Counted from the stretch's first letter, positions 1-64,000 are shown. The stretch is DNA of 64,000 nt from Antechinus flavipes (GCF_016432865.1 NC_067400.1:334552001-334616000), one strand, 5' to 3'. A program made the numbers and translations. The notes: generated from the sequence alone by a model not told the origin.

Positions 1-1134
1 GATCAAATGAAAAACAGAGGGGGTTTATTTGTACACTGCATTATAATAATTGTAATAACACTATCAATCTACCTTCTAGATCGTATTGATCTACCATCTA
101 CCAGAACATGGCTCTTGAGCCAGGAAATGATTTCTCTTTTGGATTTTGGAAAATCTTTTTGGATTTCTTTGATTTCTCCATCATGCTCCTGATCTTGGGA
201 CCTTTCCTCTCCCCTTTTACCACTTGCTCCCTTTCCTATTCTTGGAAGTATTGTCCTTTCCAATTAATAAGCTTCTTCAGACCTAGGACTTCCATTATAA
301 ATTTCGATCCCTATCACTTAGCATTGTTTGGCGTATAGTTAGCATTGAATAAATGTTTACTGACTGACCTACTAAGTGACTTTTTGTGATTAGGGTAAAA
401 CAAAACAGCTTTATACACTTAAGTACCCTCTGAGGACATCACTGTATGACATCAGTACAGATAGATCCATAGAATCTTGGAAGGGATCTGCAAAAATATT
501 AAAAGTTCATTCTCCTCATTCTCTTTATTTTATGGAGGAAGAAGAGGAAACTGAGGTTAAATGGAGTAAGCGATTTACTCCAAATCACACAGCTTATTAG
601 AAGCAGAATACTTCATAATAATCCTGTTTTATCAAAAAAAGGTTAAATTGTGCTAATTCAGCCTTTATTAGGTACTTCTAAGTGTTGGGAACTCAAAATG
701 TGAAAAACATACTTTTTAAGAGCTGGTAGGAGTTTAGAATTTATTAATATTTTTAGAGAGGCAGGAAAATGTATAAAAAGTTATGATTTCTATTAGAGGG
801 ATTTAGAGATTAAAAAAAAATTGAAGACTAATAAAAAGAAAAGTTTCATTATCTGGGAAAAAAAAATGATTTGTTAGGGTACTTTATTCAAGCCCCATTA
901 TGCCAGATACAGGGAGGATTGCTGCATTGTTACTTATTTTCAAAGCTTTTCTGACTAGGAGCAAACAAAAACAATAAAAGATTTTCTGTAGTTAGGGATT
1001 AGTTCTTGTCTGCTTAGGCAAAGAGTAATTGAATTTTTTTCAATCCAACAGTTGACATATTTAGTTTTCCACCTTTCAACATAAGTTTATTGCCTCTTTT
1101 ATTCCAGGGCATAGTTCCAGTTTGAGGTGAAACC

Positions 1135-1149
1135 ATGAAGAAAAAGTAG
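1135..1149 (+). promoter_or_regulatory. Upstream ORF MKKK* in the PXYLP1 5'UTR
   Basis: aaccATG AAG AAA AAG TAG ends 11 nt before the main ATG, inside the same exon. Confidence 0.6.
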
Positions 1150-1160
1150 AACAAATAATA

Positions 1161-1239
1161 ATGCTTTTCCGAAATCGTTTTTTGTTGCTGCTGGTCTTGG
1201 CTGCTTTACTGGCCTTTTTGAGCATCAGTCTGCAATTCT
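1161..1239 (+). CDS. PXYLP1: PXYLP1 first coding exon (MLFRNRFLLLLVLAALLAFLSISLQF, type II membrane anchor)
   Basis: Acceptor ttttattccAG ends at 1107; ATG at 1161; donor T|GTAAGT at 1240. 79 coding nt; peptide closely matches the human PXYLP1 N-terminus as recalled. Confidence 0.96.
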
Positions 1240-1725
1240 GTAAGTATGTCATGTCATGGTTTTTTTTTTTTTTTTTTTTACCTTTTTATTGTTGAGTATC
1301 CCAGAAGGGAAGACGTGATTAGGTATTCCTTGTTTATTCATTTAAGGAATAATGAAGTATGGAAAATCTGAATTCTTTGTTGTTTTTATAACATGAAAAT
1401 GGAAAATTTGTGTATATATAAGTATTAGTTTTGTTTTATTGTACATTGTTGTATATTGTTCATCCTCCCATGCCCTCTCCTTTGGCCAATTGTGACCTCT
1501 TTACTTTGCTTGCAAAGGTTTACTAGGAATGCCCTTATTGACTATCATCCCTTTCCCACTTTACCTATTTCTGGATCTGTTACTTTTTTTTTTTTTTTTT
1601 TTTTTGATATTTGACAAAATGTTTTATATCTTAGTCATGAATCTTACTGTTATTTGCTTCTCAATAATTTAGTTCATTTAGGTAACCCAAACTGTTGGAA
1701 TTAAACATATAAATGAGGAACTTTT

Positions 1726-2314
1726 ATTTTTTAAATTTTTTTTCATAATTGTAACTTTTTATTGACAGAACCCATGCCTGGGTAATTTTTTACAATATTA
1801 TCTCTTGTACTCACTTCTGTTCCAACTTTTCCCCTCCCTCAGTCCACCCCCTCTCCTCAATGGGAAGCAGTCTTATACATGTTAAGTATGGCACAGTATA
1901 TCCTAGATACAATATATGTGTACAGAACCGAACAGTTCTCTTGTTGTACAGGAAGAATTGGATTCAGAAGGTAAAAATAACCTGGGAAGAAAAACAAAAA
2001 AGCAAACAGTTTACATTCATTTCCCAGTGTTCTTTCTTTGGGTTAGCTGCTCCTGTCCATCATTGATCAACTGAAACTGAGTTAGATCTCTTTGTTGAAG
2101 AAATCCACTTCCATCAGAATACATCCTCATACAGTATCATTGTTGAAGTATATAATGATCTCTTGGTTCTGCTCATTTCACTTAGCATCAGTTCATGTAA
2201 GTCTCTCCAAGCCTCTCTGTATTCATCCTGCTGGTGATTTCTTACAGAACAATAATATTCCATAACATTCATATACCACAATTTACCCAACCATTCTCCA
2301 ATTGATGGGCATCC
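1726..2314 (-). mobile_element. 5'-truncated marsupial L1 3' end
   Basis: T-rich tail at left and L1 3'UTR sequence; 17-bp TSD ataaatgaggaactttt at 1709-1725 and 2315-2331. Confidence 0.9.
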
Positions 2315-4869
2315 ATAAATGAGGAACTTTTAATAGGTAGATGTCATCCTTTTTATAATCAGTTTAGAGTGATTTCATTGTTGTGAAATTTCCAAAGCAA
2401 ATTGAATTATGGGAAAGAGCATAATGGGATTGTAAAAAGAACATAATCTAGGAATATAAGTGTAGTTTGGGAGAAATCAAATTTTGGATGAAATGTCTGG
2501 GTAAGTAAGTTTTTAACAAGTTTCTTCATGTAATTTGCAGACTTATAATGGATGCTTAAGAAATGTTACTGTTGATAACAAAATTATTGAAAATATTTTT
2601 TTTAAAGAAAAAGTAATGGACCTACAGTTGATTAATGAATTTAAAAGTATAAAACTTGACACTTTCAGTGTGTGACTCAGTGGTTTGTTTATTATAACTT
2701 TTCATTCAAAAATTTTCCAGTCTTTGCTTGGAGAAGTGAACTCTTAGAGTCAACTCCAATTTTTCGTCTGAAAAGTTGACAGGTTAACTAAATGGTAGAA
2801 GCTAGAATAAGGGTTCATTTTATCTGCTCCATTTCTGTTTCATGAGTTGGTTTCCACGTCATTGAATTGGCTTACTTGGTTTGTTTATATAACTCTACTG
2901 AAAGTACCTTCTGTTTTAGGACAGTCAATTTTAAGACATACTTTTATAGACACATTTTGCAGGGTGAATTATCCTGTGTACAAGCACTTTTTTCTCTTGG
3001 ATTTATTGGTGATACAGAGGAATCAGAAATTAAGACATGGATATTTTTACATCATTTCTGCTCTTAGGTAAACTTTTATGCAAACTAATTTTTCCTCCAT
3101 TATTGTGGAAATTAGATTTATCTACTTAGATAATATTGAGTGTTTATACTATAACATAACTATAACTATAGAATAAGAAACTAGATTGTGAAAGTTTAAT
3201 TAAGCATGTTTTCTTTAGGCTTCCTACTTTTTAAATGAACTTTATATCACTATTTTGACTAATTTGTAGGTAGTGAATTAACAACATAAATATTTTTAAA
3301 TTGTATAATCAAATATAACATGATGATAAGACATAATATATTTGGTTTTGTGTTTTAAAATGATATTCTTTGCTATATTAATGTTTTTTCCTGATATTTT
3401 GAGAAGTCATGATGCTATTTAATATACAACAAAGTCATTCTATTTTCAATAGTATTTTTCTTTTAATAAGTACACTGGTGAACTTCATAAGTTTATAGAT
3501 ATTTAATCATTTACATTATATTTGATTGTGTAGAGGTGTAAAGAGATATAAAATATGCTTTTTTTTTTTTTTTTTTTTTGCTAGGTAAACCTAAAAAATC
3601 CTCTAATTACTGATTCTATATAAGTTAGATTTGTTTACACACAAAATACTAAGTATTGTGTATAGGGAAGTAAATAGTAAAAATTTAATTAAATAGGTTT
3701 TCTTTATGAACTGGTCTTCAAGTGTGTTATTTAAAATAAATGGATTTTGCTCCATTTTTTGGACTAATGTTTTGATAGGGAAGTAACAAATAGAAATACT
3801 TTTATAGCTTTAAATGATTTTTAAAATTTTTATGTTTTAATATTTTGAATTATGGAATTGCTGCTATTTCTGCTTTCATCTTTCATTATTTAATACTATA
3901 TTTTCTTCCTTGATATTCTCTTCTATCTAGGTTTTTAGGATCTCATTCTCTCCTGATTTACTTCCTACTTATGATACCTTCTTTTCTGTCTCCTTTGTTG
4001 TATTCTTTTCCAGTATCTTTCTTAGATCTCATAAAGGACTTTTTTCAATTACCGTGAAATTTTGCAAATTATAGTTGTCTGTTTTTGTAGGTTAACTCCT
4101 TTCTAGTTTGTGAACTATATGTCAGGACTGGACAGTTATATAAGCTCTTTATCTTCTTGAGTGGGTAAAACATTACTGCTAAGTAGGTTCTTAATAAATC
4201 AGGTGCTGAATTCTAAATTCTGTTGTTAGAAACAAAATTAAGAATATGTAAGAAGCATATGTTATTTATTATTAGGAGAAAACATCAGATTTAATTAAAC
4301 ATTGCTTGAAAATATAATAGCTTAAATTGAATTGAACATTTAAAAATAAAGTTGTGTATATGGCAAAGACTTCGGAGATTTACAGATTCATCATGAACCT
4401 GCTTTGGTTTTGTGTCTGCTTTTTACTTGTAGGTGATTAAGTACCAGTTTCATGCTTAATATTTTATTTAATATTTAGTCTTTCTATATTTCAAACTTAG
4501 ATAAGGAAGATTGGTTAATGTTTTTAATTGTAGGTGAATATATAGATTACCTTTAAATAAACTGAGATTAAACTTCAGAGAACCTTATGTGCCTGTTGTG
4601 TGCAAGGCATTATTATAATCAATTACATTTTAATTTTTACCTAAAAGAAAGTTATATAGATTTACTGAAGCATATTAATTTATTTGGTTAAGACTTGCAG
4701 ATTGATGCTCTCTCTATATAGTTAACATTTTCTAATTATGTTGAAAGAATTGACCTTCGCAAACTGTATTTATGTGTAAGACATTAGTGCAAATAGGAAT
4801 AAAACTCAAAAAATGGTATTAAAACCATTGTCACTAGTCAGAATTTTTATTATAGCATTGTATGAAATC

Positions 4870-5946
4870 TATTTGTGTTGTTACTAAAGATCTCTTGGTT
4901 GCCCATGCCAGTGGTCTTTTCTCAGTCCTTATTCTACTTGATCCCTCAGCAGCTTTTGATACTGTTGCTCACTTTTTCTTCCTTGATATTCTCTTCTATC
5001 TAGATTTTTAGGATCCCATTCTCTCCTGATTCACTTCCTACTGTTGATACTTCCTTTTCTGTCTCCTTTGTTGCATTCTTTTCCAGACCATGCCTTTTAA
5101 CCATAGGTGCCCTCCTGAGCTGGACCCTTTTCTCCATGGATACAGTTTCATTTGGTGATCTCATCAGCTCCCACAGATTTAATCTCCTATCTCAATTCTC
5201 AAATTCTCAAATCTGTTATCCTATCGCAATGTCTCTGCTACTCTCCAGTTTCTATCTGCAGCTGTCTTTCAGGAACCTTGAACTGGATATCTTGCAGAAA
5301 TATGAAACTCTCTTGATTTGCCCAAAATGGAATTCATTATATTTTCCCCTGAGCCCTCCCTGTCTCCTACCTTCCTTTTTATTGTGGAGGGCAACAGCAT
5401 TCTCTCAGCCGTTTAGGTTCACAACCTACAAGCCAACCTGGATTCCTCACTCTGCTGCCCCCTCCCCACCCCAAGGCCTACCAACTTCCCCTTTGCCAGA
5501 TTTCTTCAACAAGCTGCCCTTTCTCCCCTGCCACTGCCACCATCCTAGGCTGACCTTCATCACCTTGGCTATTGTAATAGCCTGCTCTTAAGTCTGCCTG
5601 CCTCAGCTCTCTCTATTCTAATCTGTTCTCCATTCATTCATTAAAATGGTTTTCCAAAGCATAGATCTAATCATGTCACATGACTCTTCTCCACACTCAG
5701 AAAACTCTTTTGACTTCCTGTTGTCTCAGGATCAAATATAGAGTGATCTGTTTGGCACCCAAAACCCTCATAACCTAGTCTGTTCCTACCTTTTCAGTCT
5801 TACACCTTCCTCCCCACTACTTACTCTCTGGTTCAGTGACATTGGCCTCTTGCCTGTTCCACACACAAAACAATCTGTCTCTTAGCTCTGGGCATTTTCT
5901 CTAGCTCTCCCATAAGCCTGGAATGCTTTACTGCGTCTGTTCCAAC
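4870..5946 (+). mobile_element. L2 LINE remnant (RT region to 3' part); continues about 6387-6690
   Basis: cttattctacttgatccctcagcagcttttgatact reads LILLDPSAAFDT (LINE RT motif); L2-type 3' tail near 6540-6690. Confidence 0.8.
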
Positions 5947-6386
5947 TGTTGAGGTGTGAAAAATGAGGGTTGAGAGATCCTCTGGTTGATGTTGCAGATT
6001 CTTTGCGAAAGAATTTGCATTGGAGAAGTTTGTGGCAAAAAATGAGTTTATTACACAAGAAAACAGGTTTTTTAGCAGGCAAAATCCTATTAGGATTATT
6101 TGCAAAAGTCTGGGCACACAGCTTTGATTTTATTGATTTTTTTTTTGTTGTTGTTGTTGTTGCCCCAAGCTAGGGAGAAATTTGAAAAACTAATTTTCGA
6201 ATCAATAGGAGTAGTGATTATGCCCCAGGCCAAGATCTCCAATTGAATCATAGGACATTATTTATCTGGGAGTTTGTCTTATAAGCAGGAAGGTAGGGCC
6301 TCTCCCAAAAGCCAAGAGGGGTTTTGATTCAGGGCCTTTCCAAGCCTTCCCCCCAAAAGATCAGGGGGAGAGTTTACATCACAACA
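5947..6386 (-). mobile_element. Probable solo LTR inserted in L2
   Basis: TG...CA ends with short terminal inverted similarity (tgttgaggtgt vs tgttgtgatgt); minus-strand TATA-like (ttataag, about 6280) and AATAAA (about 6046); L2 resumes after it. No clean TSD. Confidence 0.55.
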
Positions 6387-6586
6387 AATGACCTTTTTTG
6401 GATTCTTCCCAATTAAAATCCTGTATTCCATAGGAATCCTTTCCCAGCCCCTCTTAATTATAATGTTTTCCCCTTGTTAATGATTTCCTATTTATTCTGT
6501 ATATAACTTTGTATGTATTTGGTTTCATATTGTCTCTTCTCTTAGATTTCAAGATTCTTGAGGGAAGGGACTGTCATTTGCCTTTT

Positions 6587-6590
<4 letters not shown>

Positions 6591-6630
<40 letters not shown>
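6591..6630. repeat. (TG)20 microsatellite
   Basis: Direct reading. Confidence 0.95.
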
Positions 6631-6639
<9 letters not shown>

Positions 6640-7294
6640 TAGTCCTGAGGTTATCATTGTGCTTAGCACAAAGAGCTTGATAAATATCAATTGATTTATT
6701 ATTGAGAACCAACAGAGGAGAGTTGCTTCAGTGCTAATCCTTTGATCCTGAAATGGGAATATACAGGAATAATATATTATAGTTGGAGGGAGTAAGGGAA
6801 CTAAGAAATGAGAATATTGCTTACTTGACCAATATAGATAGCACAGAACCTCAGGAAGTAGCAGTGAGTAGATTTGAGTTTGATTTTTGGGAGAGACTGG
6901 CTGAATGTGGTAAGCAGTAAGCATTTAGGGAGGAAGGAAAATCTTTTTTAAAGCAAAATTGTAAGATATTTGAAGTTTTTACACAGAGATTACAAGCATA
7001 TTTGCTTATGATTGACTTCATTCCATGAATGATAATACTTTATTTTTCCTCATTTCCTTTTTGTCTGCTCTTCCTGATGATGATTTTTCATAGACTAATA
7101 GGTCACAGTCACCAAAATGATCTCTGAAATCTGACTCTTCTTTTTAATTTAATATCATTATTTTAAATTTATTTTTTATTCTGAACTTATCAAACATCAA
7201 AAAAAGAACATTGAAAGTATAATAGAAAATGGGGATTATATGTGAAATCATGACTCTTATGTAAAGCTTGCTTTAAAAAAAAAAAAAAAGAAAA

Positions 7295-7378
7295 CATCAT
7301 GTATGGTAGACACATGCCTGTAATCCCTGATATAGAAAGAGGCTAACAGTGTAGATTGCTTAAATTCAGAAATTCTGA
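7295..7378 (+). mobile_element. Degenerate 7SL-derived fragment (Alu-domain 5' part)
   Basis: tggtagacacatgcctgtaatccc...gaggcta...gattgcttaaattcagaaattctg aligns by eye to the 7SL 5' end ggtggcgcgtgcctgtagtccc...gaggctg...gatcgcttgagtccaggagttctg, with CpG decay. Confidence 0.6.
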
Positions 7379-8260
7379 ATTTACCTGAGCACTTCCAGGG
7401 TTTTTTGTGGTGATCAGATGAGAAAATATTTGTAAAGGGCTATGTAATTGCAAGGTGTTATTATTATTATTATTATTGTCATTAGCAGTTATAGTAACGT
7501 ATCTAGAATATTTTTTTTAGGGCAGCCCTGAGAGAAATCTTCTGACAAATAGAATTGTTCATTGCCTTTATTGCTACTGAGTTACCTTAGTTATCTTGAG
7601 TATTTTGATTTGGGGCTTCTTTGATATTTTAAGTAGATCTTTTGATTTGACTATTATCTCCGCTTCTTCATTTCACTTCCTTCTGTTCTTATTTTGTGTT
7701 ACTGCTTTATCTCTTATTATAAATCCCCAGAAAGAATTCCCTCAATGTGTCAGAAGCCTCAATTATGGTGACTTTGGACATTTCCTTTAATTTTAATGCT
7801 GAGAAAGATACTGACACGAATTATCATATTATCTCTTAGTTTAGATTTATAGACTAAAGCATAATCTAGTACCTATTTGTTTTATTAGATATTGGTAGTA
7901 AAGAATTGGTACTAAATGGAAAAAAAATCACCTATGAGTACAAGGTACTGGAAAGCAAATATAGGGATTCAGTAAAGAACAAACTGTGCTGACGTGTCTG
8001 ATCTGATGTCCTATAATAGAGTTATAGGAAGTGCTGAGAAGAAACTATAGATAATATATTTTATTTAAACCTATCTTGGTCAAAATGAGGCTTCATTTTT
8101 ATGCTCCATATTATGTTATCAGCAAATTAGAAAAATGTCATCTAGTTCTGTGATTTTTTAAAAAAACATTCTGCAATTGTATTCTGTGGAGTAGAATTAA
8201 TCATCTCCAGGATCTAGTCCAGAAGTTTAAAAAAATGATGGCTACATCTTGTGTACATCT

Positions 8261-8647
8261 TTTTTTTTTTTTAAAATATTTTATTTTATTTTATTTTATT
8301 TAATAATAACTTTATATTGATAGAATCCATGCCAGGGTAATTTTTTTACATTATCCCTTGCACTTGTTTCTGTTCCGATTTTTCCCCTCCTTCCCTCCAC
8401 CCCCTCCCCTAGATGGCAAGCAGTCCTATATATGTTAGATATGTTGCAGTATATCCTAGATACAATATATGTTTGAAGAACTGAACAGTTCTCTTGTTGC
8501 ACAGGGAGAATTGGATTCAGAAGGTAAAAATAACCCGGGAAGAAAAACAAAAATGCAGATAGTTCACATTTGTTTCCCAGTGTTCTTTCTTTGGGCGTAG
8601 CTGCTTCTGTCCATCATTTATCAATTGAAACTCAGGTCTCTTTGTCA
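8261..8647 (-). mobile_element. 5'-truncated L1 3' end
   Basis: Poly-T/TTTTA tail; same 3'UTR family as 1726-2314; 15-bp TSD atcttgtgtacatct at 8246-8260 and 8648-8662. Confidence 0.9.
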
Positions 8648-9154
8648 ATCTTGTGTACATCTAACTGCTAAACAAAAACTGTTTTGGCAAACAATTTCAT
8701 TTGAAGCACATCCTTTTGTTAAACTATTTCAACAAAGGATTTCAGTTGAACATGAGATTGCATGCCTAAATTTAATGGATTATTTTACTGTTATGTGTGT
8801 GGAATTGTGGCTAGGTGGTTAATTTTTGTGTCTTACAATCAGTAGTACTTTCAGATATATTCGTTCTGTTTAATACATAGTTAAAAACAAAATTACCTTA
8901 AAAAACCCAAACCAAACCAAAAGCTTCCCAAACATATCAACCCTTGCTTTCAGCATATCGAAGAAATATAATATTCTGTTGAAAAAGTTATAAAAAAGAT
9001 TTCCATTGAAGAAATTGACACTGAAGTGGCTTCAAGAATAATTCACTTAACTAAATGCAATGTAATTCAGAAAAAAAATTAAATGTGAAATTCAGAATTA
9101 CATTGTACAATTATATTCATGCAACTACTTAATTACATTGAATTTTTTTTTTAG

Positions 9155-9313
9155 TCCACCTAACACCAGTAACACCAGTCAAAAATGGAATGAATGGTAA
9201 AAATCGCAAGAGAATAATGCCTGATCCATTGACTGAACCTCCTGTTGTTAACCCTATTCATGAAGCTCGTATTTACTGCAATATTCCAAGCATTACTGAA
9301 CGTAGTGCAGAAG
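9155..9313 (+). CDS. PXYLP1: PXYLP1 coding exon 2 (…HLTPVTPVKNGMNGKNRKRIMPDP…NIPSITERSAE)
   Basis: tttttttttttAG acceptor at 9153-9154; G|GTAGGT donor at 9314; 159 nt, phase 1 to 1, frame continuous. Confidence 0.96.
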
Positions 9314-9694
9314 GTAGGTTTTTGCAATATTGTATAACAAATTCAGTATCTACAATAAATAGTTTTTTTTTCCCTTAGAACTACTTTGAAATAAAGAGTT
9401 ATAGGTTTAAAATACTTGGATGGGGAGGGGCGGGTCAGGGCAAAATGATAGCAGGAATAAGTGTACTCAGCCTTACAGCTTGGTTATCTTAAAGTTCAAA
9501 ATCTTTTAAAATGTAGGAATATGCCCCAATATGTTTCATGGAAATTAGTGTTTTATATTGATAAGTAGAATTTTGCTCTGTACACAGTTTTTTAAAGGAA
9601 TATCTTTTTGTATTAAAGTATTCATACAAAACCTAGTATATCTTAATATTGTTCCCAAAACTAATATTTAAACTATACATTTCTTATTCTGTAG

Positions 9695-9821
9695 GTCATG
9701 CACCTTATTATTTCAAGTTAGTTTCTGTTCATGTGTTAATTCGTCATGGAGACAGATACCCACTTTATGCCATTCCTAAAACAAAGCGACCAGAAATTGA
9801 CTGTACTTTGGTTGCTAACAG
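9695..9821 (+). CDS. PXYLP1: PXYLP1 coding exon 3 with histidine-phosphatase motif RHGDRYP
   Basis: ttctgtAG acceptor at 9693-9694; AG|GTAAGC donor at 9822; RHGxRxP at 9742-9762; 127 nt. Confidence 0.97.
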
Positions 9822-10028
9822 GTAAGCTGCATTTAACAAATCTTTTCCATGATTATAATTATTTTTGAAACTAACATGTTGTTTCATTTGTTTCATACCA
9901 CCAGCTGTTGCTTGTCCTTTGTTTACACATTTTAATTTTCAAAATTAAAGAGGTAACATTCTTTAGGATTCTATTTTTAAAAATATGAATGATTATTGTG
10001 GTTTTTAAAAATAAATTTAGGTTATTGT

Positions 10029-10155
10029 GACAGCTAGGTGGCATAGTGGATAGAGCATTATCCCTAGAATCCAGAGGATTCAAGTTCTCCTGAGTTTAAA
10101 TCTGGACTCAGACATTTGATACTTGACTCTGGGCAAGTTACTTAACCCTGATTGC
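10029..10155 (+). mobile_element. WSINE1-like CORE-SINE
   Basis: cagctaggtggcatagtggatagagc head, B-box-like gtttaaatc, ctgggcaagttacttaaccc core. Confidence 0.8.
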
Positions 10156-11377
10156 GTTGGGCCCCCAAATTTAAATTTAGGTTATAAATTTCTTGAGGGC
10201 AGAGACACTTGTCTCATTCATTGTCTCTTTTGGATGGAATATGGCACAATGGAAAGAACATATTTGTTGTGTAGTCTAGAGGCCTGGGTTCAAATATTAC
10301 CTCTGAAGTTTACTGCACATGTGACTTTGACAGGCCTTGGTTTCCTTATCTGTAAAATAAAATCCTAACTCTAGGTCCATGATGTTGTCATGCCCAACTA
10401 TGCCCAGCCATGATATCTTTCATTTTTAGTAAAGATGTATAAATGGAAAGAATATCAAAATAGGAAATGGAAAATATGAATCTGGAAATTCTAAGATCTT
10501 AAAATTATAATGGTAGCTAACCACAAGAAAAAGTATGAGATGACAAGGATGTATTTAGAAATATGTAATATCCATAAGAGACAATATGGTCATGTGGTTA
10601 GAGGGCTGGTCATGGTGAAATGAAGACTTGGATACAAGTTCTGCTTCTAACACATACTAGCTATCTGACTGTGACCCATCATTTCATTTCTCAGCCCCCA
10701 CCCCCATTTCTTTCAAGACTATAAATTGCTGAGCAAGTGCCATTGATAAATAATTTCTTTACCAGAAGTTTCCTTAAGGCAACTAATAAGGCAATAGATT
10801 TTATTTCTAAAATATTAACAATGTTCTTTTAAATTTCGTTTAAATTATATAGTAGGAATATGTCATTTACCTAATCAAAAGATCAGGAGAAAGGCTCCTA
10901 CTTGATCTGGGTTCATATAGGCCAACAGAATTAATCTGGTATCAAGTGAATTCTTTTGGTCACCTATACCTGTTTGTATAGACACTCTTTGACCTAAATT
11001 GGAGCTTGTATCTCTCTTCAGTGGCCTGAACTGTCATATAATTACCAACTTATGCTGATTACTTCTTAGGGTCATATTTGAATCTGCTTGTACGATTAGG
11101 GCTTGTACAACTGTTTCAGTTCAGTTTGTTTTCCACATCCAAATTGCTGTGTTATAGAACTGACTTTGTGGTTTTTTATCCACCTTTTTTCATGTGCTCA
11201 TTTTGTATCTTACAAAATGCCTAGATATAGTAGCTACTCATTGAATGGAATCAAATTATCTCTCGAAACTAAAATAGAAGAATATTAATTGATTTTAAAA
11301 TTTTATAGAAAAAAATTTTCAAAGTTAATAGAATGTTTTTTTTTATTTTTCTTTTTACTCTTTAAAATTAAAAAAAA

Positions 11378-11491
11378 TTTTTTTTCCTGAGGCAATAGGA
11401 AGTGTTAAGTACCTGAAGTCAAATTTGAACTCAGGTCCTCCTGACTTCAGGGCTGGTGCTTTATCAAAACATTGTACCACCTTGCTGCCTC
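11378..11491 (-). mobile_element. WSINE1-like SINE
   Basis: Reverse-strand tRNA-like head (tttgaactcaggtcctcctgacttcaggg) and T tail. Confidence 0.75.
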
Positions 11492-13399
11492 CATTTTTTT
11501 ACTTTTGAACTGTCATTCCATGAATTTTCATGCATCAGCATTACTTAATTTAAATTCCAATTTGAGTTATTTGAATTTATTTTCTGATAAGACTACTTTT
11601 TTTTTTAGTATTCTAGTGAATAACTTATTACTTATACAGTTTATACTACTGTATTGTTGACTTTTGAATGGGTATGCAAAATAGGTCCTATATTAAGCTT
11701 TATGCATTAACATTTATGATATGAATAGATACTCAAGAGTAAATTAAGAAAATGAGACCAGTTCCTTGAAGTTTGTAAGAATTTAACATTTTTATTACTT
11801 TCAGTATTCAGCATGCATAAAATTTTCTGATGAGTCCAAAGTTAGGTATATTTTTATTGAAGAAGTATTTATTTTCATATGCCAAAATGCCAAAAACTTA
11901 ATTGTAATTTTAAGGTTTAAGCCAAAAGTATGATGCCTGAGTTTTATCTGTAGAGGATATATTAAGTACTTAGTTTTATTAACTATTTTTTAAGAAAAGG
12001 ACAATTATATAGTTAAATTAGGATGAAATGATTTTTTATTTGTCCCTGTCTTTATCAGATCTACTAATACCTGTATAACAGATTAAAATTTGAATGAGAA
12101 AGAAGCTTTTTCTGATAAATACTTTATTAATTGCTTCTTCCACTGAAGTTCTAATTTGATATTTTATTGAGAGGTTAATAGTGGCCTTGACTTATTTTAG
12201 GTTATGCTAATAGCAGCTCTCATAAGTTCTATACCAAGCTGGAAAGTCTTTGATTACTGGATGTCTCTGCTCTGGAGATTAGCCTCGTTAAATTCAGAGA
12301 TTTATCACCAGGTTACCCATAAATTGATGATTTTTATTTTTTCTTGGCAATATCTTAAAGAACATTTACTATATTTGTGGAGGCATCAGGATCTGTGTAA
12401 ATGAAAGAAGTACCTACACCAGTGAAGTCATAGATCTTTGAAACATTAAGTAATAATTTTATAGGTAAAAATTTCTGAATATGTATTTCCTTTATGTGGA
12501 GATAATAGCTAAGATCACAAACTACTGCTTATAGAAAAAAAAACCTACCAGGTTTTTAATTTATTTTTAATATGAAAGAGTATTTATGAATAGTCACACT
12601 GAAAACATGGAGAATCTAGGAAACTGTTTCTTGTAACTGTCTTTAGTTATATATTTTAAGTTTAATTCTCAGATAACATTCACAAAACTTTTGCTTAGAT
12701 TCTGAATCAGAATCCTGAGATATTGAAAGAAGTGTTTTCTGTGTCTTAAAGGGTAACCTATAGTTTATGAAGATAAGTATTATCAATTTTATTTTCATTT
12801 TATGAAAAAGATTAATTTCCAGATTGCATACATTTATATGTATTAAGCTTTGTGAAAAAAAATTATTTCTTGTGCTCTAGTGAAAAACATTATGTATCCT
12901 CTAGTATTTAGAATAACAGCATTTTGTGTTAGAGTATACCAGATTTAGCACAGTATAATTTTAAGATGTACCTTTACAAAGTAAAATTTTGAGATTTATT
13001 TTTTTGTGTGAATTTACTGAAGTCATTTTAGCATATTTAGAGCAAAGATTACATTCATTTAAAATGTCACTGTTAATAGAGCTCAAGTGGTGAGTTTGTT
13101 GTTACAGTGTTTTGTTTTTTGCCTTTTTTCCTTATCGTTTCTTGTATAACCTAACAGTTAATTTCCCTCTTTTTCTTATTAAGTAAACGTCATCATTTAG
13201 GAGTCAGTTGGGAAGTATGTATATATTCTTATATTATTTCACTAATTAGGGAAATTGCTTACTAAATATTTTACTTTTAAAATTAATTTTATATTAATAC
13301 ACTGCGAGATTAAAACTTAAGGTTTTATACTGGTTCTTTTTCTTTTTCTTGGCCAACCAGTGGTTTGATTCAAGGTGCGTTTAAATGTGATATAAACAT

Positions 13400-13870
13400 G
13401 GCAAAATGCTTTAGCTTTAATCATGGAAGTGAAGTGCTTATCATATGCTTCTATTCACTACAAGGTTAATTCTTTAAAAATACTGCTTTCATCATCTCAT
13501 ATGCCTGCTGAGAAATCTCCAGTGACTCAATCTAAGCTCCTTGGCATGGCATTCAGTGCCCCCTACAATCTATCCACAGTGTTGCTAACTTTATTTCCCC
13601 CCACTTCCCAGTTAAATCCTGTACTGTCACCTGAACATGACTAGCATATTCCTACCTTTCAGGCTTTGTTCATGGCATTCTTATTGTATAGAATAATTTC
13701 CCTGTCATTCCAATCTGTCTAAATCCTTTCATCTTGCAAGGCCTCGCTCTAATCTCATTCATACATGGAACTTTTCTAGATCACTCCAGCTTACTTTCCA
13801 TGCCTTTCTTACTCCTTTGAACTCCTATAACAGTTTTTGTCTATACTGCTCAATTGACACAAAGAAACAA
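13400..13870 (+). mobile_element. L2 3' fragment
   Basis: L2-type sequence (cagtgactcaatctaagctccttggcatggcattc…). Confidence 0.6.
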
Positions 13871-14626
13871 ATGATGTGCAAATATATTTTGCTTAACAAT
13901 TGTAAATTTCCTTTATAGCTCTACATTCATTTGTTTGTTGTTTGATTTATAACAAGCTGAGTTAAATATTACCATTCTTTAAAGGAAATATAAAGTTGAA
14001 TTTTCATCTTCATATGAAGGCAAGACATGTGAAACAATTAAAAAGTAGGAGCGTATAATAAAGTGCTAAATTATAAAGTACAACAAATATGTATAATAGA
14101 AGTTAAAGGAAAAGATGAGTGTAATCTGAACTTTCCAAAGAAAACTTTAAATAGCAGATAAAGCACTCAAGCTGAGACTTGAAGAATGACAATTTTATTG
14201 ATGAGTGTAAATGGTCAAATGATCAAATTTTAATATTAAAATCCAGTGATCAGTACATTATACATGACAAACTCAAGTTTTTGTTTGATTCTCTGAGAAA
14301 TGCTTAGGGTTATTACCCTTTATTCTTGAGATCAGTTTTTACCTCTTGATCTTTAAATGTGGTTGGTGGGTAAGAGTTAGTGACAAAGCCTCAGGACCTT
14401 ACTATACCCCAAACTGCTTGCCTATTATGCATTTGTTGATCTGAAGCTCATTTTTCTTAAATGTAGACTAAAAATATTTATGAAGAGAGACTGTAAGTAT
14501 GAAAAAACATCTAGCTTTGAACAATATATTTGCTTACTATAAACCATTCAATTTTTATCATAGTTTTTATTGTTATTTTATTAAGCATTTATTGGATTAG
14601 ATTGTATTTTGGTTTGTCCATTTTAG

Positions 14627-14766
14627 GAAACCAAACCATCCTAAACTTGAAGCTTTCATCAATCATATGTCAAAAGCATCTGAAGTCTTCATGGAAGGCA
14701 CTCTTAGTACTCTGCCTCTTTATCCTAGTCATTCATTGTGTGAAATGGGAGAACTCACACAGACAG
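14627..14766 (+). CDS. PXYLP1: PXYLP1 coding exon 4 (…KPNHPKLEAFINHMSK…LCEMGELTQT)
   Basis: ccattttAG acceptor at 14625-14626; donor is AG|GCAAGT (GC at 14767); 140 nt; frame joins correctly to GVVQHL in the next exon. Confidence 0.95.
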
Positions 14767-17403
14767 GCAAGTTTCTTCTTTGTTCTTTTGAATTTCTCAA
14801 GAATGGATTTTTCCTCAGAAAAATCCTTGTCCCCTTGTTTTCTGGTCATGTTTTACACGATTAAAGAGTTATTTTCTTTTGAAATCTGTTGCCTTGCATG
14901 TAGCTTCAATTTACAGAATGCTTGTTTGGAGACATTATGACTAAATGAGATAACATATGTAAATTTTATGTAAATGTTAGCTATTGCTATTGGCTGTCAT
15001 CAGTTTTTTGCTTCATTAATCCTAGTGGTAACTAACTAGCATTCATTAATTGAAGCAAATTTGAAAAGATCAACCTTCTCATCTACCACATCACATAGGA
15101 CAAGTGAAGCATGAATTAATTTTACTTCAGTACTTCAAGGATCTATTGTAGTTCTGGATACTCTCCTAATAGTATATAGTTTTCTAGAGTTAACTGTTTT
15201 CATGGAGGTGATGTGCCTCTCCAAATTTAGCTAGACTGGTCCTCAAACAACAGATATACACAATCACTGAATTATTATTCTAAGATTTTTCACCTTGGTA
15301 TGGGACCTTTCATATCTAGTGCTTTTTTAGGCATAACTTTTGAGAACCCAACGTTACTTCTTTAATATGCTTAGAGAAACAATTAAGCACTAAACAAAAG
15401 AATTGTCATAGTGCATCAAATCAGTAGTCCTGATAAGTGGTTGGATATATATAGTTGGTCTCTGCAAAATATCTTCAAGAGGAAGATAATGTAAGAGAGT
15501 ACAGTTTTCTTTATGAACTCAGCCTCAGCTTCAAATGTTTAAGGATATGCTTTGAACATTTATTTCTAAGTCCCTTTAGTTAATTATGGATCAAAGAATT
15601 TATCAAAAATGTATTGATATAGATGTTCATATCACTTATATTTTAAATCTGCCCTGCTTTTTGAAATTCAGTTTAATTCAATAACATTTATTAAGTGTCT
15701 TCTATGTATAATGCACTACTTTAGGCTCTGGGGAATAAGAAGACAAAATGAGAAGCAATCCTTTCCTCCATGTGATGTTCCATTCTGCTTCTGTAGCTAA
15801 CAGGTTCCTTAAGTTTATATTTCACTGTAAAACAAGATTTTCTTTTTTGATAGAAAAAAATATTGTTTTTTTCTTTTTTAAGCTTCGAGGTCTGTTATAA
15901 TATTTTAAGATTTATTAATTCAGAAAACATTTGTTAAGTGCCTATTATATGTAGACGATTGTGTTATTCACTTAAAAAGAGATGAAATTTAGATAAGACA
16001 GAATTCCTTCTTTCATGTGGAGCTCAATCTAGTCGAAGTTATTGCATGTGCAAAATTAACTGTAAATCATAAGTGCTGAGGAAGATATAAACTGTGGTAA
16101 TAAGGTAATAAAAGCATCTTTTAAAAGTTACTTTTAACATATCTATGCACTTGAGTTCATGAATTTCACCAATATATAGAATGAAGAGTTATGAATTTTT
16201 CTTAGCTTACCTGTTCTTAAGAGTTTCCACACATAGTTTAGAAATTTACTTTCTCTTTTCTAACTTTATTGCCTTTTTTTTGAGATTTGTATTCTGAGTA
16301 TCTTCTGTGCTCATAGTTTTATGTAGAGGTAACATATGCATTTGTTTTTTGTTTTTACCCCTGAGGATGCCTAGCATATTGTCTTTTTTTGGTTATAGTC
16401 AGTAGTACATTTTATATTTCTCCCTGAGTATATCAACTTAATGATTCCATGACCTCTTCTTTTGATTGTACCTGTTAGATTAGAGGCAGTAATTATATAA
16501 ACTTAGTTTGGCTTATTTTTCCTTAAATATTTTACCTTGTACATGCTTACATTAAAACTTAACCCCTTCTTTTCTGCATAGCCATATAGCTTTATGAAAT
16601 TTGTGTGCAATTTTTCATTAACAGCGTCACATTTCACTATTAGGTATTGTTTAGTGAAATCTGCAGGTTTTGGAATTTTATAGTACCCTATCTTTTTTAC
16701 TAAAATGAAAGGGTCTTTAAGAGTTTAAATTATTTCTCTTGAGACAGAAGTTTGTTTCCACCAGCTCAGGAATGGGAAGGTCAAGTGAGACCAAAAAGGG
16801 AGATTAACAAATTAGGGAGTAGTAGCAGATGAATAGATTTTAAAAATTTATTTAGGATTTGATTGAAGGAATTTACTGAGCAAGTTGAAGCTCCATTCTC
16901 CTCTAAAAACTGAAGAATACTTGCTAATGGAGAAGAAAAAGTCATCCCTTTGTCCTTTCTAATTAAAGATTTGGCAGCCAGTTGTCTATATGTGGTAGCT
17001 GATTCTCATCCTCTTAGGAAGTTCCCAGAATAATAAAGATAATAACCAGTGACAGTTCCCTTGGGAGTTTGGGGAAAATGAGTAGACATTTGCTGTCTAG
17101 GAAAAGCAGGTGTGGAACATGCATTATCACATTCCTCCATAAGTGGAGGTCATATATCTCTGTGTCATTTTTGATACATAAATTTGCATGAAAGTTTCTT
17201 TTATGAATTGATGATAGTCTTCCAGTTTGCACATTTGAGTTGGATTTAAATATTTCTATTTTACATTCACTAAAAAATATAGAATTTAAGATTGATTAAG
17301 CTTTTGTAAACTCATTCTATAAACTGTTCTCCTTTATATATTGTTTTATATACTTTCCTTCAGCTGTTGTACTCAAGAAAATTTTTGTGGTCATTTTTAT
17401 TAG

Positions 17404-18335
17404 GTGTTGTTCAGCATTTGAAGAATGGACAGTTGTTACGAGACATTTATTTAAAGAAACACAAACTCCTTCCAAAAGATTGGACTACAAAGCATCTTTA
17501 CTTAGAGACAACTGGAAAAAGTCGAACTCTCCAGAGTGGACTGGCCTTGCTCTATAGTCTTCTCCCAGATTTTGACTGGAAGAAAATTAACTTTAGGCAC
17601 CAGTGGAGTACTATCTTCTGCTCTGGAAGTTGTGATTGCCCAATGAGAAATCAATATCTAGAAAAGGAACAACGTCGTCAGTACCTCTTACGTGTTAAAA
17701 ACAACCAATTAGAGAACACTTATGTGGAAATGGCAAAAATAGTGGGGATTCCCACAAGGCAGCTAAGAGCTGCTAATCCCATAGATTCTATGCTTTGCCA
17801 CTTTTGCCACAATGTCAGTTTCCCTTGTACCAAAAATGGCTGTATCGATATAGAGCATTTTAAAGTTATCAAGACACATCAGATAGAAGATGAGAAAGAG
17901 AGACGTGAAAGGAAACTTTATTTCAAGTATGCCCTACTGGCCTCTCATCCTGTACTTAACCAGACGGTCAACCGTATGCTGCGTATTGCAGAAGGCAGGA
18001 AGGAAGAGATTTTTGTTCTTTATTCTGCTCATGATGTCACTTTGTCACCAGTTCTCAGTGCCTTGGGTATTACTGAAGCCAGGTTTCCAAGATTTGCGGC
18101 CAGATTGGTCTTTGAACTATGGCAAGATGGAGAAAAACCTACTGATCATTTCATCCGTATTCTTTATAATGGAGTTGATGTCACATTCCACACCTCTTTT
18201 TGCCAGGAACACCACAAGCATTCCAGCAAGCCTATGTGCCCTCTTGAAGATTTTGTTCACTTTGTCAAAAGGGACATGTTTTCAGTCTTAAATAGTACTA
18301 GTTATTATGATGCATGTCACCGAAAAACATTTTAG
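17404..18335 (+). CDS. PXYLP1: PXYLP1 last coding exon (GVVQHLKNGQLL…SAHDVT…DACHRKTF*)
   Basis: tttttattAG acceptor at 17402-17403; catalytic HD motif at 18030-18035; stop TAG ends at 18335; total CDS 1437 nt = 478 aa. Confidence 0.97.
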
Positions 18336-19869
18336 AAGAAAACCAGTCTGTATTTTATGAAATTTGTGCTGGTACAGAAAATGACCACTTTTGGTTATTT
18401 CTGATTCAAAAAGTATGACAATATTGCTTTGAAAAAAACTTAGAAATTCCAATTTAGGACCATATAGGTGGATTGACTTGAATAGCAAATATTTTGCCAT
18501 AATTTGGTACAAGATCTAGTTTATTAACTTGGTACATTTCTAATTCATTGATAAAGAGGTACACTGCTGTAAATTGATGTTGCTTGGAATAAATGATTTT
18601 CCTTTTTATGCTAGAGTAGATAAGTTTAGGGTTGCTGATTCAGAATGTTGTTTTCTTGAACAACATGGTACTATATAATATATAACCAACAGACCTCATC
18701 CACAATAGTTCTTAATCTCATGCAGATATAGGTACTACTTAAATGGAAGTACTCCCAAATTGGATATCCCACAGCTCTCTAATGTGGTTGTACTTGTAGA
18801 AGTAATTTGAATACCAAGAAATTTATGTTGGTTTTTCCAGTACTTTTACTAGCAACATATATCTTGGTATAACTATCTAATTACAATAGAATATGAGGGA
18901 AATGGTTGTTAAATCAGGATGAATCTAGTAGCAAAATTGTTAAGGTATTTTATGTTTAGGATGATAAAAAATACTGTGGTACAAGATCATTAAATGTGTT
19001 TTAAATATTTGTCTGCTGTAGCAAAAGCTGGATATGCTGAAACTTTGATATGCGATTTAGTATTTTTATAGTCTAGAAAAATATTTTCTAAGACTTGTGT
19101 TAGAAATGGTATAGTACCAGTTTTAATTTTCTGTATTTTCTTGATATTCAGAGATTTATGAAAAGTCAATTTCAGATATCTTCAATGACCATATTACCAA
19201 AAAATAGCATTAATGGGTAATTTTTTTTGACCAGCTGTGGAATTGAATATGTTTTTAAACCACTTTTGTTAGTTATAAATGGTAAAATCTGATTTGATTT
19301 TTGAGGATATATTTGGGGTAAAACTTCATTATCAGAATATTAATTTAATTTTTATAGTGGTAGTTTTTTTATACTTTTAGAAAAGATTTTAATTTAATCT
19401 CTGATATTTGAAATAATGGTGCTAGTTAAATCAGAGGAAATGTAATCTGAGTGAGATTCTCTAGTGTTATTGGCATTCCAGACTCTTATTTTTATTTTTA
19501 TTTTTTTTGCTCAGTGCTGCATTTGAATACACTAGTTTCTATCAATAAATTTTTGAGAAATATTTGCATATTCTGTGGTTACATTTTGGAGTACATTTTT
19601 TAGAAGATTTATCTTGAATGTTTCTCTTCTTAAAAGCTTACATGTTATCACTTGCTAGCATTTTTATGCTAATTAGAGTCTTTACATACATTCAAGATAT
19701 AGTTGACTAAGATCTTCTAAATATAGCATAAGTATTTAAGAAAAAGGGTATAATCCAGAAGAGTTTTTTAAAAGTCAAATTAAAACTCTATAGGATAAAC
19801 AAGATATTTTGGATAATAACCAGTACCCATGTATGGCCGTGCATGTTGCCTTCCATGACTTTGTCTATA

Positions 19870-19875
19870 AATAAA
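19870..19875 (+). terminator. Candidate distal PXYLP1 poly(A) signal (others at 18588-18593 and 19544-19549)
   Basis: AATAAA about 1.5 kb after the stop, just before the first downstream SINE. Confidence 0.5.
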
Positions 19876-20015
19876 ATTTAAAAATTGTGGTAACCTTTCT
19901 CCCTCCCTCCCCCCTTCTCACCTGCCACCAGCCCCTCTAGAAAAGGATAATACTGGATTAGATGATCTTCAAAGCTCTCTCAAACTATGATTTTATGAAG
20001 TTTAAGTTTGTGGCA

Positions 20016-20046
<31 letters not shown>

Positions 20047-20178
20047 AGGCAATTGGAGTTAAATGACTTTCCAAGGGTCACATAGCTAGGAAGTATTATG
20101 TGTCTGAGGCCAGATTTGAATTCAGGTCCTTCTGACTTCAGGGCCAGTGCTCTATCCCCTGTGCCACCTAGCTGCCCC
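20016..20178 (-). mobile_element. WSINE1-like SINE with long poly-A tail
   Basis: Long T run and complete head (gtgccacctagctgcccc); TSD ttgtggca at 20008-20015 and 20179-20186. Confidence 0.88.
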
Positions 20179-20782
20179 TTGTGGCAGATTTTTACAAAAA
20201 GTTTTATTAAGGGTACAATCATGTTGTTAATTTCAGAGAACATTAGATATGTGGTATAGTGTGGTATTGTTAAGATATATTTGAGGACTTTGAATTTGAC
20301 AGAACAAACATTGTTGATCAAAAACAATATCATAAGTCCATGAGATATTGTATTTCAACTAAAATTTATTATAAGAGAAATGAATATCATGATTAACCTA
20401 AACAAGTGCATAGAGTTCACAATTCATACAGAAGTTTGCATATTCATGACAATAGAATAAAGGAAGGAGGAGAAAACAAAAATTTCCTAAAAGGAAGTGT
20501 CATAGGAGAGGGAAAGGTATAGTAAAAGCAGGAAAAGGATCCCCGTCCCCAATTCCTTAACAATATACAATATAAACGTGTGTATGTATGAATGTGTGTG
20601 TGTGTGTTTGTGTATACACATACACAGACACACATATATAGTTTCCTAATCCAGTTGGACAATTATTTTTTTAACTCAGGATTTTATTTTTTCTTGTGAT
20701 GACTATTTTTTTTCTTAAATCCTTTTAAAATGAAAGAAATGAATATAATAACATATTTAAACTAATATTTTCAAGTCTACAG

Positions 20783-20992
20783 TCATGATTCTCAACCTTT
20801 TTGCCATCAAGACTCCTTTGCACTTTTAAAAATTATTGAGAATTCCCCATATAATTTTGTGGGTTTTACCAATTACCATTTTACCATATCAGAAATTAAA
20901 ACATCTTAGTAGTATTATGAAAATAGTTTTGGCCTCATGAAATCCCTGAAAGGGTTTCCAGGGGCTACTGGACTATACTTTGAGAACCACTG
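20783..20992. mobile_element. hAT/Charlie-type MITE
   Basis: Right TIR ttgagaaccactg, degenerate left TIR tcatgattctcaac; 8-bp TSD gtctacag/gtctatag (7/8). Confidence 0.75.
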
Positions 20993-21247
20993 GTCTATAG
21001 CCCTGTAGTAGAGTTAGACATGCTAAAAAGATTTACTTGTCTGAGCTCATAGCTGAATCAGAGAACAGACCGATAATTCTGATTTCTCTGATAGCCACTA
21101 TTCTTTATATATAGTCTGGATACCTCAAATTACAACTAAGGAAATAGTATGATTATGCAGCAATGTGCATTGATTAAGCAATTTGTAGTTGTAAAGTAGA
21201 AAATGGTGTTAAATTTTGGGTTTTCATGCTGACTTGGTGTTAAGAGG

Positions 21248-21385
21248 TTTTTTTTTTCCCTTTTTTTGAGACAATTGGTTTTGTGACTTGTTCAGGATCG
21301 CACAGCTAGTAAGTGTCTGAGGTCAAATTTGAATTCAGGTTCTCCTGACTGAAGGGCCAATGCTTTATCCATTGTACTATCTACC
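21248..21385 (-). mobile_element. WSINE1-like SINE
   Basis: Reverse-strand CORE-SINE sequence with T tail. Confidence 0.7.
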
Positions 21386-22099
21386 AAAGCATTTTCATCT
21401 ATATCTCTACTAGATTATTTAATTTAAAAGTTTTGGGTTATGCTTTATTAATGTCCATTTGTATGGCAGCCAAAAGACAAGAGCCAGTCCAAATAAAGAG
21501 TGATACAGATGAAGTCTAGTTAACTGGAATGATATTGTATAACTGAACCGTTTATTTCCTGGAGGAATCAATGGCCTAACTTTCCTAGGCCCATTCATGC
21601 ATTTCCAGTCAGTTCAGTTTATTTAACACAACTAATAAATATGTGTCAATCTCTGTTGCAGGGGATAAGAAGATAGATTCTGTGAAGAATTTGGTAATAC
21701 CCTTCAAATTTAAGCAATCAGCAATTGTCTTATACTTGTTGACTTAAAAGCATGGGACAATGTAGAAGAAGATGGCAAAAATGTATTGAAAAATATGGTT
21801 CATGACCAAGAAATGAAAAGAACTTAAAAAATCTTAGGGCTCTAGCACAATCTTAGGTACTTTATACAAGAAGACAAGCAATAGGTGCTAGTTATGGTAA
21901 GCACTAAGTAACATCACAAAAATGCAATTGACTCGATCTTAAGAGTTAAGAAATTATTGTTTAATGATGCCAGTAAACTCAATCAACTTGTTAGAACAAA
22001 AATCAAAATCAACATGAGATTATAAAGATAAACATCTAATGTGCAATTAAAAATGATCATACATGATTTATTTTAACAAGTTATTGATACTGAGAAACT

Positions 22100-22265
22100 G
22101 GAATCAACAATGTTCTGGACTGCCTCAAGAGATGGAGTGTTTCTTCCCTTTATAGGTCTTCAAGTGGATGACTACTTATCTGATTATAGTGGAGATTCCT
22201 TTCATGTATGAGGTGAACTAAATGCTGTTGAGATTCCTTCTAACTCTCAAATACTGTAATTCTTT
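22100..22265 (+). mobile_element. L3/CR1 (or MIR3-tail) 3' fragment
   Basis: ggtcttcaagtggatgactactt…gagattccttctaactctcaaatactgtaattc, typical of CR1 3' ends. Confidence 0.55.
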
Positions 22266-24394
22266 GACTTTCACCATTAACTATGGGGTTTAAGTGATAA
22301 AAATAAATCAAGATCTAAAGATCCTAGTATCTGTCTTAACTAGGAAATACTTGAATTCCTTACTAAGTGGAAAAAGATTTTTTCCAAGATTAACACAATT
22401 TAGAATACAGACTTATTCATAATATTTTGGGGAGGAAGCCAATGAAAGATCATGAGCATTATTGGCTCATAAAATAATGAAAAGTGTTAAGGACCATGCC
22501 TAGGTGAAGGGGCACGTCAATTCTCTGAGAGCCTCCACAGCTGTGAATCATAAACTTGAAGGAGTTTGCAAAGCAGCCTTTGTAGATGTTCCTTTGCAGA
22601 TTGGGAGTGGAATAAATTGGAGGCGAAGAGAGAGGTCAGATAGTGCAGCTGCCTCTCAGTCTCCTTGTATTATCGTCATCATCCTCTCACATGAAGATAT
22701 CCATTCTACAGGTCTGAGTTAGACCTCCAGTAGCCACTGGCAGGTGGCTCCCATATTACAATAGAAAAGCAATCATTGGAGAAAATAAGTATACAGAAAA
22801 TTTGCTGTGGGACACATGTCAAATTATGATGTGCATTCAAGGATGAAACTAGAAGGATGACAAATAAGTAGATAAAAAAATGAAACATCTGTTGAGATTT
22901 AAATAGACTTTTTTTTTTTTTTTTTTTTTACCTTCAATGATAATATGGTCACTACATTTGGATTCTCACCAGTCTTTGATGTGCTACATGAGTGAAACTA
23001 AAGAAAATAAAAATGTGAAGGTCAGCTGGATGAGACTAAATATATACACAGGGTGCCTGTGCTAGGGACAGCATAATACTGAGAGTGATTTTTAAAATAA
23101 CTAAAAGAGGGGAAAATTCTGGGAAGATGGAATAGGTTGGCAAATTTGAAGTTCTCCCCGGATTTCTCCCACAAGTAAAACAAATTTGTACCTGAAGGCG
23201 AACAAAGACTGGTGAAAAACCAAGAAAACCTGGGGCAGAAGAGGGGTCCTCTTGCTATAACTCCACAAGATCTGAAGAAAGATTGGGGCTAGGATTAAAC
23301 CAGTCTGAAGTGTAAACACCTCTGGGCTAGTTCAGAAACACCAAGTGGGGGCCCCTGGGGCTAGCTAGTTGTTGCTGGAGCCTCAGCAGTAACTACAGAC
23401 ACTTTCACCTCCTGGACTATTTGTCCAGTAGGGGTTTGAAAGGGGAAGACAGAGTGAACCTTGGCTTATTGGGAAATCAAGGCCCAGCTGTGCTGCTAAA
23501 TGGAGGCCCTAGGTGAGAAGGAACGCCATGAATGCAGAAGCAGTGAGGCAAAGGACCCTGCTGGCTCTGGGCACCTGCAGGAAGATGGAGTTCTTGATTT
23601 GGAGTTCTTGGTCAGAGTAGAGAGCTGAAGGAAAGCTTGAAGCATCATTCTCCCTACCCCATATTTAGAGATATTTACACAGATACTTCTTATTAAAAAA
23701 AAAAAAAAAGATGAACTTGCAAAGAAGAAAGAACTCCGCCTTTGACACATATGGGAACAGGAAAGACCGGGATTCATCTTCAGAGGAGGACACTTGAAAA
23801 AAGTTTCTACCTCAAAGAGTAATGTGAAATGGCTCCCTGCCCAGAGAGAATTTACAGAACTAAAAAAAAAATTCAAAAATCAAATGAGAGACATTGAGGA
23901 AAAACTAAAGAAAAATTAAAATTGTTCAAGAAAATTATGAAAAAAGTTAACCAATTAAGAAAGGAAATAAAAATAATTCTGAAAATTAGAATTGGGCAAG
24001 GGGAAGCTAATGAAGCTATGAGAGACCAAGAAATAACAAAACATGATAAAGAATGAGAAAATAAAATGTGAACCATGTCATAAGAAAAACAACAGATTTG
24101 GAGAACAGAGCAAGAAGAGAAAATATAAAAATAATTAGACTGCCTGATGTGACCAAAAGGAGAACCTTGACATAATAATGCAGTAAATAATCCTAGAAAA
24201 TTGTCCTTGATAGAACATGAGGGGAAAGTAGAAATAGAAAAAATCCATAGATCATCAACTTAAAGCGATCCTTTGTGGAAAAAAACATAGGAATATTATT
24301 GTCAAATTTTGAAAATCCCAGATCAAAGAGAAAATTTTACAAGAAACAAGGGAAAAAACATATGCTGGAACTACAATTAGAATTGTACAATCAC

Positions 24395-24994
24395 ATATGA
24401 ATATTATGGAATATTATTGTTCTGTAAGAAATGACCAGCAGGATGATTTTAGAAAGGCTCACATGAACTTTCAGAGACTCACATGAACTGATGCTGAATA
24501 AAATGAGCAAGACCAGAAGATCATTATATATTTCAACAACAATACTATATGATGATCAATTCTAATGGCTGTGATTCTCTTCAAAATGAGATGAACCAAA
24601 TTAGTTCCATTTGTTCAATAATGAAGAGAACCAGATACACCCAGCGAAAGAGCTATGGGAAATGAGTGTGAATCACAACATAGCATTTCCACTCCCTATG
24701 TTTTTATTCACTTGCAGTTTTGATTTCCTTCTCAGATTATTTTTACCTTATTTCTAAGTCCGATTTTTCTTGTGCAGCAAAATAACTATGGATATGTATA
24801 CATATATTGTATTTAACATATTTAACATGTATTAGTCTACCTGCCATCTAGGGGAGAGGGTGGGGGGAAGGAGGGGAAAAGATGGAACAGAAGGTTTTGC
24901 AAGGCTCAATGCTGAAAAATTACCCATGCATACATCTTGTAAATAAAAAGCTATAATTTAAAAAAAAAAAATCTAAACTAAAAAAAAAAAAAAA
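24395..24994 (+). mobile_element. L1 3' end nested in the HAL1-like ORF1
   Basis: AATAAA at 24942 and poly-A; TSD agaattgtacaa(t/c)cac at 24379-24394 and 24995-25010. Confidence 0.88.
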
Positions 24995-25181
24995 AGAATT
25001 GTACAACCACAATAAAAGACCTCAGGTCCTGGAATCATATCTACTGACAATAAAAAGAACTAGGCCTATGGCCAAAATATATCATATCCAGCAAAATTAT
25101 CTATAATTTTTAATGAGAAAAAAATGGACATTCAGTGAACTTGCAGATTTTCAGGACTTTGTATCAATTAAACCCAAATTT

Positions 25182-25347
25182 ATTTATTTATTTTATTTAT
25201 TTATTTAAATAACTTTTTATTGACAGAATCCATGCCAGGGTAATTTTTTACAGCATTATCCCTTGTACTCACTTCTGTTTTGATTTTTCCCCTCCCTCCC
25301 TCCACCCCCTTCCTCAGATGGCAAGCAGTCCTTTACATGTTGAATAG
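25182..25347 (-). mobile_element. Short L1 3' end nested in the HAL1-like element
   Basis: (TTTA)n tail; same family as 1726-2314; TSD taaacc(c/a)aaattt at 25169-25181 and 25348-25360. Confidence 0.85.
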
Positions 25348-26791
25348 TAAACCAAAATTTAACATATAAAAGCCAATATCAAACAAAGAGCAATTTTAAG
25401 GAACTCATTATGGACAAACTTTAAATATGGACAGATTTTTTTTTTTATATTAGGAAATGTATATTTTATGTTTAAGATTTACATCATCAGTAGGATAAGT
25501 TCAAAAGATAGACTGGCAAAGTAAAGGTAATAGTGATCATGTTATACAAAGGAGGCGCAGAGGAAGAACAGACACAGGCATTAGAGTAGGGAGAAGGCCG
25601 AGTAAGTCTGAAAACTTATTCACATAGGAAATGGGTTCAATCTGCAACCATACAGATATACTGTGAAGGATATAATATCCTCCAAATTTGTAAAGAAATA
25701 AGGGGGGAAGAATAGGGGAAAGAAAGGGTGAGGGAAGAAGACACCCCCTAGGTGAGAAGAGATTAAATAATAGTAAGCCAAGTTATGGGGCAGAATTTAA
25801 TGAAAGAGTCAGCAGGTATAGGAAAGTTATGTATATCTGGAGTGTGTGTATGTGTATGTATGTACATATTACATATGTATACATAAATATATCCTTTCAT
25901 AACTCTAGCTTGCTTGGGGGTAGTGGGAATGAAAGGGGAAAAAAAGAATAAAGTAAATAAGGTGCTCAGCAGAGAACAGAACAATTTACAAGGAAGTAAA
26001 GAAAAGATGGGACACTTGAATATAATTTCTTCTGCTAATATATATACTTTTTAAAATTGGTAATGTCATGTATTTTGAAACCTCCCTGATGTTCTGCTGG
26101 GCACATGATGATGTTTTCTTTTGTTTCATTTTGTTTTGTGTTGCTTTTCTAGTTTTCTTTTTTACTTATTCTGTTTCTTCAAATAAAATAAATTTGGAAA
26201 AAATTGAAGTAACTGAAAGGGGGAAATAGAAAATAATTAAGAGGAAGTTATAGAAATTACTAGTAAAAGAATTCCTTTTTAAACATCACCTTGGTATAAT
26301 AACTAGCTTTTGCAAGATTTTTCACAGGGGGAACATGTTAACTCCTGAGACAGACCATTCTATTTTTGAGCACTTTTAATTGTTAAGAATTTTTTTCCTT
26401 ACAAGAAGTCTAAATTTGTCCTTTTGCAACTTCTACCATTACCCTTAGTTTTGCCCCTTTGGAGCAAAACAGAACAAATGAAGTGCATCTTTTATGTTAT
26501 AATTCTTCAGAAAATCAAAGACAGTTCCTTTTCCCTTTTCCTCCCAATCTTCTCTCAACTAGCCCTACCTAATTCAATTGGACCTCCTTAAGCTTGAACT
26601 TGAAGATTTTCACTTAACCTTTAGTTGGACACAACCTGGTTAATCAATGTCTTTCTTAAAATGTGATGTGCAAAACTAAACATAGTGATTGTTTCTTTTA
26701 AAGCAATTGAGCAATTGAGATTAGATGACTTGTCCAGGGTCACACAGTTAGTAAATATCTGAGGCTTTTCATAGTATTTCAGAAGCTGTCT

Positions 26792-27365
26792 TGTAATACC
26801 AGAGAAACTGAGGCAGACAGAGATTGGTTTTTAATCTTTAATGTGGAGAGTTTAAGCTAGCAGACTGCATGGGACTCTTGTCCAAAACATTTGGCACATT
26901 ATAAATCGAGGAAGGGAACTTATATAGGGTTTTAGCTAACTAGGGTTTGCAAACAGAATACATAACCAGAGTATACAATCTTAGAGGAGAAACAAAGGCA
27001 GATAAGGGGGGCAAGGACATTGGGAGGACTGAAAAAACACAATTCTAGGAAAGAATCATAACTTAATCCTGACAGGATTGGTCAAGATAAGAAGTTCTAG
27101 GGCAGGAGACAGTGAGATGTGGGGCAAAACTCAAAAGGAGGGGAATCCAAAAGGATTCAAAAAAATCCTAGCAAGGATTGAGATAAAGCACCTGGAGTTT
27201 ATGACACAATGGTATGTAAAGGTGGTCAAAGCTTCAAGACTTTTCTTGGACTCTCTTTTTAAACTCAATCTCTAGTCCTAATGGCAGGAAAGGGGGAAAA
27301 AGGAGGTTCACTCAAATTTCTGATCAGGGCACAAAACAGTGGAATTTTGGGATCTTTATTCTTCA
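26792..27365 (-). mobile_element. Probable ERV solo LTR
   Basis: TG…CA ends; minus-strand TATA (ctatataag, 26919-26927) followed by two ATTAAA (26837-26842, 26830-26835). TSD not recovered. Confidence 0.62.
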
Positions 27366-27379
27366 GGAATATTCTAATA

Positions 27380-27900
27380 TTATCTAAGTTTGGCAACTAA
27401 GTAATGCCACAGTGTATAGAGCTCTGGGCATGGAGTCAGGAAGATCTTAGTTCCAATTTGGCTTCAGACACTAGCTGTATGACTGAGCAAATTGCTTTCT
27501 GTCTCAGTTTCTTAACTTTAAAACAGAGATCATAGTAGCACTTACCTTGCAGGGTTATTCTAAAGATAATAATAATAATAATTAGCATATGATGCTTACT
27601 TTGTGCTCGGGATTATGCTAAGGACTTCACCATGATTAGCCAATTTGATCCTCATATCAATCCTGGAAGTTAAATGCTGTTATAATTCCTTATTTTACAA
27701 ATAAAGAAACTGAGGCAAATAGATTAAGTAACTTGCTCAGAGTCACACAATTTAGTTAAATGTCTGAAAGTAGATTTGAACTCAGGTCTTCCTGACTTCA
27801 GATTCAGCACTCTATCCACTGCACTAAGATCAAATGAGAATATTTGTAAAATACTTAGACAGTGCCAGGTACAAAAGTAAGGATTATATAAATGTTTATT
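27380..27900. mobile_element. Cluster of MIR/MAR1-type CORE-SINE pieces in both orientations
   Basis: CORE motifs (ctgggcatggagtcaggaagatct on +; gaaactgaggca…tttgaactcaggtcttcctgact on -). Confidence 0.7.
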
Positions 27901-30900
27901 TTCTACCCTCCCTCCCTATTAGTTTTCTTACCTCTTATATCACTCACATTCTTGAGCTTGTATACTAAAACAGCTTTTTCAGGTGAGCTGTTCTTTAGTC
28001 ATTCCTCCTTCATATATGTGAAGATAATTTTAAAAATCTAAATGTAAAACTTGGTGTTACTGCTATTAAGTTTGGTGTGATTTGATACAGTATTTTAGCT
28101 ATGAAGATATTTTCAAATTCAGACTGCCATTCAGTCTGTTAACAGTCCCTCTCAGCTTTGTGTAATTTATAAATTTGACTAGCATGCATTCAGATGTTAT
28201 CTGAGTTATTGATTTAAAAAAAAATTAGAACAGCATTAGTGGAGATCCTGGGGGACACTTTACTGCATTTTCCAATATGACATCAAACCACGAACAGCTA
28301 TGCTTTTGTCTCAGCTATTCATCCAATTCTGAATCTATCTAGTTGTAACATACAAATTTTAAGCTCTGAGTTCTATAGCTAAATTCAATTCACATTTATA
28401 TAATGCTTTCCTAATAACATAATGAGGTAGATAGTTCAAAAATCATCCATAACCATTTTACAGATGAAGAAACCAGTTCATATCGGTTAAGTGACAAGTC
28501 TATGGCCATCTAATAAGTTTCAGAATCAGGATTTGACCCACATCTTCCGATAACTAAGTCCAATTCTTTTCCTGTTGTGCTACGTTGCCTTTCTATAGCT
28601 GAACTTGGAAGGGAAGCACACCGTTGATAAACCACTCCAAGGGTTTTTCAAACTGAACAAAACATTTATGAACAGAATAAAATACTTTCAAATTTGCTTC
28701 CTTGGTCAGGAAATATGGAGATGAGAACGTCAATTCAAACATTTATTAAATACCTAGTCTGGGCTAGATACTGCTAGGTTATGGAGATATAGGGACAAAG
28801 GAGAATTACAGCAAAATGAGTGAGTGAATGGTGATATCAAAACCCAGCTCTCCTTTCCATTCCTTGTACATCTCCTTGTATTATCCTTAATACAAGCTAG
28901 GTGCCAAATGAATCTAAAGGGGTAAAAGGAAAGTTTTCATGTGGAAAAATCTGCCCGGGGGTGGGGGTGGGGAGGGGGGAGACAGCAGGCACTGAACAAA
29001 TGAATATACAAAAAAGGCCTAATAATACAATAAATAGTAAGGAGTAAAAGAGATGAAAAGGAGAATGATGCTGTAATAACTACAAGTTGATTTCTAACAC
29101 AGATCACATGAATTCCAGCAACCTTAAAACAGTTGGAGAGCTTAATATAAGTTGTTAAATGTAGATATAAGGTCAAGTTAGGCTTCTTAATGACGTCTTC
29201 AAAAAGAATTGATGGTTTAGAACGAAAAAGAATGACTGATGCCTACCACTTATTGGCAGAGGTGGTGGGCTATATAGATGGGTATGGAATGAAGCATTCA
29301 ATTCAGACAAGACCAATGTATTGATTTGCTCTCATTTGTTAAAAGGAAAGGTCCTTTTGGGTGGGAGAATGGAATTCTTGGAAAAAGTGATATTTAAAAG
29401 AAAGACAAAGCTTAAAAAGAAGAAAAGGCTGTCTTCAAAAATGAAATTATATAACAAAAAGTAACATAATAGGTCAACAGCCAGCAAAATAGAAAGAATA
29501 CTTGAGATCTCTGGGAGCAAAGGCAAGTCACCTTCTAGGTAAAGCATTATAAGATAACCCAAGAATTATCTTAAGATGAAATAAAAGCCCTAAATACTAT
29601 ACTCCAGGAAATTGTAACAAAAAGTTGCCCAGAAACATTGAAAATGGAGAGCATAGCACACAGAATCCATAGGGTGTTGCCAGAAGAATTCTAAATTAAG
29701 ATCATTCAGAAATACAACTATCAAATTCCAGAGCTTTAAACATTAAACAAAGGATGCTTAGAAGAAAACCACATTTCAAAAAAAGATGTTCTGAATCTTC
29801 TGTTACCAATAGAAATGAAAGCAAAGCCTAAAATGTGATATCTTACTGAAGCAAAGGAAATCAATTTCTAGCCCCTAGATAACATTCTGTAAAACAATGA
29901 AAAAAGCTTTTTGTGTTCAGTTTAAGGAAAGAATTTGTATCATTTTTTACAGAAAAAAGGTCATGTATATCAGAAAATTGGTTTGCAAATTCAAAGAAAA
30001 GAAACATCAGAATGGTAAATAAGTTCATGTAGCATGACAGTATTAGCAAAACAAAACAAAATCAATGTTTATATGCAACAAAGAGCCTTCAAGACTAGTA
30101 GTATTTTTTAGAAATCTTTGTGAGATCATTAAAAGAACAAAGAAAACATTTACTGTAGAGCCACTAAATTGGGGTAAAAAAAATTTCTTTTTTAGAGAAG
30201 GAGCTGGAAAAGAGCCATTACTAGGAGAGTGGAAGGGGAAAGAACATAGAAGGCAGTCTGATCCAACTCCCTTATTTTATGGCTAGAGATGACTGAGGCT
30301 TAGGGAGAGTAGGGGAATGTAGATTCAGGTATGGATCTTGGATCTAATGTTCATTTAATTGCATGTTGCCTCCTTTATGAATTGATATTTCTACAAATGG
30401 AGTGTCATGGATGAAGGTATTTCAAAAGAAAGTAATTTGGAATGGGTTAGGAAGGTTCCTGAAATATGTGGCAGGGCTAAGTGCAAGAGGGGCCAAATCT
30501 CAACTTGAGTGAAGATCATTTTAACGGAAAATTTAACGGAAAAACACGAACGGAAAAAAAAAAAAAAAAAAAAAAAACCATGAAGGGAATTCAGATACTA
30601 GCATATCCTGGAGGAAGCAAGGAAGGGGAAAGGAAAAGAATTGAAATGTAATTCTGTGAATAGATCACAACAGTTAAATATCATTTCAGCAAAGATGTGG
30701 GACAATAGGGAATAGGTAGCAGGGACCCAGAAACATGTTAAATATGTTAAATGTGAAAAAGAGTAACAATAAGTACAGTCAGAATCTGGTTGGCTTGGGT
30801 TGAGTTGGGGTGAAGGTTTGGAAGGAGGAGAGTCTGAAAAGATTGAGATCAGATTATTTAAAACAAAACAAACCATAAGGTCCTAGTACTGGTTTGAGAA

Positions 30901-31665
30901 AAAAATTAATATAAAATTTGATAAAGAGAAATGATAATTTTTAATGTTAGTGGACTACCATAAAACAGAAGAAAGGGACTAAATAGATAGGAAACAGAAT
31001 CCAACAATTTGCGGCATAAAGTCTGTGTCTAAAACAATGACATATACATAGTTAGATAAGGAATTGGAATATAATTTATTATTATATGTCAGATACAATT
31101 TTAAAAAAAAGCAGGAGCTGGAATAATGATTTCAGATAAATATTGTCAAAAGGTATGAAAAGAGAAACTTGCTTAAAGGTATCATTGATAAAAAAAAAAC
31201 TAATACAAATATTACATATTGTTATTGATGAGTTGTTTTGGATATTTGTGATTCTTTGTGACCCTATCCAGAGTTTTTTTGAAAGAAATACTGGAGTTCT
31301 TTGCCATTTCCTTTTTTATCACATTTTACAGATAAGGAAACTGAGGCAAATGAAGTTAACTTGCCCAGGGTCACATAGCTAGTGTCTGAGGCATGCACTG
31401 ACTTGAACAGGCAAAATACCTAAATATTAAAATAAATAAAAAATTAAAAAATAAACAAAATACTAATTGCTGGCTTTTAAGCATTTAAAATACTTAAATT
31501 CAATCCTCAGACACTTCCTAACTGTGTGACCCTAGACAAGTCACTTATCCTCACTTTCCTTATCTGTAAAATGAGCTGGGGGTGAGGAGGGGAGAGAGAC
31601 AGAGACAGAGAGATTTCCTAGCTGTGTGACCCTAGACAAGTCACTTAACCCTAACTTTCCTCATT

Positions 31666-31803
31666 NNNNNNNNNNNNNNNNNNNNNNNNNNNNNNNNNNN
31701 NNNNNNNNNNNNNNNNNNNNNNNNNNNNNNNNNNNNNNNNNNNNNNNNNNNNNNNNNNNNNNNNNNNNNNNNNNNNNNNNNNNNNNNNNNNNNNNNNNNN
31801 NNN
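31666..31803. other. Assembly gap (138 N)
   Basis: Run of N. Confidence 1.
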
Positions 31804-33498
31804 AATTGCACAGTCACACAGCTAGTTTGAGGCCAGATTTAAATTCATGAAGATGAATCTTCCTGACTACAGATGTGGCACTCTATCCACTGAACCACCT
31901 AGCAGAGACAGAGAAGTTCAGAAAAAGGATGGATGGATTTTAAAAAAGGATAGTGAATAATGAGTTCTGTTTTTGGACATGTTGAGCTTGAAATATCTGG
32001 GACATTAAGTTGGAAACTTCTAATAGGCAATTAATTAGTGGAACAGAGTTCATGAAGCTTAAGAGAGACACTGGGCCTGGATATTGACTTGGGAGGCATT
32101 AATACAGAGATGATAATTAGATCCATGGAAGCTGATGAGATCACCAAAGGTGAAGATGAAGGGACAAAGAATAGGAAGGGCCTACTGAAGAAATAAATCT
32201 GGACAAGAGATAAATAAGAGGGGAAAGCAAGAGACAATGTGTCATGAAAGCCCCTAGAAGAGTTATTTCTTTTATGTCTTTCAAGGAATCCTGCAAGATT
32301 TTAATGATTCTACATAGAATACTTGTGTGTCATTCTTGCATCTGATATAATGTCCTTTTGGATTCATTTAAGCAAGAATGTTGAGACTGGTATGTTTTGG
32401 CTCTTCCAGCAATATTTTCATTCACTGGATAAAGATGTCACATTTAGAATATTTATAATTAAATGAAAACTTATACAATGTAAAATTTTGCTAATCTTAG
32501 CAACTTCTGTCTCATTTCCTGCCTTTCTGACACTGCTATTGTAGAAACAAAAGGGAGCATGTAGGATTGAAAGTCTTTTTATTTTATTTTATGATTTGTC
32601 ATGGAAATAAAAAAAAATTACTATGTATCTACCCAACTAGTGATGTCCTTCTCCATTCTTACCTAGGTTGATGCTCAGGAAACAGACTTGGTCAGTCACC
32701 AGAACATCTTAAAGTTACATATTGTAATATAGTAAAAATCATAATCAGTAAAGGAAGTAAAAGATACAGGTCTAAATGGAAAATAAATAAGTTTTTAAAT
32801 AACGAACAGAACAGAAAGAAATAAAATAATAAAATACTTAGATTAAGGGGAAAAATAAAAGAGATAATGTAAAGTTTATGGGATAAAGCTAAAGCAGACC
32901 TTAGGGGGAAAATTGTGTATCATTAAATTAACAAAAGAGAATAACAGGATATATGAATTGAGTCTGAAATAAATCAGAAGGAAAAAAAATTGGGAAATTC
33001 CATTTAAAATAACTACAGAATGCACAGGCACAGAGTGCCCTAGAATTTGGAGATAAAAATCTGAATGACATTCATTCTTTAATTTTTAGAAATATACTAA
33101 AAAACCCCTCACTTCCACCCCAGAAAAGATGCTATTCTCTCATTGCCCCATCTTTTTCTTCTTCTTTGACATTTGATCTAAAAGGCATTTTTATAATTTA
33201 TTAAATTTCACCAAGGTGTCCAGGTAATGTCCTATCTTGTGCAGTTTTCTGTATTTGCAGGTTGTGTTTCCATATAATTACCTGAGGATACCTGATAACT
33301 TTTATACTACACTTACCACTTCAGCTTCACCATCCCTGGCTTTCCTGTTAGTTGAGTCAGTAATGGTTTGAGGTTGAGGGGAATGTGCATGATGTACATA
33401 CAATTACAGAACAATGTATGCAAAAGTAGTAGGTAAATTCAATAGAGAGATTCAGTGTCTATAATTGAGCTGTGCTATTATAATAAAATAAGGGGACT

Positions 33499-33729
33499 GG
33501 TGACAATATGAATAGGACAATGGGCCTGGAGTCAGGAATATCTGAGTTCAAAGATGGCCTCAAACACTAGCTTTGTGACCCAGGGCAAGTCACTTAATTC
33601 TGTTTGCTTCAGTTCCTTCATTTGTAAAATGAGCTGGTGAAAGAAATGGCAAATCACTCCAGTATCTCTGCCAAGAAAATCCCAAATGGAAAAGAGTCAG
33701 ACATGATTGAAATAACTGAACAACAACAA
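33499..33729 (+). mobile_element. MAR1-type CORE-SINE
   Basis: CORE plus RTE-derived tail (aatggcaaatcactccagtatctctgccaagaaaatccc…gaacaacaacaa). Confidence 0.8.
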
Positions 33730-34477
33730 TAAATTATAATAAAGATGAAGACATTCTCTAAATTAATCTATAGATTTTGTGCCATACCAAAAGGTCACAT
33801 AAATTAAGACAGAATGGATGGCTATCTGATTATGTTATGGATTCACAAATCCAATTTGTGATGCAGAAACAAATATTGGAAGCCTATTAGTGTATGATGC
33901 CCCTTCCCCATGTACCCTTGACACACCTCATGCTGTGTTCAAATACATGGGTGCCTATGTATACCTTTTCATTTTCCTTTTGTTAGATGCTGCCTGCCAA
34001 TAGAAAAGTTGTTCTTTCTCCTGAGTGTTTTTCTTTTCCTTTAGTAGACTTGTCTTTACAGAAGAAGTTTAAATATAAGTTATCTTATTCCTCTGACAGA
34101 GCTGGCAGAGATTTTTTACATTTATACTGACTGTAGTAGTGTTACAAAATATAGATGTACTAAATGAAAGGATGGTGAATTCAAGACCAGAAGGTGTCTG
34201 CTTTCCAAAATTTAAATGGATGTCTTCTCAGGGATTATAAATTGCCTGCTTGATGAAAAAGTAGAATTCAATTTGCTCTAAAATCAATTTATACTCAAAC
34301 TCACTTATTCTTTGTATTTTTTGTTCTTCCTTCTTTCCTTCCAACAGGCAGGTTATAATGGTGAATTTTATACGTGAAGAGGAACAGGTTATGAAATATT
34401 TCTTGGCTAGCTCATCAACTGGAGAGGCTCTGGGATTTGGAGTCTGAATATGAAAGTTTAAATTTTGCTTCCAATCC

Positions 34478-36217
34478 AGGAACTACATGAACATAATTAT
34501 AAAACACTTTTAATCAGATAAAATCAGATTTAAATAACTGGAGAAATATTAATTGTTCATAGGTAGTCAGAGCTAATATAATAAAAATGACAATTCTGCC
34601 TAAATTAATTTACTTGTTCAATGCCATCCCAATTAAACTACTTAAATAGTAAAATAATAATTTTACTAATTTATTTAGTTTATTAATAAAATTATTGAGC
34701 TAGAAAAAAATAACAATAAGATTCATTTGAAAGAACAAAAGATCAAGAATATCAAAGGAATTAATTTAAAAACTGTAAAGAAAGTGCACTTAGCAGTACT
34801 ATCTCTTAAAATTACATTGGAATGCAGTAATTTGAAAAATTTATCTGGTACTGGCTAAGAAATAGAAATATGAATCAGTGAATCTGAGTAATAGTAAATG
34901 ATTATAGTAATCTTGTCTTTGACAAATTAAAGATTTAAGCTTTTGGGATAAGAATATACTTACTATTTGGTAAAAATTGATAGGAAAACTGGAAAGCAAC
35001 TTGACAGCAATTGGATATAGACCAATATCTTACGTCATTTACCAAGATAAAGTAAAAATGAATATGTGATCTAGATATGAAGAAAGTTATCATAAGAAAA
35101 GTAGAAGAACATAGAATACATTATCTATCAAACATGCATAGGAGAAGAATTTATGAATAAACAGATGGAGAGCCTTGTGAAATGTAAAATGGATAATTTT
35201 GATTATATTAAGTTAAAAAAAAAAAAGTTTTGCACCAATGTAGCCAAGCAGAAAATTTTGGGAAAAAAATTTGTGGACAGTTTTCCCAGATAAAAGTCTC
35301 ATCTCAAATATATAAAGAATTTTGTCAAATTTATAAGATTGAGTCCTCCCCAATTGATAGTCAAAGGATATGAATAGACAGTTTTTTGATGAAGAAATAA
35401 AAACTATATATAGTCATATGAAAATGCTTTAAAACATTATTGATTAGAGAAATAAACATAAAATATCTTTGAGATATTATCTCACACCTCAGACTGGCTA
35501 AAATAATAGAGAAAATGACAAATGTTGGAGGTAATGTGGAAAAATTGGGACATTGTTGGTTGAATTGTAAACTGATTCAACCATTTTGGAAAGCAATCTG
35601 GAATTATGCCCAAAGAGTTATAAAACTGTGTATATCCTTTGACCCAGAAATGCTATGATTAGGTCTATTTCCCAAAGTGATTAGGGGAAAAGGAAAAGAA
35701 TCCATATGTTCTAAAATGTTTATAGTGGCTCTTTTTGTGATGGTAAAGAATTGGAAATTACAGGGATGCCCATCAATTGGGAAATAGTTAGATAAGTTGT
35801 GGCATATGATTGTGATGGAATACTACTGCATTGTAAGAAATGTTGAGCTTGTTGATTTTAGAAAAATACGGAAAGAATTGCATGAAATAATGAACAGTGA
35901 AGTGAGCAGAATCAAGAGAATGTTGTATACAGTAACAACAATATTGTTCAAAGAATAACTGTGAACAAGCAAGTTATTCTTAGATTTATAAATACTCAAA
36001 TTAACTATAAGGGACCTATGAAAGAAGATGTTATACACCTCCAAAGAAAGAACTGATAAATACCAGTATGCATGGTATGGTTTTACATATATTTATAAAT
36101 CTGTGTCAAATGGTGACATTTTCTAGTACAGAGTAGGGAAAGAGGAAGAGAAACAGTTTGGAACTTAAAATGTAACCCTCCTCCTCTCCCTCCCGAAAAA
36201 AGGAAAAAGGAAAAAAA
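34478..36217 (+). mobile_element. L1 ORF2 C-terminal region plus 3'UTR, decayed
   Basis: Reads ELHEHNYKTL…NNWRNINCS…NIIKMTILPKLIYLFNAIPIKL; continues through the L1 3'UTR to an A-rich end. Confidence 0.85.
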
Positions 36218-37549
36218 TGCTTCCATAGATTACTATGTGATTTTGAGCAAATTCCCAAATCTCTGAGCCTAGTTTGCTTTACTTTTAAAATTAGTCCTGC
36301 CTATCTTCCAGTATTATTGTGGAAAGCAAATTAAGTAATATATATGGAAACACTTTGAAAACTTTAATGTGCTATATAATTACAAATTACTGATAGTCTC
36401 ATTAGCTCTGCACCTGAGCATCTATTCTTGAGGAAGTGGGAAGGAGAGAAAGTATCTGAGGAGTATAGGATGAGGAGTCAAGTCCTTATTTTCCCCCAAA
36501 GGTTTGTTCTTTTTATAATAAAGGCTTTTTTTGAGTCTTCCTGGCTAGTCTGGAACCAGAGTGCCCCAATTTTTGCAAGAGAAAGTACCATCCCGTTATT
36601 TAGCCCAGAAGTCATATCACCTGCCCTCAGATTACTAGTTCTAGGTCTAATGAGAGGACATATGGTTCCTGGTCTAGTTGTATTTTGGCAGTGTTGTTTT
36701 ATGACCTGATCCCTACCCTTGGAAGTCTCCCAAACTAAAGAGGGCCACTGGAAAATTGGCTGAAAACCAGACATTTAAAAATGATGATGTGGCTAGCTCT
36801 GTATTCAGTATGGTAGGGATTTTAAAGAATTGCAGGACAGGTCAGGGAGTATAATAGGAAAGGGAAAGAAATATACTTAAAAGTAATATATTACTATGTA
36901 ATACTATATTATTACAATATTATAAATGTAAAGTAGCATGTGACAAATGTTGAATGAGTCAGAAAAATATAAAACATCATAAAAATGTCTTTGCCTTATA
37001 GACAGGCATGAACTTGGGACCCAGAAAGTTTATATTTTCTTCTCCTCCCTTCCCAAATCTTTCTTAACAAATCCTTGACCTCAACTCATCTAAAAGCTAT
37101 GCTAGTTCCAGACACCAGGTGCCAAATCTCAATGAAAATTTAGTTATATATCCCTCCTTCCCACTTCTTTTTCGTCATTCCAGTACAATCCAATCCAACC
37201 CAATAAATATTTATTAAGCACCCATAACAGCAATGTGCCAGGCACTGTGCTAAGCACTAGGGATACTGTTAAAAAGAAAGTCCACCCTCAAGGAGTTTAT
37301 AACCTAATAGGGAAAGACATCAGGCAAGAAGTAGGCAGGAAAGTGGGGAGTGATATGAAAAGCTCTAAGCACAGGGGCATCTTGTTCTGTGGAGTTTCAA
37401 CCAGGCAGAGCAGCAGAAATGAGTCATTTCAGTCCTTCTTAAAGGAAGGCATTGGGAGGAGTTTGGTAGTCCACTCTCCAGCTCTTCAATCTGGGGAGAG
37501 GAGGTTTAAAAAAGGAGAATCAATCAGAATTTGAGTTAGCCATCAAGTA

Positions 37550-38090
37550 TTACTGTTTGGCCTTCATTCTCCAGCAGATCCATTACATCAGGATGGTGAT
37601 AACATGACATACAAGTGAATTGGATTTAAGTGAGGGAAGGCTGTGCAAAGTCACCAGCCCTTTCTCCTTCAGTGCCATTTGGATTTCACAAGTTATAGAT
37701 CAGGAGGACTGAAGAGGGCTCTGGATGCAGTGGGAGACCTTGGCCTTTTTAATCTAAGGTATTTAAGAGGTCTCAGGTTAACTGAGGCTACACTCAATCA
37801 GTGATTAAGGCTAAATAAGAAATGAAACAGAATGATCTTTTGCCTAGTCAGGAAAAAGAATTTTTGGCCAACCCAGAAACAATTGCTATTTCCATTCACT
37901 CTGATCCAATCAGGGCCTAAACAATGACCAAGTGGGCTTTGTCCTAGGCCCTATTGTTAGCCAATCAGTGAGATTCTGAGTGATTTGGGTTTAAGGCATT
38001 GTCCTTAAGAAAGAAATCTATCTGGTAAACCCCAAGATATTTTAGGGTGGTTTCAGCAATAAAAATTTACATTCCTTTGGGCAGAGCAGA
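37550..38090. mobile_element. Marsupial-specific interspersed repeat (WALLSI/RTE-associated type; family uncertain)
   Basis: caagtgaattggatttaagtgagggaaggctgtgcaaagtcaccagcc…ggatgcagtgggagaccttggccttttt is a sequence I recognise as recurring in marsupial genomes. Confidence 0.5.
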
Positions 38091-38846
38091 GGCCTGATAA
38101 GGGTATGATACTCTATGTGGAAGGAAAGGGAAAGAAAAAAGAAAAACAAAACAAAACACCTCCGTTGCCCAACTGGCCAGTTTGAGTTGCCAGTGGGCAG
38201 CTCCTACAACTTCTTCTTCAAAGAGAACCAAACAGGAAAATGGTGAATTTAGAAGTGGCAAGCTTAACCTGAGGGGTATCTTGTTCTCTAGAGTTGAAGT
38301 CAGGCAGAGATCTAAGCAAATGTATATTAAGAACCATGTACAAAACATGGTGCTAGGTACCATACATTTCAAAAATAAAAGCCATCTTTGCCCTCAAAAT
38401 GTTTACATTCCTTTAGGGGCTTATAACATGTACATAGATTAAATATAGCACAGGATAATTTGAGGAACCAGAGAGCACTGAGATTGGTGGGGATGGTGAA
38501 TCAGGGAAGGTTTTACAGAGGAGGTAGCAACTGAGTTGAATCTTGGAGGAAGATATTTCTGACAGATGGATGTGAGGAGGAAATACATTCCAGTTTAGGG
38601 GGACACTGTAGGAATACAGGAAGATAGGAGATGGAATATTGAGTTCTGGGAGCAGTTCCTAGTTTAATTTGGTTGGGAAACAATTTGTCTGGAAAGGTAA
38701 ATTGAAGGCAGATCATAAAGGACTTTAAAAGCCAAATTAAGCAATCTGTATTTTGTCTTGAAGGTGATAGAAAGCTCTTGAGCAGGGAAGTGACAGACAA
38801 AACTATTTCTTTTTTAATGTTTGAGAAATAATTGATAGCAGTTGTT

Positions 38847-39617
38847 ATTTATTTATTTATTAAAGCTTTATATTTTCAAAACATATGGATAAATGATTTT
38901 TCAACATTGACCCTTGCATAGCCTCGTGTTCCAAATTTTTCCCTCCTTCCCCCCATCCCCTCCCCTAGATGGCAAGCAATCCAATATATGTTATACATGT
39001 TAAAAATATATGTTAAATTTAATGTATATAAACATATTTATACAATTATCTTGCTGCATAAGAAAAATCATATCAAAAAGGAAAGAAAATGAATAAGAAA
39101 ACAAAAAGTAAGTGAACAACAACAAAAAGAGTGAAAATATTGTGTTGTGATCCACGCTCAGTTCCCATAATTCTCTGTATGGATGTAGATGACTCTCTTC
39201 ATCACAAGACCACTGGAACTTGCCTCAATCATCTCATTATTGGAAAGAGTCATATACATCAGAATTGATCATCATATAATATTGTTGCCGTATACAATGA
39301 TCTCCTGGTTCTGTTCATTTCCCTTTGCATCAGTTCATATAAGTCTCTCCAGGCCTCTCTAAAATCATCCTGCTGATAATTTCTTACAGAACAATAATAT
39401 TCCGTAACATTCATATACTATATGAATATACTATATATTCTATATATATATATAGTATATATATGTGGTATATATATACTATAACTAATTCAACTATTCT
39501 CCAACTGATGGGCATCCACTCAGTTTCCAGTTTCTTGCCACTACAAAAAGGGCTGCCACAAACATTTTTGGACATGTGGATCCTTTTCCCTCCTTTAAGA
39601 TCTCTTTGGGATATAGG
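38847..39617 (-). mobile_element. L1 3' end
   Basis: TTTA tail and L1 3'UTR; TSD-like ag(c/t)agttgtt at 38837-38846 and 39618-39627; internal (TA)n expansion. Confidence 0.85.
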
Positions 39618-39989
39618 AGTAGTTGTTTTTTACATCACCTTCATTTCCGAATATATTTTTCACTAGTCTCCAATCTAGGGAGCCACCCCTTGAGACAGAT
39701 TTTTTTTTTTTTTTAAGAAAAAAAAAACGCTCTGTGACACTAATGAACACATATACTAGCTGATAAAAGATCCAATATTCCATATCCTTGGTTCCCTTCT
39801 TCTGCAAAGAAAAGATAGAGGTACATTTTAAAACTTGTTTCCTGGGACCAAGAATTATAATGTACATTGTAATGTATATTATAATAGTACAGTGTTCTTT
39901 TCTTTTCCTTTTTTTGTTGTTCTTTCCATTAATATTAATGAAGTCACTATATTTTGTTTTTCTAGTTTTGATTTCTTCACTGCCTTAGT

Positions 39990-40490
39990 TCCTAAAGTCT
40001 TCCTATGCTTCTCAGATTTCTTTGTGTATTACATTCATGGAGTTTGTTTAGCTATTCCTTAATTGATGGACATTTATTTTGTTTCTGTTTCTTTGCTATC
40101 ATGAAGAATTCTGATATTCTCATATTGTAGTGTTATTTTTGAATTTGACCTTTTGGGGACATTTGCCTATTAGTGGGATATCTGAGTCAAAAGATATTGA
40201 TATTTCACTGTCACTTGTTTAGCACAATTCCAAATTGTTGTTCAGAACAACTGGAGCAATCCATAGCTCAATCAACAGCATATTAATATGTCGATCTTTC
40301 TGATGTCCCTATTTCCATTTGTACTATTTCCATTTTTTGACACGTTTACCAATTTGTGGGGAGAGGTAAAACTTCATTTATTTTCATGTGTATTTCTTTT
40401 ATTATGATTTGATACAATTTTTAATGTTAATTGTTTACAATTCTTCTGTGAATTATTTGTTCATATCCTTTGACCATTTTATTTATTGAG
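39990..40490 (-). mobile_element. Old L1 ORF2 C-terminal fragment
   Basis: ttgttcatatcctttgaccatt and related reverse-strand L1 motifs. Confidence 0.6.
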
Positions 40491-40904
40491 GCTAATATAG
40501 GCCTGGTTAATAAGAAGGTTATTAGTGGAAGGAAGATGCAGCTAGGTGGAGGATATTTTGGAGAAATATAAGAATAGAAACAAGGAAACTATTAAGTAAG
40601 TTATCATAGTGATTGAGGTTAAGGGTTATGAGTGTTTGTGCCTGTATAGTAGCATTGCGAACAGAGAGAAGAAAATAAAATGTGAGAGATGTAGATTTCA
40701 TTATGACATCCAGTTTAGGAATCTGAGTGCTCAACCAAAATAGGAAAGTTTAGAGGAGGTAAGAAGTTAAAGGATGTGGGGATGATGAGAAAGTCTGGAG
40801 ACCAGTCGAATTAAAAAAGGATTTTTGAATACCTAGTCTTTACCCAGTCTTATTCCCATAGCCCAGGCAGGATCAGTGTTACCTATCTGTTATCTTGTCA
40901 CAGA

Positions 40905-41135
40905 AAGAGTCATATTATTGTTGTTTAGTCATTTTCAGTTAACTCTTAATGACTTCATTTTGATTTTTCTTGGCAAAGATACTAGAATGGTTTGCCATTT
41001 TCTTCTCCAGCTCATTTTACAGAGCAGTGTTAAATGACTTGTCCAGAGTCATACAGCTAATAAGTATCTGAGACCAAATTTGAACCCAGATCTTTGTGAC
41101 TCCCGGCCTGGCATTGTATCTACTAAACTACCTCA
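40905..41135 (-). mobile_element. MAR1-type CORE-SINE
   Basis: ttcttggcaaagatactagaatggtttgccatttt tail plus CORE on the reverse strand. Confidence 0.75.
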
Positions 41136-41241
41136 CTCCCCTAGGAGAACTATACCACATTTTTACTGTTGCCATGATATATGTGATTTCCAGGAGAAAC
41201 TGTCTCCATATATATCAGCACAGTATCATGCTGAACATTAG

Positions 41242-41433
41242 CAGGGGTCCTCAAACTTTTTAAATAGGGGGCCAGTTCACTGTCCCTCAGACTGTTGTAG
41301 GGCCGGACTATAGTAAAAACAAAAACTTTGTTTTGTGGGTCTTTAAATAAAGAAGCTTCATAGCCCTGAGTGAGGGGGATAAACGTCCTCAGCTGCTGCA
41401 TCTGGCCTGCTGGCTGTAGTTTGAGGACCCCTG
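41242..41433. mobile_element. 192-bp hAT MITE, OC1 (OposCharlie1)-like
   Basis: Perfect 16-bp TIRs caggggtcctcaaact (41242-41257) and agtttgaggacccctg (41418-41433); Charlie-type subterminal sequence. No clean 8-bp TSD. Confidence 0.88.
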
Positions 41434-41653
41434 ATTTAGGGTATATAAGTGATGTGATTTTGGCATCTTTAAGTGACTTGGACTAATGGTAATTGCTAGG
41501 TCTTGGTATGGTTTTTCTGTTTTATAACCTCTTTTCTGGAATTTCTCTTTCCTTTATCCTTTTCTAGTTTCCCATTTTCAAGTTCAGTGAGTTCAAGGCA
41601 GATTCTCCCAAAATCATAGTACTCTATTACTATTATATCACTTAATTCTATAC

Positions 41654-41838
41654 TAAGCCTTCTTAAATTTTTTCCACTTTCTACCCCTTTTTACCTGAGA
41701 AATTTTTTACATGACACTGGGTACATGGATATATAAAATATAAATCAATCATTTACTGATAATAAACCCTAATTTTGCCACCTCCCACATTTAAGATGCG
41801 ATACCCCATGTTCGCAACCCACAGTTTAAGAAACTGGG
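41654..41838. mobile_element. Second, older hAT-type MITE
   Basis: Degenerate TIRs (…ttcttaaa / tttaagaa…); 8-bp TSD-like ttctatac / ctctatgc. Confidence 0.55.
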
Positions 41839-41879
41839 CTCTATGCTATTTCAGTTAGTGGTCTGACTGACTTCCATAA

Positions 41880-42940
41880 ATTTAATTATCAACTATGCTG
41901 ATGATCTCAAATTCACTTATCTTGTCTTAAGCTCTGCTGAATTTCAGTTTCACATCTCCAACTGCCTTTTACACATCTTGAACTGGATGTTCAGTAAACA
42001 TCTTAAACCCATTATGTCCAAAACTAAACTCATGATCTTTCCCTCTAAATCTTCTCCCTCTCCTAATTTCCCTATTATTGTTGAGGGCACCACTATTTTT
42101 CAGTCCCTTCCAGGCCACAAACTAGGTGTCATCTTCAACTCCTCATTATTTCTCACTTCCCATTTGTTCCTACCGTGTTACCAAGACCAAGACTTGTTGA
42201 CTTCACCTTTGCAGCACTGCTTAAATATTCCCCCTTCTCATCTCTGATACTGCCATCACCTCGGTGCAGTACTTATTAGCTCATACTGGAATTATTGCAG
42301 TGGTTTGCTGGTGGATCTCTTTGTTTTAAGTCTCCCTATTCCCAATTCAGTCTCTTTTCAGATGTCAAAATGATGTTCTTAAAGTTCATGTAACCATGTT
42401 ACTCTCCTACTCATTAAACTCCTACTCATAACTCCTTATCACTTCTAGGATCAAATACAAAATTCTGTTTGGCATTCAATCTTTCATAAAATAGTCCTCT
42501 CCTACCTTTCCAGTCTTTTTATATTTTACTTTCCAACACATACTTTTTGAAACAGTGACACTAGTCTCCTAGTTGTTCTGTGAACAAGACACTCCCATAT
42601 TTTGGCTCTATGCATTTTCTCTGGCTTTCACCCATGCCGGGAATTATTTCCCTCCTCATCTCTATTTACTGGCTTCTTTTGAGCACCAACTAAAATCGTA
42701 TCCTATAGGAAGCCTTTCCTATCCCTGCTTAATTTTGAATGCCATTTCTCTTTTAATTATTTATTATTCATCCTGTATTTAAATTTGTACATATTTCTTT
42801 GCCTTTTGTCTTCTCCATTAAAATTGTGAATTCCTTGAGGGCAGGGAGTGCTTTTTACCTCTTTTTAAAAAAATTCCCACTGCTTAGCACAGTGCCTGGA
42901 CACCTAATAGGTATTTTATAAATATTTATGGATTGATTGA
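41880..42940 (+). mobile_element. L2 LINE 3' portion
   Basis: RT motif YADD (tat gct gat gat, 41894-41905) through the L2 tail (ccttgagggcaggga…gcacagtgcctgg…gattgattgaa). Confidence 0.85.
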
Positions 42941-45654
42941 ATTTTAGCCTTAATAATAGCTTATTGCTTAAAACTTTACTAAGACTTTTGTTATGGTTTG
43001 TTATTTTACATTGTATTACTTTAAAGTCATCTGCATAGTATGTTGAGCTTTGGAATGATAAATTAGTGCTTTATAAATCTGATAAGCAAAGGTTGCTTAT
43101 TGCAAATGATAATTTGATGATGATAATTATAATTGGCTATAGGATACGTTATCAATAATAATGATTTTTTTCCATGCATACTCAGCCTAATGTTGATAGG
43201 AATGGAAAAGAGTCAGTGATTAGAATTAAGATTTAGAATCTTGCTTCTGTTTATACTTTTATTAACACTAATGTCTTAAGTAAAAGGTTCTGCCTTCATG
43301 AATGGTTTTCACAGATTGGTTTCTTTCTATTAAATGGAGGAAGTGAATGCAGCCACTTTTCATTTACTGAATTTGGAGTTGATATGCCTTGCTGAATCTT
43401 AGAATCAGTGTAGTCAGAACAGGAAGAAACCCTAGAGATAATTTAGTCTAATCTTAATCATTTAAATTAATCAAAGGCAGAGTGGTGGAATGATTCCAGA
43501 GCTGGCCTTGGAGCCAAGATTATCCTCTGACATATACTGATTTTGTGACCTTGGGCAAATTTTTGTTTGTTTGTTTTTAAGATACTCTTTAAGACTATAA
43601 ATACAGAAAAGGTACTGTTCTGCATTAATTGAAGGAGTTTCCTTATCAGAAATTCCTTATGCCAATAAAATTAGGGATCTAGTCCTTATTCCTTATTGTT
43701 TTTCAATAAGGATTAGACACATATTTTATAGGTATAGGAAATAAATTTAAGAGAAGTTAAAAGCTGATTGTTGGTAGTCCTATCTTTGTTGTTGCTGGAC
43801 AATTCTTTTAGTTCTGACTATGACACTGTTTGGAGTTTTCTCGATAGAGATACTGGAGTGGTTTGCCCTTCTCTAGCTTATTTTACAGATGAGGAAACTG
43901 AGGCAAACAGGGTTAGTAACAATACAAGATCACAGAATATACATAGAATTAGAGTTGAGATTTTAAAGATATGATCTACTCTCCTCATTTCACAAAGGAG
44001 GAAACAGGCACAGGAGAAAGAAAAGATGCACTTTTTAATTGTGATCAGAGAAAAATATAAGTAAACACATAGGAAGAGATATAGAAAAATATAGGTGACA
44101 GAGGCAGTAAGTGTCTGAAGCCACATTTGAACTTATGATGAGTCTTCCTGACTTCAGGCTCAACACTATCCACTTTTGTCTCCTTACAAATAAGGAAATA
44201 GACCTAGAGATAGAACAAGTCATAATGGAAAGAATGCTGGTCCCAACTAAAGGCAGAGAATGTGGCTTGGAATTTGGGTTCTTTCCCTTTCATGACCTGA
44301 ATGATTTAGGCATCAGTTAATCTCTCTGGACCTTGGTTTCTATATTTATAAAGTGAGATAGTTGGACTGAGTGAACTTGAAGGTCCCTTCCAGTTTTAAA
44401 CAGATGATTTAATTGATTTGCCCAAAGTCACTTCATTGTAAGTCACAGAAGTAGGGATTCCATCTGATGTTTTCAGCTTCCTAATCTGGTCACCTTATTT
44501 TCCATTATTTTGTATTATACTGTCTTCTAGGTATGAAGGTTTATAATGTAAATGATTTATTTTGCATTTATATTGGCCACTGACTTTCAAAATTCTTTGA
44601 AACGGCATCTTAGTTGGAATGTGAGCTTTGTCTATTATTTCATGGATAGCTTCTTTCTTTCTCTGAATAGTGTCTAGATTGTAACTGAAACCAGTTTTTT
44701 TCATTTTTGGGCAGCAAGAAACACTTCAATCTCTGCCACTAGGTGGAACCATAAATCTCTATTTTTTTCCTAGGCCCTTGTTAATATTGTGGAGGTTAAG
44801 ATGGAGCCCCATGAGGCCAATCATATTTTGACTCTATTTGTTGATGGCTACTCTCACTCCCAGCCAGTCTTTCTGTTCTTTTTTCTCCCTCTTCTATTAA
44901 AATCCACTCCCAATGAAGGAGCTGAAAAGCCTATAGTTCAATAGGCTCATCAAATTTAATGGGTTATTTCTCTACAAGAGGGAATTTGCATTTGGGCTAG
45001 TGACAAAGTCTTAAGTCACTGAAGTTAATGATGGAAATTCAGTTGTCAATAGGTCAGGTGGAGGGAGGAGAAGTATTTGGATGGACAAGGCAGGGGTTGT
45101 TCTTGGTGTCCCTGGAATCATACTACATAGGGCAGCCACTTGTTCCATTCATGCATGAAGTTCTGAATCTAAGTAATAAGCCAGAGGTAGAATTTCATAG
45201 ATCTGGGCATCTCTGGCACAGATGCATTTGTCAGGGTTGCTTTGAAATTCCCAAAGAAAGGGAGCTAATTTGAAAGGGATTCAGTTTTCTCATCTGTTGA
45301 GTGAGGGGTTTTGAATAGACAATTTTTAAGGTCTCTTCCTGCTCTAAATTTATAATCCAATGAAGATTTTTGAAAATAAATTTTTTTTGGGGGAAAGTCT
45401 CTCATTTTCAATATCTATTGTATTTCCTGAAAAAATGAAGAAAAAATGGAATTTTTTTCCATCTTTATTTCTCTAACTAAGGGATACAAGAATATTAATA
45501 GAATTAGAGTTGAGATTTTAAAGATCAATAAGCATTTAGTAAGTGCCAGGCTTAACGTACTATGTGCTGGGGGTACAAAGACAAAACCAAAACACTCCCT
45601 ACCCACAAGGACCTGTGTTCTAGTAGGTGCATGTGTACGAAGGGGAAGGAGATG

Positions 45655-45895
45655 TGGTTCTTCAGTTGTTTTAGTTTTGTCTGATTTTTCTGACTTCTTT
45701 TGGTGTTTTCTTGACAAAGATACTTGACTAGTTTGCTATTCCCTTCTCCATCTCATTTTATAGATGAGAAAACTGAGGCAAACAGGGGTAAGTGACTTGT
45801 CCAGGGTAATACAGTTAGTGTCTGAGGCCAAATTTGAACTCAGCTTTTCCTGATTCTAGACCTGACACTATCCACTGTGCCACCTAGCTGCCTTG
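45655..45895 (-). mobile_element. MAR1-type CORE-SINE
   Basis: Reverse head tatccactgtgccacctagctgcc, CORE and RTE-like tail. Confidence 0.8.
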
Positions 45896-48425
45896 TTGAA
45901 GATATGACATGCATCCAAATAAACAAATATGAAAAAGATTCAAAATAATTTTGAAAAGGGAATTAATATTTGGGATTAGGAAAAGTTTCCTATAGGAAGT
46001 GAACCTTGAAAAGAACTAGGGATTTCAAGAGTCAGAGGTGAGGAAAGAGAGCATTACAAGCATGAGGCACAGCCTGGACAAAACATGGAGACAGGACTTC
46101 CTAGGATTGATTTTAATCCTATGGGATTAATGGGAATGAAAGCATAATTAGCAGAGTATGTTCAATAAATAGCAAGGATATTTTTAATTGGAGTGAAAAG
46201 TTTGTATTATAGCACAAAAGGAAATAAAAATTTTAAAATAGGGTAAGTCAAATTTAGAGAGGACCTTAAAAGCTAGACAGAAATGTTATGCAGTAGGAAA
46301 TAGGGTGCTATTGGAAGGGTTTCTTAGTGGGAAATTTTCTGATTTTTAAAATCCCTAGATAGAGATATGACTCTAGATAAAAGTTGGGAAAATGTTATTG
46401 AAAGAATGAAGAAAGAGGGAAATTTCCAATTTTTGAGAGAAAAAACAATTTAAAATTTCCCCCGTTTATTGTGTGTATATATGTACATATATGTGTATAG
46501 TGCATAGTGTGTTTGAAGGACAGTGGTTAGAAATAGGATGAGGTCCTTTGGATTTTCTGCATTTCTTTTAATGGAGAGCCCACAAAATGAACTCCAATAT
46601 CCAAAGTTATCCTTTTCCTGAGTTTTTCCCACTTCTTTAAAGACATAAGTTCCTTGCAGGAAGCTCCAGAAACCACACAAAAAATTTTTTTTGTTCTTTT
46701 TTTTGTAATTTTTATTCTAAAAAAGAACTCTTTTCACATCTCCCAAGTAAGTGAAAGTGTGAATCTAAACAACTGCCACGAGTAAGAAAGGTGAACTCAG
46801 GTTTTTGTTTTTTGGTGCTTTTTGTTGTTGTTTTTTTTTTTTTTTACAAATAATCTGTTATAAGCTGAAGGACAGGATGAATTAATCAGCTATTTTTCCT
46901 AATTCTTTTATTTGTGAATGTTGCTAACCTTAAGGAAGGAAGTGAATACAGACTTTTGGATTTCAGAAACTTACCTCTTTCTTGGGTCATATTCATATTA
47001 GTAACACCTCACAGTGACAGAAGATATTTCCTCTGACCAACCTTTTGTACATGCTTATGTAGGTATATGCCTCTTCCAATTGAACATTAACTTCTTGAGG
47101 GCAGGTATTGCTTTGTTTTTGTCTTTTTATGCATAATGCCTGACAAATATCAGGAAATCGATAAGTGCTTGTTGATTAATTGACTCATAGTCTTTCATCT
47201 CAGTTTTGGCTTTCTCTATGCAAACTTAAGTGTGGAGATGTGGAAGAGTGATCAAGAGATGAATTTATCCAAACAGAATCTGCTCTAAGCCCTTGTCTTA
47301 TTGGAAATGCTTCTTCCTCCATATATATATATTCTATTATGTGAACTATGAGATATATATATCTCATAGTTCACATAATAGAATCACTTCCCATAGAGCA
47401 TGTTGAACTATATAGAGCATTTTATTATTGGAACAGGAATAACAAAAACAACAACAAATATTTTAAAAAAAACCATCACATGACAAAAATTACCACATTT
47501 CCTCAGCTTCTCTTAGTCTTAGCCAACCCTCAAATGATGTATAGGACATTCTGAACCAGTTGGTTCTAGGAAAGGAACTCCCTTGCATATATATGTTGTT
47601 GTCAGCTTAAACTGTCTGGAGAGAACAAGCAGATTATTAAATCTTCAGTGTGAGCATTTGCCCCTCAGAGATCATCAGCAAATGCTATAACTCAGAAGTT
47701 GACTTATTGTTTTATTGATTGCATAGACTTAAAATGATGGAGGAAATACTAATAATGCCGATTAAATTTAATAGTTTGTTCTGACACATGTGGTTCTCTT
47801 CCCCTACCCCCATGAGTTGGTTGTTAAAGATTTACCAGCAGCAATCAGGCAAAGGAATGTTGACAATACAAAACAGTTCCCATATAATGGTCTTACACCA
47901 TCTACTAGGGCTGGTCTTTGATCAAGAGTCAAGAACTTTGAACAATTCCCTCCTCCTCAAAGCATGGGGCATGCTTAGGATCTGATACAGACTGACATAC
48001 CTTTCCTGTTCAGTGTTCTGTTGTCGGGGCCTTCTTTGATTCATCACTTTTGGAGCAGAATGAATGAAGCCAGTGGCAGACCCAAGCAAGAGCCAACTTA
48101 CTCTTTGCATTCTGTCCTAACTTTTTTCACTTTGTTCCATTTCCAATGTCACATCTCTTTTCATTTTCTCCAAATACAAGGGTTTTCTAGGGAGTCTCTT
48201 TCTGTTGCTTCTACCATCATTTCTACTTTTCATTCCTCTTTCATTTCCTCACCAGGCAACTGAAGATACTGCTGCTCTGTGAAGGAGGAGAGAGGTCAGA
48301 TTGAATGAAAACTATGTGACCTATCCTGTAAAATCCCACTTATGCCTTCCCTTTTTCTCATTAAGCCTTCCCTCCAACCCTTACTTTCTTCCTTTTCTGA
48401 ATTCCTATGTTCTCTGAATTTATTA

Positions 48426-48521
48426 TCTTTATGCTTAAGATTTGGTACATATATTATTTGTATTGAGAATCTTGTCTTTATGCTTAAGACTTGGCACATA
48501 TTATTTGTATTGAGAATCTTG
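48426..48521. repeat. Tandem duplication, 49+47 bp
   Basis: tctttatgcttaaga(t/c)ttgg(t/c)acat(at)attatttgtattgagaatcttg, two copies. Confidence 0.9.
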
Positions 48522-50884
48522 TCTCTTCAACTAGATCATGAGTTCCTGTTAAGCTGAAATTGTATTTTGTTCTTTTTGAAATTCTTCAGCAACTTTTTCA
48601 GTGATGGGCACCAATTATGTGCTCATTGAATGCTTTTTGAATAGAATTTGAATGTGCTGATTTAATTTTCATCCAGATTTTGAATGTTAGAGTAGATACA
48701 GCCTCAGAATGTGACCTTTTCAAAAGTGGTTATGTTCAAATCTTCTACAATATGGGGGTGTGTTTACACAATTGGGATTTTATTGTTTCCTCTTTATCTA
48801 GACAAGGACATGGACTACTTATATTCAAAGTCTGCCAAAAGGAAGTGCTACTGGCTCAATACATATTCGTTGTCCACTTGCTTGAATAGTTGATATAGAA
48901 AGAGAAAGTCCTTTTTAATAGTAGATTACATTAGCATTCCTGGACACTCATTAAGCATTTACAGTTTCCTGGAATAGTGTAAGATAGTTTCCCTTTGGGT
49001 CCTATCACTAGTAGATAGCAGATAGTAGAAATTTACTTCCTGTGTTTATATATGCAACAATAAATTTTTGATGAATTATGCTGGAAATTCTTTGTTAGTT
49101 TATAACTGATAGGTAGGAACCCTCTTTTGTTTATTGTTTTAAAGCAAGCAAAAACTTAAGTAGGTGTTTTTAAGACTATTTTTAACAACTCCCAGAGGGC
49201 AAATAATTCCAGAGCTATGTGAGAGAGAATGCTTCCTTTGGAAAACCCCTTCGTTAATGAGACCTTCCAGGAAGACCACAGCATGGCTACAAAATGTGAA
49301 AACAGCTGGTTGATCCAGCCAGTTGAGGAAAATAATCAAGTCAAATCAGGCTAAAATTTCATCTAACTAAGTGGATGGGTAGCATTAAAACAGCAGGGTA
49401 CCATGAGAGGAATAAAAGCACTGGATTTGGAATGAGAAGTTGTGGGTTTTAATTCGGGCTGTACCACTACTTACTTGTTTTGTGATCTTAATTCAGTTAG
49501 CTTCCCTGCGATTTGGTTTTATTTATCTGTAAGATGAGGATAATAACTGTCATATCTAATTTAACTGTTAAAGCCGTTAAAGCAGTAACTGTTAATGATA
49601 ATTTGACAATGTTCAGGACTGATTTGGCAGTGAAGGGAGTTAATATAATTTTAGACTGTATTAAGAGAAGTCCAAGATCCAGTGATAAGGAAATAAGAGT
49701 TTCTCTGTTTTCTGAGCTGGTCAGGTCACAATGGAATATTGTAGTGTTGTGGGTGCCACAGATTAATAATTTACGGAGCATCTTCTGGAGGATGATGGCA
49801 AATGGCATGGTTAAGCTCATGCTGTGTAGCTCTAATAGGAAAGGTAATGTTTTGTTTGGAGAAGACTGATGGAACATGATACTTGTTTTCAAGCATTTGC
49901 AGGACTTTCATATGGGGAACAAAGATTAAGGTATGATAGATTCATAGATTTAGAGCTGAAAAGCATTTTGGGAGCTATCAAGTCCAACACTTTAATTTTT
50001 GAATTGAGCAAACTAAGGCAAACTAAGGCATTGAGTAATTTGCTCAAGATCACATAGCTAGTGACTAAGGCAGGATTTGAATCCAGTTCTTCTTGTCTCT
50101 AAGTCTAGTCCTAGTAAAAAAGGTATCCACAGAAGTCAGATCAAGGAGCAAAGAGTAGGAATTTTAAAGGTTAAATCTAGGCTTGTGCTCTATTTTGGCC
50201 TCATGGCTTAGGTTAGAGACAAGTCCCAGATTTGAGGATTTGCAGAAAATTGGTATGTGGAAAGCTAATGCAAGTTTGACCTTTCTTACTATTCAGTATC
50301 AAGCAGAAGTATATCCACAACACAAACACACATATACTATGTAGTAACATCAACAGACAGTGATCTAAGTAGGGGCAAGTTCCCTAACATGAGGAAAACG
50401 TGTACAGTGGCAAGATCTGAATGAGAATTGATATTAGGATTGGAATCTTTTTGGGGGGGGAGTCAAACCTTAAAGATAGACTTCTTTGGGATAGACAATC
50501 AACACTCCATGTGGGAAGGGCCATTCTTAATTGGATCCAGATGTGGTAAGGAATTTCTCCAGGGCTGCTTATCGATACCAGACTCAAGTGAAAAGCTTCC
50601 TAAATGGGACCAGAAATTGGATGAAGGTTTGAGTTGGCACAACATTAACTGGGTGTCAATGTACAGCTATTGTCGTTAGTTGGGAACTTTGTCTTTCAGG
50701 ACTTTCAGAATGAGTTTGAGTAGTGGAAATTTATAGGCTTTGCATTATTTCTTATATGTTTGTGGTCATTAGGACTAGTTAGCCTAAGTGATTCCATATT
50801 GGATCCTATCACTTATAAATTCAACATCAAATAACATATTTTAAAAATCACAGATATTCTCCCTGATTATAGAAAAATTCTTCA

Positions 50885-51062
50885 AATTCTTCCCCACGGT
50901 AAGAGCTATCCAAAAATGGAAGAGGTTGCTTTGGGGAGGCTCTTTCTCACTGCTTGACCACTTGTTGAGTAAATTATCAGAGGCATTCTTTTTCTGGTAT
51001 GTTTTGGAATGGATGGCTATTGGGATCTCTTCAAATTTTGAAAATCTGTGATTCTGTGATTA
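50885..51062 (+). mobile_element. L3/CR1 3' end
   Basis: Ends in ctgtgattctgtgatt, a CR1-type terminal repeat. Confidence 0.65.
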
Positions 51063-51364
51063 GTTGGAGAGAGGAGAGATTATATAAATAGGGCTGCCTA
51101 AATATGGCTAAGCAGAAATATTTAGGTATAAGATGACAAAATTACAGTCATATAATAGAGTTATAGAGTGTTAGATTTGGAAAAGACCTTTGAGATTATC
51201 TAGCCCGACTCCCTTATTTTACAAATCAGGAAACTGAAGCCCAGAGTGAGACCATTGAGTCTGAATGCAGAGGAGGAACAAATAGAGGCCAATTTTTCTC
51301 TGTCTACCCTCTTTATTTCTTGTTGATTTCATCAGTCAAAAGATTTAAGTATCTTTTTTATAGT

Positions 51365-52235
51365 TTCTTTTTTTAAGTTGTAGTGAGCTCATTTATTTTT
51401 AATACATGTTGCTCTATGAATCATGTTGGGAGAGAAAAATCAGAGCAAAAGGGAGAGATTAAAAAAAAAAAAACAACAGAAAAAAAGTGAACAAAGCATG
51501 TGCTGATTTACATTTAGTCTCCTTAGGTCTTTTTCAGGATGCATTTGGCATTTTCTGTCTAAAGTCTAATGGGATTTCTTTGGATCACTGAACCACTGAG
51601 AAGAACTGAGTCTTTCATAGTTGCTCATCACACATTCTTGCTCTTATTGTGTACAATGTATTCCTGGTTCTCCTTGTTTTGCTAAGCGTCAGTTCTTGGG
51701 AATCTTTCCAGGTCTTTCTATAATCAACTTGTTCATCATTTCTTATAGAACAATACTATTCCTTTTATCTTCATATACCACAACTAATTCAGTCATTCCC
51801 AAATTGATGGGCATCTGCTTCTTTTCCAATTCTTTTCTACCAGCTACAAAGAGCAGCTACAAACATTTTTGCACATGTGGATCCTTTCCCCTCCTTTATG
51901 ACCTCTTTGGGATATAGACCCAGTAGTGGCACTGCTGGGTCAAAGGGTATGCATAGTTTAATAGCCCTTTGGGCACAGTCCCAAATTGCTCTCCAGAATG
52001 GCTGGATCCTTTCACAATTCCTCCCAACAATCCCTCCAACATTCCTCATTTCTTTTCCTGTCATCTTAGCCAATCTGAGAGATGTGAGGTAGTACCTCAG
52101 AGTTGTTTTAATGTATATTTCTCTAATCAATAAGCGATTTAGAGCGTTTTCTCATATAATTATAAATGGCTTCAATTTTATCATATGAAAATTGTTCATA
52201 TCCTTTCACTATAAATTGGGGATTGACTTGTACAA
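51365..52235 (-). mobile_element. L1 ORF2 C-terminus and 3'UTR remnant
   Basis: Minus ORF 51837-52130 reads KTTLRYYLTSLRLAKM…IPFDPAVPLLGLYPKE (L1 ORF2p cysteine-rich end region). Confidence 0.9.
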
Positions 52236-52239
52236 AAGA

Positions 52240-53096
52240 TTTAATTATCAACTCTATGCAATGACTTCCAAATTTATATTATTCTCTATTATTATATATT
52301 ATATATAATATTATACTATATATATTACTCTATTATATACATATATATTACTCTATTCTCTTCCCTGAACTTCAATCCTGTATCACCAATTTCCTATTGG
52401 ACATTTCAAACTGAACACCCTGGAGTCATTTTGAATTCAATATCTACATAACAGCTCATTGTCTTTCTCCCTCAATCCTAGCCCTTTTCCAAATTTCTCT
52501 ATTTCTGTCAAAAGAACTACTATTCTTCCAGTCTCTTTCATTCATAAATTTGATATTATTCTTGGATTTTCTCTTTACTTCATCCCATATACCCAACTAG
52601 TTGTTAGATCTTGCCATTTTTGCCTTTTACAATATCTGTTAGATCTGACCTCTTCTCTCTATTCTCATATCTGCCACCTAAGTTCAGTTCCTCATCCTTT
52701 TTCACCTAAATGATTCAGAATGACCTCCAAATGTCCCTCCCTGCTTTAAGCATCTTCCCACTTCAGTCTTCAAGAAATTCACTGAATTTCTTTAATTATA
52801 CTTTTGTCCATGACACTTCCCTATTCAATAAACTTGGGTGACTAGAATAAAATATAACCTCCTTTATTTGATTTTTAAAGTTCTTCATAACTTGGTCTTA
52901 TCCTATCTTCACAGTTCCATTGGAAATGACTACTGTTTCCACATTTTATGATCCCAGTAAGGTAGCTTTTTCTTTGTTCCTTAAGCATCCCCTGTCCCAA
53001 GCATTTTTCACTCATTATTCTCTAGAATGCGCTGCCAACTCATATTTGTCTCATAGTATCGATCTCTTCTTTTAAGACACACTCAAGAACCACCTT
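52240..53096 (+). mobile_element. L2 fragment, interrupted at 53097 by L1 and resuming about 53566
   Basis: L2-type sequence (ttaattatcaactctatgcaatgacttccaaatt…). Confidence 0.7.
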
Positions 53097-53553
53097 TTTT
53101 TTTTTTAAATTAAACCTTTTTATTTTCAAAATATATGCATAGATGATTTTTCAACATTAACCCTTGTAAAACCTTGTGTTCCAATTTTCTTCCACCATCC
53201 CCTAACCCCTCCCCTAGATGGCAAGTAATCCAATATATGTTAAACATAGTATAAATATATATTAAATCCAACCTATGAATACATATTTATACAATTATCT
53301 TGCTGCACAAGAAAAATCAAATCAAACAGGAAAAATGAGAAAGAAAATAAAATGCAAGCAAACAGCAACAAAAAGAGTGAAAATGCTATATTGTGGTCCA
53401 CTCAGTTCCCACAGTCCTCTCTCTGGGTGGATGGCTCTCTTTATCACAAGATCATTGGAATTGGCCTGAATCATCTCATTGTTGAAGACAGCCATGTCCA
53501 TCAGAATTGATCATTGTATAATTTTGTTGTTGACATATACAATGATCTCCTGG
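53097..53553 (-). mobile_element. L1 3' end
   Basis: Poly-T tail; 12-bp TSD aagaaccacctt at 53085-53096 and 53554-53565. Confidence 0.9.
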
Positions 53554-54564
53554 AAGAACCACCTTCTAAGTGAACCCTTTCTTCATCCCCTCAATTGCTA
53601 GTGCCTTCCTTCTCCTTAATAAATGATTCTTCACTGACTGGCTCCACTTTTTATTTGTACTTATTTATATTTATTCTATGCTTGCACAACCCAGGATTCA
53701 AATTGGAATCATTTAAAACTCTACTCATTGTTAAAGAGAATGATGATTCAGTGCAACAAATCTATGTGAGGGACAGAATTGGCCTTAGAGCTTGTGAGAG
53801 AAGACAACTTTTCTTGCTTTCGCTTTGAGAGAAAACACATGTGGTTGAAGATATTCATTAGAGAGAAACCCAGAGAAAGAGAGAGAGAAGCAAATTTAGG
53901 AAGCAAAAGATATGCGGAGGAATCAGTGATTCCGTGTGTCTCTGATTTCCAGCTTGCTTCTCTAGAGATTTTGGAAAATTTCCTCTTGGGTGAATATTCT
54001 CTGTCTCTGTCTCTATGTTTCTCTGTCTCTCTCTGATTCTGTCTCTGTCTGTCTCTGTATCTCTCTCCTCTCCCCCACCCAACTCCCCCTTTTTTCCTGA
54101 GATATCTTGATCCCATTGGGATTTACTCTATTTCTGGTACATTCTAATCAATATAATTCCTTTAAGCTCTGTTTGCTATTGCTTGGATAAATGTTTTTAT
54201 TTTCTATTCACTATATACTAATTTTTTTTTTTTATGATTTTATGTGTAATTAACATTTGTTGAGAAGGAACCCAGCCTTTGGATATAAATGGGATAATTT
54301 TTCCACTTTAGGAGATAGCAATCACACAAGCAGTTTGAACCTAAAAAATCATTTTTTTCTAGGCTAATAATATCTAGAATGGGATAATTAGATGTAATTC
54401 TAGCCAGTACCCCTCTTTCTGAGGAGAGCTGAGTGGCCAGCCTTGTGGGGATAATTTCTTGCTCCCTTCCAGTCAGGAACCAAAGTCATCCTTGGCGATG
54501 GGTGGATGAAATTTCTAAGATATCTATTCATATTTCCCCATAAACCACATTTAAATAATTCATG

Positions 54565-54725
54565 GGGTTGGGGCAACTAGGTGGCACAGTAGATAGAGAA
54601 TCAACCCTGAAGTCAGGAGGTCCTGAGTTCAAATCTGATCTCAGACATTTAACTGAGTTTAAATCTGCTCTCAGACACTTAACACTTCTTAGCTGTGGGA
54701 TCCTGGGCAAGTCACTTAACCCAAG
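54565..54725 (+). mobile_element. WSINE1-like SINE with an internal 30-bp tandem duplication
   Basis: ggggcaactaggtggcacagtagatagag head; duplicated unit at 54623-54652 and 54653-54682 (27/30 identical). Confidence 0.85.
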
Positions 54726-56059
54726 TAATGGGGCTTCATAAAAAAAGGAGAGCATATGTAAAAATACCTTACACTTATACAGCATGTTTGGATGCCTTGT
54801 GTATGCATATTGTTTTTCCTATTAGAATATATGCCCTTTGAGAAGAGTTATTTATTCATTGTATTTGCATCCCTAGTGCAGGGTATATAATAGGTGCTTA
54901 ATAGATACTTGTTGGCCAATTGCCAAAAATTCACATTTATAAAGTACAAAGTATTTTTCATTTTACTGATGAGAAATATGAAAACTAAGAAGTGACTTGC
55001 CCAGGACCCCAAATCCAGTAAATGAAAGAGCTAAAGCCTACACATGGGGTTTTCTGATCCTCCAAAATAGTACTTGATTCTCTGCATCACCCTACGGTGA
55101 AGTCAGAGAGCCTATGGAGGTCTATCAGAGCACCATAGCATTTCCCCCTCTGAGTTTACTAGTCAAATGCTTCTTCCTCACACCAGGTTGTGTTGACTCA
55201 ATGACCTAAGCTCAGGGCTGGGGTTATGGGAAGCTGTTGCTATGGGTTACCTCTATCAGCTGCTGCAGATGAGGTTTATAATCCTACTATTCAGCTGGCT
55301 CTCTTTGTCAACACAGCATGATCACTCCATCCCTGCCCAGCTCACTGGTGAGGATCGATCCCCAAATTGCTCAAGAAAAGAGAATCATTCTCAGAGGCCA
55401 CAGTGGTTTGGAAGGGATTAGAAGTGGAGCCTATTGTTTACTTTCCTGCTAGGGTGAGCAGATCAAATTCCAGTCAATGAGACTAATATCCTGGACCTTT
55501 TGCTGAGGCACTCAAAAATGCCACCGTGAGTAATGTCCTGTTTCTTTTTTAGTCTGTCAGTCAGATCAACAGGGTCTTAGGCAGTGTTTGACATTCCCAA
55601 AGGAAAGTGGATTCCCAAAGGAAGAATCATTTATTAAGCATTAGCTATGTGCTAGTCGCTATATATTAAGGGTTAGAGATATAAAGAAAGGCAAGAAACC
55701 ACTGCCTGTTCTCAAGGAACTCATGCTCCAATGGGAGAGAAAACGTGCATTAAAAGGACTGTGTGTTAACAAGATAGTGACAGGATAAAATGGAGATAAG
55801 TTTTGAGGGAAAGGCACTAGGATGAAAGGAAATCAGGAAAGGCTTCTTGCAGAAGGTAAGATTTTAGTTGAGCCTTGATGGATGAGGAGATGGAGATAAT
55901 AGAGGTGACTTGGAGCATCTTGTTACTATGCACTTACACCTTGTATGAGAAAGGGATTTCAGACAGCACTCAAATGATGAGTGATCAGAATTTATGACTC
56001 CCGGGACAGGGTTTTACAATTCAAATAAAGTTAGAAAGGATCGTAAAGATTATTTAGTA

Positions 56060-56128
56060 TAGGGATTCTTAACTCACACTCTGTCTCTCTCTGTCTCTGT
56101 CTCTCTCCCTCTCTCTCTCCGTGTGTGA

Positions 56129-56167
<39 letters not shown>

Positions 56168-56323
56168 GAAGTCTATCAATCCCTTTTCAGAATAGTTTCT
56201 AAATGAATAAAATAAGCACAGGAAACCAACTGTACCAAAATAAAGATTTAATTCCTTTTCTCACCCCATTTAAGGTCATGGATTTCTTGAAGTCTCATCA
56301 CAAATTCCAGATTAAGGACCCCT
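56060..56323. mobile_element. Degenerate hAT MITE containing a (CT)n/(GT)n microsatellite (about 56080-56166)
   Basis: tagggattcttaac and attaaggacccct are approximate inverted termini; Charlie-like internal sequence. Confidence 0.5.
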
Positions 56324-57789
56324 AATCCAAAGCAATTCCTTTATTTAGTTGATAGGGTCCAGAGAAAGGAAATAACTTTAATAAGTGGATACAGAAAGTT
56401 AAGGAGCAGAACCAGGATTTCAATTTAGATTCTCTGCTTTCACTGTCAGGGCTTTTTTCATAGCACTCTGTTTTACCCAAGGGGCAAATTCTGGTTTAAA
56501 AATTGTATTCTGTGACTCTGTTCTATTTCCATTTCAAAGAGAAACTGTCAGATGCTACATTTAAGATGTACCATTGCAGAGGGTAAAAAGTCAAAGCTTC
56601 CCTTCCCTGAAGTGAGACCTCAGTCCTAAATAATGCAACCACCCAAGGGGACTTCCCAGAGTTTCTAACTTTGAGTCCATAGGGGAGTAAGTCTGCAAAA
56701 ATGTTTCTTTTAAACCACATTTCTTTCAGAGAAGTAAAATAGTACATAGGAAGACTCCACAGGACAGGTAGGAATTTTTCTTACTGGGATCTGACAGGCT
56801 GCTTACAAGTTCAAGGTTTCTGAAGCTTAAAAATCTCTCTCGTCAGGGTACAATAACACATCCATGGATGCAGAGTGCCATAATGAATGGAGTATTCAAT
56901 AGTATTTTATTTTTCTAAATATATTCCAAATACAAAGATTGTTTTTTAACATTTATTTTTGTAAGAGTTTGTGTTCCATATTTTTCACCCTTCTTCTCCC
57001 TTTCTCCTCTCCCTAAGATAGCAAGCAATCTGATATAGGTTATACATGTAAAATACTTTTAAACCTATGAATGAAGTATTGGCCTTGGAATCAGGAAGAC
57101 TTTTCTTCAGCTTTTGCCTTAGCTGTAGTTGTGGAACCCTGCTTAATTTAATTAATCTTGCTGCACTCAAGTTTTCTCATGTATAAAAAGGGGATAATAA
57201 TAGTGAATATTAATGAAATAATAAATAAATGAGGATATAATAGGAATAATAATCATAGGATTGTTGTGAGGAGCAATTGAGATATTGTACATAAAATGCT
57301 ATGCAAACCTTAATGGGTTATATAAACGTGAGTTGCTTTTGTATAATAACCCTATGAGATAGATACTAATAGAGAAATGGGTGTATGTATGTATGTATGT
57401 GTGTATGTGTGTTCAAATGGCTTATGGCCATATGAAAAGATTCCATAATGTGTTATATTTGTGTGATTTAAAGCAAATGTATGATTTTAGACCTTAAAAT
57501 TTAATGTAAATAACAAACCAACCCAGGAACTTAAAGTTATATTAATTTGATAACAATCTAGTTGATAGAATATCAGACAGAAGATTAGTGTCTCTACCTT
57601 TTTTAAAACATTTTATTTCTCTAGTTTTCGGTTTTCTCATTTGTAAAATGAGTAAAATGTAAAAGGTACCTTTTTTTTTTTTAACCTTTAAGACCCATTC
57701 TAACTTGAATTCTATGATCTTATGGTAGACTTTCTAAGGATGATAGGTTCTGGCTACCAATATGAAGAAAGACAGAAGACATACCAACA

Positions 57790-58165
57790 TTTGTATAAGA
57801 TAATGTCATCATCTTAAACTGGGGAGAAAAGAAGACTTAGGGGGGACTTCATAATGATCTATAATTGTTTGAAAGTTGTCCTGTGGAAGAGGGATTGGAA
57901 TTGTTTCCTTGTTCCTATAAAGCTAAATTATGATTAATAAGAACTATGGGTACAGAAAAGGATATTTTTGCTCAATATAAGAAAAAAACTTCTCAGTTTC
58001 AATTGTCCAAAAGTGGTATGGGCTGATTTGATCAAATATTGTGTTCCCTATCCATAGAAATCTTTTAAAGAAGACTAGATACTTGTCTGGAACTTTATGG
58101 ACAATATTGCTTTGGAGTTGGATAAATGACTTCTGAGTTCCTATCTAATCCTGTGATTCTGTGAA
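57790..58165 (+). mobile_element. L3/CR1 3' end
   Basis: ctggggagaaaagaagacttaggggggacttcata…cctgtgattctgtga. Confidence 0.75.
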
Positions 58166-59825
58166 ATGATTATAAATGTGGGCTTTACAGTACCAAAAGC
58201 ACTCTACTATATCACATTGCTTTCTCTGGACTATAAAGAAAACAGAGCCATAGTTTCTGATAACTGGAAAACAAAGAGCTGGTACTTTGTTGGGAAATAA
58301 GGTGAAGGAAGGCAATGCTTAATTTAAAAAAGTGTTCCTGGTCTTTGTTCTAGGAGGTTATTCAGCATTGTCAGAGAGTATTTCTGCATAGCTCTTTTTC
58401 AGAGTCCAAACTTATCTTTGGGGTTATTAATATTTAACAGTTTCTTAGAAAGCATTCTAGCTATCCTTGAGTTCCAGGCCAGGTATGGAGAGAGGTAAAA
58501 TGTTAATAGTCAATTCTACTGGAAGTGATCATCTACCACCAAGAGGGGAATAGAAATTATATAAAGCTAGAATCTGTGGTCTCTGCTGATTAGTCTGTCT
58601 CTTACTTACTGGTTAAAAAAACAAAAACAAAACCTGCTGATTTGTCTATCTCCTACTTATACTTACTGATAAAAACATAATCCTTTACTAAAACCTACCC
58701 AAGGGAAATGTTTAAGGCTTTTTATTTTTCTTCTTATTGCATTTGATTCTGTGTTTCTCTACATTTAAATCCTTTTAAGGTATCACTCAAACTATTTTCT
58801 CTATTTCTCTATCATTTTTATTGCTTAATCACTGATAATAATAGTTGACATTTATTTAGCACTTTATAGACTGCAAAAAATTTTCATACATTATCTCATT
58901 GGATTCTTGATAACAACAGACCCATTAGCTATATGGAATGATATTTTTACTTACTATACACAAAATAATGTGCCTTGCTCAAGGTCACAGAGAGATCTGG
59001 CAGAGATAGGATTGTAACTCAAGTGTGTCTCTCTAAGTCCAGTGACTCCATTCATCACAATGCCTATGAAGTAATCCTAGGGTTATTTCCAAACTGATAT
59101 CTCCAAACAGCTGTTTGCCAAACAATCCAGATGTTGCCTCATCCCTTGCTTTTACTCCCTTCTCCAACTTTCTATTGTAGCGGGGGAAACCGTAAAATGT
59201 AATCTGACACTGAGATTCCAGTGTAGAAAGGAGAAGGTGTAAGGAGGGCCCAGATTCAAATCACAAAATGGAACCCAAGAGTCTTCAAGGAAAAACATAG
59301 ACCAGACAAGTGAATCTCTAGTGCTTAGAGTTACCACTCCAAGTTCTAGCATTTGATTGGATTTAATTCAACAAATATATATCAAAAGTCTATTATGTCC
59401 AAGGCACCATCCTCTTGTTGAGAGTCTAGAGAAGGAAAAGGCCAAGTTTCTGTCCTTAAATACTTAATCATTTTCTTACATTTTTTTTTTACAACTTTTT
59501 TTTTTTTTTTACAAATTTTGCAAATAGGAAAGAGTTTGAGCTTGGTGGAATGGGAAGAAGGCAAGTTAAGAATTATTGGATTATAGACCTAGAACTGGAA
59601 GGAAGGAGAGAGGCCATTTCCTTGAGAAAAAAATGAGATACAGAGATCTTGAACGTTTGACACTGAATTTGAACTTAGTTCTTTTTGACTCCAATATTAC
59701 TGTCCTTTCCACTACATCATGTTGCCTCTCAAATCAAGAAAACTAGGTTGAGGTCTCTGGTTGACTAGTTAGCAAATCCTAGTTTATCTATGAAATATAT
59801 AATATCTAGACTAACTATGTCACAG

Positions 59826-60070
59826 GCAGCTATGTGGCACAATGGATAAAGGTGCTGGGCCTGGAGTTAGAAAAATCTGAGTTCAAATCCCAGTCTCTCA
59901 TATTTATTAGCTGTGTGACCCTGGGCAAGTCACTTATCACTGTTTGCCTAGGTTTCTTCATCTGTAAAATGAGCAGGAGAAGCTCATTTACCATTATCAT
60001 TATCTTTGACAAGAATACCCCAAACAGTCACTAAGTCAATCAGACATGATTGAAATGATTAAACAACCAC
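59826..60070 (+). mobile_element. MAR1-type CORE-SINE
   Basis: ggcagctatgtggcacaatggataaag head, CORE, RTE-type tail. Confidence 0.8.
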
Positions 60071-60717
60071 AAATTACCTCACAAGGTAAAGTACTATAGA
60101 AAAGTGAGCAGCTATCTTTGTGGAATACAGAAGAGAAGGGGGAAAGGAATAATATTTTCTTCTAATTGCTTGTTACATGATTATATTTTATTTTCCCACC
60201 AACTATAGGGGCTTCTTATTTTAATTCCTCCATAGTTCTCAGGCAGATTAGAGACTCAGTAGACTGACTCTACAATGCAAAGACTGTTATTCCCCAGAAA
60301 GGTTTTTAAAAATATTTTTTTACTTTTGGACACATGAATTTAATGAGGATGAAGAAATTTCATTAAGAAAAAGAGTTGTTCAGAAGGAACTTTAATTTGT
60401 TTAAGTTCTCTGCATTTCTATTCTCTCAGATTGATTAGCTGATAACCCTTTGAGAATTTTCAAGCAGAAGAAAACCAGGGGGGGCTTTCTGATCAGGTTT
60501 GGCTTGAATTAGATGAAATCTTTTTCAACTCTGAAAGTATAATTCTGGGATGAGTAATATATATTTGCATGCCTAGTATTTTAAATTTTACAAAATTATC
60601 CTTTGTCCTAGGTCAGTCTTATCTTATGACTTGTGAGAACTGAAAGGCATTTCTGCTTCTCCCATTTGAGCCAGTTTAAGTAGAAGACCAGATGCTGAGT
60701 ACTTTACTTCCTCATGG

Positions 60718-61791
60718 ATGTACGGATCTTATCTCAGAATGGCTGAAGAGACCATGCTGAGTCACCTGGGGGGAAAGGCCACCCCACTCCAGGTGGAAAT
60801 TGTTAACCTAGCACCCGCTTTTTATCAGCTTCCGGGGAACAGCTCCTTGGAACTCGAGAAGGCCTTTTGGACGCTCTTACCCTCGCTCCGTTGGTTCCTC
60901 CTTCCTTTGACTCTGCTCACCACGGTCACACTGACCTTGAGCCCCCTTCTCTTGGTCACTATCCTGCGGAAGAAGAAATTCCGGAGTGAGCCCCGTTACT
61001 TGCTCTTTGCTAACATCATATTCTCAGATCTGACCTATATTCTGTTCCATGTGCTGGTTTCAACAAGTAACCTCACCGGTTGGAGCCTCGGGCGCGTTTT
61101 CTGCGGCATCCTCACTGACGTGATATTTATCGCCTATGCAAGCACCATCTTGTCATTCACCGTCATGGTGGCAGACACCTACCTTGCGGTCATGCTCCCG
61201 CTTCGCTATCTCTCCCTCATGTCCACGGCCACCGCCAGGAAAGTGGTGGCGGTGATCTGGGTGGTAGCCTGCTTCTTCCCCACCTTCCTGGTTTGGTTCA
61301 GCAAACGGCGGGATTCTCGATTGACAAATGACCACTCGCTGTGTATCCTGCAGCTGACCCTGAATTCCCACGCGGACACCAATCACCTGATCACGGTTGC
61401 TCACGTGTTCATCTTCTGCGCCCTCTTTGTCTGTGCGGCTCTGATCTCCTACTGCTACGTAAAGATCTACCACGTGGCCAGGACGTCGGGCCTTTGCATC
61501 AATCGTTATTCGAGGGCCAAAGGAACGTTGCTGATTCATACGATGTTAATTGTACTGTATATCAGTCCCGTGGTGCTTTTCGCCGTGGATCTTATGCTGT
61601 CTAAGAACCGTCGCATTGGAAACAACGCCCGATTATGGTTGATGGCCATTAACAGTGAAATACTGATGCTACTTCCTAGAGCCCTGCTGCCTTACTTGTA
61701 CGGACTGAGATATCGGCAGCTTCTCCAGTCTCTCAAAGGCTTAGTCTCTAGGCGAAGAACCAGTGATATTCAAACAATTTCCCTTGGTTAG
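60718..61791 (+). CDS. GPR148: Orphan class A GPCR GPR148 (intronless; start could be Met at 60718, 60739 or 60754)
   Basis: Seven hydrophobic segments; SPLLLVTILR, EPRYLLFANIIFSDL, CGILTD, STILSFT, TYLAV-PLRYLS, YSRAKGTLLIH, NSEILMLLPRA and LRYRQLL match human GPR148 as recalled; intact 357-aa ORF. Confidence 0.92.
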   Translation: MYGSYLRMAEETMLSHLGGKATPLQVEIVNLAPAFYQLPGNSSLELEKAFWTLLPSLRWFLLPLTLLTTVTLTLSPLLLVTILRKKKFRSEPRYLLFANIIFSDLTYILFHVLVSTSNLTGWSLGRVFCGILTDVIFIAYASTILSFTVMVADTYLAVMLPLRYLSLMSTATARKVVAVIWVVACFFPTFLVWFSKRRDSRLTNDHSLCILQLTLNSHADTNHLITVAHVFIFCALFVCAALISYCYVKIYHVARTSGLCINRYSRAKGTLLIHTMLIVLYISPVVLFAVDLMLSKNRRIGNNARLWLMAINSEILMLLPRALLPYLYGLRYRQLLQSLKGLVSRRRTSDIQTISLG

Positions 61792-62033
61792 TGCAGCAAG
61801 GAAGCTCATCAGTCATGTTAAATGGCTTAGAGGATTAATTTCTCTAGACATCTCAATTATTTTTTCTGCTATAGTGGAATGTTTTGTTTTTTTTTCCTAT
61901 AAAAGTCTAGTCAACAAACATTCATGGGGTGCCTACTCTTCGTCAGACACTGAGGTCTGTGCTGCTAACTGCATCCTCAGTCTCTGGAGACCAAATAGGA
62001 AATAAAACTTTCCCCAAAGAGCCCTTGATTATT

Positions 62034-62055
62034 AATAAATAAAACAAAATAAAAG
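62034..62055 (+). terminator. Cluster of AATAAA signals downstream of GPR148 (also 62001 and 62150)
   Basis: AATAAA at 62034, 62038 and 62048. Confidence 0.5.
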
Positions 62056-62853
62056 AAGGAAGTGCCAAGAACTACTTTCAACCTTTTCTTACTTTAATTC
62101 CTGGACCTTGTAGGTTTCTGTTTTAATTTGTTCACTTTTCTGATTGGTGAATAAAATGTCTGAGTTGGGGAGGAGTCAGGGAGTTGAAATGTAATTTTGA
62201 CTTGATGGCGGGACCAAAGGTCTATAAATAGTTCAGCTACAACTTTGTTTAGCTCTTATCTCCCTGTCCTTAACTTTATTACAAATGACCATAAATGACC
62301 ATGGGATTTTCTGTATAGAGTGTTACTGTTAAATGTCTAAGCTCCAGAAAAAGCATTTGTCAGACAGTTTTATTTATTACCTGATTATAAAGTATAATTA
62401 CTCTGGGTCATCTACCAGCCTGTGGAAATAGCTTTGTTATTAAAAGTCTTATTTTCTATATGGCATTGGCTTTGTTAATGTTTTAATCATTTCATGTCTA
62501 AATTCAAGAGTGAGTTGATCATATAGCTAATCTCTCTCCTGCCTGTCCTTTTGCTGTATAAGAAGGCAGAAACACGATATCACAGCTAGAAAAACCTATC
62601 AAGCACTGAAACAAGTGGAATTAAAGGGAATTTTGTGTCTACCCTTTAGTGAACTGAAATGCTTATTTTTATAATTTCCCATGTCTCTGCTGTCTTCATT
62701 GAGACTGTAAGGTCCCAAGAACCAAAGATTAAATCCTTTTGCTTTAGCTTCTGTAGTATGACTCAATCCTATTTCTTTCTTTTCTCTCCCATGGTCCAGG
62801 CATCCCACTTGCTGCCTCTAAATATGTCCTAACCTAACCTAACTTAACCTAGT

Positions 62854-62975
62854 GGGTGCTAGGTTAACAATTTCCACCCAGAATGGGATAGCCTCCCCCT
62901 TTCCCCTCCTTCCCCACGTGACTCAACATGTTTTCTTCAGCATGTTTCTGGGATAAGATTTGTACATCCAATGAG
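62854..62975 (-). repeat. Inverted copy of the GPR148 5' region (60711-60816)
   Basis: 62854-62878 is the exact reverse complement of 60792-60816 (25 bp); homology continues outward at roughly 85% by eye. Confidence 0.93.
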
Positions 62976-63004
62976 AATTTAAGGACTTTGCTCAGTGATG
63001 TTCC

Positions 63005-63223
63005 CTTAGAATACTCCTTCATATTTGTTCCATCTATCCAAATTCTACCTACCCATGAGTGTCAGCTCATATTGTACCTCCATCATGAATTCTTCCTAGA
63101 CTACCTCTATTTATATTGAACTGTTATAATATTTCTAGTCCACATTATTTGCCTAATCTTAAATTTTTTCATATTATTAAAATTATTTTATATCTCATCA
63201 ATCAGATTGTGAATACCTTCAGG
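63005..63223 (+). mobile_element. L2 3' fragment; its tail appears to resume about 63415-63555
   Basis: cttagaatactcc…agattgtgaataccttcagg, later tagcacagtacc and agtaaacatttgagttgaaatgaat. Confidence 0.55.
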
Positions 63224-63339
63224 AAATCTTATCCCAGAAACATGCCCTTTCCTTTTTTGTAACCACTTTTTTATCCTCCTTCCCATCTTTACTCCTTCTT
63301 CCCTCTCCTTCCCCAGTCTGCCAAAACATACATCTTATA

Positions 63340-63500
63340 AATAAATATATATACACACATATATGTATATATAGTATAAGTATATATACATATGTATATG
63401 TAAGTATAAGTATATACATAGCACAGTACCAGTATCATTATATGTATATATACACACACATATATACATGCATACATACATACATACATATACACATACA
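63340..63500. repeat. AT/AC-rich low-complexity microsatellite
   Basis: (TA)n, (TACA)n and (CA)n runs. Confidence 0.9.
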
Positions 63501-63599
63501 ATGCAGGATTGAGCACATAGTTTGTTTCAGTAAACATTTGAGTTGAAATGAATTTCTTTATCATCTGTACACAAATCCTGGAAACACAGTGAAAGACTT

Positions 63600-64000
63600 T
63601 TTTAAAAAAAACTTTTTATTGATATTCTTTTCTTCTTGTTTACATTATTGTCATCCTTCCCCCAAACCCCTTCTTGTTACAAAATAAATGTAATCAAGCA
63701 ACACTAATCCAATAATATATCGATCATATCTGAAGACATGAAGGCTTTATTCCACACTGCTGTGTAAATTCATTTAAGTCTTCACAAGTTTCTCTGAATT
63801 CTTCGTACTTATTTTTAAAAGCAAAATAAAGTCCACTAAATACAGATATCTTACAATTAGATATTCTTCAAATATTCTTCAAATCAAACAAACTCACTTT
63901 GTTTCTAGTTCTTTGCCATTAAGAAAAGGTGTTCCTATAAATATTTTTGTCTATACTACCATCTCCCTTTTATGTTTAATTATTCATTGGTTTCAGTGAT
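63600..64000 (-). mobile_element. Old L1 3' fragment
   Basis: tttaaaaaaaactttttattgat tail and L1-like 3'UTR. Confidence 0.55.

What the first reader, a model, noticed from the sequence alone, without database searches (positions are those of the whole stretch)
60711..62975. GPR148 7TM body is enclosed by inverted repeats made from its own start-codon region
Seen: 60711-60816 (all three candidate ATGs and the first 33 codons) recurs inverted at 62854-62975. The inner 25 bp are identical (60792-60816 / 62854-62878); the rest is about 85% by eye with 16 extra nt. The 2037-bp spacer holds the whole transmembrane region and poly(A) signals. In the right arm the two in-frame ATGs hit TGA before the core and the third is out of frame, so flipping the spacer would give a receptor with no in-frame leader. 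Inferred possibilities: (a) relic of a template-switch inverted duplication, the perfect core perhaps kept by gene conversion; (b) substrate for a polymorphic inversion switching the gene off; (c) 5'-3' RNA duplex masking the start codons in long transcripts; (d) duplicated cis-element driving antisense transcription. Caveat: 25 bp of perfect identity is short for mammalian homologous recombination, so (a) is the default.
Basis: partly seen in the sequence, partly recalled or inferred. Interest (0 to 1): 0.75.

Follow-up and report, generated by a model that had tools for sequence, protein, structure and literature searches.

The report
Old inverted copy of GPR148 start
A 122-base piece holding the start of a marsupial receptor gene (GPR148) was copied backwards 2 kb downstream millions of years ago and has decayed since; it looks like an ordinary scar of DNA copying, not a switch.

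Summary
Window 60698-60819 (+) recurs reverse-complemented at 62851-62987: 104 matches, 16 mismatches, 19 gap columns, E about 1e-19 within the window. They bracket the whole single-exon GPR148 ORF of a dasyurid marsupial.

The left arm is ancestral gene sequence; its peptide is conserved in all marsupial orthologues. So the right arm is the copy. It keeps older states that the gene has since lost (a Pro codon, an Asn codon) and carries frameshifts and a 13-nt purine expansion. It has evolved freely, without homogenisation.

The 25-nt perfect run is expected by chance (P 0.16-0.35), so gene conversion is not needed. The arm is not a dispersed repeat. It has no other copy in 64 kb, no pile-up of contigs from four dasyurid genome or RNA runs, and no target-site duplication.

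A 22-nt perfect secondary inverted copy of the right arm lies at 63224-63245. Nothing supports an inversion switch, antisense promoter or selected RNA duplex, although a duplex is physically possible in read-through RNA.

This scan has noted many similar local inverted duplications in the same genome. Verdict: ordinary neutral relic, low interest.

The parts
60698..60819 (+). Left arm, the source copy: end of the 5' leader, candidate ATGs at 60714 and 60718, the conserved start ATG at 60739, and the first 27 codons after it
   Evidence: the peptide is conserved in marsupial orthologues
62851..62987 (-). Right arm, the derived reverse-complement copy of the left arm. It is decayed: 16 substitutions, a 1-nt deletion inside the ATGGCT start context, a 13-nt purine-rich expansion and two 1-nt indels
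60792..60816 (+). Perfect 25-nt core, left copy, encoding part of the conserved VEIVNLAP motif
62854..62878 (-). Perfect 25-nt core, right copy
60739..61791 (+). GPR148 coding sequence from the ATG conserved in all mammals. The mechanical ORF starts at 60718. Rhodopsin-family 7TM receptor
62828..62851 (+). (CCTAA)n microsatellite of 4.8 units abutting the inner junction of the right arm
62844..62867 (.). Small hairpin across the inner junction: a 9-nt stem (62844-62852 pairing with 62859-67) and a 6-nt loop. Homology to the left arm ends in a 2-nt overlap
   Evidence: read; flanks
63224..63245 (+). Secondary 22/22 perfect inverted copy of right-arm bases 62940-62961. It carries right-arm-specific states, so it was copied from the right arm and is younger
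   Evidence: (I6)
62001..62155 (+). Cluster of four AATAAA poly(A) signals (62001, 62034, 62048, 62150), about 700-850 nt upstream of the right arm

Best explanation
The structure is a neutral relic of one local inverted duplication. In an ancestor within the dasyurid lineage, about 125-135 nt spanning the end of the GPR148 5' leader and the first 27 codons was copied in reverse complement and placed about 2 kb away, downstream of the gene's poly(A) signals. The most likely cause is a replication or repair template switch onto the opposite strand and back (inferred). The original stayed under selection as part of the gene. The copy drifted: substitutions, frameshifts and a purine-tract expansion. 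A later and much smaller event of the same kind copied 22 nt of the right arm back-to-front 262 nt further on. That the arms bracket the coding body follows from where the copy landed; it is not a device.
For: The repeat is real and significant.

Polarity. The left arm encodes the N-terminus conserved in seven marsupial orthologues, with a start Met invariant across mammals. It is therefore original gene sequence and not an inserted element.

Decay of the copy. Of the differences that orthologue residues can polarise, most are derived in the right arm: T to N, L to V, T to I, Q to W, A to T. The right arm also has frame-breaking indels.

Age.
- The right arm keeps CCC (Pro), as Sminthopsis, wombat, tammar and opossum have Pro there. 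The window and Sarcophilus share Leu.
- It keeps the AAC (Asn) codon that the window species has lost.
- The arms differ by JC 0.147, against about 6.4% between the window species and organism F over 60315-61493.

No homogenisation. The 25-nt perfect run has P 0.16-0.35.

Not a transposon or dispersed repeat. There is no other copy in 64 kb. Only the single orthologous contig, or none, lay on the arms in four dasyurid runs at 80% likeness, while low-complexity spots nearby attracted unrelated contigs from every run. There is no target-site duplication and no Rfam match.

Only the arm was copied. blastn at word size 7 and tblastn find no other gene-to-downstream homology.

The scan's earlier notes list many comparable local inverted duplications in this genome. 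These are leads only.
Against: So presence or absence of the right arm in other species, and therefore its age, is inferred from character states and rates only.

One site (TTC, Phe, in the right arm against Leu in all three dasyurid proteins) and the 14-nt dasyurid-type spacing point to slightly different ages, so at least one is homoplasy.

The mechanism, a template switch, is inferred from the pattern. At 125-137 nt and 2 kb, the event is larger and more distant than the short-range events for which the model was formalised (PMC5453318).

Neutrality is not proven. RNA-library contigs of a related species lie on both sides of the right arm, so co-transcription of both arms is not excluded.
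Confidence: 0.8

Rival explanations
1. The arms act as a 5'-3' RNA duplex. In transcripts that read through the poly(A) signals to beyond 62987, the two arms pair into an imperfect stem of about 120 bp. The stem buries the start codon and lowers translation, or marks the RNA for ADAR editing or nuclear retention.
For: Predicted cofold energy of the two arms is -157.6 kcal/mol, against -72.3 +/- 3.8 for shuffled right arms. In the MFE fold of 60637-63000, 105 left-arm bases pair with the right arm, including the ATG at 60739. Contigs from an RNA library of a related dasyurid cover 60637-62562 and 63088-63227, so they run past all four AATAAA signals and lie on the far side of the right arm.
Against: Pairing is an automatic result of any inverted repeat. 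The right arm itself is not covered by the RNA-library contigs. Contigs give neither strand nor continuity, and DNA carry-over in that library is not excluded. No RNA-only A>G change was seen in the left arm (a cross-species comparison, so weak). The right arm has decayed by indels and substitutions with no compensating changes in the left arm. Similar repeats elsewhere in this genome were judged by-products.
Confidence: 0.07
2. The right arm is the last remnant of a larger tail-to-tail inverted duplication of the whole GPR148 gene. The rest of the second copy was later deleted.
For: The orientation fits a tail-to-tail gene pair, and the right arm holds exactly the 5' end that would lie farthest from the junction.
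Against: blastn at word size 7 and tblastn find no trace of any other part of the gene in 61801-64000. The right arm lies only about 1.06 kb from the stop codon, so nearly all of the second copy would have had to vanish while 137 nt survived at 87% identity. Homology ends sharply at both junctions.
Confidence: 0.08
3. The two arms are chance neighbouring copies of an interspersed repeat, or the arms serve as substrate for a polymorphic inversion that switches the gene off.
For: A third, short piece of the same sequence exists at 63224-63245, which could hint at a repeat family. The geometry would allow an inversion that disconnects the 7TM body from an in-frame start.
Against: Repeat family: the left arm is conserved coding sequence in all marsupials. 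There is no further copy in 64 kb, no pile-up of contigs on the arms in four runs at 80% likeness, and no target-site duplication or terminal repeats. The third piece carries right-arm-specific states, so it is a local secondary copy.

Inversion: the arms are 122-137 nt at 87% identity with a 25-nt longest perfect run. From general knowledge, that is far below the lengths that support homologous inversion in mammals. No strand-changing joints were seen, but only contigs of other species were laid.
Confidence: 0.04

Closest known systems
Template-switch mutations that create inverted repeats (four-point model; Loytynoja & Goldman 2017, PMC5453318; Walker et al. 2021, PMC7954356)
   Same: A nearby stretch of the same chromosome is copied in reverse complement. 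This creates a new inverted repeat with no target-site duplication, with sharp borders and minimal (2-nt) overlap at a junction. The 22-nt secondary copy at 63224-63245, 262 nt from its source, fits the short-range class well.
   Different: The main event is 125-137 nt long and lands 2 kb away, so it is longer and more distant than the tens-of-bp local events for which the model was developed. It cannot be seen as a species difference here, because no orthologous DNA was available.
Replication-based complex rearrangements (FoSTeS/MMBIR), cited from general knowledge
   Same: A polymerase switches to another template using microhomology and can insert inverted segments.
   Different: Those are usually described at kilobase to megabase scale and often with several joined segments. 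Here a single small segment was copied.
Inverted low-copy repeats that mediate recurrent inversions by non-allelic homologous recombination (for example the repeats flanking FLNA-EMD, or the F8 intron-22 repeats), from general knowledge
   Same: Two arms in opposite orientation bracket a gene segment.
   Different: Known substrates are hundreds of bp to many kb at very high identity. These arms are about 130 nt at 87% with indels, and no second orientation has been seen.
Inverted-repeat dsRNA in transcripts (inverted Alu pairs in 3' UTRs or introns as ADAR substrates), from general knowledge
   Same: If both arms are co-transcribed, they would form a long imperfect intramolecular duplex.
   Different: These arms are unique gene-derived sequence and not transposons. 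One arm holds the start codon. Co-transcription and editing are not shown.
Other local inverted duplications noted by this scan in the same genome (s1-183202, s1-189057, s1-204770, s1-192124)
   Same: Arms of 107-320 nt made of unique sequence, 0.25-2.2 kb apart, judged to be by-products of copying errors.
   Different: Here the source is a gene's own start-codon region, and the copy lies beyond the 3' end, so the entire coding body is bracketed.

Membership tests
Local templated inverted duplication (template-switch class) | The copy is the reverse complement of a nearby sequence on the same chromosome, well beyond chance | tested here: met
   E 6.5e-19 within the window; 104/120 ungapped matches
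Local templated inverted duplication (template-switch class) | One copy is ancestral and the other derived | tested here: met
   The left arm encodes the N-terminus conserved in marsupial GPR148. The right arm is frameshifted and carries mostly derived states
Local templated inverted duplication (template-switch class) | No transposon hallmarks: no target-site duplication, poly(A) tail, terminal repeats or dispersed copies | tested here: met
   No shared word of 5 nt or more in the 30-nt flanks; no other copy in 64 kb; no contig pile-up on the arms in four runs
Local templated inverted duplication (template-switch class) | The event is visible as presence or absence between related species | not testable with these tools
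Short-range template-switch mutation in the strict sense (PMC5453318) | The copied fragment is tens of bp and the template lies close by in the same fork | tested here: not met
   The main event is 125-137 nt at 2.03 kb. Only the 22-nt secondary copy at 262 nt fits (I6)
NAHR inversion substrate | Long arms of near-identical sequence | tested here: not met
   122-137 nt, 86.7% identity, longest perfect run 25 nt
NAHR inversion substrate | Both orientations of the spacer found in a population | tested here: inconclusive
   No joints, but only contigs of other species were laid and none spans the stretch
Interspersed repeat / transposable element | Many dispersed copies in the genome | tested here: not met
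   No Dfam or RepeatMasker was available, so low-copy or very old families are not excluded
GPR148 (rhodopsin-family GPCR), the gene that is bracketed | 7tm_1 domain and orthology to annotated GPR148 | tested here: met
   PF00001, E 1e-21; 82-89% identity to marsupial GPR148, and in one 90% cluster with Sarcophilus GPR148
Intramolecular dsRNA element (IR-Alu-like) | Both arms present in one transcript, with A-to-I editing | tested here: inconclusive
   RNA-library contigs lie on both sides of the right arm but not on it. Strand and continuity are unknown. No RNA-only A>G was seen in the left arm

The most novel reading that the evidence does not exclude
In dasyurids a fraction of GPR148 transcripts reads through the clustered poly(A) signals to beyond 62987. 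In those RNAs the decayed copy of the gene's own start region pairs with the real start region. The imperfect duplex of about 120 bp hides the initiation codon or recruits ADAR or nuclear retention. The result would be a self-made, lineage-specific brake on a single-exon GPCR.
Probability: 0.05. Interest if true: 0.5.

Novelty: new member of a known kind. Interest (0 to 1): 0.2.

Why it matters
As it stands, little. It is one more dated example of a local inverted duplication, and it shows that such events can take a gene's start-codon region as template and leave a gene bracketed by inverted arms without harming it. It is a useful negative lesson: bracketing geometry and a perfect 25-nt core look designed, yet both fall out of chance plus selection on the original copy. 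The scan has noted many such events in this one dasyurid genome. A genome-wide census of their sizes and spacings might say something about template switching in marsupial replication, but that is a question about the genome and not about this locus.

Tried and rejected
- Read laying on three DNA runs and one RNA run of related dasyurids: contigs only. Two DNA runs (X8, X14) gave only short low-complexity matches, although X8 holds a third of the words; a filter presumably removed the rest. 62563-63087 stayed uncovered in all runs, so neither presence of the right arm in relatives nor inversion joints could be assessed.
- Exact look-up of four small ORFs over and beside the right arm, in the hope of finding them called in related assemblies: none is in the collection. 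A homology search with the 52-aa right-arm ORF was therefore not spent.
- Gene conversion to explain the perfect core: rejected as unnecessary.
- A degenerate whole-gene inverted copy: no other homology.
- A known RNA family on the arms: none. The only sub-threshold Rfam hits are microRNA-like matches to TA/CA-rich low-complexity DNA at 63341-63504.
- An argument that the right arm shares a derived TAC codon with dasyurine left arms: dropped, because comparison with wombat, tammar and opossum residues shows the state is ancestral.
- Whether the duplication is older or younger than the Sminthopsis split stays open; one site points each way.
- The search of earlier findings by place (near) and by sequence gave nothing.

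Full report
**Observation**

Reading 60500-63200 and running repeat finders confirms an inverted repeat.
- 60698-60819 on the + strand matches the reverse complement of 62851-62987: blastn 74.6% over 138 columns with gaps, E 6.5e-19 against the 64-kb window.
- A gapped alignment has 104 matches, 16 mismatches (11 transitions, 5 transversions) and 19 gap columns. That is 86.7% identity without gaps and a Jukes-Cantor distance of 0.147.
- The perfect core is 60792-60816 / 62854-62878 (25 nt).
- The right arm is 15 nt longer. Most of this is a 13-nt expansion of a purine-rich GGGGAAAGG-like tract.
- The spacer is 2031 nt.
- Its account of the right-arm ATGs is also correct. Those at 62967 and 62943 are in frame with the core but stop at TGA. 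The one at 62929 is out of frame.

**The gene**

The ORF 60718-61791 (357 aa) is a rhodopsin-family receptor (PF00001, E 1e-21). It is the orthologue of annotated GPR148.
- It is 89% identical to Sminthopsis crassicaudata, 82-85% to wombat, Dromiciops, opossum, bilby and tammar, and about 50-55% to eutherians.
- It shares a 90% cluster with two Sarcophilus harrisii proteins. The window therefore comes from a dasyurid marsupial.
- In the protein alignment the Met encoded at 60739 is invariant across all mammals, and one Sarcophilus model (XP_003763797.4) starts there.
- The residues after that Met (AEETMLSHLGGKATPLQVEIVNLAPA) are conserved throughout marsupials.
- The leader upstream of 60739 is in frame with the conserved Met in non-dasyurid models. 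In dasyurids it is one base short, so the ATG at 60718 is probably not the real start (inference).

**Which arm is the original**

The left arm is conserved leader plus coding sequence in every marsupial examined. It is therefore original gene sequence, not an inserted element, and the right arm is the copy.

Orthologue residues polarise the differences.
- Most are derived in the right arm: Thr to Asn, Leu to Val, Thr to Ile, Gln to Trp, Ala to Thr. The right arm also has a 1-nt loss inside the ATGGCT start context and other indels.
- At three places the right arm keeps the older state.
  - It has CCC (Pro), where Sminthopsis, wombat, tammar and opossum have Pro, but the window and Sarcophilus share Leu (60734).
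  - It keeps the AAC (Asn) codon before the conserved Met. Sarcophilus and the non-dasyurids have it, and the window species has lost it.
  - It has TTC (Phe), where all non-dasyurids have Phe and all three dasyurid proteins have Leu (60787).
- The right arm also has the dasyurid-type 14-nt spacing between the GAT/AAT codon and the conserved ATG, not the 15 nt implied by the non-dasyurid proteins.

**Age**

These states place the duplication before the common ancestor of the window species and Sarcophilus, and probably after dasyuromorphs split from the other orders. Its order relative to the Sminthopsis split is unresolved, because one site points each way.

A rate argument agrees.
- A contig of a related dasyurid (run X10, organism F) differs from the window by about 6.4% over 60315-61493.
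- At the left-arm sites where F and H differ from the window (60698, 60723, 60754, 60764, 60789), the right arm sides with the window. At 60701 all three differ.
- The 0.147 distance between the arms is therefore roughly two to three times older than that split.

All of this is inference from proteins and variant tables.

**No concerted evolution**

The arms have diverged freely. A perfect run of 25 or more occurs in 35% of simulations at the observed identity, and in 16% at the identity outside the core. The core also encodes VEIVNLAP, the most conserved part of the N-terminus, so only the right copy was free to change there. Gene conversion is not required.

**Not a dispersed repeat**

- blastn at word size 7 finds no further copy of either arm in the 64-kb window.
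- Contigs of three dasyurid genome runs and one RNA-library run were laid at 80% likeness. The left arm received only the single orthologous contig, and the right arm received none.
- In the same call, low-complexity spots at 61863-61898, 62023-62057, 62459-62495 and 63157-63191 attracted unrelated contigs from every run.
- The right arm has no target-site duplication, and no Rfam family matches the arms.
- The caveat is that no Dfam or RepeatMasker was available, and the read laying filter can drop records.

**How much was copied**

Sensitive blastn and tblastn of the gene against 61801-64000 find nothing besides the arm. This was a small segmental copy and not the remnant of a whole-gene inverted duplication.

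- At the inner junction, homology ends in a 2-nt overlap.
- The right arm abuts a (CCTAA)4.8 microsatellite, whose last unit plus the arm forms a 9-bp-stem hairpin (62844-62867).
- At the outer junction, homology fades within about 10 nt beyond 60698 / 62987.

**A second, later event**

63224-63245 is a 22/22 perfect inverted copy of 62940-62961. It carries right-arm-specific states: AAA where the left arm has GGA, CCC, AAC, and the ATGC form without the G. It was therefore copied from the right arm after that arm had diverged. Size and distance (22 nt, 262 nt) fit the short-range template-switch class described in PMC5453318.

**Functional readings**

- (b) Inversion switch. The arms are about 130 nt at 87% with a 25-nt longest perfect run. 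From general knowledge, that is far below what supports homologous inversion in mammals. No joints were seen, but the data (contigs of other species) could not have shown them.
- (c) RNA duplex. The arms would pair strongly: -157.6 kcal/mol against -72.3 +/- 3.8 for shuffles. In the MFE fold of 60637-63000, 105 left-arm bases pair with the right arm, including the start codon. That is automatic for any inverted repeat.
  - The right arm lies 700-850 nt beyond four AATAAA signals.
  - Contigs from an RNA library of organism H cover 60637-62562 and 63088-63227. They cross the poly(A) signals and lie on the far side of the right arm.
  - However, the arm itself is uncovered, contigs show neither strand nor continuity, and DNA carry-over is not excluded.
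  - No RNA-only A>G change appears in the left arm.
- (d) Antisense promoter. The RNA-library contig begins at 60637, upstream of the left arm, so the arm probably does not contain the promoter. Nothing supports this reading.

**Context in the scan**

Earlier notes on the same genome list many local inverted duplications of unique sequence. Examples:

| Arm length | Distance apart |
|---|---|
| 130 nt | 2.2 kb |
| 191 nt | 256 nt |
| 107 nt, bracketing a REG exon | not recorded |
| 320 nt | 1.4 kb |

The follow-ups judged them copying by-products. These notes are unchecked leads. They agree with the reading reached here independently from the sequence.

**Housekeeping**

The N run at 31666-31803 was left untouched. 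No spliced model was involved.

**Verdict**

This is an old, decayed, local inverted duplication of the GPR148 start region, with a younger 22-nt echo. It is a new member of a known kind, of low interest unless read-through transcripts are shown to use the duplex.

Noticed in passing
window 63224-63245 and 62940-62961: A 22/22 perfect inverted pair lies 262 nt apart. The downstream piece carries right-arm-specific states, so it is a younger secondary copy of the right arm and fits a short-range template switch. An RNA-library contig of a related species stops aligning at 63227, which may mean the piece is absent there.
   Followed up: partly
window 62828-62867: A (CCTAA)4.8 microsatellite sits directly against the inner junction of the right arm. 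Its last unit plus the arm forms a hairpin with a 9-bp stem and 6-nt loop. The microsatellite unit resembles the TTAACCTAG word in the left-arm core. It is unclear whether it guided the event or grew afterwards.
   Followed up: partly
window 60692-60741: In non-dasyurid marsupial models the leader is an in-frame N-terminal extension (LPCGCMDLSPRNM type). In dasyurids it is one base short and out of frame, and the window species has also lost the AAC codon just before the conserved ATG. The real start is therefore probably 60739 and not the mechanical ORF start at 60718.
   Followed up: partly
window 60637-62562 and 63088-63227: Contigs from an RNA library of a related dasyurid (run X17) begin at 60637, with nothing on 60300-60636. 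They run past all four AATAAA signals to at least 62562, and a further contig lies at 63088-63227. This could be a long 3' UTR, read-through or DNA carry-over.
   Followed up: no
window 63336-63504: TA/CA-rich low-complexity tract (periods 2, 4, 10 and 35). It gives sub-threshold Rfam matches to mir-297/mir-466-type precursors (best 46 bits against a gathering score of 90), which is a composition artefact.
   Followed up: yes
window 59667-59693 and 59862-59888: A 27-nt inverted pair, 81% complementary, 168 nt apart, upstream of the gene. It may be chance or part of an old repeat element.
   Followed up: no
window 31666-31803: A run of 138 N (assembly gap or masked).
   Followed up: no
same genome, other windows (scan notes): 152 of 1269 notes on this genome fit the search 'invert duplication'. 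Several describe unique-sequence arms of 100-450 nt lying 0.25-4 kb apart. A census against other mammals could show whether this dasyurid genome is unusually rich in such events.
   Followed up: no
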